A DNA stretch of 64,000 bases, from NCBI GenBank assembly GCA_041690135.1, contig JAWLHY010000001.1, forward strand, positions 384,001 to 448,000, given 5' to 3'. The DNA comes from Armatimonadota bacterium. GTDB lineage: Bacteria; Armatimonadota; SYMT01. The translations under genes and the position numbers were made by a program. Within the stretch, counting starts at the first letter, position 1. Each line of letters starts with the position of its first letter. This document shows positions 1 through 64,000 of this stretch, in pieces. A model generated the notes under the pieces. That model saw only the letters and a program-made list of their open reading frames with translations. It ran no database searches and was not told where the DNA came from.

Positions 1-124
1 TTTGTGTAGTTCTGTGTAGCAAGCAGCCAGGGGTTTTGTGTATTGTGCGCATATTGTGCTTAGGGTTGGCCCCTTTCGGCGGCGCAGGTCCGACCCATCT
101 GGCAAGCCTTCGAAAGCAGCACTT

Positions 125-313
125 GTAGGGAGCGTCTTGTACACCCGGCGAAGCATAGGGCCGTAGCGTTCCGCTGTCCTGGGGCCGATCCCGTCTTGCC
201 AACTCGTAGCCGTCCTGGCTTTGGACTGGTTCGGTTTGGCACAACCGGATCAGCTTCGTTGACTGCGGAATGGAACGGCCCTATCTCCGCCGGGTGTACT
301 TCGCATTCCCTAC
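125..313. repeat. REPIN/MITE-like long imperfect palindrome with GTAGGGA...TCCCTAC ends
   Basis: Paired arms GTACACCCGGCG/CGCCGGGTGTAC and ATAGGGCCGT/ACGGCCCTAT; related sequence recurs at 21158-21422. Confidence 0.7.
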
Positions 314-390
314 CTTCCGGGGCACCCAGGGCTAGGAGTCTCGCCCGCCACAGTCGGTAACAAATGACCTGCTTGCCGCGCAGGGTCCGT

Positions 391-819
391 TCAGGCCGCC
401 GCCTCCTGCTCGATCGCCTCCTTGATCTCATCGGCAGCCTTTTCCATTTCCTTCTCCGCCGGGCCCTGCAGCAAGCGGCTCATCAGGCCGGAGATCATCC
501 CTTCGGGCTGGTAGGTGCCGAAGTACTCGACCCGAGTCCGGCCGTCGCCCAGGTCCTCGAACCGGATCTCGTCCGTGAACTCCGGACCGGTAACGCTGCG
601 CCACACCAGCAGCCGGTTCTCCTCGCGCCGGCAAAGCTCCACCTCGCTCTCGACGCGCATGCCTCCCACTTCCATCACCCAGTGGCTCGTGTTCTCGCCG
701 GTCCGCTCCACCGACTTCACCTGTTCCAGCGTCCGCGCCAGAAACTCATAATCCAGCACCTTCCGGAACACCGTTTCCACCGGCGCGTTGATCACTGCCG
801 TGTGCTTGAACTCCGCCAT
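391..819 (-). CDS. SRPBCC (START/polyketide cyclase-like) family protein, 142 aa
   Basis: MAEFKHTAVINAPVETVF...SHWVMEVGGMRVESEVE...LLVWRSVTG pattern; GGAGGAG RBS before ATG 819. Confidence 0.85.
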   Translation of the reverse strand: MAEFKHTAVINAPVETVFRKVLDYEFLARTLEQVKSVERTGENTSHWVMEVGGMRVESEVELCRREENRLLVWRSVTGPEFTDEIRFEDLGDGRTRVEYFGTYQPEGMISGLMSRLLQGPAEKEMEKAADEIKEAIEQEAAA

Positions 820-1143
820 CTCTCCTCCCTCCCGGCCGGCGCCCGGCTCCCGTGGTATGGGGGATGCCTGTCGGGCCGACAGGAGGACTTTCCCGAAGAA
901 TCCGGATGCCGAAACGGCAGCCCGGCTCCGCAGCGATGGAGCGGGAATCACCGCGCAGGCAATGTACAATGGTGTGTCGTTCCCAGGAGCCGCCCATCCC
1001 ATGCCCATCCGGTTCTCCCAAACCCCCACACCTCCATACTTCCCTACCGTGCTGCCGAGACTCCACGGAAGCCACCGATTCCCCCAAACCTCCACACTTC
1101 CATACTCCGCCACCTCCCTACCGACCCTGGAAGGAAGTCAACC

Positions 1144-4100
1144 GTGACCTCTCCGCTCGGTCCCAAGAACACGGCGCAATCGGTGCCGGAAGCCATCGCC
1201 GGGTTCCATCCGCCCGTGCAGAGCTGGTTTACCAGCTCCTTTCACGCTCCCACCCGGGCGCAGGAGTTGGCGTGGCCGAACATCCAGTCCGGCCGATCCA
1301 CCCTGATCCTGGCGCCCACCGGGTCCGGCAAGACGCTCGCCGCCTTCCTGGCCGCCATCGACCGGATCATGTTCGAGCCGGTGCCCGACCCGAAGCACCG
1401 CTGCCGGGTGCTCTACATCTCACCGCTCAAGGCGCTGGCGGTCGACGTGGAGCGGAACCTGCGGGCGCCGCTGGTGGGGGTATCGCGGTATGCGGAGCGG
1501 ATGGGGCACCCGTTCCACTCGCCGGAGGTGGCGATCCGCACGGGCGACACGCCGAGCCGGGAGCGGGCGCAGTTCAACCGCCACCCGGCGGATGTCCTGA
1601 TCACCACGCCCGAGTCGCTCTACCTGATGCTGACCAGCAGCGCGCGCGAGGCGCTGCGGTCGGTCCAGTGGGTCATCCTGGACGAGATCCACGCGATGGT
1701 GGGGACGAAGCGCGGCGCCCATCTCGCGCTCTCGCTGGAACGGTTGGAGGAACTGGTAGAGCGACCGCTCCAGCGGATCGGCCTTTCGGCGACGGTTCGC
1801 CCCGTCGATGAAGCGGCGCGGTTCCTGGGCGGCTTTATGCCGGATGCGGAGACGGGACAACTCCTCCCGCGCCCTGTGGTCATCGCGGACGCCGGAAGGG
1901 CCAAGCAGCTCGACCTGCGGGTGGAGGTCGCCGTGGAGGACATGGCGCGCCTGGGTCAGGTGATCGAGATCCCCAGCGGCAACGCCTCCCAGGGGGAGGT
2001 GCGGTCCAGCATTTGGCCCGCCATCCACCCCCTGATCCTGGACCAGATCCGCGCGCACCGGTCCACCCTCATCTTCGTCAACAGCCGCCGTCTCGCGGAG
2101 CGGTTGGCCGCCGCGCTCAATGAGCTGGCGGGCGAGGAGATTGTGCGGGCGCACCACGGCTCCATCGCGCGGGAGCAGCGCGTGGCAATCGAGGACGACC
2201 TGAAAGCGGGACGTCTTCCAGCCCTGGTGGCCACCTCCTCCCTGGAGCTGGGGATCGATATGGGCGCCATCGACCTCGTGATCCAGGTCGAGGCGCCGCC
2301 CAGCGTGGCGAGCGGCATCCAGCGGATCGGGCGCGCCGGGCACCAATTGGGGGCGGCGAGCGAGGGGGTGATCATCCCCAAGTTCCGCGGCGACCTCCTG
2401 GCCTGTGCCGCCCTGACGGAGCGGATGCAGCAAGGTCTCGTGGAGTCCGTGCGCTACCCGCGCAATGCCCTCGACGTGCTGGCGCAGCAACTGGTCGGGA
2501 TGATCTCCCTGGACGAGTGGCGCGTCGACGACCTGGAGCAGGTGGTCCGGCGGGCGGCCCCGTACTCCGAGATGCCCCGCTCCATGCTGGAGGGCGTGCT
2601 CGACATGCTCTCCGGGCGCTATCCCTCGGACGAGTTCGCGGAGCTGCGACCGCGCGTCACCTGGGACCGCCTGGCCAGGGTGGTCCGCTCGCGCGAAGGG
2701 GCCAAGCGTGTGGCCATCACCAACAGCGGCACCATTCCCGACCGCGGCCTCTACGGCGTCTTCCTCACCGCGGGTGCGGAGGATAGCCGCCGCTCGCTCC
2801 GGGTGGGCGAGCTGGACGAGGAGATGGTGTTCGAGAGCCATCCGGGCGACGTTTTCATCCTCGGGGCCAGCACCTGGAAGATCGACTCGATCACGCACGA
2901 CCGCGTCCTCGTCTCTCCCGCACCCGGAGAGGTCGGACGGATGCCGTTCTGGAAGGGCGATGGACCCGGTCGGCCCCTGGAGTTCGGCCGGGCGATCGGC
3001 GCCCTGACCCGCCGCGTCCGCGAGATGCTCGCTCCCGCACCCGCTCCCACCGGCAGCCGGAAGAAGCGGACCGAGACGCCAATTCCGGCCACGATTCCCG
3101 AAGACGCGGTGAAGCTCCTGGTGGAACAGCACGCGCTCACCCCCGGCGCGGCCCGCAACCTCGTCCAGTACCTCCAGGACCAGCAGGAAGCGGCGGGTGC
3201 GCTCCCGGATGACCGGACGATCGTGGTAGAGCGTTACATGGACGAGATGGGCGACTGGCGGGTCTGCATCCTCAGCCCGTTCGGCAGCCGCGTTCACGCC
3301 CCCTGGGCCATGGCGATCGAGGCGATGGTCCGCGAGCGCAGCGACGTGGAGATCGACCTGATGTGGACGGACGACGGCATCGTGGTCCGCTTTCCGGAGG
3401 CCGAGGAGCCGCCGCCGGTGGAGTGGGTCATCCCCGACCCGGACGAGGTAGAGGACCTGGTCGTCCGCCAGCTCGGCATGACCGCCCTGTTCGCAGGGCG
3501 GTTCCGGGAGTCCGCGGCGCGCGCCCTGCTCTTGCCGCGGAAGCACCCCGGCCGGCGGGCGCCGCTGTGGCAGCAGCGGAAGCGGGCCGCGGATCTCCTC
3601 AACGTGGCGGGGGAGTACGGCTCGTTCCCCATCATCCTGGAAACCTACCGCGAGTGCCTGCAGGACGTCTTCGACATGCCGGCGCTGGTGGGCCTGCTGC
3701 GGGAGGTCCAGCAGCGGACGGTCCGCACGGTGGCGGTCACCACCCGGGTGCCGTCGCCCTTCGCCTCCACGCTCCTGTTCAACTACGTCGCCAACTTCAT
3801 CTACGAAGGCGACGCCCCCCTGGCCGAGCGCCGGGCTCAGGCGCTGATGGTGGACCAGAGCCAGCTCCGGGAACTGCTGGGGGAGATCGAGCTGCGGGAA
3901 CTGCTCGATCCCGACGCACTGGAGACCCTGGAACTGGAACTGCAGCTCCTCGCCGAAGGGCGGCGCGCGAAGCACGCGGACGGCCTGCACGACCTCCTCC
4001 TGCGCCTGGGCGATCTCACGCGGGAGGAGGTCCAGGCCCGCTGCGCGGCCGACCCGCCCACGGTGGATGGCTGGCTGCAAGAGCTGGAGCGGGTGCGACG

Positions 4101-5853
4101 GATCATCCGTCTCCCCATGGCCGGGGAAGAGCGGTACGTGGCCGCCGAGGACGCGGGCCGGTACCGGGATGCCCTGGGCATTCCGCCGCCGATCGGGCTG
4201 CCGCATGCCTTCCTCGAGTTCGCACGGGACCCGGTTGGCGACCTGGTGGCGCGCTACGCCCGCACCCACGGTCCCTTCCAGACGGAAGACCTGGCCCGGC
4301 GCCTGGGGCTGGGGATCGGCCCGGCGCAAATGGCCCTGGCGGCGCTGGAAACCGCGGGAAAGGTCCTGCAGGGAGAGTTCCGGCCGGGAGGGTCGGGGCG
4401 GGAGTGGTGCGAGACCGGAGTCCTCCGCACGCTCCGCCAGCGTTCCCTGGCCCGGCTGCGGCAGGAAGTGGAGCCGGTGGATGCCCCCGCCCTGGCCCGC
4501 CTCTACACCGCCTGGCACGGGATTCGGAGCCGACGGCGCGGGCCCGAGGCGCTGCTGGAAGTCGTCGAGCAACTCCAGGGTGCGGCGCTGCCCGCCTCGG
4601 ACCTGGAGAGCCGGATCCTGCCCGCGCGTTTGGCGGAGTACGACCCGCGAGAGCTGGACGAGTTGACGGCCTCCGGCGCCGTCCTGTGGGTGGGGCAGGA
4701 GCCGCTCGGCGAACACGATGGCCGCATCAGCCTCTACCTCACGGAACACGCCGCCCTGCTGCTGCCGGAACGCAAGGAAGTGCCGGACGACCCCGTGCAC
4801 CGGAAGATTCGAGATCATCTGAGCGCTCGCGGCGCCACGTTCTTCGCGCAGATCCTCCAGGCGTGCGGCGGCATGCAGCAGGAAGTGATCGCGGCGCTGT
4901 GGGACCTGGTCTGGGCGGGCGTGGTCACTAACGACACGCTGCAGCCCCTCCGCGCCTTCGCCAGCCCCCGGCGCCGCGCTGCCCGCCGGCTCTCCGGCTA
5001 TCGCGGTCGCGGGCTGGGCACGCGGGCCCTGTTCCCGGCGGAGACCTCCGGTCGGTGGTCGTTGGTCGATAGCTTCCTCTACACCCAACCCAGCCGGACG
5101 GAACGCCTGGCCGCCTATACCCGGCAACTTCTTGACCGGCATGGGGTGCTGACCCGCGAGGCCGCGCACCACGAGGGGATCTCTGGTGGCTTTACGGCCA
5201 TCTATCCGGTCCTGAAGGCGATGGAAGAATCGGGCTCGATCCGGCGCGGCTACTTTGTCTCCGGCTGCGGGGCCACCCAGTTCGCGTTGCCGGGTGCCGT
5301 GGAGCGGCTCCGGGCCCTCCGCCAACCGGGCAGCGAGCGGGAAGACCGGACCGTCCCCCTCACCATACTACTGGGGGCTACCGACCCGGCCAACCCCTAC
5401 GGCGCCGCTCTTCCCTGGCCCCGTCCCGGAGCGCGGGAAGCGGGAGGCCCGCCTGGTGAGAGACAGGCCGGTTCCGAAGCGGGGACCACGGAACCGCAAC
5501 CGACACTATCTAAGGGAAGAGGGAAAGGGACGGATCGCGACGCCCCGGTATCCCGCCGTCCGGCGCGCGCGGCTGGCGCCACGGTGGTGCTGGTAGACGG
5601 CTCTCTGGCCGCCTGGATGGGCCGGGGCGAGCGGAACCTGGTGACGTTCCTGGACCAGGTTCCGGAGTGGGAGCCGGAAGATGTGGCGCTCGAGATCGCT
5701 CGCTGCATGGCGGAGGAAGTTGCCCAGGGCCGGAGGCGCGCCATCTTCATACGGGAGGTGGACGGCCGTCCCGCCCAGGCTACGCCCATGGCCGCGGCGC
5801 TGGTCGCCGAGGGCTTCACCTTCGGACCCCACGGTTATATGAAACGGCTGTGA
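1144..5853 (+). CDS. lhr: Lhr ATP-dependent SF2 helicase, long form with C-terminal AlkZ/winged-helix-like region
   Basis: APTGSGKT, DEIH, SAT, HHGS, ATSSLELGID and QRIGRAGH motifs; GTIPDRGLY and GELDEEMVFES Lhr signatures; GTG 1144 follows GGAAGG. Confidence 0.95.
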   Translation: MTSPLGPKNTAQSVPEAIAGFHPPVQSWFTSSFHAPTRAQELAWPNIQSGRSTLILAPTGSGKTLAAFLAAIDRIMFEPVPDPKHRCRVLYISPLKALAVDVERNLRAPLVGVSRYAERMGHPFHSPEVAIRTGDTPSRERAQFNRHPADVLITTPESLYLMLTSSAREALRSVQWVILDEIHAMVGTKRGAHLALSLERLEELVERPLQRIGLSATVRPVDEAARFLGGFMPDAETGQLLPRPVVIADAGRAKQLDLRVEVAVEDMARLGQVIEIPSGNASQGEVRSSIWPAIHPLILDQIRAHRSTLIFVNSRRLAERLAAALNELAGEEIVRAHHGSIAREQRVAIEDDLKAGRLPALVATSSLELGIDMGAIDLVIQVEAPPSVASGIQRIGRAGHQLGAASEGVIIPKFRGDLLACAALTERMQQGLVESVRYPRNALDVLAQQLVGMISLDEWRVDDLEQVVRRAAPYSEMPRSMLEGVLDMLSGRYPSDEFAELRPRVTWDRLARVVRSREGAKRVAITNSGTIPDRGLYGVFLTAGAEDSRRSLRVGELDEEMVFESHPGDVFILGASTWKIDSITHDRVLVSPAPGEVGRMPFWKGDGPGRPLEFGRAIGALTRRVREMLAPAPAPTGSRKKRTETPIPATIPEDAVKLLVEQHALTPGAARNLVQYLQDQQEAAGALPDDRTIVVERYMDEMGDWRVCILSPFGSRVHAPWAMAIEAMVRERSDVEIDLMWTDDGIVVRFPEAEEPPPVEWVIPDPDEVEDLVVRQLGMTALFAGRFRESAARALLLPRKHPGRRAPLWQQRKRAADLLNVAGEYGSFPIILETYRECLQDVFDMPALVGLLREVQQRTVRTVAVTTRVPSPFASTLLFNYVANFIYEGDAPLAERRAQALMVDQSQLRELLGEIELRELLDPDALETLELELQLLAEGRRAKHADGLHDLLLRLGDLTREEVQARCAADPPTVDGWLQELERVRRIIRLPMAGEERYVAAEDAGRYRDALGIPPPIGLPHAFLEFARDPVGDLVARYARTHGPFQTEDLARRLGLGIGPAQMALAALETAGKVLQGEFRPGGSGREWCETGVLRTLRQRSLARLRQEVEPVDAPALARLYTAWHGIRSRRRGPEALLEVVEQLQGAALPASDLESRILPARLAEYDPRELDELTASGAVLWVGQEPLGEHDGRISLYLTEHAALLLPERKEVPDDPVHRKIRDHLSARGATFFAQILQACGGMQQEVIAALWDLVWAGVVTNDTLQPLRAFASPRRRAARRLSGYRGRGLGTRALFPAETSGRWSLVDSFLYTQPSRTERLAAYTRQLLDRHGVLTREAAHHEGISGGFTAIYPVLKAMEESGSIRRGYFVSGCGATQFALPGAVERLRALRQPGSEREDRTVPLTILLGATDPANPYGAALPWPRPGAREAGGPPGERQAGSEAGTTEPQPTLSKGRGKGTDRDAPVSRRPARAAGATVVLVDGSLAAWMGRGERNLVTFLDQVPEWEPEDVALEIARCMAEEVAQGRRRAIFIREVDGRPAQATPMAAALVAEGFTFGPHGYMKRL

Positions 5854-6038
5854 GGCAACTCACTGCATTGAATGCCGGTTCTTGCTAACCTCAGTTATCC
5901 TGCCCCTACCCCATCGCCCACCGCGGATTCGACCGACTGTACACTCGTCGGGCCGCGGCGGACCCACCGAGCCGGCGGTGCGGGAGCTCCATGGATCACC
6001 GGGTTCCCGCCCGTAAACTGCGGTGCCGAAAACCAACT

Positions 6039-9000
6039 ATGAATACGCAATCTTCCTTCCTTTCACTGGCTGTCCGTGCCGCGCGCGCCTGGGCGCTGCT
6101 GATCGCTGTCTTCGCGCTGGTCGGACTCGGCGTCCGCGCCGCGGGCGCCGGCACCGAGACGGAGTGGCCCGTTTTCGCCCCGACAGAACCCGTCTACACC
6201 TGGGAAGCTGGCCGGCGGCCGCGCCTCCCCGAGTCGACGAACCTGATACGGGCCTCCGAAGCTCGCACGCAGTACAACGTGAACGGCGCGGGTCTCACCG
6301 TGGCGGTCCTCGATACGGGGATCAACCCCACCCACCAGGACTTCACCGGTAAGATCGTCGAGCAGCACAACTACACCGCCGACAACGGCGGCGCCACGAA
6401 CAACGCGACCGACGGCGACGGCCACGGAACCAACGTGAGTGGGATCGTCGTCGCTAACGGGATCCACACCGGCATCGCGCCCGGCGCCAACATCGTGGCG
6501 ATGAAGATCCTGGACAACAGTGGGAACGGGAGTGGTCAGGCGCTTTTCAACGCACTCCAGTACCTCATTGCCAACCACTCCCGGTTGAACATCTCGGTGG
6601 TGAACCTGTCCCTGGGCACCTTTGAGAATTTGACCGCGGCGCCGGTGGGGGATGTGTTCCGGACCCAGATCACGCAACTCCGGAACGAGGGGGTGGCGGT
6701 CGTCGTTTCGGCCGGCAACCACTTCTACTCATTTAACAGCCAGCAGGGCATGTCGTGGCCGGCCATCATTCCGGAAACCGTGAGCGTGGGCGCCGTCTAC
6801 GACGCGAACATCGGCAACGGTTTCACCTACGGTTCGGGCGCCGTGGCCAATACTACCGGGCCGGACCGGCTCTGCCCCTTCTCACAGCGCCTGCACGTTA
6901 CCACCAACGGCTCCACGGCCACCGACATCTTCGCTCCGGGCGCGGCGCTGACTTCGACGGGGCACACCAGCAACACCGCCTCCTCGATCATGCACGGCAC
7001 CAGCCAGGCCGCCCCGGTTACGGCCGGCGCTATTCTGCTGATGCAGCAATACTACCTGCGTCGCACCGGCACGCTGCCTTCGGTGGACGACCTGGAGAGC
7101 TGGCTCTGGGCCGGCGCGGTGTCGGTGAACGACGGGGACGACGAAAACGATAACGTCACCAACACCGGCCTGGACTTCGACCGGCTTGACGTGCTGGCCT
7201 CCCTACAGGAGATAGACGCGGAGTTGGGCGGCGACCTGAGCATCTCCGGCCGGATCACGAATGGGGCTACCGGGGTCAGCGGCGTCACCGTTTCCGCGGG
7301 CGGGGTCCAGGCGACCACCGACGCCAACGGTAACTACACCCTCAGCGGCCTGATGGATGGTGATTACTCGGTCGTGCCGAGCAAGACCGGCTGCACCTTC
7401 AACCCGCTCAGCCGCCCCGTGGCACTGGACGGCAGCAGCGTCTCGGGGATCGACTTTTCGCTGGTGACCTACTCCATCCGGGGCACGGTGCGCATTGGTG
7501 AGACCCCTCTCTCCGGCGTGACCATCACCGGCGCCAACCAGGTAGTGTCCACCACCGCGAGCGGCGAGTACACCCTGTCCGGGCTGACCGGCGGCAACTA
7601 CACGGTAACCCCGTCCAAGACGGAATACACCTTCACGCCGTCCAGCCGGAACGTGCTGGTCACCAACGCCGACGTCAATTCCCAGGACTTCGCGGCGACG
7701 CTGATCACCTATTCGATCAGCGGCACGATCACGCGGAACGGGCAACCGGTCGCGAATGCGGTCGTATCCCTGACGGGTGGAACGGCCAGTACGGATATCA
7801 CGGATGCCGTGGGGGCCTACAGCTTCGACGGCTTGCCGGCGGGTAACTATACGATCACTCCGTCCAAAGCGAACCACACCTTTACTCCGCTGAACCGGTC
7901 GGTGACGGTCGGACCCAGCGCGACCCAGCGTGACTTCACGGCCACGGCCGCCTACTCCATCAGCGGCACGATCCTGGAAGGCATGAACCCCCTGTCGGGT
8001 GTCGAAGTCAACGGGGGCGGCAAGACGGCTATCACGAATGCGAGCGGCGTCTACACCCTCACCGGGGTGGTGCCCGGCACGCATACCATCACCCCGGAAA
8101 AGGATAGTTACGGCTTCACCCCGGTCAACCGGACCGTGATCGTGGACGAGGCGGACCTGACGGGGGTCGACTTCCAGGGGTCCTTCCAGACCTTCTCTCT
8201 GGGCGGTACCCTCACGCTGAATGGTGTTGCCGTGGCAGGCGCGCAGGTCGCTCTCAACACCGGCGCGACGACCACCACGAATGCGGAAGGGACCTACCTG
8301 TTCACGGGTCTCGCGGGCGGCGATTATACCGTAACGCCCACGAAGGCGGAGCATACGTTCACTCCGGCTTCACGTCCGGTGGAGTTGAACAGCGCCGATA
8401 ACCTGGCGGTGAACTTCACCGCGGCGCTGAACACCTACTCCGTTAGCGGCACCGTGCTCGCGAGCGGACAGCCCGTGTCGGGAGTAACGGTCACCGCGGG
8501 CGACCACACCGCGACCACGGCCTCCAACGGCACCTACACACTCACCGGCCTCACCGCGGGTACCTACACGGTGACCCCGGCCCGGCTCGGGTACGTGTTC
8601 ACGCCGGAGGATACGGAGGTCACGGTTGGTCCCAGCCAGCTCGGCATCGACTTCAGCGGCACGGCCGTCCTCACGCTCAGCGGCCGGATCACGGAGAACG
8701 GAGCGGGGCTGGAAGGCGTTACCGTGACGGCGGGCGCCCTCACCACCACCACCAACTCCGAGGGGATCTACGCCTTCAACAACGTGACCCGCGGCACCTA
8801 CACCGTGGTCCCCACGCTCGAAGGCTATGTCTTCTCCCCGGCGCAGAAGCGGGTCAAGATCGTGAAGAAGAGCGTCGCGAACGCCAACTTCACGGGCGCG
8901 GTCATCCCGGATCTCGTCGACTTCACGTTGAAGGCAAGCACCGTCAAGGGGAAGCGACCGGCCCTCGGCACCCTGCTCCTCTCCAGCAAGGCGCCGGCCA

Positions 9001-9188
9001 CGATGACGATCACCCTCTCCTCGAACAACCCGGCGGCGAAGGTTCCGAAGGTCGTCAAGATCGCTAAGAACAAGACGAGCGCAAAGGTCTCCATCAAGAC
9101 CCTGCGAGTCAAGTCGCCCACCGTGGTGACGGTTACCGCCACGCTGGACGGGATCTCCAAGCAGGTGGAGCTGACCATCACGCCGTAA
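6039..9188 (+). CDS. Secreted S8 (subtilisin-like) serine peptidase with 7 carboxypeptidase-regulatory-like beta repeats and a Lys-rich C-terminal domain
   Basis: Signal peptide; triad VLDTG / HGTNVSG / GTSQAAP; seven ~80-aa YSISGT...G.YTL.GL..G.YTVTP.K..YTFTP repeats. Confidence 0.92.
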   Translation: MNTQSSFLSLAVRAARAWALLIAVFALVGLGVRAAGAGTETEWPVFAPTEPVYTWEAGRRPRLPESTNLIRASEARTQYNVNGAGLTVAVLDTGINPTHQDFTGKIVEQHNYTADNGGATNNATDGDGHGTNVSGIVVANGIHTGIAPGANIVAMKILDNSGNGSGQALFNALQYLIANHSRLNISVVNLSLGTFENLTAAPVGDVFRTQITQLRNEGVAVVVSAGNHFYSFNSQQGMSWPAIIPETVSVGAVYDANIGNGFTYGSGAVANTTGPDRLCPFSQRLHVTTNGSTATDIFAPGAALTSTGHTSNTASSIMHGTSQAAPVTAGAILLMQQYYLRRTGTLPSVDDLESWLWAGAVSVNDGDDENDNVTNTGLDFDRLDVLASLQEIDAELGGDLSISGRITNGATGVSGVTVSAGGVQATTDANGNYTLSGLMDGDYSVVPSKTGCTFNPLSRPVALDGSSVSGIDFSLVTYSIRGTVRIGETPLSGVTITGANQVVSTTASGEYTLSGLTGGNYTVTPSKTEYTFTPSSRNVLVTNADVNSQDFAATLITYSISGTITRNGQPVANAVVSLTGGTASTDITDAVGAYSFDGLPAGNYTITPSKANHTFTPLNRSVTVGPSATQRDFTATAAYSISGTILEGMNPLSGVEVNGGGKTAITNASGVYTLTGVVPGTHTITPEKDSYGFTPVNRTVIVDEADLTGVDFQGSFQTFSLGGTLTLNGVAVAGAQVALNTGATTTTNAEGTYLFTGLAGGDYTVTPTKAEHTFTPASRPVELNSADNLAVNFTAALNTYSVSGTVLASGQPVSGVTVTAGDHTATTASNGTYTLTGLTAGTYTVTPARLGYVFTPEDTEVTVGPSQLGIDFSGTAVLTLSGRITENGAGLEGVTVTAGALTTTTNSEGIYAFNNVTRGTYTVVPTLEGYVFSPAQKRVKIVKKSVANANFTGAVIPDLVDFTLKASTVKGKRPALGTLLLSSKAPATMTITLSSNNPAAKVPKVVKIAKNKTSAKVSIKTLRVKSPTVVTVTATLDGISKQVELTITP

Positions 9189-9217
9189 GGCCCAACTCGA
9201 CGTCCTACCGTCCGAAC

Positions 9218-9260
9218 AGAGCCCCGGAGTGCGGAACCTTCCGTACTCCGGGGCTCTTTT
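9218..9260 (+). terminator. Rho-independent terminator after the S8 peptidase
   Basis: AGAGCCCCGGAGTGCGGAA-CC-TTCCGTACTCCGGGGCTCT hairpin followed by T run. Confidence 0.85.
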
Positions 9261-9412
9261 GTGAGTGGGTCACCCACCCACAACCGGCGAGAACGGTAAA
9301 GGCCCCGGAAGGCGAAGAGCCGATACTCTTGAGGGCCTGGATCCTCTCTGGGTTCTCCAAAGAGCAATCGGGTCCATCCCCGGCGCATGCGTCGGGTGCC
9401 ACCAGGGCGTTG

Positions 9413-9752
9413 GAAGTCCCCGAGATATCGGGACCCTGCAGAAAGCCAATGGGTTACGCTCTGCCCCAGAACAGTACCGGCGAGAGTTCGAGATGAAGTT
9501 CGTTGCCGAGGTAGCCCTCGGACTCCGTGCAAAGTACAAGATGTTGTCTTGATAATCAGGATAGAATTCTGGTTCATGCCCGGAGTCCCCGAGATATCGG
9601 GGCATTGATTGGCCCCAAAGGGTTCCATCCCTCGCCGGAACGGCTGCCAGCGAGGATTTACGAATTAGCTCTTGCCGAGGTAGCCGTCGGACTCCGGGCA
9701 GGGTTCACGATGCTGTCCCGCGTTACCGGATAGAGCTCTGATCCGTCCCTGG
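9413..9752. repeat. Two tandem 169-bp units, each containing an inverted pair of 23-nt REP-like hairpins (BIME-like)
   Basis: AGTCCCCGAGATATCGGG at 9415 and 9584; TGCCGAGGTAGCC(C/G)TCGGACTCC at 9504 and 9673. Confidence 0.75.
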
Positions 9753-9780
9753 CGAATGCACGGCCGCTGCCCGTGCCCGA

Positions 9781-10910
9781 TCACTTCTGCAACGCCTCGG
9801 CTTCCGCGGTCCACGCCTCCAGGTCCTGGACTACATTCTGAAGGCTCCGGATGCGCGCCATCAAGATCGGGTCCTGCCGGAGGCGCACCAGCAGTTCCTT
9901 CACCGTAGCCTCGTCAACCCGGATCGGCTCGGCTCCCGGTGGAACCGCGCCGTCTCCGCCGCGCGGTCCGCGTGCTCCGGGAGGCCCGGGCAACGCGGCC
10001 AGGCCGCGGTCACTCTGCGGGTTTCTTTCATCCCCCTCCGCCAACTCGCGGCGACGGCGCGCGCGGGCCGCATCGAGCGCCGCCGCAAACTCCGGAGTCC
10101 GGATGCGGATCGACCGCGCTTTCGAAACTCCCTGCTGTTCGGTCCCGGCGCCGGACCGGCCGGTGATCCGTGGCTGGGCCGAAACAACCGATCTTGAAGC
10201 GCCGCCACCAGAAGCTCCGCGCTCACCTGGGCCCACAGGCTGTCGCCCGACGCCGACAGTAACAGCAGCACGTCTCCGGAAAGCCCTGCCGGACCGGGCT
10301 TGCCCCGCGGGCCGCTGGGTCCTGGCGGCCGGAAACCTGGGTGCTCGACGGAGACATAGTAGCTGGGAACCGGCTTGCCCACGTCCCGTTCCAGTTGGCT
10401 CTCCAGTACTTCGACCTGGCTGTCCAGATCATCCAGCAGCGAGCTGAGGGCATTTCCGTAAAGGCGCGCCAGCCCCTCTGCGTCCCTCGGCACCTTCTCC
10501 GGATCCGCGGAGCGACCGCGTGGTCCCTGGGAGCCACGCGGCCCAGGCGGTCCTTGACGACCCTGGCGAAAATCGAGATTCCCGCTTGCCCGGACCTGGC
10601 ACATCACCACCGGAAGCGTGGAGGGGCGGTTGGCCACGATCTGCACCCACCGCCGAAAAGCGGTGCCCGATTTCGGGTCCTCCACCTGTATCTCGTGCCG
10701 TCCGGGGGCGAGTAGCAGCCGCCCCTCGCGGGCCACCACGGCCTGGCCATTGACGTAGGTGTGCGCCGCTGCGGGCAGTCCCCGGAGCCGGAGGGGGACG
10801 TTCTCGGCGGCCGCGACGGGTACGAGGCACGGCTGTGGCGCCTGGGCCTGAGCCACGGCCGCCACGACCAGCGAAGTCAAAAGCAGAACCGGCCCGCGTA
10901 ATTCCAGCAT
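9781..10910 (-). pseudogene. Secreted protein with PEGA-like beta domain and short collagen-like G-X-Y tracts; apparent frameshift near 10185
   Basis: GGAGAG RBS and signal peptide at ATG 10910; GPPGPRGSQGPRG and GPSGPRGKPGPAG in the first frame, GPPGARGPRGGDG in the 9781-10236 frame; GC3 bias switches frame at ~10185. Confidence 0.6.
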
Positions 10911-11051
10911 CGTTCTCTCCAGGTTCAGCACGTGAACTCTGTCCCGGCAGAAGGACACAAACCGCGGCCGGTCGCCTGGGAGTGGCTCATCCCGTTCCAG
11001 TCTTCCCAGGAGATTGGCGGCACGTAACAGAATATGTGTCCGGCATAACCC

Positions 11052-13121
11052 ATGGACATACCGATGACCACTTTCCCACCGAACGCCCAAACACCACAAC
11101 TCGTGGTCCTCTCCGGGCACACGGCTCCGGTGGAGGCGGTGGCATTCTCTCCCGACGGTCAACGCATCGCCTCAACGGGCAGGGATGGCCGGATTATCCT
11201 CTGGGACGTAGAGACCAGTACGATCCACAGGCAATGGGCCGACAGTTGTGGGGCCAAGTCCATCGCCTTTTCTCCGGACGGAGAGACTCTCATCACCGCA
11301 GAAGACGGAGTGAGTTACTGGAATGCGGACACGGGCAGGTGGGAAGGCACCTTTCCGAACGGTGGTAAGGTAGCCGCCCTTTCGGCCGACGGCGAGCAGC
11401 TCATCTCAGTGGGTGCGGAAGAAATCCAATGGTTGGATAGCCGCAGTGGACAACTGCTGCGGCGCGTGCCCCATGGCCTGGAGAGGCTGGAGATCGCCGT
11501 CATCTCCGAGGACCGCAGAACTGCCGTACTGGGAGCCTGGCATCAAGGTAGGCATCTGGTGCGAGCCTGGGATCTGCAGTCCGGAGACCTGACCATGCAG
11601 CGCCGGCTGCCGCGCCGTTTATGGTGGAAGACTCGTGACCAAAACACGGGAAGACTGCGCACGCGATGGGGCGCTCAGGCAGACCTGGAGTGCCTGGCCC
11701 TTTCTCCGTGTGGCCGGAGGCTGGCCATCGGCGGAAGGTTTACCCTGTGGATCTGCGATACCCAGACGGGTCGCCGCACCCACCTGCTGATCTGTGGTAT
11801 GGAAGGTTGCCATTCGGTAGTATTCTCGCCGGATGGCAAGTATCTCGGGGCCGGGTTATTCAGCGGAAAGTTGGTTCTCTGGCGCCTCCCCTCGGGCGAG
11901 CAAGTCTGGTGTAATTCTTCCGCACACAGGAACTGGGTGTCGGCGGTTACCTTCTCTCCGGATGGTCGCCTCCTCGCAAGTGCGAGTCACGATAAGTCGG
12001 TCGGCTTGTGGGAAGTAAGCACGGGTGAACCCTATCGCAAACTCTCCGCACTCCAGTTTGAGGCCGTAGCCCTGGCCTATTCGCCGAACGGGGAACGGAT
12101 GGCAGTCGCATACACGGACGAGTGTCTCCGCATCTGGAATGCCAGGACAGGTGCGTTGGAACGTCAGATGGCCGGTGTGCCCAAGGACGTCCGTTCGGTG
12201 GCATTCTCCCGGAACGGAAGGATGCTTTCCCTTAGCTCCAAGAAGGTGGAGGCCGATTGGGATGCCGAAAGCGGCAAGCTCCTTCATATGGAAGCGAAGG
12301 ATGGCGATGTCGGTCGTACTTGCGCTCCGCCCAGGACCGAGGCGTTGTCACCCAATGGACGAATGGCGGCTGTTTCCCAGGACTGGAAGGGCCAGATTGA
12401 GCTTCGCACTCCGGATCTTCAACAGATCTTGAAAGCCCTGCCGGAGATTGATGAAGAGGACTTCGTGGTGGCGCTCAGGTTTTCACCCGACGGCGCGATG
12501 CTGGCCGCGGGATACTCGGGCTCTCGAGTGCGGTTGTGGGACGTGGAGACCGGCGAACTGGTCCAGTTGATGCGCTCCCACGCTAACTCCAACAGTCACC
12601 TTGCATTCTCTCCAGATGGCTCTCTCCTGGCTGTTGGCGGTGACTACGATCGGCATGTGGTTCTCTGCAACCTTCGCACCGAGACGCAGCCCGTTCGGAT
12701 GGTAATGATCGCCAACGAGTGGCAGTATCTAATCACGCATCTCGATGAGTTTAACGTCTCGCCTGAAGAGATTCCGGGCGAAGAAGTCACGCTGGCCGGT
12801 CACACAGATCACATCCGCGGCATTGCCTTTGCGCCGGACGGGCGAATCGTGGCTACCGTGGCGGCGGATGCGGCCCTCAAGCTGTGGGACCCGGCCACGG
12901 GTCAGCTCCGAGCAACCCTCACTCCGCTTCCTTCCCACGGAGAGGGACCCACGGAAGAGTGGATCGCCTACACCCCGGAAGGCTACTACGTGGCCTCACC
13001 GGGCGCCGACCCCTGTATCCGCTGGCAAGCCGGCCCGGAACTCCTGCCTGCGAAAGCACACGCCGGCGTTTACTGTGACCCGGAACAGGTGGCCGCACGG
13101 TTGAATGCACAGCAAAGCTAG
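11052..13121 (+). CDS. WD40-repeat protein (probably double beta-propeller)
   Basis: Many GH...V..VAFSPDG..LAS...D..I.LWD repeats; C-terminal EWIAYTPEGYY motif. Confidence 0.92.
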   Translation: MDIPMTTFPPNAQTPQLVVLSGHTAPVEAVAFSPDGQRIASTGRDGRIILWDVETSTIHRQWADSCGAKSIAFSPDGETLITAEDGVSYWNADTGRWEGTFPNGGKVAALSADGEQLISVGAEEIQWLDSRSGQLLRRVPHGLERLEIAVISEDRRTAVLGAWHQGRHLVRAWDLQSGDLTMQRRLPRRLWWKTRDQNTGRLRTRWGAQADLECLALSPCGRRLAIGGRFTLWICDTQTGRRTHLLICGMEGCHSVVFSPDGKYLGAGLFSGKLVLWRLPSGEQVWCNSSAHRNWVSAVTFSPDGRLLASASHDKSVGLWEVSTGEPYRKLSALQFEAVALAYSPNGERMAVAYTDECLRIWNARTGALERQMAGVPKDVRSVAFSRNGRMLSLSSKKVEADWDAESGKLLHMEAKDGDVGRTCAPPRTEALSPNGRMAAVSQDWKGQIELRTPDLQQILKALPEIDEEDFVVALRFSPDGAMLAAGYSGSRVRLWDVETGELVQLMRSHANSNSHLAFSPDGSLLAVGGDYDRHVVLCNLRTETQPVRMVMIANEWQYLITHLDEFNVSPEEIPGEEVTLAGHTDHIRGIAFAPDGRIVATVAADAALKLWDPATGQLRATLTPLPSHGEGPTEEWIAYTPEGYYVASPGADPCIRWQAGPELLPAKAHAGVYCDPEQVAARLNAQQS

Positions 13122-13144
13122 ATCTTATGAGGCCAAGCTGAACT

Positions 13145-15253
13145 ATGGAGAGCCCACAGACCTATCCGGCGCCTTACGCCGGCGCACCGTCCTTGAAGAT
13201 CATGACGGGCCACGAGCCGGATTGGATCATGTCGGTTGCCTTTTCTCCCGACGGATCGCTCCTGGCCTCGACATCGGCGCGGGGAGAGGTGATTTTCTGG
13301 GATACGCATTCCGGTGAGGTGCGCGGGACCTGGTCCATCCCGAATGACTCGGTTTGGCGGCTTAGTAGGTGCGAAGAAGGGCTGCGAGCCCGAGTCGACT
13401 TGCGGTTTGGAGTGTCGCACTTGACCTTCACGCCGGATGGCGAGTCGGTGATCACGTGCGGAAACGGCATCCACCTGTGGAAGGTGAGGTCCGGCGCCTG
13501 GATAGGAACGATCCCCGGGCTGAAGGGGCCGGTGGTGTGCCCGGGTGACACGGGGACGATGATCGGGCACGACGGCGCGGGCTTCCGGGTCATCGATGCT
13601 ACCAGCGGCCGGGTGCTTCGCTCCCTCCCCTTCCGTGAAGGTCTCGGTACCCCTGGCATGTCCATGGCGGTTGCCGCGGACGGCTCCGTAGGCGCGGTGA
13701 CCCGAGTCCTGGGCAGCGAGATTGCGGTCGAAGTGTTCGATCTCCTGACCGGAGCCCGCACCCATTCACTCCGGTTTGCCCCGGATTGGGGGCACGGGGA
13801 TGGGAACCCTTTCAGCGGGAGTGGCCCGTATAGCGGTGCGCGCGCTTCCCGGGTCGCGCTTTCGCCAGAGGGTCGTTTACTGGCGATGAGCCATTCCCGC
13901 GGCCTCTGTCTCGTTGACATCGAAACCGGCAGCCTCACCCTTCTGGAAGGACTGCGAAGGGGACTGGAGTTTCTCGTCTTCTCTCCGGATGCAGCGTGGT
14001 TGGCTGGGGGATCCGAGGGGGGAGAGGTGTGGGTGTGGCACGTCCCCTCCGGCGAACTGCGGCACCACAGCCGGGGGATACGCCGCGCCGCGCCGGTGGC
14101 GTTTACCCCGGACGGAGTGTGGCTGGGCAGCGCGAGCCACAGTGCCCTCCTTCGAGTCAATGATTGGGAGTGCCGGCGAAGGCTCCTCTCGCTGGACCTG
14201 GGAGCGACCGGGGTCGCCTGGTCACCTGGTGGAGACCGGGTAGCCGTTGCTTACGACGATGGCACGGCACGCCTGTGGAACTCCAGCACCGGTGCATTGG
14301 AAAGGGTGATTCGCGGATTTCCCACCCGCGTACAGGTCCTGGCCTTTTCCCCGGATGGAAGGCACCTCCTCTCCGGCTCCACCTCTCTGGATGGAGCATG
14401 GGATACCGCCACTGGCGAGTTGGTCCGCGAGCCCGCGGCAAGTGCTTCCAGGTGTCGGACCTGCGGAGCCTACCTGTTCGAGGCCCATTCCCCAAACGGT
14501 GACCTTATGGCCTCGGCCTCCGGAAAAGAGGGCCACATCCGGGTTATACGGCGCGCCACGGGAGAGACACTGTATGACCTCGCGCCACTGCAGCCTTCCG
14601 GCGTGGTGATGCTCAAATTCTCCTCGGACGGCAACCTTCTGGCAGCAGGACACTCGTGGCAGGACGTGCACGTCTGGGATCTCCGCACGGGTGCCCTCTT
14701 ATCTTTTCTCCACGCTCACGTCGAGTGGGTCCACGCCCTCGACTTCTCTCCCGACGGATCGCTTCTAGCCGTCGGCGGGGCACACGATGAGGGCGTGGTG
14801 CTCTGCAATCTGAAAGCGCGCGCGGGCAAACACCAGTCGGTCGTGCCTCCCCACTGGCGCTCTTCCAAGGAGGGGGTGACCGAAACGCAGCGGACCTGGC
14901 CGGAACAGTACCCTGGAGAAGAGATCTACCTGGATACCGGTCACAGCCGTACTCGTGGCGTCGCTTTCTCTCCGGACGGGCGCACTGTCGCCACCGTGGC
15001 GGCGGACGCGGCGCTCAAGCTATGGGACCCCGTCACCGGTCAACTGCGGGCCACCCTCACACCGCTTCCTTCGCACGGAGAGGGTCCTACGGAAGAGTGG
15101 ATCGCCTACACCCCGGAAGGCTACTACGTGGCCTCACCGGGCGCCGACCCCTGTATCCGCTGGCAAGCCGGCCCGGAACTCCTGCCTGCGGGGGCCTACG
15201 CCGACGTTTACCGCGACCAGGCGCAGGTGACTCGCCGCTTGAGCGGGCGTTGA
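13145..15253 (+). CDS. WD40-repeat protein, paralog of 11052-13121
   Basis: VAFSPDG / LWD repeats; C-terminus nearly identical to the upstream paralog. Confidence 0.92.
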   Translation: MESPQTYPAPYAGAPSLKIMTGHEPDWIMSVAFSPDGSLLASTSARGEVIFWDTHSGEVRGTWSIPNDSVWRLSRCEEGLRARVDLRFGVSHLTFTPDGESVITCGNGIHLWKVRSGAWIGTIPGLKGPVVCPGDTGTMIGHDGAGFRVIDATSGRVLRSLPFREGLGTPGMSMAVAADGSVGAVTRVLGSEIAVEVFDLLTGARTHSLRFAPDWGHGDGNPFSGSGPYSGARASRVALSPEGRLLAMSHSRGLCLVDIETGSLTLLEGLRRGLEFLVFSPDAAWLAGGSEGGEVWVWHVPSGELRHHSRGIRRAAPVAFTPDGVWLGSASHSALLRVNDWECRRRLLSLDLGATGVAWSPGGDRVAVAYDDGTARLWNSSTGALERVIRGFPTRVQVLAFSPDGRHLLSGSTSLDGAWDTATGELVREPAASASRCRTCGAYLFEAHSPNGDLMASASGKEGHIRVIRRATGETLYDLAPLQPSGVVMLKFSSDGNLLAAGHSWQDVHVWDLRTGALLSFLHAHVEWVHALDFSPDGSLLAVGGAHDEGVVLCNLKARAGKHQSVVPPHWRSSKEGVTETQRTWPEQYPGEEIYLDTGHSRTRGVAFSPDGRTVATVAADAALKLWDPVTGQLRATLTPLPSHGEGPTEEWIAYTPEGYYVASPGADPCIRWQAGPELLPAGAYADVYRDQAQVTRRLSGR

Positions 15254-15502
15254 TCGCCAATGTCTATCGCATGTTGGTGCCCTTCGGGCGGTGTTGTGCG
15301 TTGATCGGCCGTGGTATAACCGTGGATCCTATCGTTCTGACCTGTAACGACAGCATTGGGCGTGGGCACCCGTTCACAGCACCGGAGCACGGCCAGTCGC
15401 GTGAACAGGCGGCGACTTGCCGTTGGTAACGGTACTTCTGACCGTTGAGCTCGCCAAGTTCTGGCCACGGGATTCCCCTTCTCTGCATCGGAGAAGGGGG
15501 TA

Positions 15503-15700
15503 GGGGGATGAGGTTACTTTGGTTACCGCACCCGACAGTGATGTAGAAGGCGGGCGATGAGGTTACTCCGGTCACCGTAGCCGCCAAAGTTCGTGCAGTT
15601 GGGAGTTGGGGCCGCATCAGTCACCGCAGGCACAAATGTCTTCGCACGTCGGGGAATGGGCTCCCTCTGGTCACCGTGGGTCGCAGGATGGATGCCCACG
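15503..15700. repeat. Degenerate ~49-bp tandem repeat (4 units)
   Basis: Core (G/A)GT(T/C)ACCG at 15521, 15570, 15619 and 15669, each preceded by a GGG.GATGRGG-like block. Confidence 0.55.
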
Positions 15701-15932
15701 GCTGGGAGGGCTCCTGGGCTCTCCGATTGAACCTGGAACCGCAACAATACCTATCCGCTTGCGTGGTGGAAGGCCCCCTTGCTGTCGGCTTGCCTCTCGC
15801 GCAGCGAGTCCGCGCCGGGCACCCGGGTACCCACTTGTGGGTGTGGTGGCGACTTAGTGCCGTTTCGGCCTGCGGTTTCAACCGCCGAGCGCAAACCTGC
15901 TTTTTCCGCCTGTGTGACGAAAGGACCTACCC

Positions 15933-17477
15933 ATGTCGTACCCTCCTACTGGCTACTCCCGTCGATCCGTTCTGAAGAGCCTGGTCGTGGGCTCCGCGGC
16001 CTACGTTCTGGGCGATCTGCCGGGCGAGGCGGCCGGGCGGGGAAGGCTGCCGCGGACCTCGCCGGAGGCTGCTGGGATCGATCCGGCGGCAGTTCTCGCG
16101 TTCATCGAGGGGGTGGAGCAGAAGGTCGGCGGCCTGCACAGCATGATGCTCCTGCGCCACGGCAAGGTGGCGGCGGAGGGCTGGTGGACGCCTTACGCGC
16201 CGCAGCACCCGCACATGCTCTATTCTCTCAGCAAGAGCTTCACCTCGACGGCCGTGGGCCTGGCCGTCTCCGAGGGGCTCCTCACCGTGAAGGAGCCGGT
16301 CGTCTCCTTCTTCCCGCAGGACCGGCCGGAGAAGGTGGGCGACCACCTCGCGGCGATGCAGGTGCGGCACCTGCTCTCGATGTCCACCGGGCACGATAAG
16401 GACGCCACCGGTCCCATGCGCCAGGCGCCGGACGGCAACTGGGTGAAGGCGTTCCTGGCGCTGCCGGTGGAGCACGCGCCGGGGACGAAGTTCGTCTATA
16501 ACAGCGCCGCCACTTACATGCTCTCGGCGATCGTCCAGAAGCTGACGGGCAAGACCGTCCTGGACTACCTGACGCCCCGGCTCTTCGAACCCCTAGGGAT
16601 CGCGGGGGCGACCTGGGAGTCCGACCCGCGCGGGATCAACGTCGGCGGCTGGGGGTTGAAGGTCAAGACCGAAGACATCGCCCGCTTCGGGCAGCTCTAC
16701 CTCCAGCGCGGCCGGTGGGAGGGACGGCAGGTGGTGCCGGAGGCGTGGGTCGAGGAGGCGACGCAGAAGCAGATTTCCAACGGCTCCAGCCCCAACAGCG
16801 ACTGGAACCAGGGGTACGGCTATCAGTTCTGGCGCTGCCGGCACGGGGCGTTCCGGGGCGACGGCGCTTTCGGCCAGTACTGCGTGGTGATGCCGGAGCA
16901 GGACGCCGTCCTGGCGATCACCAGCGGGGTCCGCGACATGCAGGCGGTGCTGAACGTCGCCTGGGAACACCTCCTGCCGGGCATGAGCGCCGCGCCGGCG
17001 AAGTCCGACCCGGTGGCGCTGAAGCGACGGCTATCGGGGCTGGCCGTCCTTCCTCCGCAGGGGAAAGAGACCTCTCCCACCGCGAAGACGATCGCGGGCC
17101 GGACCTTCCGCTTCGAGCCGAACGGGGAGGGTTTTGAGTCCGCCCGGTTTATCGTGCGGAATGGGCGCTGTTCCGTCACGATCCGGCACCAGGGCGAGGA
17201 ATACCGGCTCGAAGGCGGTGAGAACTGGGCTCGCGGGAAGGCCCCGCTCACCCAGGCGCTCCTGGGCGGTACCGAACCGGCTCGGGTTGCGACGCGCGGC
17301 GCCTGGGAAGCAGACGATACCTACACGCTGAAGCTTTGCTTCTACGAAACCCCCTACATCGAAACGCTCACCTGGAAGTTCAGCGGCGACCAGGTCACCC
17401 TGACCCGCCAGATGAACGTCGGCTTCGGCCCCACCGCCCGCCCGGCCCTCACGGCGAACGCGGTCGCCCAGGATTAG
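15933..17477 (+). CDS. Tat-exported serine hydrolase, beta-lactamase class C/AmpC-like family
   Basis: SRRSVLK Tat motif; SxxK (SLSKS), YNS and GYGYQFW motifs. Confidence 0.9.
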   Translation: MSYPPTGYSRRSVLKSLVVGSAAYVLGDLPGEAAGRGRLPRTSPEAAGIDPAAVLAFIEGVEQKVGGLHSMMLLRHGKVAAEGWWTPYAPQHPHMLYSLSKSFTSTAVGLAVSEGLLTVKEPVVSFFPQDRPEKVGDHLAAMQVRHLLSMSTGHDKDATGPMRQAPDGNWVKAFLALPVEHAPGTKFVYNSAATYMLSAIVQKLTGKTVLDYLTPRLFEPLGIAGATWESDPRGINVGGWGLKVKTEDIARFGQLYLQRGRWEGRQVVPEAWVEEATQKQISNGSSPNSDWNQGYGYQFWRCRHGAFRGDGAFGQYCVVMPEQDAVLAITSGVRDMQAVLNVAWEHLLPGMSAAPAKSDPVALKRRLSGLAVLPPQGKETSPTAKTIAGRTFRFEPNGEGFESARFIVRNGRCSVTIRHQGEEYRLEGGENWARGKAPLTQALLGGTEPARVATRGAWEADDTYTLKLCFYETPYIETLTWKFSGDQVTLTRQMNVGFGPTARPALTANAVAQD

Positions 17478-17609
17478 GTCTCGGGGCGACCGGCACTCAG
17501 GGGTTTGTCAGCAGATGTTCGCTTCGGTGTTCCCAGCCCGTACGGGCTTCGCAGTTTGTAGGCGTGAGTTTACTCGCCCAACCTTAGCTCGACGGCCCGC
17601 GACGGCCCC

Positions 17610-19943
17610 TTAACCCGCCGCGGGCGCTTGGTTTTTGGTGCTCCGGCGGGTGCGGGTTTCCGACCGGGGATTGGCGGTAGCCTCCGGGCCGGGGCGGGAG
17701 ACGGCCAGTACGTCCGGGATTGCGCCGATCACGCGGATCACGTGATTCAGCTCGTCCTTATTGGCGACGTCGACCACTAGATCCCACAGGGTCGAATCAC
17801 CCGGGCGAGGCCGAATATTCGCCTTCTTAATATTGATCTTCCGTTCCCCGAAGGCGGCGAAGACCGTCGCGGCCAGGCCTACTCGGTCCAATGTCTCCAT
17901 TCGGAGGGAGGTGGGGAAGCGTTCGCCGGATGTCCCGGCCCATTCGAGCTGCTGGATGCGGTGCGGCTCCTGTTCGAGCGCGGCCAGCGCGTTCGGGCAG
18001 TCCTCCCGGTGAATGGCGATGCCGCGACCCCGGGTGACGTAGCCCACCACGTCTTCCCCCGGCAGGGGGAGACAGCAGCGGGAGCGGTGGACGAACAGGT
18101 CCTCCATCCCGCCGGCCGTGATCCGGAGCTTTCCCTCGGAGACGGGGCGTCCGTCGCCGTCCGTCCCCGGCCAACCCACCACTTGCTGGCGGATGGGTCC
18201 GTGGCCGTGGAGCTTGTTCAGGATCGACGTCACCGCCACGTAGCCATGCCCGATGCCCGCCAGCAGGTCTTCCTCGTGCTGGTAGTTCATCTGTTTGGCC
18301 ACGCTCGACAGCAGTTCCGAGCGGAGCAATTCCTTGGGATCGAGCCCCAGCCGCGTCGCCTCTTTCTCCAGGAGTTCCTTGCCGCGCACCACGTTCTCCG
18401 AGTGGCGCTGTTTGCGGAACCAGGCGCGCAGGCGGCTCTTGGCGTGGCTGGTCTTCACCAGGTTGAGCCAGTCGTAGCTCGGCTGGGCGCTGGAACGGGT
18501 GATGATCTCGACGATATCGCCGTTGCGGATCTGGTAGTCGAACGGGCGCTGAACGCCGTTGACCCGCGCGCCGGTGCACTTCAGACCGAGCTCGCTGTGG
18601 ATCCGGAAGGCGAAGTCGATCGGCGTCGAGCCGACCGGCAGGTCGATGACGTCTCCTCGCGGCGTAAAGGCGAAGACCTGGTCTGTGAACAGGTCTTCCG
18701 TCACCGACCGCAGGAACTCCTGGTCCGACGACGAGTCGCTCTGCCAGTCGAACATCTGCTGCCGGAGCCAGCTCAGCTTGTCCTCGTACCGCTTTTCGAC
18801 CCGACCGCCTTCCTTATAAGTCCAGTGCGCGGCCACGCCGAAATGCGCGGTCCGGTGCATCTCCCAGGTGCGGATCTGGACCTCGATCGGCATGCCGCGG
18901 GGGCCGAGCACCTTGGTGTGGAGCGATTGATAATTGTTCGGCTTGGGGCGGGCGATATGGTCCGAGAAGAGGCCGGGGAAGGGGAGCCAGAGCTCGTGGA
19001 CCATCCCGAGAACGTTGTAGCACTCTTCCCGGGTGGTCACGATCACGCGGACGGCGATCAGGTCGTACACCTCGTCCAGCGAGAGCTTCTGCTGGCGCAT
19101 TTTGTTCCAGATGCTGTAGAGGTGTTTTACCCGGCCTTCGATATCCGCCTGGATCGGCTGGCGACCCTGGCGCTGGGCGTCCGCGTTTTCCGCGTCGAGG
19201 CGTGCCCGCAGTTCCTGGCGCACCTCTTCCAGGATCTCCTCGCGTTCCCGCCGGGTGCGGGCCAGCATGTCGGCGATGCGATCGTATTCCTCGCGGTTCG
19301 TGTACTTGAACGCCAGGTCCTCAAGCTGCCATTTGATATGCCAGATCCCCAGGCGATGGGCCAGGGGGGCGAAGATCTGGAGCGTCTCCTCGGAAACGCG
19401 GCACTGCTTTTCGGCGGGCAGGCCCTCCAGCGTCTTCATGTTGTGGAGGCGGTCCGCCAGTTTGATGATCATCACCCGCACGTCGCGCGCCATGGCGAGG
19501 AAGATCTTCCGCATGTTGGCGGCGCGCTCGTGGGCCTTTTCAATGGAGACCGGTTCGTCCCGGTTGGCGCCGGACTCTATCAGGGCGCGGCGGAACAGCT
19601 CCGTCTGCGAGAGCTTCGTTACCCCGTCCACCAGCTCCGCCACTTCTTCGCCGTACTGGGCGCGGATGGTGTCGAGACCGATGGTGGTGTCCTCGACCAC
19701 GTCGTGGAGCAACCCCGCGATGATCGTGGCGGGGTCCATGCTCAGGTCGACCAGCACGTGGGCGACCTCCAGCGGGTGCTGGATGTAAGGGACACCGGAG
19801 TCGCGAAGCTGGCCCGCGTGAGCCTCCTCCGCCATCCGGTACGCGCGGCGAAGCAGGTCCGCGTCCACATCCGGGTGGTAGGCGCGCACCCGCTCGATCA
19901 AAGGCTCGATATCCAGAGGTCGCGGTTCGGCGGCCAGCGTCAT
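17610..19943 (-). CDS. rel: Bifunctional (p)ppGpp synthetase/hydrolase RelA/SpoT (HD, synthetase, TGS, ACT domains)
   Basis: LHDVVEDT hydrolase motif, KLADRLHNM, YQSLHT, EVQIRT, TGS DFAFRIHS, CCLPLPGE. Confidence 0.97.
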   Translation of the reverse strand: MTLAAEPRPLDIEPLIERVRAYHPDVDADLLRRAYRMAEEAHAGQLRDSGVPYIQHPLEVAHVLVDLSMDPATIIAGLLHDVVEDTTIGLDTIRAQYGEEVAELVDGVTKLSQTELFRRALIESGANRDEPVSIEKAHERAANMRKIFLAMARDVRVMIIKLADRLHNMKTLEGLPAEKQCRVSEETLQIFAPLAHRLGIWHIKWQLEDLAFKYTNREEYDRIADMLARTRREREEILEEVRQELRARLDAENADAQRQGRQPIQADIEGRVKHLYSIWNKMRQQKLSLDEVYDLIAVRVIVTTREECYNVLGMVHELWLPFPGLFSDHIARPKPNNYQSLHTKVLGPRGMPIEVQIRTWEMHRTAHFGVAAHWTYKEGGRVEKRYEDKLSWLRQQMFDWQSDSSSDQEFLRSVTEDLFTDQVFAFTPRGDVIDLPVGSTPIDFAFRIHSELGLKCTGARVNGVQRPFDYQIRNGDIVEIITRSSAQPSYDWLNLVKTSHAKSRLRAWFRKQRHSENVVRGKELLEKEATRLGLDPKELLRSELLSSVAKQMNYQHEEDLLAGIGHGYVAVTSILNKLHGHGPIRQQVVGWPGTDGDGRPVSEGKLRITAGGMEDLFVHRSRCCLPLPGEDVVGYVTRGRGIAIHREDCPNALAALEQEPHRIQQLEWAGTSGERFPTSLRMETLDRVGLAATVFAAFGERKINIKKANIRPRPGDSTLWDLVVDVANKDELNHVIRVIGAIPDVLAVSRPGPEATANPRSETRTRRSTKNQAPAAG

Positions 19944-20076
19944 CCTGGGGTCACTCTCTCCTCGGCACGTGACATTAGCGCTGAGTTTATATTACCCCGT
20001 CCCGGTTGTCAGTGCCCGTTTTTGAGGTTCCTGGGGGAAGGATCAACCGGACTGAGGAAGGAACAGTAGCGCTGCT

Positions 20077-21063
20077 ATGGCAACACAGAATTCTCTCGAT
20101 CTCGCTTACGACGTCTTCACGCTGGGCGAGACGATGGTCCGTTTCACCCCCAAGAACTACGAGCGATTGGAAGAGGCGCGGGAACTGGAGGTCCGCATCG
20201 GCGGCTCGGAGTCCAACGTCGTCATCGCGCTGGCCCGGCTGGGTCTGCGCACGGCCTGGGCCAGCAAGCTGCCGTTGAACTCCCTCGGCTCGCTGGTGGC
20301 CCGCCGGATCGCGAGCTTCGGCGTGGACGTGAGCGCCGTCCGCTGGGTGGAGAACTCCCGGATGGGGCTCTACTTCATCGAGCCGGCCACCGCGCCCCGC
20401 TCCTCCCTGGTGCTGTACGACCGCAGCCACTCCGCGGCCAGCACGATGGAGCCGGACGACTTCGACTGGTCTGTCCTCGACCGGGCGCGGCACGTCCACC
20501 TCTCCGGCATTACGCCGGCGCTGAGCCCGGTGGCGGCGGACACCACCGCCCGGTGCCTGCGAGAGGCGCGGGAGCGGGGCCGGACGATCTCCTTCGACGT
20601 GAACTACCGGGCCCGCCTGTGGCCCGCGGAGCTGGCGCGGGAGACCCTCACGCCGCTCATCCGCGACGTGGACCTGCTGATCTGCCCACTCGCGGACGCG
20701 CAGCACGTCTTCTGCCTGGGCGGAAATCCCGAACAGATCTCCCGGGAAATGGGCGACCTCACCACCGCTCGCTTCATCGCGCTGACTCTCGGCGGCGACG
20801 GGGCCCTGCTGTGGGACCGGGAAGAGGACCGCTGTCACCGTGCGGCGCCGTTCCCGGTGCACGCCGTCGACCGGGTCGGCGCGGGGGACGCCTTCGATGC
20901 CGGCCTCATCTGGGGCTACCTGACGGGCGACCCGTTCCGCGGCCTGGTGTATGGCATGGCCATGGCCGCCATCAAGCACACCATCCCCGGCGACGAGTTC
21001 GTCTCATCCCTCGCGGAGGTGGAAGCCCTGCTGGAATCCGGCCACCGAGATATCCAACGATAG
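20077..21063 (+). CDS. kdgK: PfkB-family sugar kinase, 2-dehydro-3-deoxygluconokinase-like
   Basis: GGSESNV, SFDVNYR and DRVGAGDAFDAG motifs. Confidence 0.85.
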   Translation: MATQNSLDLAYDVFTLGETMVRFTPKNYERLEEARELEVRIGGSESNVVIALARLGLRTAWASKLPLNSLGSLVARRIASFGVDVSAVRWVENSRMGLYFIEPATAPRSSLVLYDRSHSAASTMEPDDFDWSVLDRARHVHLSGITPALSPVAADTTARCLREARERGRTISFDVNYRARLWPAELARETLTPLIRDVDLLICPLADAQHVFCLGGNPEQISREMGDLTTARFIALTLGGDGALLWDREEDRCHRAAPFPVHAVDRVGAGDAFDAGLIWGYLTGDPFRGLVYGMAMAAIKHTIPGDEFVSSLAEVEALLESGHRDIQR

Positions 21064-21157
21064 CCTCTGGGGTTTGCAGAGGCAGCCGCCGGGATTGGCA
21101 GAGGCAGCTAACGTCTGGCGGGCTGAATGGGAGAAAGGGGGAACGGGAGAATGGGAG

Positions 21158-21422
21158 CCGCAGTCACGGAACCTGATCCCGTTTCGCCAAACCGAACCGG
21201 CCCAGAACCCGGGCAGCCAGAATTTGGCACGAGGGGTTCAGCCCCAATACGGAGGAACGCTGCGGCGAGACGTTCCCTACAGTGCGTTGCCCCGATGCGA
21301 CCCTTCCCCTGCGTGTGATACGGTGTCGCCTTTGCCTCCGCACTGTAGGGAATGCGACGTACACCCGGCGAAGCATTGGGCCGCTCCATTCCGCAGTCAT
21401 GGAACCTGAACCCGTTCGGCCA
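21158..21422. repeat. Partial copies of the GTAGGGA REPIN/MITE-like element seen at 125-313
   Basis: GTACACCCGGCGAAGCATTGGGCCG at 21359 matches 139-163; 21158-21200 is the reverse complement of ~227-268. Confidence 0.7.
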
Positions 21423-21507
21423 GGCCGTGGGAAGCCCCAGCTCACAATCAACACCGCAGTCAAGCTTTGACTGAAAGTGGACCGGCCAAAGGCGTCCCCG
21501 TAGCCCC

Positions 21508-22083
21508 TTAGGACCTGCGGCCGCGTGAACTCGCCCGGCCGCCCTTGACGCCGGCCGCGAGGCTGCGGGTGGGCGCGGTGAGCGGACGGAGGGAAAGCAG
21601 CGAAGGGATGTGGTTATCGCTGCTGACCTCCGCGATCTTGCGCAGCCGCTCCATCTCCTTCTCCAGGTCGAGCGTCTCCAGGCTGTCCTGATCCACCAGG
21701 TTCACGATCCGCTCCGCCAGGCGGATGGCGGCGAGGACGAGAAGCTCGTTCTCGTATTCCACATGGACATGGAAGGTGCCGCGGGGATCGACCCGCCAGT
21801 TCCACTGCGTTTCCCCCTTGAGGATCTCGTGGTGCTGGGCCTGGGCCTGGAGCTCGATGATGAGGTGCTCGAGGAGGTGGGGCACCTCGGTCGCCATTGC
21901 CTCTCGCTTGAACGAGTAGTTATTCCCGTTGTGGCACGTGTGGTGGGCCAGGTGGGGGAACAAGCGGAAGAGACTGCGGGGAATATGGGGTGCGCACTCG
22001 GTGGTGCAGCGGTCCGGATCGGGCATCTCGACGACGAGCTTGACTTTGTTGGCGCCGTAGAAGAGGATCTCGACGATGCGCAT
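21508..22083 (-). CDS. Stand-alone cyanophycin synthetase N-terminal-like domain protein (putative Zn metallopeptidase)
   Basis: FPHLAHHTC...F.RE...TEVPHLLEHLIIELQ...GET...GTFHVHVEYENE resembles the CphA1 N-domain; C-x18-HxxEH motif. Confidence 0.75.
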   Translation of the reverse strand: MRIVEILFYGANKVKLVVEMPDPDRCTTECAPHIPRSLFRLFPHLAHHTCHNGNNYSFKREAMATEVPHLLEHLIIELQAQAQHHEILKGETQWNWRVDPRGTFHVHVEYENELLVLAAIRLAERIVNLVDQDSLETLDLEKEMERLRKIAEVSSDNHIPSLLSLRPLTAPTRSLAAGVKGGRASSRGRRS

Positions 22084-22340
22084 TCTCCCACTCCGCAAGA
22101 GAGAGGCGGGGCTGTACAGCCCGGTTTACAACGGGGTTCCCGGCGCAGCGGGGAGGGGCCAGTGGCGCCCATCATAGCACCGGGGTAGGGCAGTGTAAAG
22201 CAAGCGCTATTCCGCCCACAGTCCATTATCGGACCCGATGGCGCGGGACTTCAGTCGCGGAGTTCGGAAACGTAATTGTCGCGACCTCCGTTACTCCCGA
22301 GTGTCAATTCCCGTTACAATCAACGAGGAGGGACAGCGTC

Positions 22341-22535
22341 ATGGCGGGAATCGACGAGGAAACGAAGCGCCGGATCGACCAATGGATCCGCGAAAACGGC
22401 CGGAACGAGTTCGGAGACGATCCCGGCACGGCCTACGCCGGCGGTACGCCGCTGTTCAACGAGATGACCGGCCGGCGCCTGGATAAGTACGAGTACATCC
22501 TGAAGCGCCATCCCGAATTACGTAGCCGGAGGTAG
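22341..22535 (+). CDS. Small hypothetical protein, 64 aa
   Basis: GAGGAGG RBS, strong GC3 bias, 3 nt upstream of the S8 gene; YAGGTPLFNE.TG motif. Confidence 0.75.
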   Translation: MAGIDEETKRRIDQWIRENGRNEFGDDPGTAYAGGTPLFNEMTGRRLDKYEYILKRHPELRSRR

Positions 22536-22538
22536 GCG

Positions 22539-24242
22539 ATGAGACATTTGGTCAAGCTGGTAATGGCCGTGGCCCTGCTCGGGACGGGCTGGCCGCTGGT
22601 CCGCCCCTGGATCCCCTCGGGGCCGCTCCCGGCCGCCGTACCCGCGGCAGGTACTTCCGCCGTGGTGCCGGGCCAGATCGTGGTCGACGCCCGCGACAGC
22701 CTCTCCGACGCGGACCTCGACGCGCTCGACCGCAAGTACGGGGTCGACTTCCGCCTCAACAGCGTCCACGCGGATGACGAGAACCTCCTCATCGCCGACG
22801 TGACCCCCGGCACCGAGGCCGCCCTGCTGGAGCGCCTGCGGAAGGACCCGGCGGTCGAGGCGGCGGAGCCGATGCACCGCTACTCGATCAACTGGACCCC
22901 CAACGATCCCCGTTTCAAGGAGCAGTGGAACCTGAAGCTGATCGGCGCCGAGAAGGCCTGGGACAAGACCCGCGGCAAGGGCGTGGTCGTGGCGGTGATC
23001 GATACCGGCGTCGCCTTCGAGAACGACGACAAGTGCTACCGCGCCCGCGACTTCGGCGAGACGAAGTTCACGAAGGGCTACGATTTCGTCAACGACGACG
23101 AGCACCCCAACGACGACCACGGGCACGGCACGCATGTCTCGGGGACCATCGCCGAAACCACCAACAATGCGGAAGGCGTGGCGGGCCTGGCGTTCGAAGC
23201 CACGATCATGCCGATCAAGGTACTCAACGAGTTCGGCGGGGGGACCTCGGCCGATATCGCCGACGCCATCCGCTGGGCGGCGGACAACGGCGCCCACATC
23301 ATCAACATGAGCCTGGGCGGCTCCATGCCGGACATGGCGATGCGGATGGCCTGCCGCTACGCCGCCAAGAAAGGCGTGCTCATCGTGTGCGCCGCGGGCA
23401 ACAGCGGCGGCGGCCCCGTGGGCTACCCGGCCGCCTTCCCGGAATGCTTCGCGGTGTCCGCGGTCGGCCCGTCCGGTAAGCTCGCCCGCTACTCTTCCGT
23501 CGGCAAGCAGGTCGGCATCGCGGCGCCCGGCGGCGATAAGAGCACCGGCGAGAACGACGGCATCCTCCAGAACACGGTGCTGTTCGACACCGGCCAGCGG
23601 GAAGACGACTACTTCTCCTTCCAGGGAACGTCGATGGCCAGCCCGCACGTCGCCGCGGCGGCCGCCCTCGCGATGTCGATGGGCGTGAAGGACGCGGCGG
23701 AGGTGAAGCAGCTCCTCCAGCGCGCCGCCACCCCGCAGAAGCCCGCCGAGCATTACGGCGCCGGGGTATTGAACGCGGAGAAGACGGTCGCCCTCGCCGA
23801 GGATGCCCGCCGCGATTCCTTCTGGAAGCTGATCTTCTCGCTGGCGGTCGGCCTCGCTGGGCTGGGCGTGGGCGCGGTCCGCGGCCGCGTGGGAGGGTTG
23901 CTCCGCTTCCCGTTCGCGCCGCTGGGGCTGCTGCTCGGCTTCTGGGGCCCGGACCTGGTGTTCCACTGGATCGGCTTCGGCTCGCCGTTCAACATCCTGC
24001 TCCACAGCGCCCTGATCCCGCTCTACCTGCTGTGGGAAGCGGAGAGCAAGCCGGTCTACCGCTTCGTGGGGACCATCTCCCTCGGGGTGGCGCTCCACCT
24101 GGCCTGGGACGCCTGGCAGGCCCACGCCCCATTCGTGGGCGTCCTGCCGATGCACGCCGCGCCCTGGCTCTACGTCAACGCTGCCGTCGGCGTGGGCGTG
24201 GCCCTCGTAGCCTGGGCCCGCTCCTTCCGAGCAGCGGACTGA
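22539..24242 (+). CDS. S8 serine peptidase with C-terminal multi-TM membrane domain (DUF5942-like)
   Basis: VIDTG, HGHGTHVSG, GTSMASPHV triad; prodomain; ~4-5 hydrophobic helices at the C-terminus. Confidence 0.92.
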   Translation: MRHLVKLVMAVALLGTGWPLVRPWIPSGPLPAAVPAAGTSAVVPGQIVVDARDSLSDADLDALDRKYGVDFRLNSVHADDENLLIADVTPGTEAALLERLRKDPAVEAAEPMHRYSINWTPNDPRFKEQWNLKLIGAEKAWDKTRGKGVVVAVIDTGVAFENDDKCYRARDFGETKFTKGYDFVNDDEHPNDDHGHGTHVSGTIAETTNNAEGVAGLAFEATIMPIKVLNEFGGGTSADIADAIRWAADNGAHIINMSLGGSMPDMAMRMACRYAAKKGVLIVCAAGNSGGGPVGYPAAFPECFAVSAVGPSGKLARYSSVGKQVGIAAPGGDKSTGENDGILQNTVLFDTGQREDDYFSFQGTSMASPHVAAAAALAMSMGVKDAAEVKQLLQRAATPQKPAEHYGAGVLNAEKTVALAEDARRDSFWKLIFSLAVGLAGLGVGAVRGRVGGLLRFPFAPLGLLLGFWGPDLVFHWIGFGSPFNILLHSALIPLYLLWEAESKPVYRFVGTISLGVALHLAWDAWQAHAPFVGVLPMHAAPWLYVNAAVGVGVALVAWARSFRAAD

Positions 24243-24255
24243 TCCGGACGAGAAT

Positions 24256-24580
24256 CTCTCGCAAAGACGCAAAGACGCAAAGGGAAGACAGACGTGCGGT
24301 ATTCCTGACGGCCTGCACGGATGTCACACTGGAAGAGCGCGGGCCGGATACGGAGACACTCTGAAGCTCCGGCTCGCGCTCGGTTTCCCGGCGACACGCG
24401 GGCCGTTGAGATCCGATAAGCGTCCTTCTGTCCCTATGCAAACGGCGGTACCGTGCCTGGCTCCGCTCCCGTCCACAGACTTCGACAGTCGCTAACACCC
24501 GATATTCGCGTTGCCCGATACTCTTGAATTCCTTCTTCGCGTCTTTGCGCACCCCTTTGGGGCGTAAACCTTTGCGAGAG
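24256..24580. repeat. Inverted pair of (CGCAAAGA)n REP-like repeats flanking ~240 bp
   Basis: CTCTCGCAAAGACGCAAAGACGCAAAG at 24256 and GCGTCTTTGCG...CTTTGCGAGAG ending at 24580. Confidence 0.6.
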
Positions 24581-24719
24581 CTAAGTTCCCTTCCCATCGC
24601 CCCCCGTGGAGGGTAGACGCGCACGGCTGACGAACACCCCTGTGGTACATTCCCTTGCCGGGTGAAGTGGCCCCACGGCCGGCGGCGAGGGTGCAAACAA
24701 TTCCCACGAGGAGTCCCGA

Positions 24720-25841
24720 ATGAAATCGAAGGCCGCCATTTTTACCGAGATTGGCAAGCCGCTCATCGTCGACGAGATCGAGGTGGACGATCCCGGTCCC
24801 GGCGAATGTTTGGTGAAGCTGGATGCGACCGGCCTGTGCCACACCGAAATCTGGTACATGGGCGGGGGAGACCAGGTCGACTACAACGCACTTTCGCCGC
24901 GCATCCTGGGTCACGAGGGCGGCGGCGTGGTGGTGAAGAAGGGTGCCGGCGTCACCTCCCTGGAGGAGGGCGACCACGTCATCCCGCTCTACATCTCCGA
25001 GTGCGGGACCTGCTATGAGTGCAAGGACCCGAACCAGAACCTTTGCAGCTACCTGGACGACAAGGGCTACTACGAAGGCGTGATGCCTACGGGCCAGCCC
25101 CGGTTCCGCTGGCAGGATAAGCCCGCCTACCACTTCATGGGCACCTCCACCTTCTCCCAGTACACCGTGGTGCCCGAGGTCGCGCTGGCGAAGATCCGCA
25201 AGGACGCCCCGCTCGACCGCGTCTGCCTCCTGGGCTGCGCCATCACCACCGGCGTCGGCGCCGTCCTCTGGACCGCCAAGGCGCCTGTCGGCTCGACCAT
25301 TGCCGTTTTCGGCTGCGGCCCCATTGGCCTGAACGTGGTCCAGGGCGCGAAGCTGGCCCTTGCCAGCAAGATCATCGCCGTGGACCTGAAGCCGGAGCGC
25401 CTGGAAATGGCGAAGCAGCTTGGAGCCACCCACCTGATCAACGCCGCGGAGCACGGCGGCTCCGGCGTGGCGGCGGTGAAGGAGCTCACGGGCGGCGGCG
25501 CCGACTTCACCTTCGAGGCCACCGGCAACACCAACGTGATGCGCCAGGCCTTCGAGGCGGTCCGCTACGGCGGCGGCAAGTGCGTACTCATCGGCGTGGC
25601 CAAGACCGGCGAGATGATGTCGATCATTCCCCGGACCGCCATCGCCGGCCGTCAGCTCACCGGCACCGCCTTCGGCGGCTGCAAGGGCCGCACCCAGCTC
25701 CCGTGGCTGGTGGACTGGTACATGGACGGCCGCCTGAAGATCGACGAGATGGTGACCAAAGAGATCCCGCTCGAAAAGATCAACGACGCCTTCGACTGGA
25801 TGCGCCAGGACCAGGGCTACCGGTACATCGTCAAGTACTAA
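24720..25841 (+). CDS. Zn-dependent alcohol dehydrogenase, class III (formaldehyde dehydrogenase-like)
   Basis: GLCHT, GHEGGG, structural CxxCxxC-x7-C, HFMGTSTFSQYTV, GCGPIG, GTAFGG. Confidence 0.92.
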   Translation: MKSKAAIFTEIGKPLIVDEIEVDDPGPGECLVKLDATGLCHTEIWYMGGGDQVDYNALSPRILGHEGGGVVVKKGAGVTSLEEGDHVIPLYISECGTCYECKDPNQNLCSYLDDKGYYEGVMPTGQPRFRWQDKPAYHFMGTSTFSQYTVVPEVALAKIRKDAPLDRVCLLGCAITTGVGAVLWTAKAPVGSTIAVFGCGPIGLNVVQGAKLALASKIIAVDLKPERLEMAKQLGATHLINAAEHGGSGVAAVKELTGGGADFTFEATGNTNVMRQAFEAVRYGGGKCVLIGVAKTGEMMSIIPRTAIAGRQLTGTAFGGCKGRTQLPWLVDWYMDGRLKIDEMVTKEIPLEKINDAFDWMRQDQGYRYIVKY

Positions 25842-25865
25842 CTCCGGATCGCTGTTTGGCTGACC

Positions 25866-25902
25866 GAAGGGGTGGGGAGGCAGTGCCTCCTCACCCCTTC
25901 TT
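25866..25902. terminator. Hairpin terminator between convergent genes
   Basis: GAAGGGGTGGGGAGGC-AGT-GCCTCCTCACCCCTTC. Confidence 0.65.
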
Positions 25903-25931
25903 AACTTCCGGCGGACCCTGCACGAGCCCGG

Positions 25932-26357
25932 CTACTTTTCGGCATCCGCTTCGAGCGAGCCGTGGCCTCCCGCGCGGCCCGCCCACCCCTGGAGTGGCTG
26001 GAGTTGTCTTAATCGCTCCGGCGTAGTGGCCAGGCGTTCCAGGCGCACCAGCAGGGCTTCGATCTCCAGCGTGTTGGCGCCGTAGAGCACCGGGTCGGGG
26101 TTCTCCTGGTCCCGTGCGTGTACGTGCTGGCGGTCGCGCAGCAGCAGGAGTGCCAGCAGGAGCTTTCGGTTAGCCTCCCAGTCTTCCGGATGCTCCAGTA
26201 CCGCCGCGCGTGCGGAATCGGCGGCAGCCTGCGCCTTTACCATCACCATGTTGCTCGCGGGTGAGTAGGGGGGGCGGGACGGCAGTGTCCACACTCGTAT
26301 CAGGGTTCCTACCCCCAACACACATACAGCCATTCCCAGAAACCAGGCCCGGTGCAT
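25932..26357 (-). CDS. Hypothetical protein with N-terminal TM/signal segment
   Basis: GGAGG RBS, hydrophobic N-terminus, helical body. Confidence 0.55.
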   Translation of the reverse strand: MHRAWFLGMAVCVLGVGTLIRVWTLPSRPPYSPASNMVMVKAQAAADSARAAVLEHPEDWEANRKLLLALLLLRDRQHVHARDQENPDPVLYGANTLEIEALLVRLERLATTPERLRQLQPLQGWAGRAGGHGSLEADAEK

Positions 26358-26579
26358 CTGTGTGCCCTCCGAGTCTGTTAGGACGAACCGCCGAGCTTTT
26401 GGTTACGCGTAGCAGAGACTCACGTGCCAGACGTTCCGCGGAGGGGCGCATAGTAAGGGAGTGGGGTGAGGTGGGGAGCGAGGCGAGAGGGCCGCAGACC
26501 CTCTCTTGATGCCGTTCTCGGGAACATCTCGCCTCGACGGGTATAATCATTTCAACGTTCATTCACTCCGGGAGAAGCG

Positions 26580-27452
26580 ATGCTGCGCCTGAAAGACATT
26601 CCGCCGGAAGAGATGCCCGAAGTCGTGCGGGTCGCCAACGAGCTGTACGAGAAGGACCGCCGTCGCGCGGAGCAGGACCAGGAGCGCCGCAACTACGTGG
26701 ATGCCGCCGAAGAGCTCGGCGTACCCCCGGAGTACATGGAGCAAGCCGCGCAGGAGCTGCACCGCCGCCGCGTGGCGGAAGCCGAGGTTAAGAACCGGAG
26801 TAAGGTCTGGAAGTCGGTCGCCATCGGCGGGGGAGTGGGGGTGCTCACCGTCTTCCTGATGATGGGGATGTTCACCGTGCGGAGCGTCGAGACCGTGCCG
26901 GCTACGCCGGTTCAGCAGGTGGCGCAGGCACAGCCGGAGTTCCTCACCCAGGTAGCCCCCGAGACCTTCGATGCCGGCGCCGCCAACCGATGGACCTTCA
27001 CGATGAACCCGTCCACGCGGGCCACCACCACTTTTGAGGAGGAGGAGGGCCTGAGGCGTGGCGTCGCCGTGATCCGGGTGGAGCAGTTCGGCACGACCGG
27101 CGGACCCCACCGCGCCAACTTCGAGAGCATCCAAACCCCTCCCAGCCTGGCCGGGAAGAAGGAAATCCAGTTTGACCTGCGGGGCCAGGGATTAAAGAAC
27201 ATCCGGGTCTACCTGGAACGCGGCCAGAACGAGCGGTGGCGCTCGCCGGAATTGAAGATTCCCTCCGGCTGGCAATCGGTCCGCGTGCCGCTGGGCAACT
27301 TCCAGCACCAGGTCCACTCTGGAGGTCGCTGGCGCACCCGGGGCCGGGTACGTCCGGACCAGATCGACCGCGTCTCCTTCAAGCTGGGCGACTTCATGAA
27401 TGAGCCCAGTGCGAAGGGCGAGGTCCGGCTCGACAACGTCCGGTTCGAATGA
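26580..27452 (+). CDS. Single-pass membrane protein: N-terminal helical domain, TM, C-terminal CIA30/CBM11-like beta-sandwich
   Basis: AAEELGVPPEY helical N-terminus, TM GGGVGVLTVFLMMGMF, I.FDLRG.G...W.SVRVPL..F...LDNVRF; stop overlaps next ATG. Confidence 0.75.
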   Translation: MLRLKDIPPEEMPEVVRVANELYEKDRRRAEQDQERRNYVDAAEELGVPPEYMEQAAQELHRRRVAEAEVKNRSKVWKSVAIGGGVGVLTVFLMMGMFTVRSVETVPATPVQQVAQAQPEFLTQVAPETFDAGAANRWTFTMNPSTRATTTFEEEEGLRRGVAVIRVEQFGTTGGPHRANFESIQTPPSLAGKKEIQFDLRGQGLKNIRVYLERGQNERWRSPELKIPSGWQSVRVPLGNFQHQVHSGGRWRTRGRVRPDQIDRVSFKLGDFMNEPSAKGEVRLDNVRFE

Positions 27453-29086
27453 GCCGGATCCGCTCTTCTGAGTGGGTCGCCCGCGTGGGCCCTGGAGACG
27501 GCCGAGCCCGCCTGGAGGCGGCTCTCGGTCCGGCGAGTGAGCTCCACTGCGGTCCCGGCTGGACCCTCGGACTCCGGACAGGCCCCGGAGAGCCCTGCCG
27601 GATAGGGGAAGTAGAGAGTGGTTTCGAGGTCCGCCTGGGCTACCCGGCGTGGTCGGGGAGTAATGTCCGGACCGACTCTACCGTTCCCGCTCTCCAGGCC
27701 CAGGGAGATCCGTTCGGGCTGTGCCCCGTCTACTATCGGTCCGCGGGCGGGGCGGGGGAGTGCGGCTCGTCGCTGGCGGTACTGCGGGCGGGAGACCGGA
27801 GTGCCTCCGCGCTGGACCCGGCGGCGCTGCACGGTTACCTCTGCTTCTCGCACGTGCCGGCGCCGCTCACACTGTTCGCGGGGTGCCGGACCGTGCCGGC
27901 CGGGGACCTCCTGCGGCTCACTCCCGGCGGCGTGGAGTTGGAGAGCGTTCCTCGCTGGACGGAGCGCGAGCCCCGGACCGCCGACCTCCCCGTCCTGGCG
28001 GCAGAGCTCCGGGAGCACCTGCGGAGGGCGGTCCGGCAGCAGTTGGGGGAAGAACGCGAGGCGGCGGTTTTCCTCTCGGGCGGTCTGGACAGCAGCCTGG
28101 TCGCGGCGCTCCTCGTGGAAGCCGGGATCCGGGTTCATCTCTTCACGCTCGACTTCGGTCCCCCGTGGGATGCGGAGCTGCCCCTGGCGCGGCAGGTGGC
28201 GGAGCACCTCGGTCGACCGCTGCATGGGGTCCCCGCTCGCGGGAAGGAGATCGCCGGCGCCCTGGAGCCGACCGCCGCCGCGCTGGAGCAGCCGTTCGGG
28301 GATGCGGTCACCGTGCCGCTCTACCTCCTCGGTCGAGCCGCCGCGCAGCACTGCTTTCTGGCGTTCAATGGGGAGGGTGGGGATCAGCTCTTCGGCGGCT
28401 GGACCAACAAGCCAATGATCGCGGCGGAGCTGTACGCCGGAGAGGGCTACGACCGCGTCGGCGCCTACCTGCAAACCTACCACCGCTTCTGGGGACGGAC
28501 GGAATCCCTTTACACCCGCCCCACGCGAGAGCGGGCCGCGCGCTGCGATCCGGCGGAGTGGGTGCGTCCGGCGCTGGAGGCTCCCGGATTCCGCTGCCTG
28601 CTGCACCGCCTGCGCGCGGCGAATCTGTGGCTGAAGGGGGCCCAGAACATCGCGCCGCGTTCCGTCCAACTCGCCGCCGTTCACGGCCTGCGCCTCCGGT
28701 CCCCCTTCTTCGATCCCGCTTTGACGGAGTGGACCTTTTCCCTGCCGCCGGAGGTGTTCTTGCAAGGCGCGTGTGAAAAGTACCTCCTGAAACGCGTGGC
28801 CGAGGCCTATCTTCCGGAGGAGGTCGTCTGGCGGGAGAAGCGCGGGATGGGCGTCCCCGCCTCGGACTGGTGCCTGGGACCCCTCAAGCGGCAGGTCGGA
28901 CACTACCTGCACCCGCGCCGCTTGAAGCGGGACGGCCTGTTCGAGCCGGCGTTCGTGGAAGCGCTCCGCCGCGGGCAGGATCAACCCGGCGAGTTCCGCT
29001 CGCGCCGCCTGGGCGAAAAGCTGTGGCTCCTGCTGATGCTGCACGCATGGGTCGAAGTGCACGGGATCCCCCTGGCGTTGCCTTGA
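27449..29086 (+). CDS. Asparagine synthetase B-like ATP-dependent amide ligase lacking the N-terminal catalytic Cys
   Basis: LSGGLDSS PP-loop, GEGGDQLFGG, RSPFFD, KYLLK, REKRGM; degenerate Ntn domain. Confidence 0.88.
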   Translation: MSRIRSSEWVARVGPGDGRARLEAALGPASELHCGPGWTLGLRTGPGEPCRIGEVESGFEVRLGYPAWSGSNVRTDSTVPALQAQGDPFGLCPVYYRSAGGAGECGSSLAVLRAGDRSASALDPAALHGYLCFSHVPAPLTLFAGCRTVPAGDLLRLTPGGVELESVPRWTEREPRTADLPVLAAELREHLRRAVRQQLGEEREAAVFLSGGLDSSLVAALLVEAGIRVHLFTLDFGPPWDAELPLARQVAEHLGRPLHGVPARGKEIAGALEPTAAALEQPFGDAVTVPLYLLGRAAAQHCFLAFNGEGGDQLFGGWTNKPMIAAELYAGEGYDRVGAYLQTYHRFWGRTESLYTRPTRERAARCDPAEWVRPALEAPGFRCLLHRLRAANLWLKGAQNIAPRSVQLAAVHGLRLRSPFFDPALTEWTFSLPPEVFLQGACEKYLLKRVAEAYLPEEVVWREKRGMGVPASDWCLGPLKRQVGHYLHPRRLKRDGLFEPAFVEALRRGQDQPGEFRSRRLGEKLWLLLMLHAWVEVHGIPLALP

Positions 29087-29295
29087 GAGAGGAAGCATTC
29101 ATGCCCGCGAGCTTGCCCGTATGGGAACACACTGAAAGGCGCGGAAGAAGGCGAGCAATGCCCAAGTCTGCGGGTTTCCCGAGTGGAGCAAGGCACTTAC
29201 GCTGGTAAATCAATATCGTGGGAGTTTACGGAGGTAGAAACGCAGATGAGAAAATCGGGAATGTTTCGCGTTTTTCGCACTTTCGCGATTTCGTG

Positions 29296-29781
29296 ATGGC
29301 CCGCGCAGCGGTCGAGTCGGAAGCGGCCGAATTGGCTCCGCCGACACCTGTAAGGGCGGCTGAGAAGGCTGCGAGGCAAGATGCCGGGCAGGCTTTAGAC
29401 ACTGCCCGTGCGCTCGACCGTGCCCGGTACATCATCCGGGGCCGCTGGTACCGGGAGCGAATGGCAGCCGCCATGGCCATCCATGCGCGCATCAAATTGG
29501 TGACGAGTTGTATCCTGGGAGCGGGGATCCTGGCAACGATTTCCATCCCAGTGACCGTACCGGACTACGTTTTCCTAATTGCCCAGTATGTAGTTTGGAT
29601 CCCCTTGCTGTTCTTCGTGGCAGCGGTGCTGGCTGATCGCCTGGCTCGGATCTTGACGAAGGCTGCCGTCCGGCGCGTTCGAAACGCCGCGAGGAGTGAA
29701 GGTTTTGATATCGATAATCATGCCACCTATCCCTGGGAACGGGATGCCGCGAGAAGTAAGTGGATCGATTCCGGCTTTTGA
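29296..29781 (+). CDS. Hypothetical 2-TM membrane protein (lower GC, probable insertion)
   Basis: Two hydrophobic helices; atypical codon usage; flanked by short repeats. Confidence 0.55.
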   Translation: MARAAVESEAAELAPPTPVRAAEKAARQDAGQALDTARALDRARYIIRGRWYRERMAAAMAIHARIKLVTSCILGAGILATISIPVTVPDYVFLIAQYVVWIPLLFFVAAVLADRLARILTKAAVRRVRNAARSEGFDIDNHATYPWERDAARSKWIDSGF

Positions 29782-29886
29782 ACGACTGATAATTCATCAC
29801 GGAGTGCTGATTGCCCACCCAATTGATCTGACCACCGGCGGGCGAGACGCCCGCGCTCCTAAAGCCCAACACCCGAACTCCTGACC

Positions 29887-31023
29887 ATGAAATGCATCCA
29901 CTGCAACACCGACTCGACTTATAAGGACCGGCAGGCGAACGACGGCCGGTGCAAGCAGTGCCGGCACCCCTTCGCCTTCGATCCCCGGGCCAACCCCGAA
30001 CACAAGATGTCGGATGGGCTCTTCCAGCGGGCGATCCTGGAGGTTTCCGAGAAGGGAACCCTATCGTTCACCGAAACGCAGCTCTACTACGAGGTCTGTC
30101 GCCGCCTGGACAAGAAGTTGAGCTGGTCCATGAACACCACCGGTGGGGTGCTGGCGGGTTTTGGTGGGTTCGGGGGTGTCGTGGCCTCCATCGTGATGGG
30201 GTCCTTCTGGCCCCTGTTCCTGATCAGTGCTCCCGCGCTGGTGGCGGGCATCGCTGTGAGCCGGATGAAGCCGAAGCAGTCGGTCCGCACACCGCCCCTG
30301 GAGTTACACGGCTTCCACGCCACCTACATGAAGCGGTGGGAAGAAGTCCACGGCGCGCCGGAGCGCCTGATGCGGTCGGCGGCGCCGGCGCCTCGGGCGG
30401 CACCCGGCGGGCCGGATCCCGTGGCCGGAGAGCCGGATCTGACGGCCTACAGCTTCGACCGGGCTCTGGTGACCCAATCGGCCGACCTGGCCGCGGCGCT
30501 GGTGGCCAACAACTTCCACTTCGAGAACAACTGCGCCATCCTGAGCCTCGACGGCTATCCCTTCGACCGCCGGGATACGATCCTGACGATGCTCCGCCGC
30601 AACCCGAGCCTCAAGGTGTTTGCCCTCCACGACGCATCTCCCCGTGGGTGTGAAATGGTCCACGCCCTCCGTGCCTCCACCTGGTTCCCCGAAACGACCG
30701 TCCAGATCATCGACCTGGGTCTGCGTCCCGCGCACGTGATGAAGAGCCGGATGTACGCGCACCAGGCCGCGGCGGGTGGGTTGACCCCCCAGTTGCGCAG
30801 CTACCTGCAAGGGGACGAGCTGGAGTGGCTTGACTCCGGCAAGGTCGCCTCGGTGCAGCAGTTCCGCCCGGCCCGCCTGATGCGCTCCATCTACCAGGGG
30901 TTCGCCCGCGCCAACCAGATGGGAGCCGACGGGTCGGTGGGGGACGCCGGCGTCGGCGACCCCGGCTTCATCTGGATCCACACCCCGATGGCGGACGTGT
31001 ATGCGGCGGACAGCTTCGGTTAG
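29887..31023 (+). CDS. Zn-ribbon + 2 TM + degenerate TOPRIM-like domain hypothetical protein
   Basis: CxxC-x15-CxxC at the N-terminus; TM hairpin; ILSLDGYP...VFALHDASPRG...IIDLGLRP resembles the TopoVI-A/Spo11 TOPRIM. Confidence 0.75.
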   Translation: MKCIHCNTDSTYKDRQANDGRCKQCRHPFAFDPRANPEHKMSDGLFQRAILEVSEKGTLSFTETQLYYEVCRRLDKKLSWSMNTTGGVLAGFGGFGGVVASIVMGSFWPLFLISAPALVAGIAVSRMKPKQSVRTPPLELHGFHATYMKRWEEVHGAPERLMRSAAPAPRAAPGGPDPVAGEPDLTAYSFDRALVTQSADLAAALVANNFHFENNCAILSLDGYPFDRRDTILTMLRRNPSLKVFALHDASPRGCEMVHALRASTWFPETTVQIIDLGLRPAHVMKSRMYAHQAAAGGLTPQLRSYLQGDELEWLDSGKVASVQQFRPARLMRSIYQGFARANQMGADGSVGDAGVGDPGFIWIHTPMADVYAADSFG

Positions 31024-32712
31024 ATGAAGAGTTTCGTCGGCGTCTACGGCGCTCCGGATCCTGCCGAAGCCTTGAGAAGAGCCGGTCACCCGGTGGGGTG
31101 GTCCGATGCCGAGGTGGCCTTCTCGGGGGCGGAGACCTGGGTCAGCCCGGACGGGGACCTGGTCGTAGCCGGGAAAGCGGTCCTCGATCCCCACGACGGC
31201 ACCCCGGGCGACCTGGCCTGTCCACGGACCTCTCCCTTCGAGCATTTCGGCGAGCTCTATCGCCGGTACGGACTGCAGGCTGCCCGCCACGCGCTCGGGA
31301 TGTTCGCCCTGGCCGTGTGGGACTGCCGGAGCCGCGAACTCCACCTCTTCCGGGATGCGACCGGGGCTCGCACCCTCTATCACGCGCAGCAGGGCCGGGA
31401 GTGCTGGTTCAGCACCCGGCTCCGGGTGCTGCGGCGCAGCCCGGCAGTCTCCGGGGAGCTCTCGCTTCCGGCGCTGCGGGCTTACCTGGCCCTGGCCTAT
31501 GTGCCGGGCGAGCTCACCATGTGGAAGGATGCCCGCGAGCTGCGCCCCGGGACGCTCCTCACACTCCCTTCCGGCCGGGTCACGACCTATTGGGAGCCCG
31601 AGGAAAGGGAGCCTGCCGAGGGGGAGACGCTGGAAAGCTGCGCCGGGCGGCTGCGTCCCCTGCTGGAGGAGTGCGTCCGGGTGCGCCTCCCGGCCAACGA
31701 AACCGAGCCCGTGGGGATCTATCTCTCCGGGGGGCTGGACAGCAGCCTGGTCGTGGCGCTGGCGGCGCGCCTCCACCGGGGGCCGGTACACACGTACGCC
31801 ATCCACTTCGGCCACGAATACCCGAACGAGCTCGTATTTTCCGACATGGTGGCCCGGCACTGCGGCACCCGTCATCAGGTGCTGGAGCTGCCGGCGCGGC
31901 TGATCCGCGACATGCTGGCGGAAACCCTGGCGGAGCTGGACGACCCGATTGGCGATCCTCTCACCGTGCCCAACTACCTGCTCGGCCAGGCCGCCCGGAT
32001 GGAGGTCGGCGTCGTCTTGAACGGCGAGGGCGGCGACCCGCTCTTCGGCGGTCCCAAGAACCTGCCCATGCTGCTCCACGAGCTCTACGCCGACTCCGGT
32101 GATGCCCGCGAAGCGGCCTACCTGCGGGCTTATCAGAAGTGCTACGACGACCTGCCCACACTTCTAACCGAGCCCGTGCGCAAGGCTCTCGCCGCGGAGC
32201 CGCCGCTGGAGAGCCTGGCCCGGCCGTACCTGCACGATCCGCATACCCGGCACTACCTCAACCGGCTGATGCGGATCAATACCTGTCTCAAGGGCGCGGA
32301 CCACATCCTCACCAAGGTGAGTAATCTCACCAGCGCCCACGGGCTGGTGGGGCGCTCACCGCTGTTCGACCGGCGGCTGGTGGAGGCCGCGTTTTCGATC
32401 CCGCCCGAGTACAAGCTCTCCGCCGCCGAAGAGAAGGCCGTGCTCAAACGGGCCGTGGCGGACCTGCTCCCCCAGGAGATCCTCACCCGCCCGAAGAGCG
32501 GGATGCTGGTGCCGGTACAGGCGTGGTTCAAGCGGGACTTCAAGCGGTATGCGGCCTCGCGCCTGCTCTCGCGCGGCTCCCGCATCCGCCCCTACCTCAA
32601 CCAGGACCTCATCCGCACCTGGCTGCGCTACCAGGGCAACCTCTGGCCGCGCCACGGGGTAAAACTGTGGCTGGTCCTCACGCTGGAAGAATGGCTCCGG
32701 GTCAACCAGTAA
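31024..32712 (+). CDS. Second asparagine synthetase B-like ATP-dependent amide ligase lacking the N-terminal Cys
   Basis: GMFALAVWD, RDATGARTLY, LSGGLDSS, GEGGDPLFGG, RSPLFD, RPKSGM; ATG directly abuts the upstream stop. Confidence 0.9.
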   Translation: MKSFVGVYGAPDPAEALRRAGHPVGWSDAEVAFSGAETWVSPDGDLVVAGKAVLDPHDGTPGDLACPRTSPFEHFGELYRRYGLQAARHALGMFALAVWDCRSRELHLFRDATGARTLYHAQQGRECWFSTRLRVLRRSPAVSGELSLPALRAYLALAYVPGELTMWKDARELRPGTLLTLPSGRVTTYWEPEEREPAEGETLESCAGRLRPLLEECVRVRLPANETEPVGIYLSGGLDSSLVVALAARLHRGPVHTYAIHFGHEYPNELVFSDMVARHCGTRHQVLELPARLIRDMLAETLAELDDPIGDPLTVPNYLLGQAARMEVGVVLNGEGGDPLFGGPKNLPMLLHELYADSGDAREAAYLRAYQKCYDDLPTLLTEPVRKALAAEPPLESLARPYLHDPHTRHYLNRLMRINTCLKGADHILTKVSNLTSAHGLVGRSPLFDRRLVEAAFSIPPEYKLSAAEEKAVLKRAVADLLPQEILTRPKSGMLVPVQAWFKRDFKRYAASRLLSRGSRIRPYLNQDLIRTWLRYQGNLWPRHGVKLWLVLTLEEWLRVNQ

Positions 32713-32720
32713 TATTCAAG

Positions 32721-33389
32721 ATGGACGATTTCACTCCTTTCGCACTCGAGCCCGGTCTGCGGTTCCGCCTCCAGGATAACGGTTCCGAGATCGAGGTCAC
32801 CGCCTGGGCCGGCGGCAAACTGGATCTGCTTCCGGGCGCTACCCATTACGGTATGGTCACCGGGGGGAGCGCCCGCGTGAACTGGGGGGAGTTCGATCCC
32901 TTTCCGCTGCGTGCCGGGATGTTCTTCGTGCTGCCGGGCCCCGCCGCGGTTCAGGGCGAACATGGCTCCGGCCTGGTCATCACCCTGCCGGACTACTCCG
33001 GGCTGCCGGCCTTCGGGGGACCGCTGGAAGGCGAGGGACGGCTCCGCTATATCGACGGCTGCTCCGATACGCTGCTCGTCGCGCCACCCCGGCTCGGTGA
33101 TCCGTGCCTCAACCACCTCCATATCCCGCCGGGGGTGAATCAGACCGCCCACACCCATCCTTCGGCGCGGATCGGGGTCATTGCCCGGGGGAGCGGCGAG
33201 TGCCGGACGCCCCGGGGTGCCTATCCGCTCCGGGAGGGGATGGGCTGGTACATTCCCACCGGTTGCCTCCACTCCTTTCACACGGAAGAGGAGTCCCTCG
33301 ACGTAGTCGCCTGGCATCCCGACAGCGATTTCGGTCCTACGAACCAGAACCACCCGATGCTGAACCGCACCCAGATTCGGACGAAATAA
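32721..33389 (+). CDS. Cupin-domain metalloprotein
   Basis: HTHPS.RIG.I.RG.G...G..WYIP.G.LHSF cupin His motifs; 8 nt after the asnB-like stop. Confidence 0.85.
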   Translation: MDDFTPFALEPGLRFRLQDNGSEIEVTAWAGGKLDLLPGATHYGMVTGGSARVNWGEFDPFPLRAGMFFVLPGPAAVQGEHGSGLVITLPDYSGLPAFGGPLEGEGRLRYIDGCSDTLLVAPPRLGDPCLNHLHIPPGVNQTAHTHPSARIGVIARGSGECRTPRGAYPLREGMGWYIPTGCLHSFHTEEESLDVVAWHPDSDFGPTNQNHPMLNRTQIRTK

Positions 33390-33492
33390 TCGGCTGCTAC
33401 ACGTGGCGCAGGGTGGGTATATATCGACTGCGCCTCGCTCCGGTCCCCTCGTTCCAGCGTCCGGAGCCGTGATTCTGGAGCAGCACTGGTTC

Positions 33493-36400
33493 ATGTCTCG
33501 CGTTAAGCTTTCCCTCAACGGCCGATGGCAGTTCGTTCCCGATCCCAAAGATCAGTTCCGCGCCGACTCGCTGCCGGAACGGATGGAGGAGATCGAGGTC
33601 CCCGGTAGCTGGGAAGGTCAATTCCCCACCGAAGCCGGCGTCTTCGGACGCGCCTGGTACCGCCGCACGGTGGAAGTTCCGCCGGACTGGAAGGGGCGTG
33701 CCGTCTTCCTCCGGTTCGGCGCGGTGAACTACTACTGCCAGGTGTGGGTCAATGGCTCGTTCGTCGGGGACCACGAGGGCGGCTATACGCCCTTCCACTT
33801 CCGCGTCGATCCCTTCCTGGAGTCGCGGGATCGGGTGGAAGTGGTCGTCAAGGTGATCCACCCCGCGCACGCCACGCCCAGCTTCCCCGAGTTTTCCTAC
33901 CAGGAGATCGCCGGCACGCTGCACGACATGTTCGGCTATTCCATCGGGGAGATTCCCCTGGGTAAGCAGAACTGGTACGGCAGCGTCAGCGGCATCTGGC
34001 AAGATGTCTACCTGGAAGCGGTCTACCCCACCTTCTTCACCCACCTGCTGGTCACGCCGGACGTGGACGGCTCGCAGGCCCTGGTCCGGGTGGGCCTCCA
34101 CGATCCGCCGCTCAATGCCTCCGACCTCTTCCTTCACTACCGCCTGCTGGACCAGGAGGGGAAGGTCATCGGTGAGAAGAAGCGGGTGCCGCTCTCCGTG
34201 GCCTTGGGCGAAAGCCATTCGCCCGACCGGGCCATGCAGTCGCCCTTCGTCGAGCTTCCCATCGACGGCATGCGTCTCTGGCAACTGGAGGACCCGCACC
34301 TCTACCGTCTGGAGGTGAACCTGGAAGAGAACGGTCACGAGCGCGATACCCTGTCGACGCGGTTCGGCATGCGCAAGGTAGGTATCCAGCACAACCGCAT
34401 CTACCTGAACGACGAGCCGCTGTACCTGATCGGGGCGCTCGACCAGGATTTCTACCCGGAGACGAGCTACACGCCTCCCTCGGAGGAGTTCCTGCGCGAC
34501 CAGGTGGACAAGGCGAAGCACATGGGGCTGAACATGCTCCGGTGCCACATCAAGGTGCCCGATCCTCGCTATCTCGACGTGGCGGATGAGAAGGGGATCC
34601 TGGTGTGGGAAGAGCTGCCCAACTGGCTGCGCCTCACCGAGGAGTCCGGCGCGCGCGGCCGGGAGACGATGACCCGGATGATCGAGCGGGACTTCAACCA
34701 TCCCTCGACGATCATCTGGACCATCATCAACGAGAGCTGGGGTGCGGACCTGGTCGGCAAAGAGTACGACCGGCGCTGGCTCAAGCAGATGTACCACTAC
34801 GTGAAGCGCCTGGACCCCACGCGACTGGTGGTGGACAACTCCCCCTGTAACATGCCGATCCACGGCCGGAACTTCCACCTGCGGACCGACCTGGAAGACT
34901 TCCACATCTACTTCCAGATCCCGGATCACTACCACAAGTGGAAGGCCTGGGTGCGGGACTTCTCGCAGCACCCTTCGTGGACCTTCAGCCCGCATGGGGA
35001 CGCGGAGCGCACGGGCGAAGAACCGCTGCTCTGCTCTGAGTTCGGCAACTGGGGCCTGCCGACCCTGAAAGACCTGCTCACCGATTACGGCGAGGAGCCG
35101 AGCTGGTTCCGCACGGGCGTGGACATCACTATTCCGCACGGGGTGCAGCGGCGGTTCAACCGGTTCCACCTGGACGACATCTTCGGCAGTTACGACCAGT
35201 TTGCCATCGCGACGCAGTGGCAGCAGTACTTCGCGCTGAAGTACCAGATCGAGGAGATGCGGAAGTACTCCAGCCTGGTCGGGTACATCATCACGGAGTT
35301 CACCGACCTCCACTGGGAAGCGAACGGCCTGCTCAACATCTGGCGCCGGCCCAAGGTCTTCTACCATTACCTCCAGCAGTTCCAGGAACAGGACGTGGTG
35401 CTGGCGGACTGGAACAGGATCAACTACTGGGAAGGGGACCTGTGCCGCGTCTCGGTGGTCGTCTCCCACTGGAGCCGCGAGCTGATCCAGGGCTGCACCG
35501 TAGACTGGAACGTGAGCGAACTGGGCGTCTCCGGCACGATCACGGACGTGAACGTGGAACGGGCCGAATCGCGCGACGTGGGCTGCGTGAGTTTTGTGGT
35601 GCCGCAGATCGACCAATCGATGCGGTGCCGGCTCCACTTGCGCCTCAGGGATCCCAAGGGCCGCATCCTGGCGCGCAACGTTCAGTACCTCTCCTTCTTT
35701 CCTGCCTCTTGCCGGAAGCCCAGCGTCCCCTCCGAGCCGATCTGGGTCCACGACCCACTCGAATTGTGGGACCTGGAGGAGCGGATGAGCAACGCCGGCT
35801 ACCAGGTCTACCGCACTCCGGAGGGCAACGGCGCCGCGCAGCCGCCCCGGATTGCCGTGGCCGCGCGCCTGGACGAGCAGGTGGTTCAATTCCTCGAGGC
35901 CGGCGGGACCGTGCTGTTCCTGCCGCACTCCCCCGCCGACATCGACGCGGCCGTCCTGAGCCGGACTTCCATCCGGGTGCGCGACCGGCGGGCCCGCATC
36001 GACGAGCGGACCAAGGAAAAGAACCCGTGGGAGGGGGACTGGATCTCCAACTTCACCTGGTGCAAGCACGAGGGCCTGTTCGACCACATCCCGCGGGTGA
36101 TCGATAGTCCCTTCCCCGGCGAGTTGATGGATATGCAGTACTACCACGTGCTGCCGAACCAGGTGCTGCTGGGCTGGAGCCAGGAGCGGGAGTTCTCCGA
36201 TATCCTGGCGGGCATGGTCGTGGGGTGGGTCCACGCGCCCGTCTCGATCCTCTCCCAGTGCAAGTGGGGTCAGGGGAAGCTGCTGGTCAGCACGATGCGG
36301 CTGGAAAGCGCCTACGGCGATGACCCGGTCAGCACGATCATCCTGAACAACTTGCTGCGTTACATCACCGGCAGCCGGTTCCGCCCGCAGAAGGACGCTC

Positions 36401-36540
36401 GCGCCGCCAGTCGCAAACCGACCCGGACAGAATCGCTGAGCGGCCCCGCGATCATCGAGCCGATCGAGCAGGAGTTCGAAGATGAGGCGGCCCCCGTGGC
36501 GAGCGGAGGGGGAGTAACCCCGGAGTCGGGGCCGGAATAG
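33493..36540 (+). CDS. Glycoside hydrolase family 2 (beta-galactosidase/glucuronidase-like)
   Basis: LRFGAVNY, HEGGYTPF, RDFNHPS.IIW...NESWG acid/base, SEFG nucleophile. Confidence 0.93.
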   Translation: MSRVKLSLNGRWQFVPDPKDQFRADSLPERMEEIEVPGSWEGQFPTEAGVFGRAWYRRTVEVPPDWKGRAVFLRFGAVNYYCQVWVNGSFVGDHEGGYTPFHFRVDPFLESRDRVEVVVKVIHPAHATPSFPEFSYQEIAGTLHDMFGYSIGEIPLGKQNWYGSVSGIWQDVYLEAVYPTFFTHLLVTPDVDGSQALVRVGLHDPPLNASDLFLHYRLLDQEGKVIGEKKRVPLSVALGESHSPDRAMQSPFVELPIDGMRLWQLEDPHLYRLEVNLEENGHERDTLSTRFGMRKVGIQHNRIYLNDEPLYLIGALDQDFYPETSYTPPSEEFLRDQVDKAKHMGLNMLRCHIKVPDPRYLDVADEKGILVWEELPNWLRLTEESGARGRETMTRMIERDFNHPSTIIWTIINESWGADLVGKEYDRRWLKQMYHYVKRLDPTRLVVDNSPCNMPIHGRNFHLRTDLEDFHIYFQIPDHYHKWKAWVRDFSQHPSWTFSPHGDAERTGEEPLLCSEFGNWGLPTLKDLLTDYGEEPSWFRTGVDITIPHGVQRRFNRFHLDDIFGSYDQFAIATQWQQYFALKYQIEEMRKYSSLVGYIITEFTDLHWEANGLLNIWRRPKVFYHYLQQFQEQDVVLADWNRINYWEGDLCRVSVVVSHWSRELIQGCTVDWNVSELGVSGTITDVNVERAESRDVGCVSFVVPQIDQSMRCRLHLRLRDPKGRILARNVQYLSFFPASCRKPSVPSEPIWVHDPLELWDLEERMSNAGYQVYRTPEGNGAAQPPRIAVAARLDEQVVQFLEAGGTVLFLPHSPADIDAAVLSRTSIRVRDRRARIDERTKEKNPWEGDWISNFTWCKHEGLFDHIPRVIDSPFPGELMDMQYYHVLPNQVLLGWSQEREFSDILAGMVVGWVHAPVSILSQCKWGQGKLLVSTMRLESAYGDDPVSTIILNNLLRYITGSRFRPQKDARAASRKPTRTESLSGPAIIEPIEQEFEDEAAPVASGGGVTPESGPE

Positions 36541-36627
36541 CAGAAGACAGCACGGCGCATACACCTATCCATCCCCTTGGGGCGCAAATCCATGAGCATT
36601 AGCTTTGGCGGCTAGCGTCCCCAGGGT

Positions 36628-36680
36628 GCCCTCACCCCTTCCCCTCTCCCGCAGCGTGGGAGAGAGGAAGGGGTGAGGGC
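36628..36680. repeat. GC-rich REP-like palindrome, possible terminator
   Basis: GCCCTCACCCCTTCCCCTCTCCC...GGGAGAGAGGAAGGGGTGAGGGC; similar elements near 15475-15512 and 47568-47622. Confidence 0.6.
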
Positions 36681-37064
36681 CCAAGGCGGAGCAAGTCCTA
36701 TCCCCTAAACAGAACCGCGGATTTCGAAGCTCTTCTCCCGATCTTGCAGTGCCGGCGCAGGTTTACGCCCCGAGGGGGTGCCGGCACCCCGCAGGGTTTG
36801 GAAAGCGACGTGGATTTATCCCGTCGCTTCACCCCATGCGGACAGGATTTCCGCTGTCGTGGTTAGCGGTGGCGCGGCCACGGTCGGTTCGGCGTAAAGA
36901 CAACAAGCATGGAGCTTGCGGCCGGCGCTTACAGGTCCAGTTTCCCCGATTGCTTGTGAACCGTCTGAGAACGAGCCTCCGTGAGAAGACACGAGTTGAA
37001 CTGTTTGGCACTACGCGTTCCGATCCGGTGACCGGGAACCGAAACAGGGCAAGAAGATGCCCGC

Positions 37065-37385
37065 TCACGCCGCGCGGGGGATGTCCACTGCGCCCGCTTC
37101 GGAGAGGACCGCGAAGGCGCAGAGGTAGCCGGGGGCTTCGGAAGGCTCGGTGGAAAGGATGCGCACCGGAAGCGTCTGGCCTTCCTCCGTGAGGATCCGC
37201 CCGCGTGTACCGACACTGGTCAGCAGGCGGTTCACCGCATTTCCCTGCCCGAAGGCAATGCGCAGGTAGCCGCTCGGTCCTTCCGCCTCCGGACAGAGAA
37301 CGTAGTAAACGGCGACGCGCATGGTTCCGTCGTGCAGTTCCAGGGTCCCGGCCAGGTCGTCGGTTGCTTCGTTGTCCATCGTCAT
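37065..37385 (-). CDS. Small hypothetical protein
   Basis: Protein-like 3' part of ORF 37065-38075 with GC3 bias; start uncertain. Confidence 0.45.
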   Translation of the reverse strand: MTMDNEATDDLAGTLELHDGTMRVAVYYVLCPEAEGPSGYLRIAFGQGNAVNRLLTSVGTRGRILTEEGQTLPVRILSTEPSEAPGYLCAFAVLSEAGAVDIPRAA

Positions 37386-37570
37386 GGGGGGTGTCGCGGC
37401 CTCCGTATCGTCAATGCCGCCCACCCCCATCGAGGTGCAGATCCTGGTTTTTTTGTGAGTGGTGGGAGTGGCGAGCCGGAGGAGCGCGGGCGTCTCGCCC
37501 ACCAGAGATGAGGTGATCCGCAAAGGGGGATTGGGGGAGCCGGGATGTACGGGATGGACGCGGGGTTCGC

Positions 37571-38797
37571 TCACTCTGGAGGGGGTCCGATATATCGCGC
37601 CCGCGGGCGGATCAGGCGTCCGCTGCCGTACTGTTCGATGGCGTGGGCGATCCAGCCGGCCGTGCGACCGAGAGCGAACAACACCAGGGGGGCTTCGGGG
37701 GGCAGGTCGAGGACCCGCGCCAGCGTCACCAGCGCGAAGTCGATCGTGGGATGTTCCCGGACCAGGGTGAACGCCTCGCCGGCCGTCTCCCGCGCCAGCA
37801 GCCGGGCGGGGGAGGAAGGGTAGGCCGTCTCCAGGGCTTCCAGCAGGTAGCGGCCGCGGATGTCGCCGGTGGGATAGAGGGGGTGACCGAAGCCCGGCAG
37901 GCCCTCCCCGCGACTCAGGCGACCCGCCAGGGCGGCTCCCACATCCGGCGCGCCCTCCACCTCTCGGAAGAGGGCATCCACTCGGGCGGTGTGGCCCCCG
38001 TGCCGGAACCCGCTCAGGGCTGACAGGCCCGCCCCGACCACGGCGTAGGGAGTCGCGCCGGCCGAGGCGACACACCGGGCGGTGAAGGATGACACGTTCA
38101 ACTCATGGTCCGCGCACAACACCAGCGCGGCATTCAGGAGGGGCTCCGCACCCGGCTCGTCCGGCGCCCAGGCAGCCGCCAGTGATCCCGCCAGGTTCCC
38201 CGGAAGGCGCTCACCGGTAACGGTGGAAAAGAGCAGGGAGAGGATCCGCGCGCCCGCCCCCGCGACCGCTTCGGGCCGGAGATCCCAGGCTGCCGGATCG
38301 GCGGCCCCTATCGCGGGCAGCACGGTCTGGAGCCGGTGGAAGAGGCCCAGGTGTTCCACTGCTGGTGAGAATTCCCGCACCGCCGCCTTCTCCCGCGCCT
38401 TCGCAAAGAGGGGGGCGGCCGCGACCGTCTCGCCGGTCCAGAGCAGGGTCGCCACTTCTTCGAATGGGGTCGTGGAAGCCAGTTTTACGGCATCTATACC
38501 CCGGTAGTAGAGGCGCCCGTCCGCAATCAGGGTGAGGCCCGATTCCAGAATGGGCGTGCCCCAGTCCAGCGCCCCCTGCACGGCACCCTCAGGGTCGCGA
38601 CGCCGCTCCTTCCGCGCCTGGAGCAGCCGCACGTCTTCCGCGGAGTAACGCCGTCCCCGGCGCCGGCTCTCGTTGCCTTCCGCGCTTTCGGAGCGGATCA
38701 GCCCCCGGCTCACGTAGGCATACACCGTTTCCAGCGTCACCCCAAGTGCCTCCGCGGCTTCTTTCGCGGTCAGATACTGCGACTCTCTCGCTGGCAT
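37571..38797 (-). CDS. HTH (excisionase/MerR-like) - citrate synthase fusion, probable regulator
   Basis: YLTAKEAAEALGVTLETVYAYVSRG HTH; DHELNVSSFTAR, HGG, GFGHPLY, DFAL citrate synthase motifs. Confidence 0.88.
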   Translation of the reverse strand: MPARESQYLTAKEAAEALGVTLETVYAYVSRGLIRSESAEGNESRRRGRRYSAEDVRLLQARKERRRDPEGAVQGALDWGTPILESGLTLIADGRLYYRGIDAVKLASTTPFEEVATLLWTGETVAAAPLFAKAREKAAVREFSPAVEHLGLFHRLQTVLPAIGAADPAAWDLRPEAVAGAGARILSLLFSTVTGERLPGNLAGSLAAAWAPDEPGAEPLLNAALVLCADHELNVSSFTARCVASAGATPYAVVGAGLSALSGFRHGGHTARVDALFREVEGAPDVGAALAGRLSRGEGLPGFGHPLYPTGDIRGRYLLEALETAYPSSPARLLARETAGEAFTLVREHPTIDFALVTLARVLDLPPEAPLVLFALGRTAGWIAHAIEQYGSGRLIRPRARYIGPPPE

Positions 38798-38821
38798 TAC
38801 TCCCTCCGTCTCTCAGCTACA

Positions 38822-38869
38822 TTGATTATACGATCAACGTTGACGGGTTATCCGGTCGCGGCACAGAAT
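38822..38869 (+). promoter_or_regulatory. Putative operator TTGAT-N6-ATCAA next to a sigma70-like promoter (TTGACG-18-CAGAAT) of the citrate synthase gene
   Basis: Inverted repeat 38822-38837 in the 88-bp divergent intergenic region. Confidence 0.5.
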
Positions 38870-38885
38870 CCAGGCAAGGAGGAAA

Positions 38886-40052
38886 GTGACGATGACTGCC
38901 GACTATCGGCCCGGGCTGGAAGGGGTGATCGCTGCGAAGACGGCACTGAGCAGCGTGGATGGGACCGCGGGTGAACTATTGATCCGGGGTTTCCCGGTCG
39001 AGGAGCTGGCTCCGCGGGCCACGTTCGAAGAGTGCCTGTGGCTCCTCTGGTATGGTGAGCGGCCGGACGGCGCTCAACGAGTCGCCATTCAACAGGCGCT
39101 GGAATCGCGGAGAGTCCTGCCGGCGCCGGTGCTGGAGCTCCTGCGCCAGGCGGCCGCGGAACCCCTCGACCCGATGGATGCGCTCCGGATGGCGGTGGGC
39201 GCCCTCTCGCTGGGCACGGGTCCCGACGGGCTGGAAGCCGTTTCGACCTTCAGCAAACTAGAGTTAGAAGCGCTGCGCCTGGTGGCGGCCTTCCCGCCGC
39301 TGGTGGCCGCCTATCACCGCCTCCGGCAGGGGCTCCAGCCGCTGGAGTCTCGTCCGGATCTCGCTCACGCGGCGAATTTCCTGTACCTGCTGACCGGCGA
39401 GGAGCCGCATCCCGCTCGTGCTCGCGCCCTGGAGACCTACCTCAACACGGTGGTCGACCACGGCCTCAACGCCTCCACGTTCACCGCGCGGGTCATCATT
39501 TCTACCGGCACGGACCTGGTTTCCGCCATCACCGGCGCGGTCGGCGCGCTCAAGGGCCCGCTCCACGGCGGCGCGCCGGGCCCGGCGCTGGAGACGGTTT
39601 TCGCCATCGGCCGCGAAGAGGACGCAGAACCCTACCTCCGCGATTTACTGGAGCGGGGCCAGCGTTTGATGGGCTTCGGGCACCGGATCTACAAGGTCCG
39701 CGATCCCCGCGCCGAAGTGCTCTCCCGGGAAGCCGCGCGTCTCTTCCTGGAGGCCGGTGATCGGAACCTGTATGAGCTGACCCGCCACGTGGAGCAGGTG
39801 GCCGTTCAACTACTGGAAGAGTACAAACCCGGCCGAAGACTGCAGACCAACGTCGAGTTCTACACCGCGCTGCTGCTGCACGGCATCGGTCTGCCGGTGG
39901 AACTGTTCACCCCCACCTTCGCGATCAGCCGCGTCGCGGGCTGGACCGCCCACTGCCTGGAGCAGATGCGCGACAACCGGATCTTCCGCCCGCAGTCCCT
40001 CTATACCGGCCCCACGGGACGGCAGTGGGACCCCACTCCGAATGGGGTTTGA
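38886..40052 (+). CDS. Citrate synthase (CitA-like, NVEF subtype)
   Basis: PGLEGVIA, DHGLNASTFTAR, GPLHGGA, GFGHRIY, TNVEFY; AGGAGG RBS. Confidence 0.92.
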   Translation: MTMTADYRPGLEGVIAAKTALSSVDGTAGELLIRGFPVEELAPRATFEECLWLLWYGERPDGAQRVAIQQALESRRVLPAPVLELLRQAAAEPLDPMDALRMAVGALSLGTGPDGLEAVSTFSKLELEALRLVAAFPPLVAAYHRLRQGLQPLESRPDLAHAANFLYLLTGEEPHPARARALETYLNTVVDHGLNASTFTARVIISTGTDLVSAITGAVGALKGPLHGGAPGPALETVFAIGREEDAEPYLRDLLERGQRLMGFGHRIYKVRDPRAEVLSREAARLFLEAGDRNLYELTRHVEQVAVQLLEEYKPGRRLQTNVEFYTALLLHGIGLPVELFTPTFAISRVAGWTAHCLEQMRDNRIFRPQSLYTGPTGRQWDPTPNGV

Positions 40053-40179
40053 CACGGATGATACGGAGCGAGCGGATTTACACGGGTGAGCCTGTCAGAA
40101 TGAGTACCACGGAGAACACAGAGCGCACCAAGAGGGGAGGGGAAGGCGTGGAAGAGTTGAAAGCGGTGCAAGGTCAAGC

Positions 40180-40698
40180 ATGAGACCAGATTGTGTACTC
40201 ACCCCTTCAGCAGTGGAGAGGAAGATCCGGGAGGCATTCGCCGACCTGGAGATCCCGGAAGAACCACTGGTCATCCGAGCCTACCAGCAAAGCGACGAAG
40301 GGGATGCTGTGCGGAGATGCTGCCTGGGCAGAAGCTGGCAGGCAATCACCAGATCGGACATTCAGGCACTCGAAAAGGGTTGGGTCCTTACTGTCATGAC
40401 GCCGGTCGCCTGGAGATACTACCTGCCGGCCTGGATGACTGCATCCATAGACGCCTATGCGGCGGATTTCATCCCAGATTATGTAGTCAGGAGTCTCGCT
40501 GAACCTGGCGAAAGGAGAAAGGGCAGCATTAGGGTCAACACGGAAAAGCAAGCCCTGATCACTGACAGGCAGGCCGAAAGCATATTGACCTTCTTGCGGT
40601 GGATCGAGTTGCACTATGGCGAAGACGCCGACGAGTCCCTGGATTGCGCCTTGAAGTACTGGGGGTTCCGATGCAACCAACACGCGGAGCCTGGATAG
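40180..40698 (+). CDS. Hypothetical protein, DUF6714-like
   Basis: IREAFAD...W.AI...MTPVAWRYYLPAWM pattern; lower GC. Confidence 0.55.
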   Translation: MRPDCVLTPSAVERKIREAFADLEIPEEPLVIRAYQQSDEGDAVRRCCLGRSWQAITRSDIQALEKGWVLTVMTPVAWRYYLPAWMTASIDAYAADFIPDYVVRSLAEPGERRKGSIRVNTEKQALITDRQAESILTFLRWIELHYGEDADESLDCALKYWGFRCNQHAEPG

Positions 40699-40908
40699 AT
40701 GGGTTCGTTCGGAAGCCCGATCCCGCTACGACACGTCTCGTAACCTCGCCCCGAATGATGGAGCAGGGCCCCCGGAGGCTCGGCAGGGATGACCAGTGAG
40801 GAACGTTCGAGACTGCTCCGGGGGGCTCGAGAGAGGCGCGACTGCAAATTGGGAGTTAACCGCGGAGGCTGTTGTTCCCGAGTTAGATCCCAACACGAAA
40901 GGACTGGC

Positions 40909-41688
40909 ATGCTGCCCATGAGCGAGGGAACCGTGTGGAAACGTGGGGTGGTCAGGGCCGGATGGCTCGGGCTGGGTGCCGCGCTCATCTTGTGGGTCCT
41001 CGCTCCGCGGCAACCTTCCCGGGCAGAGATGGAACGGGAACGGGTCGCCACGCCGGAGGGAATGGTCTACGTCCCCGGCGGAACGTGTCTCATCGGCTCG
41101 CCCGACCCGGATGATAGCGATGCGCCCGCCATGCGGAAGGTGTTCGTCCCTTCCTTTTACCTGGACCGCCTGGAAGTGACGAACGCCGAGTTTCGACGGT
41201 TCCGATCGTCCCACGCCTACCCGGAGGGGGAGGACCGGCTCCCCGTCACCAACGTGCAGTACGAGGAGGCGGAAGCGTACGCCCGCTGGGCCGGGAAGCG
41301 GTTGCCGACGAACGAGGAATGGGAGAAGGCGGCGCGGGGAATCGACGGCCGGAGGTATCCCTGGGGCAACGGGTGGGACCCGAAACGGGTGGCGCCGCGC
41401 GCCCGCCGTAAGCCGGTGCCTGTGCCCGATGGCGGTCACTGTCCGCCATCCCGCGTACAGCCGGTGGGGACCGTTCCGGCCGGCCTCAGCCCGTTCGGGT
41501 GCCTGGATATGGCCGGAAATGCCTGGGAGTGGGTCTCCGGGTTCCATGGGGGTAACCGGGAGCAACGGATCATCCGGGGTGGTGCCGTCGGCTACGGAGA
41601 GCGCGCTTGCCGCACCTACTCCCGCGGGATCGAGGGCGCGGGCGTTACGTGAAGGGACGTCGGATTTCGCTGCGCGAAGTCACCGTAA
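40909..41688 (+). CDS. FGE-sulfatase/SUMF1-family protein, probable selenoprotein (in-frame TGA at 41650-41652)
   Basis: EVTNAEF, PVTNV...A.AYARWAGKRLPT.EEWEKAARG, DMAGNAWEW; the family-terminal GFRC motif is encoded after the TGA (T-U-R-D-V-G-F-R-C-A-K-S-P-TAA). Confidence 0.85.
41663..41681 (+). promoter_or_regulatory. Candidate bacterial SECIS hairpin
   Basis: GATTTCGC-TGC-GCGAAGTC, 8-bp stem starting 11 nt after the TGA, G in the loop. Confidence 0.6.
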
Positions 41689-41696
41689 TCAGCACA

Positions 41697-43583
41697 CTAG
41701 GCAGGGGCGAGTAGGCCTCGCTCCATCACCACGTCCTTGGCCAGGGTATGGTAGCCGGACGCCTCGAAAAGCACGGTCACGCCCTCGTCGGTGACGCGGG
41801 TGACTTCTCCGGATCCGTACTCGGAATGGGTGACGTGATCGCCGACCCGCACCGCGTCGAGCCAGGTCCGGGGCTCGGGCGGCTCCGGCGAAGGGTCCTC
41901 CGCGGAGGGCGGCGCGGTGACTTCCAGTAGGCCTTCGCGTTCCACGACCTCGCGGGACAGCACCTTTCGTTCTCCGGTATCAAAGTCCACCGTGAGGGTG
42001 TCGCCTTCCGTACTGGAGACTCGACCTTCGCCCCATTCCCGGTGACGCACCTGGGCGCCGGGTTGGAACGCATCCGGTTCAGTCACTTCCGGAGCGAGGT
42101 CGGTGCGGAGGTCGTTGTCGCACCAGTCGCAGTTCTCGAACTCGGTCTCCTCCCCGAAGTAGTTGAGCAGGTAGCGGCGACGGCACTCCCAGAGCTCAGC
42201 GTAGCCGCGGACCATCTCCAGGCGGCTGCGCTCGTAGCGCTTGCGCCGTTCTTCGCATTCCAGCGAGATTCGCTCGGGATCGAAGTCCTCCACGCGGAGG
42301 CGCACCGAGTCTCCGGTCGTGTCGAGCATGCCTGCCGCGGTTAGCAACTCGATGGCGCGCGCCGCCTTCGCCTTGCCCAACCCGGTGGCGGCCCGGAGGT
42401 CGGCCGGAGTGATCGGGGCGCCGGACCGTAGCGCCTTGCGGATCTTGCGCAGGTCCTCGACGGCGACCCGGCTGCTGCCGCCCAGAAAGGCCGCCCGCCC
42501 CAGGTCGGCGGGACGGTAGATCAGCACGCACCGGGCCGGCTCCCCGTCGCGACCGGCTCGCCCGGCCTCCTGGTAGTACTCTTCCACGCTGGCCGGCACG
42601 TCCCGGTGGATCACGAAGCGCACGTCCGGCTTGTCGATGCCGAGACCGAACGCATTGGTGGCGGCGATCACCCGCAGTTCGCCCGCCATGAAGGCTTCCT
42701 GAATGCGGTCGCGGTCCGCCTTCTTCAACTGGCCATGGTAGCAGCCGGCCTCCACGCCCCACTCCCGCAGCCAGGCGGCAGTCTCTTCGGCTGCTCGGGT
42801 GGTGGCCGTGTAGATGATGCCGCTACCCTGCATCATTCCGGCGAGCCGCTCCGCGAGATCCGGAGGGTACCGCTCGTCTTCGCCCTGGAAGAGGGTTCGC
42901 AGCACGGAGAAGTCTTCCTCCTCCTGCCGGACCGTGCGGACCTCGAAGAACAGGTTCGGCCGGTCCACCCCGGAAACGATGACCCGCGGCCCCCGCAGGT
43001 CGAGCCGCTCCACGATATCCTGCCGGACCCACGGGGTGGCCGTCGCCGTCAGGGCCAGCACCGGGGGCCGGCCCAGCCGTTCCACCGAGTGAGGGAGCGC
43101 CAGGTACGCCGGTCGGAAATCATAACCCCATTCGGAGATGCAATGCGCCTCGTCCACGGCCACCAGCGAGATTTCACCCGCGGTAAACTGCGCGACGAAC
43201 TCCGGGTTCTCCAGGCGCTCGGGGGTGACGTAGAGGATCCGCGTTTCCCCCTCCCGGGCGCTCGCCAGGCTCTCCTCAATCTGTCGCGCCGATTGGCCGC
43301 TGTGGATGACGCCCGCCTCAACCCCCTGCGCCTCCAGGGAGTCCGCCTGGTCCTTCATCAGGGCGATGAGCGGAGAGACGACCAGGGTGATCCCCGGAAG
43401 AAACTGTGAGGCTACCTGGTAGACCAGAGACTTGCCTGCCCCCGTCGGCTGGATGTAGAGGACGTCCCGCCCCCCGAGGAGAGTGCGGATGGCCCGCTCC
43501 TGGCCGGGGCGGAAACGGTCGTGGCCGAAATCGTTGCGCAAACAGGCGAAGAGTTCCTCGCCCCCCGGTTGCCGGTTCCCCAT
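41697..43583 (-). CDS. recQ: RecQ family ATP-dependent DNA helicase with two C-terminal Tudor/SH3-like repeats
   Basis: PTGAGKS, DEAHCISEWGYDFRPAY, ATNAFGLGIDK, YYQEAGRAGRDG, CRR...C..CD Zn motif. Confidence 0.93.
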   Translation of the reverse strand: MGNRQPGGEELFACLRNDFGHDRFRPGQERAIRTLLGGRDVLYIQPTGAGKSLVYQVASQFLPGITLVVSPLIALMKDQADSLEAQGVEAGVIHSGQSARQIEESLASAREGETRILYVTPERLENPEFVAQFTAGEISLVAVDEAHCISEWGYDFRPAYLALPHSVERLGRPPVLALTATATPWVRQDIVERLDLRGPRVIVSGVDRPNLFFEVRTVRQEEEDFSVLRTLFQGEDERYPPDLAERLAGMMQGSGIIYTATTRAAEETAAWLREWGVEAGCYHGQLKKADRDRIQEAFMAGELRVIAATNAFGLGIDKPDVRFVIHRDVPASVEEYYQEAGRAGRDGEPARCVLIYRPADLGRAAFLGGSSRVAVEDLRKIRKALRSGAPITPADLRAATGLGKAKAARAIELLTAAGMLDTTGDSVRLRVEDFDPERISLECEERRKRYERSRLEMVRGYAELWECRRRYLLNYFGEETEFENCDWCDNDLRTDLAPEVTEPDAFQPGAQVRHREWGEGRVSSTEGDTLTVDFDTGERKVLSREVVEREGLLEVTAPPSAEDPSPEPPEPRTWLDAVRVGDHVTHSEYGSGEVTRVTDEGVTVLFEASGYHTLAKDVVMERGLLAPA

Positions 43584-43679
43584 CTCTCGCGCCGCCCTCG
43601 CCCTGTAGTTGAACCACTTACGCCGAAGGGCTATACCCCGACCTAAGAGGGCCTAGACGAGAAGCCGGATCGAATTCCT

Positions 43680-45092
43680 TCACTCCAGATAAGTCAGCGC
43701 CACGTGCGAGAAGGCGGTGCCGGGAGAGGCGGACAGCGCCGGAGTAACCGGCCCGGCGGAGATACGAGCGGTGACCGAGGGGAAGGCCTCCAGCGTGGCC
43801 ACCAGTTCGCTTCCACGGCGACATACCCGGAGGTGATGGAGCGCATCCGGTCGGAAGTCCGAGGGCAGCCGTGCTTCCCGGTCGCCGATCCGGAGGACTC
43901 CGCGTCCCACGCGCACTTCGTGGTTTCCCAGGTTCACTCCCCATTCGGCATCCGGGTTCTCTGCCGAGGCTGCTGTCTCAAGGACCAGGTTCTCCGCCGG
44001 GTCGCCGAGCGCGAGCACTCCATTACCGGAAGCCTGCAGTCCGGCCGAGGACCGCCTCCATCCGGAGGGTACTTCCAGCCCCTCCAGGGAACGCTCCTCA
44101 GCGAACCAGTCCACGAGGTCCGGCATTCGGGGGACGGGGCGAGCATCACTGCTCGCTCCCTCGCACACTGGCCGCCAGCCCTCCCAGCGGAGCGGGTCGA
44201 TGCGGGGATAGCGCCCGGTGCCTTCCAGGTCCCAGCCATGGTAAACGATGTATTGGCTGACGAGGTCCGGACCGAGGACCACGGAGTTATGCCCGGGCCC
44301 CAGCACGTGCTCGGGAATCGTCCGCAAGATCAGTGGCGCGTCCCGGTTGCTGTCGTCTACCCAGGGCCCCAGGGGGTGGTCGGCGTGCGCGTAGCCCACG
44401 CCGTAGTTGGGGTTCTCATAGCGTCCGCCGCTGTAGAAGCAGACGTAACGGTTTTCCACCCGCAAAACGAATGGCCCTTCAATGGTGTACCAGTCTAACC
44501 CCTGCTTGACGGCACGCTGCAACTCGAATACCTGCCACTCGGCGTAGGGTCGCAACACCGGCCGCGGCTTACCTTCCAGCCGGTCCATGGCGACCAGGCG
44601 GTCGACGACGATCCCGGTTCCGGCGAACGGTGGCTCCAGTTCGTCGCGCGCGTAGAAGAGATACCACTGCCCATCCGCCGGGTCCTGAAAGGGGTGACCG
44701 TCGATGGCAAAGATCTCGTGCGGGGTGAGGTCCACGCCCGCGTCCTGCCACGGGCCGATTGGGTGGTCGGCCACTGCTAGCCGCATATGGTGGTCCGGGT
44801 TCTCGGTCTGGCCGGTGGCGTAATACATGTAGAAGCGGCCTTCCCGGTAGGCCACTTCCGGTGCCCAGTATTCCTCCAGGCCGGGGTGGGCCAGCGGGTC
44901 GAGGGCGCCGCCATGCGGTTCCCAGTCCACCAGGTTGCGAGAACTCAGAATTGGAAACCGGCGATTATCATCGGAGATGCCCGTGCCGTAGGCGTAGTAA
45001 ATTCCGCCATGCCGGAGCACGAAGGGGTCGGGAAAGTCGCGTGGGTAAACGGGGTTGGTGTAGATGGTAGGGGCGGGTTTCGGCACGCTCAA
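43680..45092 (-). CDS. Glycoside hydrolase family 43
   Basis: DFPDPFV, WAPEV, AIDGHPF, TIEGP, GPGHNS motifs. Confidence 0.92.
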   Translation of the reverse strand: MSVPKPAPTIYTNPVYPRDFPDPFVLRHGGIYYAYGTGISDDNRRFPILSSRNLVDWEPHGGALDPLAHPGLEEYWAPEVAYREGRFYMYYATGQTENPDHHMRLAVADHPIGPWQDAGVDLTPHEIFAIDGHPFQDPADGQWYLFYARDELEPPFAGTGIVVDRLVAMDRLEGKPRPVLRPYAEWQVFELQRAVKQGLDWYTIEGPFVLRVENRYVCFYSGGRYENPNYGVGYAHADHPLGPWVDDSNRDAPLILRTIPEHVLGPGHNSVVLGPDLVSQYIVYHGWDLEGTGRYPRIDPLRWEGWRPVCEGASSDARPVPRMPDLVDWFAEERSLEGLEVPSGWRRSSAGLQASGNGVLALGDPAENLVLETAASAENPDAEWGVNLGNHEVRVGRGVLRIGDREARLPSDFRPDALHHLRVCRRGSELVATLEAFPSVTARISAGPVTPALSASPGTAFSHVALTYLE

Positions 45093-46210
45093 GTCCTCTC
45101 ATCCAGGGGTGCTATCTGCCGCGGCTCCGGACCGACGTAAAGTCCCCGCGGCCGGATCAGGCGGTTATGGTCCAACTGCTCAATGATGTGGGCGGCCCAG
45201 CCGGCCGTGCGCGCGGCGACGAACACTGGGGTGTAGAGATCCACGGGGATTCCCAGCATCGCGTAGACCCAGGCGCAGGGGAAATCAACGTTCGGCTTGA
45301 GTCCCTTCTCCTGCTCCACCACGGCCTGGATCCGGTCTGCCGTATCGAGCCAGTGGGTATCGTTCCATCGCCGGGCGAGCCATGCTCCGCAGTCGTGTAG
45401 GATCGTGGCCCGGGTATCCCCTTTCCGCACCACGCGGTGGCCGAAGCCCATGATCCGTTCCTTACGGGCGAGCCGATCACGAACCCAGGCTTCCGCCTGC
45501 TCCGACCCCCCGATTTCAAGCAGCATCTCCATGGCGCGCTCGTTGGCGCCGCCGTGGAGCGGCCCTTTCAGCGTCCCTACCCCCGTCACGATCCCCGAGT
45601 GGAGGTCGGAAAGGGTGGAAACCGTCACCCGCGCCGCGAAGGTGGAAGCGTTGTACTCGTGCTCGGCGTAGAGGATGAGGGAGACATCCATCACCTTCTC
45701 CGCGTCCGCGTCCGGTTCTTCGCCGGTCAACTGGCGGAGCAGGTAACGGGCATGGCTGCCCTCCCAGGTATCGATCTCGCCGTTGCCGCCGGTCCGTGCC
45801 CGGTGCCACTCGCCGATGAGAGCCGGGATCTGCGCCAGCAGCCGGACCGCCTTCCGGACATTTGCCTCGTGGGAGCCGTCGTCGACCTCCGGATCGAAGT
45901 GCGCCTGGAAGGAAACTGCGGAACGGAGCGCGTCCATCGCCGGAATCTGCGGGGGAATGCAGCGGACCAGGGAAGCCAATTCGGGGTGGAGGGGCCGGTT
46001 CTCGACTAGTTCGTGACGGAACTGTTCCCCCTGTTCCGGATCCGGCAACTCCCCATGGAGTACCAGGTAGGCGACGTCCTCGAACGAACACTGCTCCGCC
46101 AGGTCCCGGATGGAGTAACCGCGGTAGAACAGGCCCTCCTCCGTGATCGAACTGATCGCTGTTTCACCCGCGATCACGCCTTCCAGGCCGGGACTGTAGT
46201 CGTTCGCCAT
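45089..46210 (-). CDS. prpC: 2-methylcitrate synthase / citrate synthase
   Basis: LYAEHEYNASTFAAR, GPLHGGANE, GFGHRV, PNVDF; directly downstream of prpB. Confidence 0.88.
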   Translation of the reverse strand: MANDYSPGLEGVIAGETAISSITEEGLFYRGYSIRDLAEQCSFEDVAYLVLHGELPDPEQGEQFRHELVENRPLHPELASLVRCIPPQIPAMDALRSAVSFQAHFDPEVDDGSHEANVRKAVRLLAQIPALIGEWHRARTGGNGEIDTWEGSHARYLLRQLTGEEPDADAEKVMDVSLILYAEHEYNASTFAARVTVSTLSDLHSGIVTGVGTLKGPLHGGANERAMEMLLEIGGSEQAEAWVRDRLARKERIMGFGHRVVRKGDTRATILHDCGAWLARRWNDTHWLDTADRIQAVVEQEKGLKPNVDFPCAWVYAMLGIPVDLYTPVFVAARTAGWAAHIIEQLDHNRLIRPRGLYVGPEPRQIAPLDERT

Positions 46211-46245
46211 GCCGCACCTCGCTTCGGAAACCCGCCGGACTTCGC

Positions 46246-47133
46246 TCACTGGTAACCCGCGATCTTCTCATCCAGCCGTGCATATTCGGGATAGCGCACC
46301 AACTCGTAGAGCTCGGCGCGAGTCTGCATTCGCTCCAGAAACTCGCGCTGGGTGCCCGTGGCGGCGAGTGCGGCAAGCGCCTCTTCCACCGCCTTCATCG
46401 CTACCCGGAACGCGGTCATCGGGAAGAGCACCAGCCGGTAACCCAACTCCGCAAACTCCGCTACGGAAAGATAGGGTGTCTTTCCGAACTCCGTCATATT
46501 GGCCAGCAGCGGGGCGCCGATCCGCTCCTTGAACCGGGCGAATTCCTCCGGCGTCTCCAGCCCCTCCGGAAAGATGACGTCCGCGCCGGCCTCCACGTAC
46601 CGCTCGGCCCGCCGCAAGGCTTCTTCTATGCCTTCTGGACCCGCGGAACCTTCGGCGGAGGCGGCGTCGGTCCGCGCGATGATGACAAAGTCCGGGTTCC
46701 GGCGCGCGTCCGCGGCCGTGGCGATCTTGCGCACCATGTCTTCCGTTGGGACCACCCGCTTGCCTTTCAGGTGGCCGCACCGCTTCGGGTTCTCCTGGTC
46801 CTCAAGGTGAATGCCCGCAATCCCCGCCGCCTCAAACTCGCGGACGGTCCGCATCACGTTCAGCACCTCGCCGAACCCGGTGTCCGCATCGGCGATCACC
46901 GGCACGGAAACCGCCTCCGCAGTGTAACGCGCGTGGCGGACGACCTCTTCCAGCGACAGCAGGCCAACATCGGGGAAGCCCGCCATCCCGTTAGCGGTCC
47001 CGGCTCCGGAAACGTAGAGGAGTGGGAACCCGGCACGCTCCGCGAGGAGCGCCGTGGCCGCATTGAAGGCGCCGGGCACGGCGTGGGTTCCGGATTGCAG
47101 CAGGGTGCGGAGTTGTTGGCAGCGAGGGTTCAT
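46246..47133 (-). CDS. prpB: 2-methylisocitrate lyase
   Basis: DADTGFG, KRCGH active site, IARTDA, ANMTEFGKTP. Confidence 0.93.
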   Translation of the reverse strand: MNPRCQQLRTLLQSGTHAVPGAFNAATALLAERAGFPLLYVSGAGTANGMAGFPDVGLLSLEEVVRHARYTAEAVSVPVIADADTGFGEVLNVMRTVREFEAAGIAGIHLEDQENPKRCGHLKGKRVVPTEDMVRKIATAADARRNPDFVIIARTDAASAEGSAGPEGIEEALRRAERYVEAGADVIFPEGLETPEEFARFKERIGAPLLANMTEFGKTPYLSVAEFAELGYRLVLFPMTAFRVAMKAVEEALAALAATGTQREFLERMQTRAELYELVRYPEYARLDEKIAGYQ

Positions 47134-47623
47134 GGTCCAGGTCTCTCCAGCAGCGACTCACCCCCATTGTGCCCCGGCCGGGCGCGGGACCGCCACACAA
47201 GGTCAGGTGCGAGGGACGGTGGGTGAGTTGCGAGGGAGTGTGGGAGTGTGGGAGTGTGGCGGTCCGGGCGGGGACCGGTGGTCAGCCCCCTGTGGGGGTA
47301 AATGTTTGGGTGTTCAGGCACTGCGGAAACGGGATCAGATCGTCATTGCGAGGAGCGGGGTGTCTGCAGCAACTTCTCAGCCCAGATGAGGTTTTCGTCG
47401 GAGCACACCCCCAAAAGAGCCTGAACCCGACAGCGACGTGGCAAGCCCCCTGGTCAGGGAACTTATCCTGAAGTAGGACTCCTTATCCTGATGCGGATAT
47501 CGAGTCAGGGGACTCGTCCTGGGACCGGACTCCTTATCCTAATCGTAATCCCAATCCTAATCCATCGGGGGCCCCTCCCCCACCGTTTGCGGGAAAGGGG
47601 GTGGGGAGGGGTGTTGTGGGGGA

Positions 47624-48421
47624 TCAGGCGGCCGGAGCGATCCGGTGCTCCAGGGCCTCTTCGGCGTCGTGCACCTGTGCCGCCAGTTGATCGGCAGCCC
47701 GCTTCAGCAGTACCGAGTCGGCCTGCATCTCGGCGGTCCGCTCCGCCAGGCTCTTCTGGTGAAGCAGGAACTCGCCATGCGAGCGGTCGATGATCTCCAG
47801 CGCCTCTTCCGGCGTATCGACCACGTGCGCTTGATCGAGATCGCGCTGGTCCAGCAGCCGCATCTCCGCGGGCACGTTGTCCAGCCAGTCGATGAGCCCG
47901 CCCCAGAACTCGCGGCCGAGCAGGATGAACGGTCGCGGCTCGACGGTTCGCAACTGCAGAAGCTGCCACACGTACATCAGTTCCAGCAGTGTGCCGATCC
48001 CCCCAGGGGCCACAACCACCGCGTGGGACAGGCGGATGAATTCGTCCAGCCGGCTGGAGAACCGCTTGTGCGCGCTCTTGATATCCAGGTGCCGGTTCGG
48101 CTTCTCCGGCAGCGAAGGGATGTCCAGCGGCAGTCCGTAGGACTTCGACCGCGACCGCTTCGCCGCGAGCACGCCCCGGTTCGCCGCTTCCATCAGCCCG
48201 GGCCCCCCGCCGGTGATCACGTCGACCCCGCGTTCCGACAGGCTCTGGGCGAGGCGGAAGACCTCGTGATAGATCGGGTCCTTCGGCCAGATACGCGCCG
48301 AACCAAAGATGCAGACCCGGTAATTCGTGTTCTCCAGTGCGCGAAGTTCGATATCTAACTGAACGTACTCTTCGATGGTACGACTCAGACGCTCCCGCGC
48401 CTCGTTGAGCGTTAGCGCCAT
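47624..48421 (-). CDS. LOG family (TIGR00730) nucleotide phosphoribohydrolase-like protein
   Basis: IFGSAR, TGGGPGLMEAANRG, PGGIGTLLE. Confidence 0.9.
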   Translation of the reverse strand: MALTLNEARERLSRTIEEYVQLDIELRALENTNYRVCIFGSARIWPKDPIYHEVFRLAQSLSERGVDVITGGGPGLMEAANRGVLAAKRSRSKSYGLPLDIPSLPEKPNRHLDIKSAHKRFSSRLDEFIRLSHAVVVAPGGIGTLLELMYVWQLLQLRTVEPRPFILLGREFWGGLIDWLDNVPAEMRLLDQRDLDQAHVVDTPEEALEIIDRSHGEFLLHQKSLAERTAEMQADSVLLKRAADQLAAQVHDAEEALEHRIAPAA

Positions 48422-48805
48422 TTGTTACTTCCTTTCATTAATGGACTACTCTAATCGGCGTTTCGTACTTTGGTGCTGTTCTACACCTCCCCGGTTAACC
48501 CGGACTTAGCCGAACGTTAACTCTTCCGATCCTTGGCGGATCCGGCCCAGTCCGGTCGGTTCTATTCCGCAGTTCTCCGGCTGCCTGTAGAGCAGGCAGT
48601 ACCGGAGAGACGAGGAAGGAAGCGCCCGGGAACGGGTGCTTCCTTCCAGGAGCCGTCCGCATATTCGCGGCCAACGGTTCTTGCGAAGATCCTTCTGCCT
48701 GCTTCCGATCCGGCCAGATACTTATTCAGACCCGGATCGAATGCATCGCGTTCCCCTTACTGGTAGTACAACGATCTTACCCAGAAAAGGATGCGGTTAC
48801 AGGCG

Positions 48806-49351
48806 CTATTTCTTCGGGATGCCGAGGGCTTCCAGCTTGGCCGCCAGGTCTTTGCCATGGTTGGCCGGCTTGACCGCCTTATCGATGTCGCGGATGATGC
48901 CTTTTTCGTCGATGATGAAAGTCCACCGGTTGGCGAAGCCGCGCTCGGGATTGAGCACGCCCAGCGCCTTAGCGAAGGACTTTTCCGGATCGCTGAGGAG
49001 CGGGAAGTTGTATTTTCCCTTCTCCGCGAACTGCTTGTTGAGGTCGACCGGGTCGGTGCTGGCACCGAAGTACTGGGCTTTGAACTTGGTAAGTGCGCTC
49101 ATCTCATCACGGAGTGAGTTACATTCGGCCGTTCACCCACCGGTCAGGGCTTTGGGGTACCACGCGATCACGACCGCTGACTTGCCCAGGAACTGCCCGA
49201 GGGTATAGACCTTTCCGTCCGTTCCCTCGAGTTTGAAGTCGGGAGCCTTGTCGCCCACCTTGGGCGCCGGGGCTTCCTGTCCCTGGACCGGCGTCGGACC
49301 GCCAAAGGCCATGAGCGCGACCAACGCGCCGAGGCCGAGCAGCCACTTCAT
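48806..49351 (-). CDS. Exported BCP/PrxQ-type peroxiredoxin, probable selenoprotein (TGA 49133-49135 at the peroxidatic Cys position)
   Basis: ORFs 49133-49351 and 48806-49102 are in frame: YPKALTGG-U-TAEC matches PxxxTxxC; downstream FPLLSD and RWTFIIDEKG; signal peptide. Confidence 0.88.
49103..49118 (-). promoter_or_regulatory. Candidate bacterial SECIS hairpin
   Basis: CTCA(C)TC-CGT-GATGAG on the - strand, +15 to +30 after the TGA, GU in the apical loop. Confidence 0.5.
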
Positions 49352-49530
49352 CGAACGCCTCCCTGGCTATTCGGTTGGCACCGGCACGAGCGCCGGTGCC
49401 TCCATGCTTTTCCGCGCGAGGGGCGCCGGCCCCTCCACATGGGTTTACGAAAAGAGGGTGTGACCCGTCATCCGAGGCGGGCATATTACGATACCCGCCG
49501 CTGCTTGTCTGCCGGAGTTAGCTGTTAGCC

Positions 49531-49869
49531 ATGTCCTTTTCCAACTCGAATTACCGCCCGACCACTTCGCTCGTTCGGCGACCGGATGAAGCGGACCTGA
49601 CCCCTCTGTTCATTCCCCGGCTCTCGGAACTTCGCGAGTTGCTCTCCGCCCAGGAGCGGATCGCGGATCGGATCGTGCGCGCCCGGAGGATCTTCTGGGC
49701 AGCGGCTTACGTCGTCGGCTTCGGCAGCGGACTGTTCGTGACGCACCTGATCCAGCGAGGCCGGGCCGTACCCGAAGCTCGGGCCAGCGCTCCCGGAGTG
49801 AAGGAGCGCAAACCCAAGGTTGCCTCCGTGGAAACACCTGTGGTGACGATCCGGGAGGTCGAAAGGTAA
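49531..49869 (+). CDS. Hypothetical single-TM protein
   Basis: One hydrophobic helix IFWAAAYVVGFGSGLFV; GGAG upstream. Confidence 0.55.
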   Translation: MSFSNSNYRPTTSLVRRPDEADLTPLFIPRLSELRELLSAQERIADRIVRARRIFWAAAYVVGFGSGLFVTHLIQRGRAVPEARASAPGVKERKPKVASVETPVVTIREVER

Positions 49870-49874
49870 ACCTC

Positions 49875-50255
49875 AGCCCCGGCGCGAGCCCGGGATTCGC
49901 CCCGGCCCAGAACGGCCGGGCTCTGGAACAGCACGCTGCCCACACCCCGTCGGGGCGCAAGCCTCCGTGGGCGCTCGCATTAGGTCCAAAACGGCGGTGG
50001 AGAACCCAGACTGGGCGTGGGACGCCCCGGCCCTGAACGGCCAGGCTCTGGAAAAGCACGCTGCCCACCTTCGTGGGCGCCCGGTTGAGAGACAAGGCGG
50101 CGGAGGAGGGTAAACCAGGCAATGTTACTGAACCGTATCCCGCTCTGCCGCTAAACGGGCAGGTTCTGGAAGAGCACAATGCCCGCACCCCCGCGGGGGT
50201 GCGGGCATTGTGCAGTACTGGAGCGCGGGGGTTCAGCCCCGCGCGGGCAGGCGCG
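49875..50255. repeat. Three degenerate ~120-bp units of a REP-like element
   Basis: G(C/T)TCTGGAAnAGCACnnTGCCC(A/G)C at 49920, 50045 and 50163. Confidence 0.65.
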
Positions 50256-50260
50256 CAAGG

Positions 50261-51631
50261 TCATCCATCCAGCGCCGTTGCCGCCATGACCTCACGGGGA
50301 TCTTCGGCCTCGAGGCGCCACACCCGTTCGGCGAGTTGGGCGGCGCGTGCCTCGCCCAGGCGAGGAACCGCCATGCTCCGGTATTTTGCCAGCACTTCTT
50401 CGTCGGTCATCGGGTTGCGGGCGTGGCCGCGAGGGTAGGTGACCTCCCGCGTGTGGGTGTTGCCGTGCCAGAGAGCGATCTCCAGGCGGTTTGGGATACC
50501 GTCCGGATAGATCGCCGTAAGTCCCGCGTCCCGGTGGATGCTGATCTTCTGCATCAACTCCTGGACGTCGCGGCGCGCGATTCTCTCGTCGCTGAACTGT
50601 TCCAGTCCCACCATTCCATCCAGGAGTGCCACCGCCACGCAGTAAGGCATGCTGTGGTCGGCCGTCTCGCGGGTGGTGGGGTGCCACTTCTCGGGCTCGC
50701 TCCCGATGATCTCCACGGCGGCGTCGAAGCTGTGGATTTCGATTTTGCGGATGTCGCCCGTGCCGCCGTCCGGGTCGATCACCTGGTCCCGCATGGAGAG
50801 GGCCGCATCGATGGCGCTCTGGGAGTGGTATTCCGCCGGCCAGAACTTGATGGAAGTTTCCCCGATCATCGACGGCGGACCCCATTCCTCGAGCTCCAGG
50901 TTGAAGGACCCGGAAACCTGGTGGAAGAACCCCATGGGTCCTTCGAAGATCTCGTTGGGACCGGTCATCCCGAGAGAGGCGAGCCAGGCCGCGAAAACGC
51001 CGTTCCGCGCCGCGTTCGCGAAAGCGCAGCCCTTCCAGTGGGAGAGCTGCCCGACGCGCGTCTGGCGCATCGCCGCCGAGTTCACCCCGGCGAGGTTGAC
51101 CGCCTGCTCCAACTCGTGGGCCTTCAGCCCCATCAGGCGGCCCGCCGCGAGGGCCGTGGAGAAGCAGCCGTAGGTGACGTGGTCCCACCGTCGCGCGCGG
51201 ATGCTGGCGGCGTCGCAGAGGCGGCACTGGATTTCGTAGGCGAGGGCAATCGCCGCAATCAGGTCCCGCCCGCTCGCCCCCACACTTTCCGCGACCGCGA
51301 AGCAGGCCGGGATGTTGTCGCTGGGGTGCGCCGGCTCCAGCGAGAGGTAGGTATCGTTATAGTCCAGGTAGCGCACCAGGGCGCCGTTCGCGAAGGCGGC
51401 CAATTGCGGCACGGCGCTGTGGCGCACCCCCAGCACCCCCGCGCCCGGCCGCGCCTCGGCGCCGAGCGCCACCTTGCGGACGATCTGCCCGACCTCGGAG
51501 TCGTAAGCGCCATACGCGCACCCGAAAGAGTCGATGATGCGGCGCTTCACCTCATGCACCACCGCGGGTGCCAGGTCTTCGTAACGGACGGATGCGGCGT
51601 ACTCCGCCAGGCGTCGGGCCAGGGTGTTCAT
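50261..51631 (-). CDS. prpD: MmgE/PrpD family 2-methylcitrate dehydratase
   Basis: RYLDYNDT, HPSDNI, WKGCA, KFWPAEYHSQS, ETADHSMPY; GGAGG RBS. Confidence 0.9.
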   Translation of the reverse strand: MNTLARRLAEYAASVRYEDLAPAVVHEVKRRIIDSFGCAYGAYDSEVGQIVRKVALGAEARPGAGVLGVRHSAVPQLAAFANGALVRYLDYNDTYLSLEPAHPSDNIPACFAVAESVGASGRDLIAAIALAYEIQCRLCDAASIRARRWDHVTYGCFSTALAAGRLMGLKAHELEQAVNLAGVNSAAMRQTRVGQLSHWKGCAFANAARNGVFAAWLASLGMTGPNEIFEGPMGFFHQVSGSFNLELEEWGPPSMIGETSIKFWPAEYHSQSAIDAALSMRDQVIDPDGGTGDIRKIEIHSFDAAVEIIGSEPEKWHPTTRETADHSMPYCVAVALLDGMVGLEQFSDERIARRDVQELMQKISIHRDAGLTAIYPDGIPNRLEIALWHGNTHTREVTYPRGHARNPMTDEEVLAKYRSMAVPRLGEARAAQLAERVWRLEAEDPREVMAATALDG

Positions 51632-52063
51632 GCTGCCTCCTCTCACCCTATAGACTACCCCGGATACGGCTCCCTCCGCATGTCTCCAGGAAGGGAACCG
51701 AATTAACCGCAGAGACGCAGAGTGCGCAGAGGACACGCAGAGGAGAATGAGAAGGAGAAGGTGGGCGAGCCGCTGGATTCGAGATGGGAGTTCATGGTTA
51801 ATGGAAATGGGCAGGGTGATGGAGCGGGTCCGTGACAATCGTATTCGCGGTGTGCAAGCAGGTTCCCCCAGGATTGGGGGGTAGGGGGCCGAAAGGGCCG
51901 AAGTCCGTACATGCCAAGGGAAGAAACGAGCGAGTTCTGCCCCGGCCATCCTTATACTAATCCTGGTCCTCGTCCTAATCCGCGAAGCCCAAGTTGTGGC
52001 CAGAACATTCATTATCCTTATCTTTATCCGTACGATCCTAATCCGCGAAGCCCAGGGGAATGT

Positions 52064-53242
52064 ATGCTATCAAAGCGAATGGGGCGGGTGACCGCCTCGG
52101 CCATTATGGAGTTGATCAAAACGACGGCGGCGGGCGACTACATCTCCTTCGCCAGCGGCCTTCCGGACCCCGCCCTTTACCCGGTGGAGCGCCTGCGGGA
52201 GCTGACGGACGAGGTGCTGAGCACCGACGGCCGCGCGGCCCTGCAGTATGGCCCGGCCGAGGGGTACGCCCCCCTTCGCGCCTTCGTGGCGGAGATGCTG
52301 ACCCGGCGCGGTCTTCCTTCGACCCCGGAGGAGATCCTCATCACTAGCGGGTCCCAACAGGGACTGGATCTGGCGGCACGCGCGCTGCTCGATTCCGGCG
52401 ACCGGGTGGTGCTGGAGAGCCCCTCGTACCTGGCCGCCATCCAGGTCTTCGACACGCTGGAAGCCGAGTACCGGACGATCCCGCTCGATGCTGACGGGAT
52501 GGTCACCGAGGCGCTGCCGCGGGCCCTGGCCGACCGACCGAAGCTGGTCTACACGCTGCCGAACTTTCAGAACCCCACCGGCCTCACCATGACCCGGGAG
52601 CGCCGGCAGGACCTGGCGGAAGCGGCCGCCGCAGCCGGCGTGGCGGTGATCGAAGACGACGCCTACCACGATCTCCGCTTCGAAGGCGAGGCCCTGCCCC
52701 CGGTGTGCGCCCTGGCGGCGAACCCGTGGACCGTCTATACGGGAACGTTCAGCAAAACGGTCGCGCCCGGCCTGCGGGTCGGCTACCTCCGCGCTCCCGC
52801 CGCGTTGGTGGAGCGCCTGGCACAGCTCAAACAGGTCACCGATCTGCACACCGGGTCGCTCACACAGCGGGTGGTCTACCGCTACTGCGAGCGGGGCTAC
52901 CTGGAGCCGGGGATCCGGGCCTTCTGCGACAGCTATCGCGAGCGCCGGGACGTACTCCTGGGGGCGCTCGAAGCTCACTTCCCGTCATCCGTCTCCTGGA
53001 CTCGGCCTCGAGGCGGGATGTTCGTGTTCGTTACGCTTCCGGAGGGGCGGGATGCCACGGAGCTTCTCCGCCGGTCGATGGAGCAGGGTGTGGTGTTCGT
53101 GCCGGGGGCCAGCTTCTTCCCGGATGCAGCGGAGGGGAAAGGCGCCAATACCTTCCGACTGAACTTCGTGAGCGCGAGTGGGGAACGCATCCGCGAGGGG
53201 GTGCGCATCCTGGGGGAGGTGATCCGCACGTGGACCGCATGA
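52064..53242 (+). CDS. PLP-dependent class I/II aminotransferase (2-aminoadipate transaminase LysN-like)
   Basis: ISFASGLPDP, GSQQGL, PNFQNPTG, EDDAY, TFSKTVAPGLRVG. Confidence 0.92.
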   Translation: MLSKRMGRVTASAIMELIKTTAAGDYISFASGLPDPALYPVERLRELTDEVLSTDGRAALQYGPAEGYAPLRAFVAEMLTRRGLPSTPEEILITSGSQQGLDLAARALLDSGDRVVLESPSYLAAIQVFDTLEAEYRTIPLDADGMVTEALPRALADRPKLVYTLPNFQNPTGLTMTRERRQDLAEAAAAAGVAVIEDDAYHDLRFEGEALPPVCALAANPWTVYTGTFSKTVAPGLRVGYLRAPAALVERLAQLKQVTDLHTGSLTQRVVYRYCERGYLEPGIRAFCDSYRERRDVLLGALEAHFPSSVSWTRPRGGMFVFVTLPEGRDATELLRRSMEQGVVFVPGASFFPDAAEGKGANTFRLNFVSASGERIREGVRILGEVIRTWTA

Positions 53243-54207
53243 TTCTGGAGGGGATTTCCGGCGTGGCGCGGTCGGCGGTGGAAACCATCGGCCAGACGCC
53301 CCTGGTCGCGCTGGAGCGGCTGTGCGAGGGGCTTCCCGGCGTGGTCCTGGCTAAGCTCGAAAGCTTCAGCCCCGGCGGCAGCGTGAAGGACCGGGTCGCG
53401 CGCCGGATGGTCGAAGAGGCGGAGCGGACCGGCCGTCTCCGTCCCGGCGGCGCCATCGTCGAGTTGACCAGCGGCAATACCGGCATCGGCCTCGCCATTG
53501 TGGCGGCGGTGAAAGGCTACCGGTTCTATGCGGTGATGTCCGAGGGCAACAGCATCGAGCGCCGGCGCATCCTGCAGGCGTTCGGAGCGGAGGTGGTGCT
53601 GGTCCCCCAGGCCCCCGGCGGCGTCCCCGGCCAGGTGAGCGGCGAGGACCTGGCTCTCGTCGAGCAACGCGCCGCGGAGTTAACCGCGGAGCTCAACGCC
53701 TTCCGTCCCGACCAGTTCGGCAACCTCTCGAACGTGGAGGTGCACACCCGGACCACCGGTCCCGAAATCTGGGAGCAGAGCGGCGGCTGGGTCGACTACT
53801 GGGTCGCCTCCATCGGCACCGCCGGCACGTTCACCGGCGTAGCCCGCGCGCTGAAGGAGCGGAACTCCGAGGTCCGGTGCTATGCCGCCGAACCAGCCGG
53901 CGCCGCGGTCCTGGCGGGTCGGGAAGTCACCAACACCGCCCATAAGATCCAGGGGACCGGTTACAACATGCTCCCGCCCCTCTGGGACCCCACCCTTTGC
54001 GACGGCTTCATCTCCGTGACCGACGAGGACGCGGTCCGCACTGCCCAGCAACTGGCCGCGCGCGAAGGCATCCTCGGCGGCTTCTCCAGCGGCGCCAATG
54101 TCTGGGCCGCCCTGCAACTTGCCAGGGAAGTGCGTCCCGGACAGCTCATCGCCACCGTTTGCCCGGACACCGGGCTGAAGTACCTGTCCACGGATCTGTT
54201 CGGGTAG
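53239..54207 (+). CDS. cysK: Cysteine synthase family PLP enzyme
   Basis: IGQTPLV, PGGSVKDR, TSGNTG, HKIQG, DTGLKYLS; ATGA overlap with the aminotransferase. Confidence 0.88.
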   Translation: MILEGISGVARSAVETIGQTPLVALERLCEGLPGVVLAKLESFSPGGSVKDRVARRMVEEAERTGRLRPGGAIVELTSGNTGIGLAIVAAVKGYRFYAVMSEGNSIERRRILQAFGAEVVLVPQAPGGVPGQVSGEDLALVEQRAAELTAELNAFRPDQFGNLSNVEVHTRTTGPEIWEQSGGWVDYWVASIGTAGTFTGVARALKERNSEVRCYAAEPAGAAVLAGREVTNTAHKIQGTGYNMLPPLWDPTLCDGFISVTDEDAVRTAQQLAAREGILGGFSSGANVWAALQLAREVRPGQLIATVCPDTGLKYLSTDLFG

Positions 54208-54486
54208 GGCATTCAGGCTTTCAGGCGGTGAGGCAGGTGATTCGCGAATTGGACGAATGGAGCGAATGGCGATGGAGCGGGTGGTCAGGTGTTCGGGAGT
54301 TCAGGCAACAGGCCCCGGTCGTCATCGCGGACGTCCCCGCGCGCAGATCCGGTACGGTTCCCCGAACGTCCGGAGGACGTCTAACCAGCGAGGGATTTCC
54401 AATCCCTCGCTTCCCCTTGCTCGTCCGAGGCGTTTCCAATTCCTCGAAGGCCCCCGGACACGCCCCTCCTTATCCTCATCTTCATC

Positions 54487-55764
54487 CTAATCCGTCTCGG
54501 CGGGGGGTATCGGCTTGCCCTGGGGATCCCGCTCGGGATGGCGGACGGCGGCATCAATGGCGGCGGTGACGGCGGGGGGGATGTGGTGTTCCACGCGGTC
54601 GGCGGCGGCGTGGAGGTGATCGTCGGGGTAGCCCAGTTCGCTCAGGTGCGTCTCGTAGAGGCGGTGGCGGCGGAGGAACTCCGTGGCGCGGGCGAGACCG
54701 GTGGGGGTGAGAACGAACCCGTCGCCGGAGCGGGCGAGCATCCCGAACCGCTCCAGACGGCGCGCGACGTTGGTGGCCTCGGTGGGGAGCCAGCCCTGGC
54801 CGCTGCTAATGTCGCGAGCGGAGAAGGGACCATCGGCTGCGACTTCCCGTCGCCGGACGGCCCAGAGGAGCAGGTCCTCTTCCGCCACCCGCTTGCGGAG
54901 GCGCTGCCGGGCGAGGGTGCGGATCAGCACACCGTGGCTGGGGGAGAAGAAGAACGCCGCGGCGAAGAGCACCCCGCACACGGCGGCCATGGCGCCGGCG
55001 ATGGAGCAGTCCAGCCGCTGCGCGATGAAGTAGCCGAAGACGGACGAGAGGATGCCGACGCCAATGGCGATACCCAGCATCCGCTCCAGGCGGTCGGTAA
55101 GCAGGTAGGCGGTAGCGCCGGGGACGATCAGCATCGCCACCACGAGGATGGCGCCCACGCTCTCGAAGGCACCCACGGTGGTGACGGAGACCAACCCCAT
55201 CAACAGGTAGTGCATCACCGGGACGTTGATGCCGACGGCGGCGGCCATCGCCGGGTCGAAGGAGCAGAGCTTCAGCTCTTTGTAGAGCATCCCAACCACG
55301 AGCAGGTTGAGGAGGGCGAGCCCACCGTTCACCCACACCGCTCGCGGCCCCAGTTCCACCATGCCGACCTTCAGGATATCGAAGGGCGTGTAGAGGATCT
55401 CCCCGTAGAGCACGCACTCCAGGTCGAGGTCCACGTCCCCGGCGAAGAGGGAGACGAGAACCACCCCAAGCGCGAAGAGGGAGGTGAAGGTCACGCCGAT
55501 CGCTGCATCTCCCTGCACGCCGCCCTGAGCGAGAGACTGGACGAAGAACGTGGTGAGCAGCCCCACGATCACGGCGCCCACGAACAACGGCAGCACCGCC
55601 CGGCTACTGGTGGCGAGGAACGCGCCCACGATGCCGAGCAGCAGGGCGTGGCTCAGCGCGTCCCCCAGCATCGCCAGCCGCCGGAGCACCAGAAAGCACC
55701 CCAGGAAGCCGCAAGAAGCGGCAACCAGGCAGCCCGTGAGTATGATCCATCCTCCGGCAGTCAT
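54487..55764 (-). CDS. Mn/Zn/Fe ABC permease (TroD/MntD-like) fused to a C-terminal DtxR-like domain
   Basis: GDALSHALL ABC-3 motif; HRLYETHL...ADRVEH...DPQGKPIP. Confidence 0.92.
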   Translation of the reverse strand: MTAGGWIILTGCLVAASCGFLGCFLVLRRLAMLGDALSHALLLGIVGAFLATSSRAVLPLFVGAVIVGLLTTFFVQSLAQGGVQGDAAIGVTFTSLFALGVVLVSLFAGDVDLDLECVLYGEILYTPFDILKVGMVELGPRAVWVNGGLALLNLLVVGMLYKELKLCSFDPAMAAAVGINVPVMHYLLMGLVSVTTVGAFESVGAILVVAMLIVPGATAYLLTDRLERMLGIAIGVGILSSVFGYFIAQRLDCSIAGAMAAVCGVLFAAAFFFSPSHGVLIRTLARQRLRKRVAEEDLLLWAVRRREVAADGPFSARDISSGQGWLPTEATNVARRLERFGMLARSGDGFVLTPTGLARATEFLRRHRLYETHLSELGYPDDHLHAAADRVEHHIPPAVTAAIDAAVRHPERDPQGKPIPPAETD

Positions 55765-55879
55765 TCCGTTTCACTCATTCTGTAGTGGGTGGAGAAGCAC
55801 ACCGGTAGGGAAGTAGGGAGGTTTGTTGGTATGGAAGTGCGGCCGAAGGGTGGTACGGAGCCGGCCGGTAGATCCGCTG

Positions 55880-55950
55880 CCGCCACACTCCCACACTCCC
55901 ACCCCCCCCCACACCCCCATACTCCCACACCCCCATACTCCCACACCCCC
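55880..55950. repeat. Short tandem 8-mer repeat (CCCA(C/T)AC(T/C))n
   Basis: ccacactcccacactccc...cccccatactcccacacccccatactcccacaccccca; similar tracts at ~1020-1110 and 47234-47259. Confidence 0.7.
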
Positions 55951-55951
55951 A

Positions 55952-57247
55952 TCACCGCGTCGGATGCACGCTCGGCGGCAGCTCCAACGTGCGGCCGTGG
56001 AGCTGCAGCAGCCGCTCCAGCTCGTCGATCAGCTCGCGGGGGAGGTGATGCTCCACGAAGTCCGCGTCGCGGTCCACATGGTCCGCGCCGAGTTGCCCCT
56101 CGTGCATCAGGAACATCTCCCATAACCGGTGCTTGCGGACGATCTCGTATGCCGCTTCCCGGCCGGCTTCCGTAAGCCGGTGCCCTCCCTCGGCGGCGGC
56201 GACCAGCCCTTCTCGCTGCAGGCGCTGCATCAGTGTGGTGACGGTACCGCCGGACCACGAACGGTGGCGCAGCAGCTCCTCCGCGGTGATGATCACCTCC
56301 CACGAGCCGGCCGCCTCGGCAATCTCGTAGATGGAGCGAAGGGCGTTCTCCCGGCCGACCTGGGAGCGCAGCGCCACGAGCCGCAGCAGCTTGCCGAGCA
56401 GCCCCCGGCGCGGGGCCAGGATCAGGGAGATCAGGAAGAAGACGGTGGCCGCCAGCACGATCAGGGGTCCCGTCGGCATGCGCGGGGCCACGGTGCTGAG
56501 CAGGGTGCCGAGCGCGCCGGAGAGGCCGCCGAAAACGCCCGCCAGGATCACCATCACGTTGAGGCGGTCGGTCCAGAACCGCGCGGCGGCGGTGGGCGTG
56601 ATGAGCATGGCGGCCATCAGCACCACCCCCACGGCCTGGAGACCAATCACCACGGCGAGGGAGATCAGCAGCATCAGCAGACCATCGAGGAGGGTGGTGG
56701 GGAAGCCGAGACCCCGCGCGAAGTCGGCGTCGAAGCAAAGGAGCTTGAACTCCTTGAACAGGGCCAGGGAGGCGAGGCAGACGACCGCCGCGCAAACCGC
56801 CATCACCTGCACGTCTCGCCCGATGAGCGAGGCAGCCTGCCCGAACACGAACTTGTCCAGGCCCGCCTGGCTGCTCTGCTGCGAGTGCTGAATGAGGGTG
56901 AGCAGCACGATCCCGAAGCCGAAGAAGACGGAGAGGACGATGCCGAGGGCGGCATCCTCTTTGATGCGTGAATAGCGGGTGATCCCCTGGATGCAGGCGG
57001 CGCCGATCAGTCCGGCAATGAGAGCCCCGGTGAGGAGCACGCCGAGCGCCCGGTTCCCCGTGAGCAGGAAGGCCACGCAAACACCCGGGAGCGCGGCATG
57101 CGCCAGCGCGTCGCCCATCAGGCTGCGGCGCCGCAGCAGCGCGAAACTGCCGAGCACTCCGCCACTGATGCCCAGCAGCACGCAGCCGGTCAGCACCCAG
57201 CGGGTGTTGACGTCCGCGACCCACTGCATCAGCCACTCACCGTTCAT
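55952..57247 (-). CDS. Mn/Zn/Fe ABC permease (TroC/MntC-like) fused to a C-terminal DtxR-like domain
   Basis: GDALAHAALPG; HRLWEMFL...DADFVEH; ATGA overlap with the ATPase. Confidence 0.92.
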   Translation of the reverse strand: MNGEWLMQWVADVNTRWVLTGCVLLGISGGVLGSFALLRRRSLMGDALAHAALPGVCVAFLLTGNRALGVLLTGALIAGLIGAACIQGITRYSRIKEDAALGIVLSVFFGFGIVLLTLIQHSQQSSQAGLDKFVFGQAASLIGRDVQVMAVCAAVVCLASLALFKEFKLLCFDADFARGLGFPTTLLDGLLMLLISLAVVIGLQAVGVVLMAAMLITPTAAARFWTDRLNVMVILAGVFGGLSGALGTLLSTVAPRMPTGPLIVLAATVFFLISLILAPRRGLLGKLLRLVALRSQVGRENALRSIYEIAEAAGSWEVIITAEELLRHRSWSGGTVTTLMQRLQREGLVAAAEGGHRLTEAGREAAYEIVRKHRLWEMFLMHEGQLGADHVDRDADFVEHHLPRELIDELERLLQLHGRTLELPPSVHPTR

Positions 57248-58059
57248 GGCCTTCTCCCCGGCAGGTCCCGGCTGACGGCCTCGGCGACCTCGCTCACGAT
57301 GTTCAGGCGGCCGCCGTAGGTCTTGTTCAGGTTCTCGCGGGTGAAGACTTCGGCGGTTGGGCCGACGGCGATCTGCCGCATGTTGAGCATGATCACCCAG
57401 TCGAAGTACTCCGGTACCGTCTGCAGGTCGTGGTGGACCACCAGCACCGTGCGGCGCTGGGACTTGAGCTCCTGCAGCAGCGTGATGATCGCCTTCTCCG
57501 TGGCGGCATCCACCCCCGCGAACGGCTCGTCCATGAAGTAGAGGCGGGCGTCCTGGGCCAGGGCGCGCGCCAGGAAAACGCGCTGCTGCTGGCCGCCGGA
57601 AAGCTGGCTGATCTGCCGGCCGGCGTAGTCCGCCATGCCGACCTTTTTGAGGCAGTCCATCGCGATGTCGCGGTCGCCCCGGCCCGGTCGCTTGAACCAA
57701 CCCAGGTGGCCGTAGCGACCCATCATCACCACGTCGAGGGCGTCGGTGGGGAAGTCCCAATCGACCGACTCCCGCTGCGGAACGTAGCCGATCAACTTCC
57801 GCTGGCGCTGGTACGGCTGGCCGTAGATCTTCACCCAACCCGAGGCGAGCGGGACGAGACCCAGGGCCGCCTTGATCAGCGTCGATTTCCCGGCCCCGTT
57901 CGGCCCGACGATCCCGATCAACTGCCCTTCCGGAACCGAGAAGTCGATATCCCAGAGCACCGGGCGCCGCTGGTAGGCCACGGTGAGGTCGTGGACCTCC
58001 AGGGGCGGAGCAGTTTCGGATGCGACTTTTTTCACCACGGCGTCATGCTGTGCGAGCAT
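57244..58059 (-). CDS. Metal ABC transporter ATP-binding protein (TroB/MntB-like)
   Basis: GPNGAGKS, LSGGQQQR, MDEPFAGVD, VHHDL. Confidence 0.95.
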   Translation of the reverse strand: MLAQHDAVVKKVASETAPPLEVHDLTVAYQRRPVLWDIDFSVPEGQLIGIVGPNGAGKSTLIKAALGLVPLASGWVKIYGQPYQRQRKLIGYVPQRESVDWDFPTDALDVVMMGRYGHLGWFKRPGRGDRDIAMDCLKKVGMADYAGRQISQLSGGQQQRVFLARALAQDARLYFMDEPFAGVDAATEKAIITLLQELKSQRRTVLVVHHDLQTVPEYFDWVIMLNMRQIAVGPTAEVFTRENLNKTYGGRLNIVSEVAEAVSRDLPGRRP

Positions 58060-58085
58060 GCCTGACCTTTGAACTTCCATAAGGA

Positions 58086-58170
58086 GCGCAGTGCAACTGC
58101 GCACGAATGTTGGTCCTGCAGTGCAACTGCAGGACATCGGGGCGAGCGCGCAGTGCAACTGCAGGACATC
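58086..58170. repeat. Three palindromic GCAGTGCAACTGC hairpins between the binding-protein and ATPase genes
   Basis: Exact 13-mer at 58088, 58118 and 58150. Confidence 0.8.
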
Positions 58171-58197
58171 CAACTGCGGCTGACCAACAGCCTCGGA

Positions 58198-59172
58198 CTA
58201 CTTGAGGGCCTGGACGATCGTTTCGACGTTGTGGCGGACCATGCCGGGGTAGGTCCCGGCCGGGGTGCCCGGCTCGCCCATGGCGTCGGAGAAGAGCTCG
58301 CCGCCGATGACGACGGGATGGCCCTGCGCCTTGCAGCCCTCGACCACCGCCTCGATGGAGCGCTTAGGCACGCTCGACTCGACGAAGACGGCCTTCACAC
58401 CGCGCGAGGTGATCAGCTCCACCATGCGCCGGATGTCTTCCACGCCGTACTCGCTGGAGGTGCTGATGCCCTGGAGGCCCACCACCTCGATGCCGTAGGC
58501 CCGGCTGAAGTAGCCGAAGGCGTCGTGGGCCGTTGCCAGGATCCGCTGTCGTTCCGGAATGGAGGAGATCTGCTCCTTGCACCAGCCGTGCAACTCCTGG
58601 AGCTCGGCCCGGTACTTGTCGCCGTTGTCCGCGTAGAGCGACTTGTTCGAGGGGTCGAGCTCGGAGAGCGCCGCGACCACCGGCGGGATCGTCTGCGACC
58701 AGAGCTCCACGTCGAACCAGATGTGGGGGTCGTAGTGGCCCTGGAACTCCGGCGGCTCGCGCAGCAGCTTGGAATCGATGGCCTCGGATACGGCGACCGT
58801 GGGCTTGCTGCGGGCCATCTTGACGAAGATATCTCCCATCTTGCCTTCCAGCAGGAGGCCGTTGTAGAGGATCACATCAGCCTCGGTCAGTCGGGCGATG
58901 TCCCCCTGGGACGCCTTGTAAAGATGGGGGTCGACGCCGGCGCCCATGAGTTGCGTCACCTCGACCCGCTCGCCGCCGACCCGCCGGGCCGTATCGGCGA
59001 CCATCCCCACGGTGGCCGTGACCCGGATCTTACGGCCCGCCAGGTCCCCGGTAGAGCCCTGCGAGCGTGCAGCGTTGCCGGTCTCACACCCGGAAAGTAC
59101 TGCGGCGGTGCCGGCTAGCGCCCCGCCCAGGGTGAGGAGGAGGGTCCGGTGGATCAACTCTCTCCGTTGCAT
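58198..59172 (-). CDS. Metal ABC substrate-binding lipoprotein (TroA/MntA-like), Tat signal
   Basis: QRRELI...LSGC lipobox; DPHLY, DPHIW, HDAFGYF, SDAMG. Confidence 0.95.
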   Translation of the reverse strand: MQRRELIHRTLLLTLGGALAGTAAVLSGCETGNAARSQGSTGDLAGRKIRVTATVGMVADTARRVGGERVEVTQLMGAGVDPHLYKASQGDIARLTEADVILYNGLLLEGKMGDIFVKMARSKPTVAVSEAIDSKLLREPPEFQGHYDPHIWFDVELWSQTIPPVVAALSELDPSNKSLYADNGDKYRAELQELHGWCKEQISSIPERQRILATAHDAFGYFSRAYGIEVVGLQGISTSSEYGVEDIRRMVELITSRGVKAVFVESSVPKRSIEAVVEGCKAQGHPVVIGGELFSDAMGEPGTPAGTYPGMVRHNVETIVQALK

Positions 59173-59831
59173 TCGTCATCCTTTCGCGACACAAAAATGT
59201 TGCCGGCCAGCTCGCGGCCGATCGCGTGCTCGGTATCGGAGACCCGCACCCGCAGGGGTCCGCCGAACGGCTCCTTGTGGAGCATCTCCACCTGCGTGGA
59301 GGGGTAGAGGCCAAGCCGCCCCATGTAGCGGAGCATCTCCGGGTCCCCGTCCGTCACCCGGCGGATCACCCCGCTTTGCCCCGGCTCCAGCTCCGCCAGC
59401 GTGCCGTGGCGTCGGTTGTCCACCACCCCCTCCTTGGTGGGGATCGGGTCGCCGTGCGGGTCATGCGTGGGAAAGCCCAGGAACTCGTCGATCCGGTCTT
59501 CGAACTCCTCGGAGATCACGTGCTCCAGCTTCTCGGCCTCTGCGTCCACCTGGTCCCAGGTGTAGCCGAGTGCCTCCATCAGGTACGCCTCCAGGAGGCG
59601 GTGATGGCGGATCACCTCCAGGGCGATCTTCTCCCCGGCGGAGGTCAGCGCCAGCTCCTGGCTCCGGCCGTAGTTGACGAGCTTCAACTCCTGGAGTCGC
59701 CGTAGCATTTTGGTGACGGCGGCGGGAGATACCTCGAGCCGGTCGGCCAGCATGGAGGGCGTGACCCGCTCTTCCGCGAGCGAGAGCTTGTAGATGGCTT
59801 TCAGATAGTCCTGGGCGGCTGCGCCGAGCAT
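59154..59831 (-). CDS. mntR: DtxR/MntR family metal-dependent repressor with FeoA domain
   Basis: QDYLKAIY, HHRLLE, EAEKLEH, DPHGDPIP, C-terminal FeoA/SH3. Confidence 0.92.
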   Translation of the reverse strand: MLGAAAQDYLKAIYKLSLAEERVTPSMLADRLEVSPAAVTKMLRRLQELKLVNYGRSQELALTSAGEKIALEVIRHHRLLEAYLMEALGYTWDQVDAEAEKLEHVISEEFEDRIDEFLGFPTHDPHGDPIPTKEGVVDNRRHGTLAELEPGQSGVIRRVTDGDPEMLRYMGRLGLYPSTQVEMLHKEPFGGPLRVRVSDTEHAIGRELAGNIFVSRKDDECNGES

Positions 59832-59844
59832 GGAACGGGTGTCC

Positions 59845-60642
59845 TTACCAGAACCGGACCACGTAGCCGGCTCCGATGAAGAAGTCGGGCGCGGTGTTTG
59901 AGATCCCGAACCCGTAGTGGAGATCGACCTGGGAGTCGGGGGTCAGCGCGTAGGTGAACCCGTTGTGGACCACGTGCGAATCCCCGCTCCCCGGAAAATA
60001 GTCTCCTGCATATTCGAGGAAGGTGCCCCATGGTCCCCCCAGCGACCGGGCGACCGATACGGTGGCGCGCCACGAGAACTCTCGCTGGGCGCCTTGCTTC
60101 GTCCAGAACCCGGCAAAGAGCCCGGCCAGGTCGGTCCGGTCATCCAGGCCGCGCCCCCAGATCAATTGCACTTCGGGGTCCACGGCGCCGCTGGTGAACG
60201 CCCCCGACCCCGTGGGGACAGTGACCCCCGGCATCAGGGCGAGGGTGAGCGGACGGTCGCTGCCCACCAACTGATGCTTGAGGCCGAAGTAGGTGTCGGA
60301 GAAGCCGCTGGTGGAGTTTCCCGATCGCCAGGCCCGGAAGTAGTTGGGCAGTCCCAGGCGCAGCTCGGTCTTCTCCCAGGCTCCATAGCGGAGCAGCGTC
60401 TCGGGAGCGTTGAAGAACTTTACACCGCCGGAGGCCTTCTCGTAGGTGAGGCCGCTCTCGATCTGGAAGGTCCGGTAGTAAAGGACCAGTGGGTTCTCGG
60501 TGAAATCCGGCCGGTCCGTGGTGAGCGGCGGGCGCTCTTCCGGGGCGTCGTCCTGGGCGAACCCGGCAACGGGGGAGAAGGCGATGCACGCAGCGACGAG
60601 GGAGAACAGGTGCTTCCCCGGAAGCCGTACCTTGCGTTTCAT
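59845..60642 (-). CDS. Outer-membrane beta-barrel 'transporter' (Phenol_MetA_deg-like family)
   Basis: Signal peptide; TDRPDFTE motif; LLRYG...ELRL; amphipathic strands ending in aromatic RFW. Confidence 0.8.
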   Translation of the reverse strand: MKRKVRLPGKHLFSLVAACIAFSPVAGFAQDDAPEERPPLTTDRPDFTENPLVLYYRTFQIESGLTYEKASGGVKFFNAPETLLRYGAWEKTELRLGLPNYFRAWRSGNSTSGFSDTYFGLKHQLVGSDRPLTLALMPGVTVPTGSGAFTSGAVDPEVQLIWGRGLDDRTDLAGLFAGFWTKQGAQREFSWRATVSVARSLGGPWGTFLEYAGDYFPGSGDSHVVHNGFTYALTPDSQVDLHYGFGISNTAPDFFIGAGYVVRFW

Positions 60643-60711
60643 GGTTTTGACCCCATTCCTGTTTGGAGAGTGGCGGGGTTTGAATACTGCTGTGCCGCCG
60701 GTAGCTCAAGT

Positions 60712-60756
60712 GATTTAACCTGGGTTAAATCTATCGCGCGCCAGGGGTAGTGTCAA
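60712..60756 (-). promoter_or_regulatory. Sigma70 promoter (TTGACA-17-TAGATT) overlapped by a DtxR/MntR-type palindromic operator GATTTAACC-N2-GGTTAAATC
   Basis: -35 at 60751-60756 and -10 at 60728-60733 on the - strand; perfect 9-bp inverted repeat at 60712-60731. Confidence 0.85.
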
Positions 60757-60839
60757 GGCGGAGACCGGATTCCCGGCGGGTTTAGGAATAGGATTAGAAG
60801 CAGAACCCTCCATCTTTGTCACCACCGGATCGAGGACCC

Positions 60840-62084
60840 ATGCAGGAGTACACGCTACCATTGATGATCGCGGCATTGACCGCGGTACCCTTCATCCTGG
60901 CCTACTGGGTCGGGCGGTTCGTGAGCCGCCGCCGGATGGGTCGTCTCCTGCGGCTGCCGCGGCCGTGGCAGCTTCCCACGTTGGAGGGTTGGGCTCGGAG
61001 CGGCTGGCTCGATCCCGAGCTCATCGAGGCGCTGCCCGCGGAGGTCAGCCCCGCCACGGTCTTCTACCACTGGGCGGCGGTCGACCCCGACGTGGCCCGT
61101 GGCTGGCGCCTGCGGGAGCCGCTGACGGAGACCACCCCCTTCGAGGCGGTGGTGCGCGACGTGTGGCGGAACCTGCCGGCCGACCAGCAGCGGACGGCGC
61201 GGGAACGGTTGGCGGAAGCGGTGGTCACGGCTGGAACGTGGTGGGGCGGTGCCGAACGCGGTTGGACCGGCCGGCCCCTGTCCCTGCCGGCCGCCAGTGT
61301 CCCGAGGAAAGCGCAAGGTCTCCCGCTGCTGGGGATGCCGGACCTCACCGCCGCGCCGATGCCCGGACCGGTCCATGCGGATGCGGCAGCGGCGGAGGCG
61401 GATGGGGTGGACCTCGTGTTGATCCTGGTGGCGTTGCGCGCGTCCCAGCCTCGTTTCATGCACCCCCTGGCGCCCAAGGCCAACTCCACGCACTCGCTCG
61501 TGCAAGGACTGTCCAGCCGGGTGGCGGTAGACGTGGGCCGTCAGGTCGGCGCCCGCGTGGGTGGCATGCTGGGGCCCATCGGGGCGATGGTGGGCCAGTA
61601 CCTGGGGGAAATGGCCGGCACGCTGGGGGCCAGCAAGCTGGCGCAGCAGACGCTTCCGGAGCCGATCGCTTCTTCCGTAAAGCAAACGGAGGAAGCCCTG
61701 GCCCGCCTGGGAGAGCTGGCCATGACCGACGACTTCGCCCGCGGCGCGGGTCAGCCGGCCGAGGCAATCCTGGAGACCGGAAAGCGGGTCGAGGTGATCC
61801 GGGAGGAGCGGAACCGGCGCCTGCGCGAGCGGCTCTGGCCGACCCGCGGGCTGGTACTGGTGGAGGAAGTCCTCTGGGTCGCGCTGGATGAAATGAAGCG
61901 CTACCGCACCGCGGCCGAGGTCTTCGTCAAGACCGCGCGCGAGGCCAACCCGTCGATCGCAGGCGGAATGATCTTGCAAAACCCTTGGCTGGTGCGGAGC
62001 CTGCCGGGTGGGGTGGAGCGCCTCAACGCGGCACGGCAGGCGCTCAACCGGGCGGCCCTGGCGGTGAAGCAGTATCGGGGATAG
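60840..62084 (+). CDS. Hypothetical membrane-anchored protein with a glycine-zipper segment
   Basis: N-terminal TM; GARVGGMLGPIGAMVGQYLG; strong GC3 bias; GAGG RBS. Confidence 0.75.
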   Translation: MQEYTLPLMIAALTAVPFILAYWVGRFVSRRRMGRLLRLPRPWQLPTLEGWARSGWLDPELIEALPAEVSPATVFYHWAAVDPDVARGWRLREPLTETTPFEAVVRDVWRNLPADQQRTARERLAEAVVTAGTWWGGAERGWTGRPLSLPAASVPRKAQGLPLLGMPDLTAAPMPGPVHADAAAAEADGVDLVLILVALRASQPRFMHPLAPKANSTHSLVQGLSSRVAVDVGRQVGARVGGMLGPIGAMVGQYLGEMAGTLGASKLAQQTLPEPIASSVKQTEEALARLGELAMTDDFARGAGQPAEAILETGKRVEVIREERNRRLRERLWPTRGLVLVEEVLWVALDEMKRYRTAAEVFVKTAREANPSIAGGMILQNPWLVRSLPGGVERLNAARQALNRAALAVKQYRG

Positions 62085-62202
62085 CGGGCGCGATGCGAAT
62101 CGTCGCCGGCATAGCTTTCAGCGGAAGCATCCGCCGATAGCCATGGACACCGCACCAGGGGCCGTGCCCGGCCCGCCGACACGGAGGGGGCCGGTGGAAG
62201 GC

Positions 62203-62532
62203 TTACTCCTCGGCCTCGACATTGGCGCCAAAGGCCCGGCAGGTCCGCTTGATCCAGTCCTTCAGTTCGTCGCCGCTGGGATGCTCCGGCTTGAGGTAGT
62301 GCTTCACCAGGTCCACCACCTCCTCACGCGTTCCCATCCCGGCCACCACTCCCGCTTCAAAACGGAAACGGTGGGCCGAGGCGACAATCCGCTTGAGGAC
62401 GGAAATCCGCCCTTCGTCATCCAGCTTCCGGTCGGAGAGCATGGGACGAAGCTGGTAGGTTACCAGGTTGGAATAACGGCGCTGGGCGTCGCTCCGGGAC
62501 ATCTTTTCCCCGGCCCAGGGATCTGAACTCAT
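62203..62532 (-). CDS. Hypothetical protein
   Basis: GGAG RBS before MSSDPW; coding-like bias. Confidence 0.6.
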   Translation of the reverse strand: MSSDPWAGEKMSRSDAQRRYSNLVTYQLRPMLSDRKLDDEGRISVLKRIVASAHRFRFEAGVVAGMGTREEVVDLVKHYLKPEHPSGDELKDWIKRTCRAFGANVEAEE

Positions 62533-62554
62533 GGACGTCACTCCACTGGGCAGG

Positions 62555-62794
62555 TCAACGCCCGAGAAAGATTACGGCCGCCTTGGCATTGCCCCGCACA
62601 ACACGGTCGAAGTCGGCCAGGGCCTTTTCTTGCAGGCCGGGAGGAAGGGCAAACCACTCTTCCTCGGTGACCGGCTCCTGGTCGGACCCGACAAGGGTTA
62701 ACCGTCCACTGCGGAGCCAGGCAAGAAGTTCCGGTCGCTCGCTGGTTCGGGCACCGGTTGGAGACGTCGATGCCCCGGTACTGATGCTGGTCAT
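62555..62794 (-). CDS. Small hypothetical protein
   Basis: AGGAGGA RBS 9 nt before ATG 62794; precedes 62203-62532. Confidence 0.55.
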   Translation of the reverse strand: MTSISTGASTSPTGARTSERPELLAWLRSGRLTLVGSDQEPVTEEEWFALPPGLQEKALADFDRVVRGNAKAAVIFLGR

Positions 62795-63250
62795 CGAGAT
62801 CACTCCTCCTTTTCCGCCCCCTCGCCCCTGGGGCGCTGGTGCGAAACCGGGTGGGTGTGAGGTCCGGGATGCTGTCCCGGGCAGCAGGTGCCTCCTGGAG
62901 AGCGCCCACCGCACCTCGCCTGCTGCACCTGTCCGCTCAGTTTACCTTCCTATTGTGATCCTGTCCAGAGATCTTCCTCCTCATCGCACGCTGATCCGCG
63001 GTCCCTCGCCCTGGAGGCCACTCGCACTCGCATGGCATCAGCAGGCGAAAGGCCACCGCAGTAAAAAGCCGGAGTGCCGCCTCCAAACGGCCACTCCGGC
63101 AGGTCCCCGCGTCAGGGACAGTATCTAGCATGCCGGCATCCCGGCACTTTTCAGCATATCAAACGGACTCTCACAGAACTCTCACAGAACTCCCACAGGG
63201 CCAGACAAGGATGGAGGGGATAAGGATAAGGAAGACTGGAGCGAACGGCG

Positions 63251-64000
63251 CTATCGACTGTCGATTTCTTCGAGTTCACGGAGGATCAGCATGCGCTCGA
63301 CGCGGTCGGTCCAGGGTACGGGGAACTCGGTGCTGGTGCCTTCGGTGCGTTCGATCCACTGTCGCGCCTGGGCTAGCGAGTGCCTCGTTTCCGGGGAAGT
63401 CCCCTCGCCGGTCCGGTGCAGCGTCAGGACGAGATAAAGGTGGTACAGCGTGGCGTCCTCGGCCTTGCCGTCCCGCAGGGCCTGCCGGAGAGCGTCCGCG
63501 GCTTCCGGGTAGCGTCCGGCACGGTAGTAGAGGGCGCCCAGGGTGTGGTGATAGTTCGGGTTATGGGGTTCTCGCACCAGGAGATCCTGCATGATCCGGT
63601 ACGCCCGCCGGAGATTGGCGGGCGCATTTGGCCCCAGAACACAGGTCCAGGCGGTGAGATCCTTTTCATGGAGGCCGCCGGCGGTTTCGAAGCGGTCCAG
63701 CATGGCGGTACAAACCCGCTGGTAAGCATCCCGGTCGCCAGCGGCGAGACGCAGCAGGGCCAGGCTATAGTAGGTGTGACGGTCGTGGCTCCCCATTTCC
63801 ACGGCAACAGCGAGGTCGTCGGCCGCCCGTGCGTAGCGGCCGATCTCGGCTCGCGCCCGCGCCCGCCGGTGCCGGAGAGCTAGTTCCTGAGGGTGAGCCC
63901 GGATCACCTGGTCCAGGTGCGCTGCCGCACCGGCCCACACGCTTGCCTGCTCCAGTTGGTGCGCCATCGCGCGGCTGCGCTCGATCCGCTTTTTTTCGTC
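63251..64000 (-). CDS. TPR-repeat C-terminal part of a larger protein (5' end outside the window)
   Basis: Frame open to the window edge; TLGALYYRAGRY.EA and LALLRLAAGD..AY...C TPR motifs, as seen at the end of kinase/WD40-TPR proteins. Confidence 0.85.
   Translation of the reverse strand, partial: DEKKRIERSRAMAHQLEQASVWAGAAAHLDQVIRAHPQELALRHRRARARAEIGRYARAADDLAVAVEMGSHDRHTYYSLALLRLAAGDRDAYQRVCTAMLDRFETAGGLHEKDLTAWTCVLGPNAPANLRRAYRIMQDLLVREPHNPNYHHTLGALYYRAGRYPEAADALRQALRDGKAEDATLYHLYLVLTLHRTGEGTSPETRHSLAQARQWIERTEGTSTEFPVPWTDRVERMLILRELEEIDSR

Follow-up and report, generated by a model that had tools for sequence, protein, structure and literature searches.

An in-frame TGA in a gene for an FGE-fold protein of an Armatimonadota bacterium almost certainly encodes selenocysteine (Sec), as judged from sequence comparison. 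The gene lies in a stretch of 64,000 nucleotides that was analysed as a whole (the window; all positions refer to it). The protein carries a recoding signature, exchanges Sec for Cys among its relatives, is constrained at the RNA level downstream of the TGA and has the FGE/SUMF1 fold. Very probably, these properties are explained jointly by a membrane-anchored or exported FGE-fold protein of a distinct subfamily, which would acquire Sec248 through the sel system and a downstream hairpin, and in which Sec248 may act in catalysis or metal binding. FGE-fold Sec proteins would constitute a widespread selenoprotein family that is absent from the catalogue table examined (Table 1, PMC13188914).

The gene and its in-frame TGA codon

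The following features define the gene:
40897-40903 (+): Shine-Dalgarno-like GAAAGGA, 5 nt upstream of the ATG at 40909, from reading of the sequence
40909-41688 (+): coding sequence of the FGE-fold selenoprotein, TAA included; 259 residues, Sec at 248
40930-41001 (+): N-terminal hydrophobic helix, residues 8-31, KRGVVRAGWLGLGAALILWVLAP, from the sequence and the AF2 helix H8-31
41056-41679 (+): FGE-sulfatase domain (PF03781), residues 50-257; 153.5 bits against a cut-off of 23.3, model positions 3-255 of 255
41650-41652 (+): in-frame UGA, read as selenocysteine 248; TGA or Cys codons occupy this column throughout the subfamily
41686-41688 (+): TAA, the true stop codon, from reading of the sequence

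The start at 40909 coincides with that of a database gene call (P0002, 247 aa), and M1 is near-invariant in our alignment A1. Translation with table 11 from this start ends at 41652. Direct reading confirmed the initial annotation in that the frame continues beyond the TGA at 41650, the single in-frame TGA of the coding sequence, as AGG GAC GTC GGA TTT CGC TGC GCG AAG TCA CCG TAA (R-D-V-G-F-R-C-A-K-S-P-stop). The match to PF03781 covers the whole domain only with read-through of the TGA, in line with the earlier proposal that recoding is needed to finish the domain. Eleven matches to PF03781 were found in the source genome, and the one at 40909-41688 is the only one with an internal stop. The helix of residues 8-31 is probably a signal anchor or a signal peptide, which would imply export of the protein.

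A promoter scan around the gene found no promoter. The sequencing-run search matched four soil-metagenome runs, none of them RNA, with small word shares; contig pieces from two soil-metagenome runs match 40780-40924, 41160-41367 and 41496-41532, and the TGA lies outside these pieces.

The Sec column in homologous proteins

Among the 120 best database proteins (54-100% identity), 112 end just before the Sec column and the other 8 continue with T-C-[HNR]-D-T-G-F-R. A scan at the DNA level of 169 loci (L030-L198) recovered the subfamily motif, RGGAxGYG...R.Y..x[IV]EGxxxT-[U/C]-xD[VT]-GFR, in 33 of them; TGA occupies the column in 24 (21 distinct sequences) and TGC or TGT in 9, so that T-[U/C]-x-D-x-GFR is the shared motif at the DNA level. 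Within the subfamily the column is either Cys or TGA, with no other residue, which is what the initial annotation had asked of a homolog alignment. No conserved residue is found at this column in the other 66 FGE domains that were scored. The TGA also recurs in 10 metagenome contigs, and six further genomes carry the Cys form, Cys again being the sole replacement (6/6).

A sequencing or assembly error, or a fresh nonsense mutation that created a pseudogene in the source genome alone, is effectively refuted as an explanation. An assembly error would not place the TGA in 21 distinct sequences of different assemblies, and besides the metagenome contigs the codon is found in 26 of the 36 matching genomes among 401 searched.

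It is also very improbable that the TGA is a true stop, with a functional product of 247 residues and the GFRCAKSP frame as a relic of a recent truncation. Gene callers and the NCBI annotation do end the proteins there, as for P0009 (244 aa, 'SUMF1/EgtB/PvdO family nonheme iron enzyme'). However, the frame 3' of the TGA is retained: ten codons stay in frame and constrained at the amino-acid level in all 21 TGA sequences, even where identity is as low as about 41%, and the Asp and Gly codons vary synonymously. The Cys-form orthologs, moreover, are full length, the Pfam domain is incomplete without the downstream codons, and the TGA form is confined to genomes with detected Sec machinery.

Selenocysteine machinery and phylogenetic distribution

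The search for sel genes that had been proposed as a check found the complete set in the source genome: selA (566.6 bits), selB (383.6 bits), selD (369.6 bits) and tRNA-Sec (67.2 bits), all over their curated cut-offs. The selD gene is of the Sec type and carries an in-frame TGA of its own. The second Sec candidate that had been claimed 7.5 kb away proved real. It is an AhpC/TSA peroxiredoxin at 48806-49351 (-), whose N-terminus resembles a signal peptide and whose single in-frame TGA falls in a T-G-G-U motif; this TxxU peroxiredoxin is a second selenoprotein in the window. Folding gave no clean hairpin 3' of its UGA (-6.6), and a sequence pattern for the Sec site of selD had no match. In ordinary reading frames of the source genome TGA serves as a stop.

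The co-occurrence survey covered 401 genomes of the phylum, 36 of which contain a match, 26 of these in the TGA form. The selA gene was detected in 25 of the 26 TGA-form genomes, and in the remaining one, which is 86% complete, selB was found (383 bits). By comparison, selA was found in one of the eight Cys-form genomes, where the copy is interrupted by an internal TAG, and in 215 of all 401 genomes of the phylum. As a statistic the association with selA is overstated, since genomes that share a phylum lack independence. Sec forms with sel genes are separated almost perfectly from Cys forms without detected selA, which makes this family a clear case of Sec/Cys exchange in nature.

At the base of the tree stands a Cys clade of other phyla, followed by a Sec-dominated clade in which Cys replacements are nested, with four changes in total. 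The tree excludes duplicate rows as well as those having under 150 residues ahead of the column, and three outgroups, those with an ORF, were used of the five loci tried.

The downstream hairpin

One RNA feature follows the TGA:
41663-41681 (+): SECIS-like hairpin overlapping the G-F-R-C-A-K-S codons, from folding and ortholog conservation

The hairpin consists of GAUUUCGC (41663-41670), the loop UGC (41671-41673) and GCGAAGUC (41674-41681). Its stem of eight pairs, one of them G-U, begins at the 11th base past the TGA, as the initial annotation had described. Its presence thus stands, but its stability by itself does not set it apart: the single-sequence fold (46 nt) has an MFE of -11.6 with z = -0.50, and 53 of 200 shuffled sequences were equally stable. 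Since the lone sequence is no stabler than expected by chance, the weight of the hairpin comes from its conservation among orthologs only.

The published bSECIS model calls for a loop of 3-9 nt, a stem of 4-16 bp, a G in loop position 1 or 2, a spacing of 16-37 nt and an MFE of at most -7.5 (as given in PMC13188914). We applied these values directly to the features of the hairpin. With its 8-bp stem, UGC loop, 18 nt from UGA to loop and an MFE of -9.5 for the hairpin, the structure in the window falls within all of them, as do the hairpins of 18 of the 19 distinct orthologs. The exception is the Sec locus L125, whose loop CUCGC lacks a G at the first two positions.

The hairpin forms in each of the 19 distinct TGA sequences that are complete, with MFE values from -9.1 to -15.9. 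Paired cells amount to 96.1% (n=152), against 29-62% with slid partners. Compensatory change is limited to one stem pair, 30-46, which is AU in 10 sequences, UA in 5, CG in 1 and GU in 1. The GFRCAK peptide itself predisposes the RNA to such a stem, at least 6 bp in the fixed register being found in 5 of 54 other domains encoding GFRCA[KR] and in 1 of 6 Cys forms; the Sec loci, in contrast, have it in 13 of 13. In the TGA sequences the hairpin is kept through fixed codon choices: TTT in 14/14, CGC in 14/14 and GCG in 13/13 Sec loci, versus 25/54, 14/54 and 24/54, respectively, in the other domains. An Rfam scan of 41500-41800 (E <= 10) gave matches at chance level only (mir-24, Moco-II and ar14), and the terminator scan found no terminator at the hairpin.

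We consider it highly unlikely that the UGA is read as something other than Sec (e.g. Cys, Trp or Gly, by near-cognate or SelB-independent decoding), with the hairpin merely stimulating read-through. The one exception to the loop rule, L125, would fit such a reading. Against it, Cys alone replaces the TGA, in 9/9 non-TGA loci of the subfamily and in the 6/6 further genomes, the TGA form follows selA/selB almost perfectly, and TGA keeps its role as a stop elsewhere in the genome. The sel genes, the Cys/TGA column, the recurrence across assemblies and the agreement with the bSECIS model all support the Sec reading that was originally put forward.

With decoding as Sec as the preferred reading, a mechanism can be proposed. 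Codon 248 would be decoded by the SelA, SelB, SelD and tRNA-Sec of the genome, directed by the hairpin 11 nt downstream, which is built from the GFRxAK codons. The 259-residue PF03781 protein would be membrane-anchored or exported, and organisms without detected Sec machinery would use Cys in place of Sec.

Domain, fold and candidate active-site residues

Two further codons are relevant to the active site, both placed by a BLASTP alignment to the canonical FGE paralog of the genome (segment GGSHLCSPNYC):
41593-41595 (+): Tyr229 codon, aligned with the first Cys of the canonical FGE CxxxxC pair
41608-41610 (+): Cys234 codon, aligned with the second Cys of the canonical pair

The fold is assigned with a Foldseek probability of 1.00 to structures of CalU17, FGE, pFGE, ToxD and PvdO (e.g. 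6xtp, 6s07 and 1y1e). The AF2 model, made from an alignment of 70 sequences of which just 9 reach the C-terminus, has a mean pLDDT of 78.9; for residues 221-250 the value drops to about 50-57, and for 228-234 it is under 50. When A1 was used as a profile against PDB sequences, the alignment ended short of the active-site loop.

The canonical CxxxxC pair after RGGS does not occur in the Sec protein. Its loss, as claimed in the initial annotation, holds for the first Cys, in whose place Tyr229 is invariant in the subfamily (112/112 homologs ending at the column and 39/39 full-length rows). It does not hold for the second, since Cys234 aligns with it, although this residue is not invariant either (Cys in 82/112 and 19/39, respectively). 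The subfamily has a single invariant thiol or selenol, Sec/Cys248: it is U or C in 39/39 rows, and no other Cys is invariant. The Cys178 column is near-invariant in A1, yet this is not upheld in the wider alignment, where the region has indels. The columns of Cys198 and Cys255 vary together (31 of 38 rows agree).

Sec, a costly residue, is found in selenoproteins almost always at catalytic redox or metal sites. For this reason Sec248 marks the probable active residue in an orphan FGE branch and makes the function of this branch testable. We infer that Sec248 serves in catalysis or metal binding in an extracytoplasmic oxidoreductase, the chemistry of which would differ from formylglycine generation by a Cys pair and Cu(I). 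That chemistry is a guess, given that there is no second invariant Cys, that AF2 confidence is low at 221-250 and that no neighbouring gene is conserved.

A genuine selenoprotein in which Sec has a structural or regulatory role, e.g. as a selenenylsulfide staple with Cys234 or Cys198, is unlikely, if clearly less so than the readings without Sec. The alignment of Cys234 with the second catalytic Cys of FGE, its frequency (82/112), the covariation of Cys198 with Cys255 and the frequent occurrence of disulfides in exported proteins would agree with such a role. The invariance of U/C248 without any invariant Cys partner argues against it, as does the general tendency of so costly a residue to be reserved for catalytic redox or metal use.

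Gene context gave no clue of an operon to the function, since no neighbour shared beyond close relatives emerged when ORFs of 100 aa or more around 18 ortholog loci were compared by all-against-all BLAST. In the window the neighbours encode a DUF6714 protein, RecQ, citrate synthase and a GH43 protein.

Relation to known FGE-fold proteins and selenoprotein families

The Sec protein and the copper-dependent FGE/SUMF1 have in common the PF03781 domain, the fold, and the GNAWEW, RGG and GFRC motifs, and Cys234 matches the second Cu-binding Cys. They differ in that the first Cu-binding Cys of FGE is an invariant Tyr in the Sec subfamily and in that Sec or Cys stands four residues ahead of GFRC, where the canonical paralog of the genome has Ala. 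The segment from GNAWEW to RGG is also about 40 residues shorter in the Sec protein, which is the smaller of the two and carries a hydrophobic anchor at its N-terminus. A link to sulfatase genes or substrates would be expected of a canonical FGE; no sulfatase gene was a conserved neighbour of the Sec protein at the 18 ortholog loci.

Among solved structures the best sequence match is pFGE/SUMF2 (PDB 1y4j; E = 2.3e-25), aligned through GFRCA. The CxxxxC pair is missing from pFGE too. It is no selenoprotein and has Ser at the Sec column of the alignment. It is not known to have catalytic activity. The top Foldseek match (E = 3.3e-13) is CalU17 of the calicheamicin pathway (PDB 6vqp, 7ml6), which shares with the Sec protein a G-C-x-D-M-x-G-N motif containing Cys198; the alignment ends before the C-terminal region.

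The sulfoxide/selenoxide synthases EgtB, OvoA, SenA and OvsA have an FGE-like C-terminal domain in common with the Sec protein (partial NCBIfam matches; PDB 4x8b, 8u41, 8k5i). SenA and OvsA act on selenium substrates, but none of the four is itself a selenoprotein. Membership of the EgtB/OvoA/SenA group was rejected, as the full-length equivalog scores lie far under the cut-offs (EgtB 73 versus 360, SenA 65.3 versus 420, the OvoA N-terminal model 18.2 versus 400). EgtB-type models (380-413 positions) are matched only in part, and 259 residues leave no room for their N-terminal part. No model of NCBIfam release 20.0 was passed, the EgtB model being the best with 73 bits.

Catalogued selenoprotein families follow a common logic of a UGA with a downstream stem-loop, Cys homologs and restriction to Sec-utilising genomes (as described in PMC13188914), which the present family shares. 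Families with Sec near the C-terminus are among them (UXX-star and KCU-star in Table 1 of PMC13188914). Comparison with published selenoprotein lists, as had been suggested, turned up no PF03781, FGE, SUMF or sulfatase entry among the 119 families and subfamilies in Table 1 of that 2026 catalogue. The terms sulfatase, formylglycine, FGE and SUMF are absent from the main texts of PMC13188914, PMC12013277, PMC13326102, PMC9312934, PMC2398784, PMC1976440, PMC5029168 and PMC1794560, as are, depending on the paper, EgtB/nonheme iron or DUF323/COG1262. Our literature search found no paper linking selenoproteins with FGE, SUMF1 or sulfatase-modifying factor. The supplementary BSepDB Table S2 and deep-Sep candidate lists might include an FGE-fold family.

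Taken further, and with slightly better than even confidence, we propose an uncatalogued family of extracytoplasmic FGE-fold enzymes that gave up the Cys-pair copper site. With Tyr at the position of the first Cys and a lone Sec from the last loop of the fold, they would have built a new site, possibly Sec-Tyr or Sec-metal, for a non-sulfatase substrate. Such enzymes would be common in soil Armatimonadota and would have reverted to Cys where no Sec machinery is detected. Recognition of the Sec codon would add a non-thioredoxin, C-type-lectin-like fold to the selenoprotein families. It would also mend many gene models, public annotation at present cutting the family at this codon in 112 of the 120 nearest entries. 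The FGE-domain superfamily as a whole has 92,075 representatives at E <= 0.001, and those at the top of the listing are mostly long multi-domain FGE proteins with scores summed over several stretches.

An FGE-like reading frame that continues past a TGA

The window holds a gene of the FGE/SUMF1 family, for which the initial annotation had proposed selenocysteine (Sec) at TGA 41650. Its features are as follows.

40909, plus strand: ATG start of the FGE-like ORF, with GAAAGGA upstream at 40897-40903
41500-41502, plus strand: codon of Cys198, in the motif G-C-L-D-M-A-G-N
41650-41652, plus strand: in-frame TGA, the end of the ORF under table 11
41663-41681, plus strand: SECIS-like hairpin, GAUUUCGC / UGC / GCGAAGUC, 8 pairs including one G-U
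41671-41673, plus strand: codon of Cys255, in GFRC

The proposed continuation of the frame to a TAA was borne out by direct reading of the window DNA: the codons 3' of the TGA are AGG GAC GTC GGA TTT CGC TGC GCG AAG TCA CCG TAA, translated as R-D-V-G-F-R-C-A-K-S-P-stop. When the TGA is read through, the 259-residue product (P0001, Sec at position 248) matches the FGE-sulfatase domain PF03781 of Pfam over residues 50-257 (model positions 3-255 of 255, 153.5 bits). PF03781 has 11 matches in the 9.1-Mb genome, and no other is interrupted by a stop.

Sec machinery and a second selenoprotein gene

The organism is able to decode UGA as Sec, all four components being present in its genome with scores over the curated cut-offs: selA (566.6 bits), selD (369.6 bits, itself carrying one in-frame TGA), tRNA-Sec (67.2 bits) and selB (383.6 bits; contig C8:51343-53220). 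The first three are clustered within 3 kb outside the window (C1:1149453-1152359 of the same genome, G000; loci L009, L020 and L022). The second Sec candidate, suspected 7.5 kb away, turned out to be a peroxiredoxin gene.

48806-49351, minus strand: AhpC/TSA peroxiredoxin (110.5 bits), TGA at 49133-49135

This gene has a signal-peptide-like start, and is split into two ORFs by table 11; the in-frame TGA falls within A-L-T-G-G-U-T-A-E (TxxU). TxxU is the motif of the experimentally verified Sec-peroxiredoxin family in Table 1 of PMC13188914, to which the protein belongs.

The homologous column holds TGA or Cys

In a protein search against 5.8 billion proteins, 112 of the best 120 matches (54-100% identity) stop exactly at the Thr preceding the TGA column, one of them being the window's own gene call, and the remaining eight run on as T-C-[HNR]-D-T-G-F-R. 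At the DNA level the scan covered 169 loci (L030-L198), taken from genomes of relatives, from GTDB species genomes and from metagenome contigs. In 33 of them the motif of the subfamily, E-x-x-x-x-[TI]-[U/C]-x-D-[VTY]-G-F-R, is present; 24 of these have TGA as the column codon (21 distinct sequences), and the other nine have TGC or TGT. The frame is kept 3' of the TGA, with synonymous variation in the Asp (GAC/GAT) and Gly (GGA/GGC/GGT/GGG) codons, and in most sequences a stop follows 1-3 codons beyond the hairpin. Judged from these codons, column 248 is one of strict Sec/Cys exchange; the 66 more distant FGE domains that were scored have no conserved residue there.

Named organisms with the TGA form are Chthonomonadaceae, Armatimonadaceae and Armatimonas MAGs; those with the Cys form include Lentisphaerales, Verrucomicrobia, Hydrogenedentota and Nitrospirales. 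One Sec-form locus (L045, SYKE01000275.1) comes from a MAG labelled Actinomycetota, and its 60 nt from the TGA are identical to those of L034, a locus of G003, a genome placed in one family with that of the window. L045 may be mislabelled or misbinned.

A conserved hairpin downstream of the TGA

The hairpin described in the initial annotation is present as drawn, but it is unremarkable when taken singly: the 46-nt fold has -11.6 kcal/mol and z = -0.50. An Rfam scan of the region gave no family match, and a terminator scan found the hairpin not terminator-like. Its conservation is more telling. All 19 complete distinct post-TGA sequences have a hairpin at the same place (MFE -9.1 to -15.9), and in their alignment 96.1% of the 152 cells are paired, versus 29-62% with the partners slid by 1-3 columns. 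Pair 30-46 occurs as AU (10), UA (5), CG (1) and GU (1), and two U-A pairs swap with U-G. At least four stem pairs are invariant or nearly so, and the covariation is therefore modest.

Codon choice is a stronger signal of constraint. The Sec loci use TTT for Phe (14/14), CGC for Arg (14/14) and GCG for Ala (13/13), whereas 54 other FGE domains coding the same GFRCA[KR] use these codons in 25, 14 and 24 cases, respectively. Stem lengths, compared in a fixed register, differ in the same way.

Stem lengths in fixed register
Loci; with 6 bp or more; with 8 bp
Scorable Sec loci; 13/13; 10/13
Cys-form loci; 1/6; not counted
Other domains with GFRCA[KR]; 5/54; 0/54

Where the Cys of GFRC is replaced (GFRG, GFRV, GFRL), the loop is altered and the stem retained, and in locus L119 a CGC-to-CGG change is offset by a shifted 8-bp stem with a GUGCG loop. 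The bSECIS constraints quoted in PMC13188914 are a loop of 3-9 nt, a stem of 4-16 bp, a G at loop position 1 or 2, a UGA-to-loop distance of 16-37 nt and an MFE at or below -7.5. The window element lies within all of those quoted, and one ortholog, L125 (loop CUCGC), departs from the loop-G rule. Together, the alignments show the signature of UGA recoding, with a SECIS-like hairpin that is conserved among the Sec loci.

Co-occurrence with selA and evolution

Across 401 genomes sampled evenly from the phylum, 36 contain a match at ortholog level (E <= 1e-40), 26 with one TGA inside and ten without; the latter comprise eight in which the motif carries a Cys codon, one cut by a contig end and one of a different FGE subfamily. 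Against a background of 215/401 genomes, selA is found in 25 of the 26 TGA-form genomes, the exception (G373) being 86% complete and having selB (383 bits). Only one of the eight Cys-form genomes, G040, has a selA match, and that match contains an internal TAG.

G040:C1:1103614-1104993: selA match with internal TAG, in a genome whose FGE-like protein (L033) is of the Cys form

G040 may be a lineage caught losing Sec use. In the four Cys-form genomes checked for selB, only EF-Tu-like matches below the cut-off were found. Genomes that share kinship are not independent observations, but the pattern is one predicted by Sec decoding and not by a plain stop. Supported by the sel genes, the column, the hairpin conservation and the co-occurrence with selA, the proposal that the UGA in the window encodes Sec is very probably correct.

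For a rapid maximum-likelihood tree the Sec column was masked in an alignment of 41 rows: 22 Sec, 16 Cys and 3 outgroup FGE domains. A 7-row Cys clade (starred; other phyla plus genome G032) falls outside a clade of 31 rows that contains every Sec form. Within the latter, nested Cys forms occur at least three times, L120 being sister to the Sec form L039 with 99% support, and the tree requires 4 changes versus a shuffled mean of ~13. Rooted by the outgroup, it reads as one change from Cys to Sec followed by several reversions, with the root less than certain because of long branches (L038 and two outgroups).

Fold and possible function

The AF2 model of P0001 (mean pLDDT 78.9, low confidence over residues 221-250) has an FGE-like predicted fold, with Foldseek matches at probability 1.00 that include CalU17, Cu-FGE (6xtp, 6s07), ToxD, human FGE, pFGE, EgtB, OvsA and PvdO; the best sequence relative among solved structures is pFGE (1y4j, 2.3e-25). 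A hydrophobic helix at residues 8-31 follows a K/R-rich start and therefore suggests a signal anchor or signal peptide, with a probably extracytoplasmic domain.

In a BLASTP alignment with the genome's own canonical FGE paralog (GGSHLCSPNYC), Tyr229 takes the place of the first catalytic Cys, Cys234 aligns with the second, and Sec248 with an Ala four residues ahead of GFRC. The absence of a CxxxxC pair noted in the initial annotation thus holds for the first Cys but not for the second position, and the fold is one without the canonical Cys pair. Tyr229 never varies (112/112 truncated homologs, 39/39 full-length rows), position 234 holds Cys in just 82/112 and 19/39, and U/C248 is the sole invariant thiol or selenol of the subfamily. 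In 31 of the 38 subfamily rows Cys198 and Cys255 are either both present or both absent, pointing to a structural disulfide; the Cys255 codon doubles as the loop of the SECIS-like hairpin.

Sec248 could be the reactive centre, as a nucleophile or redox residue or as a metal ligand. Its partners might be the invariant residues Tyr229, Glu242, Thr247 and Asp250, in a pocket akin to the substrate groove of FGE. Its chemistry would be distinct from the Cu(I) oxidation of a cysteine in sulfatases by a Cys pair, although we hold any specific chemistry with low confidence. If this mechanism is right, Sec248 would identify the active residue in an FGE branch that is still an orphan.

A probable new selenoprotein family

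Screens are still turning up new selenoprotein families. Table 1 of PMC13188914, an inventory from May 2026 that covers 119 families/subfamilies of prokaryotic selenoproteins and includes the families of Haft and Tolstoy 2025, has no PF03781, FGE or SUMF entry. The main texts of the selenoproteome papers examined do not mention sulfatase, formylglycine, FGE or SUMF, and full-text literature searches found no paper with a selenoprotein-FGE link. P0001 passes no NCBIfam model, and one member, truncated in its NCBI entry, is named there only 'SUMF1/EgtB/PvdO family nonheme iron enzyme'. Absent from the inventory table, these main texts and NCBIfam, the FGE-fold selenoprotein therefore most likely represents a new, undescribed family. 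It brings a new fold to the list of selenoproteins, and the Sec reading mends many truncated gene models.

Neighbouring genes

In the window a DUF6714 gene lies on one side of the selenoprotein gene and a RecQ gene, convergent with it, on the other; no conserved neighbour gene was found around the orthologs. The RecQ-type helicase (41697-43583, minus strand) carries DUF3553 and PcrA/UvrD tudor-like segments as extras at its C-terminus, and has its stop just 9 nt past the TAA of the selenoprotein gene. Two citrate-synthase-like genes form a divergent pair (37571-38797, minus strand, and 38886-40052, plus strand); the plus-strand gene scores 390.9 bits with Pfam Citrate_synt, and the minus-strand gene has, by eye, an N-terminal helix-turn-helix appearance (MPARESQYLTAKEAAEALGV...).
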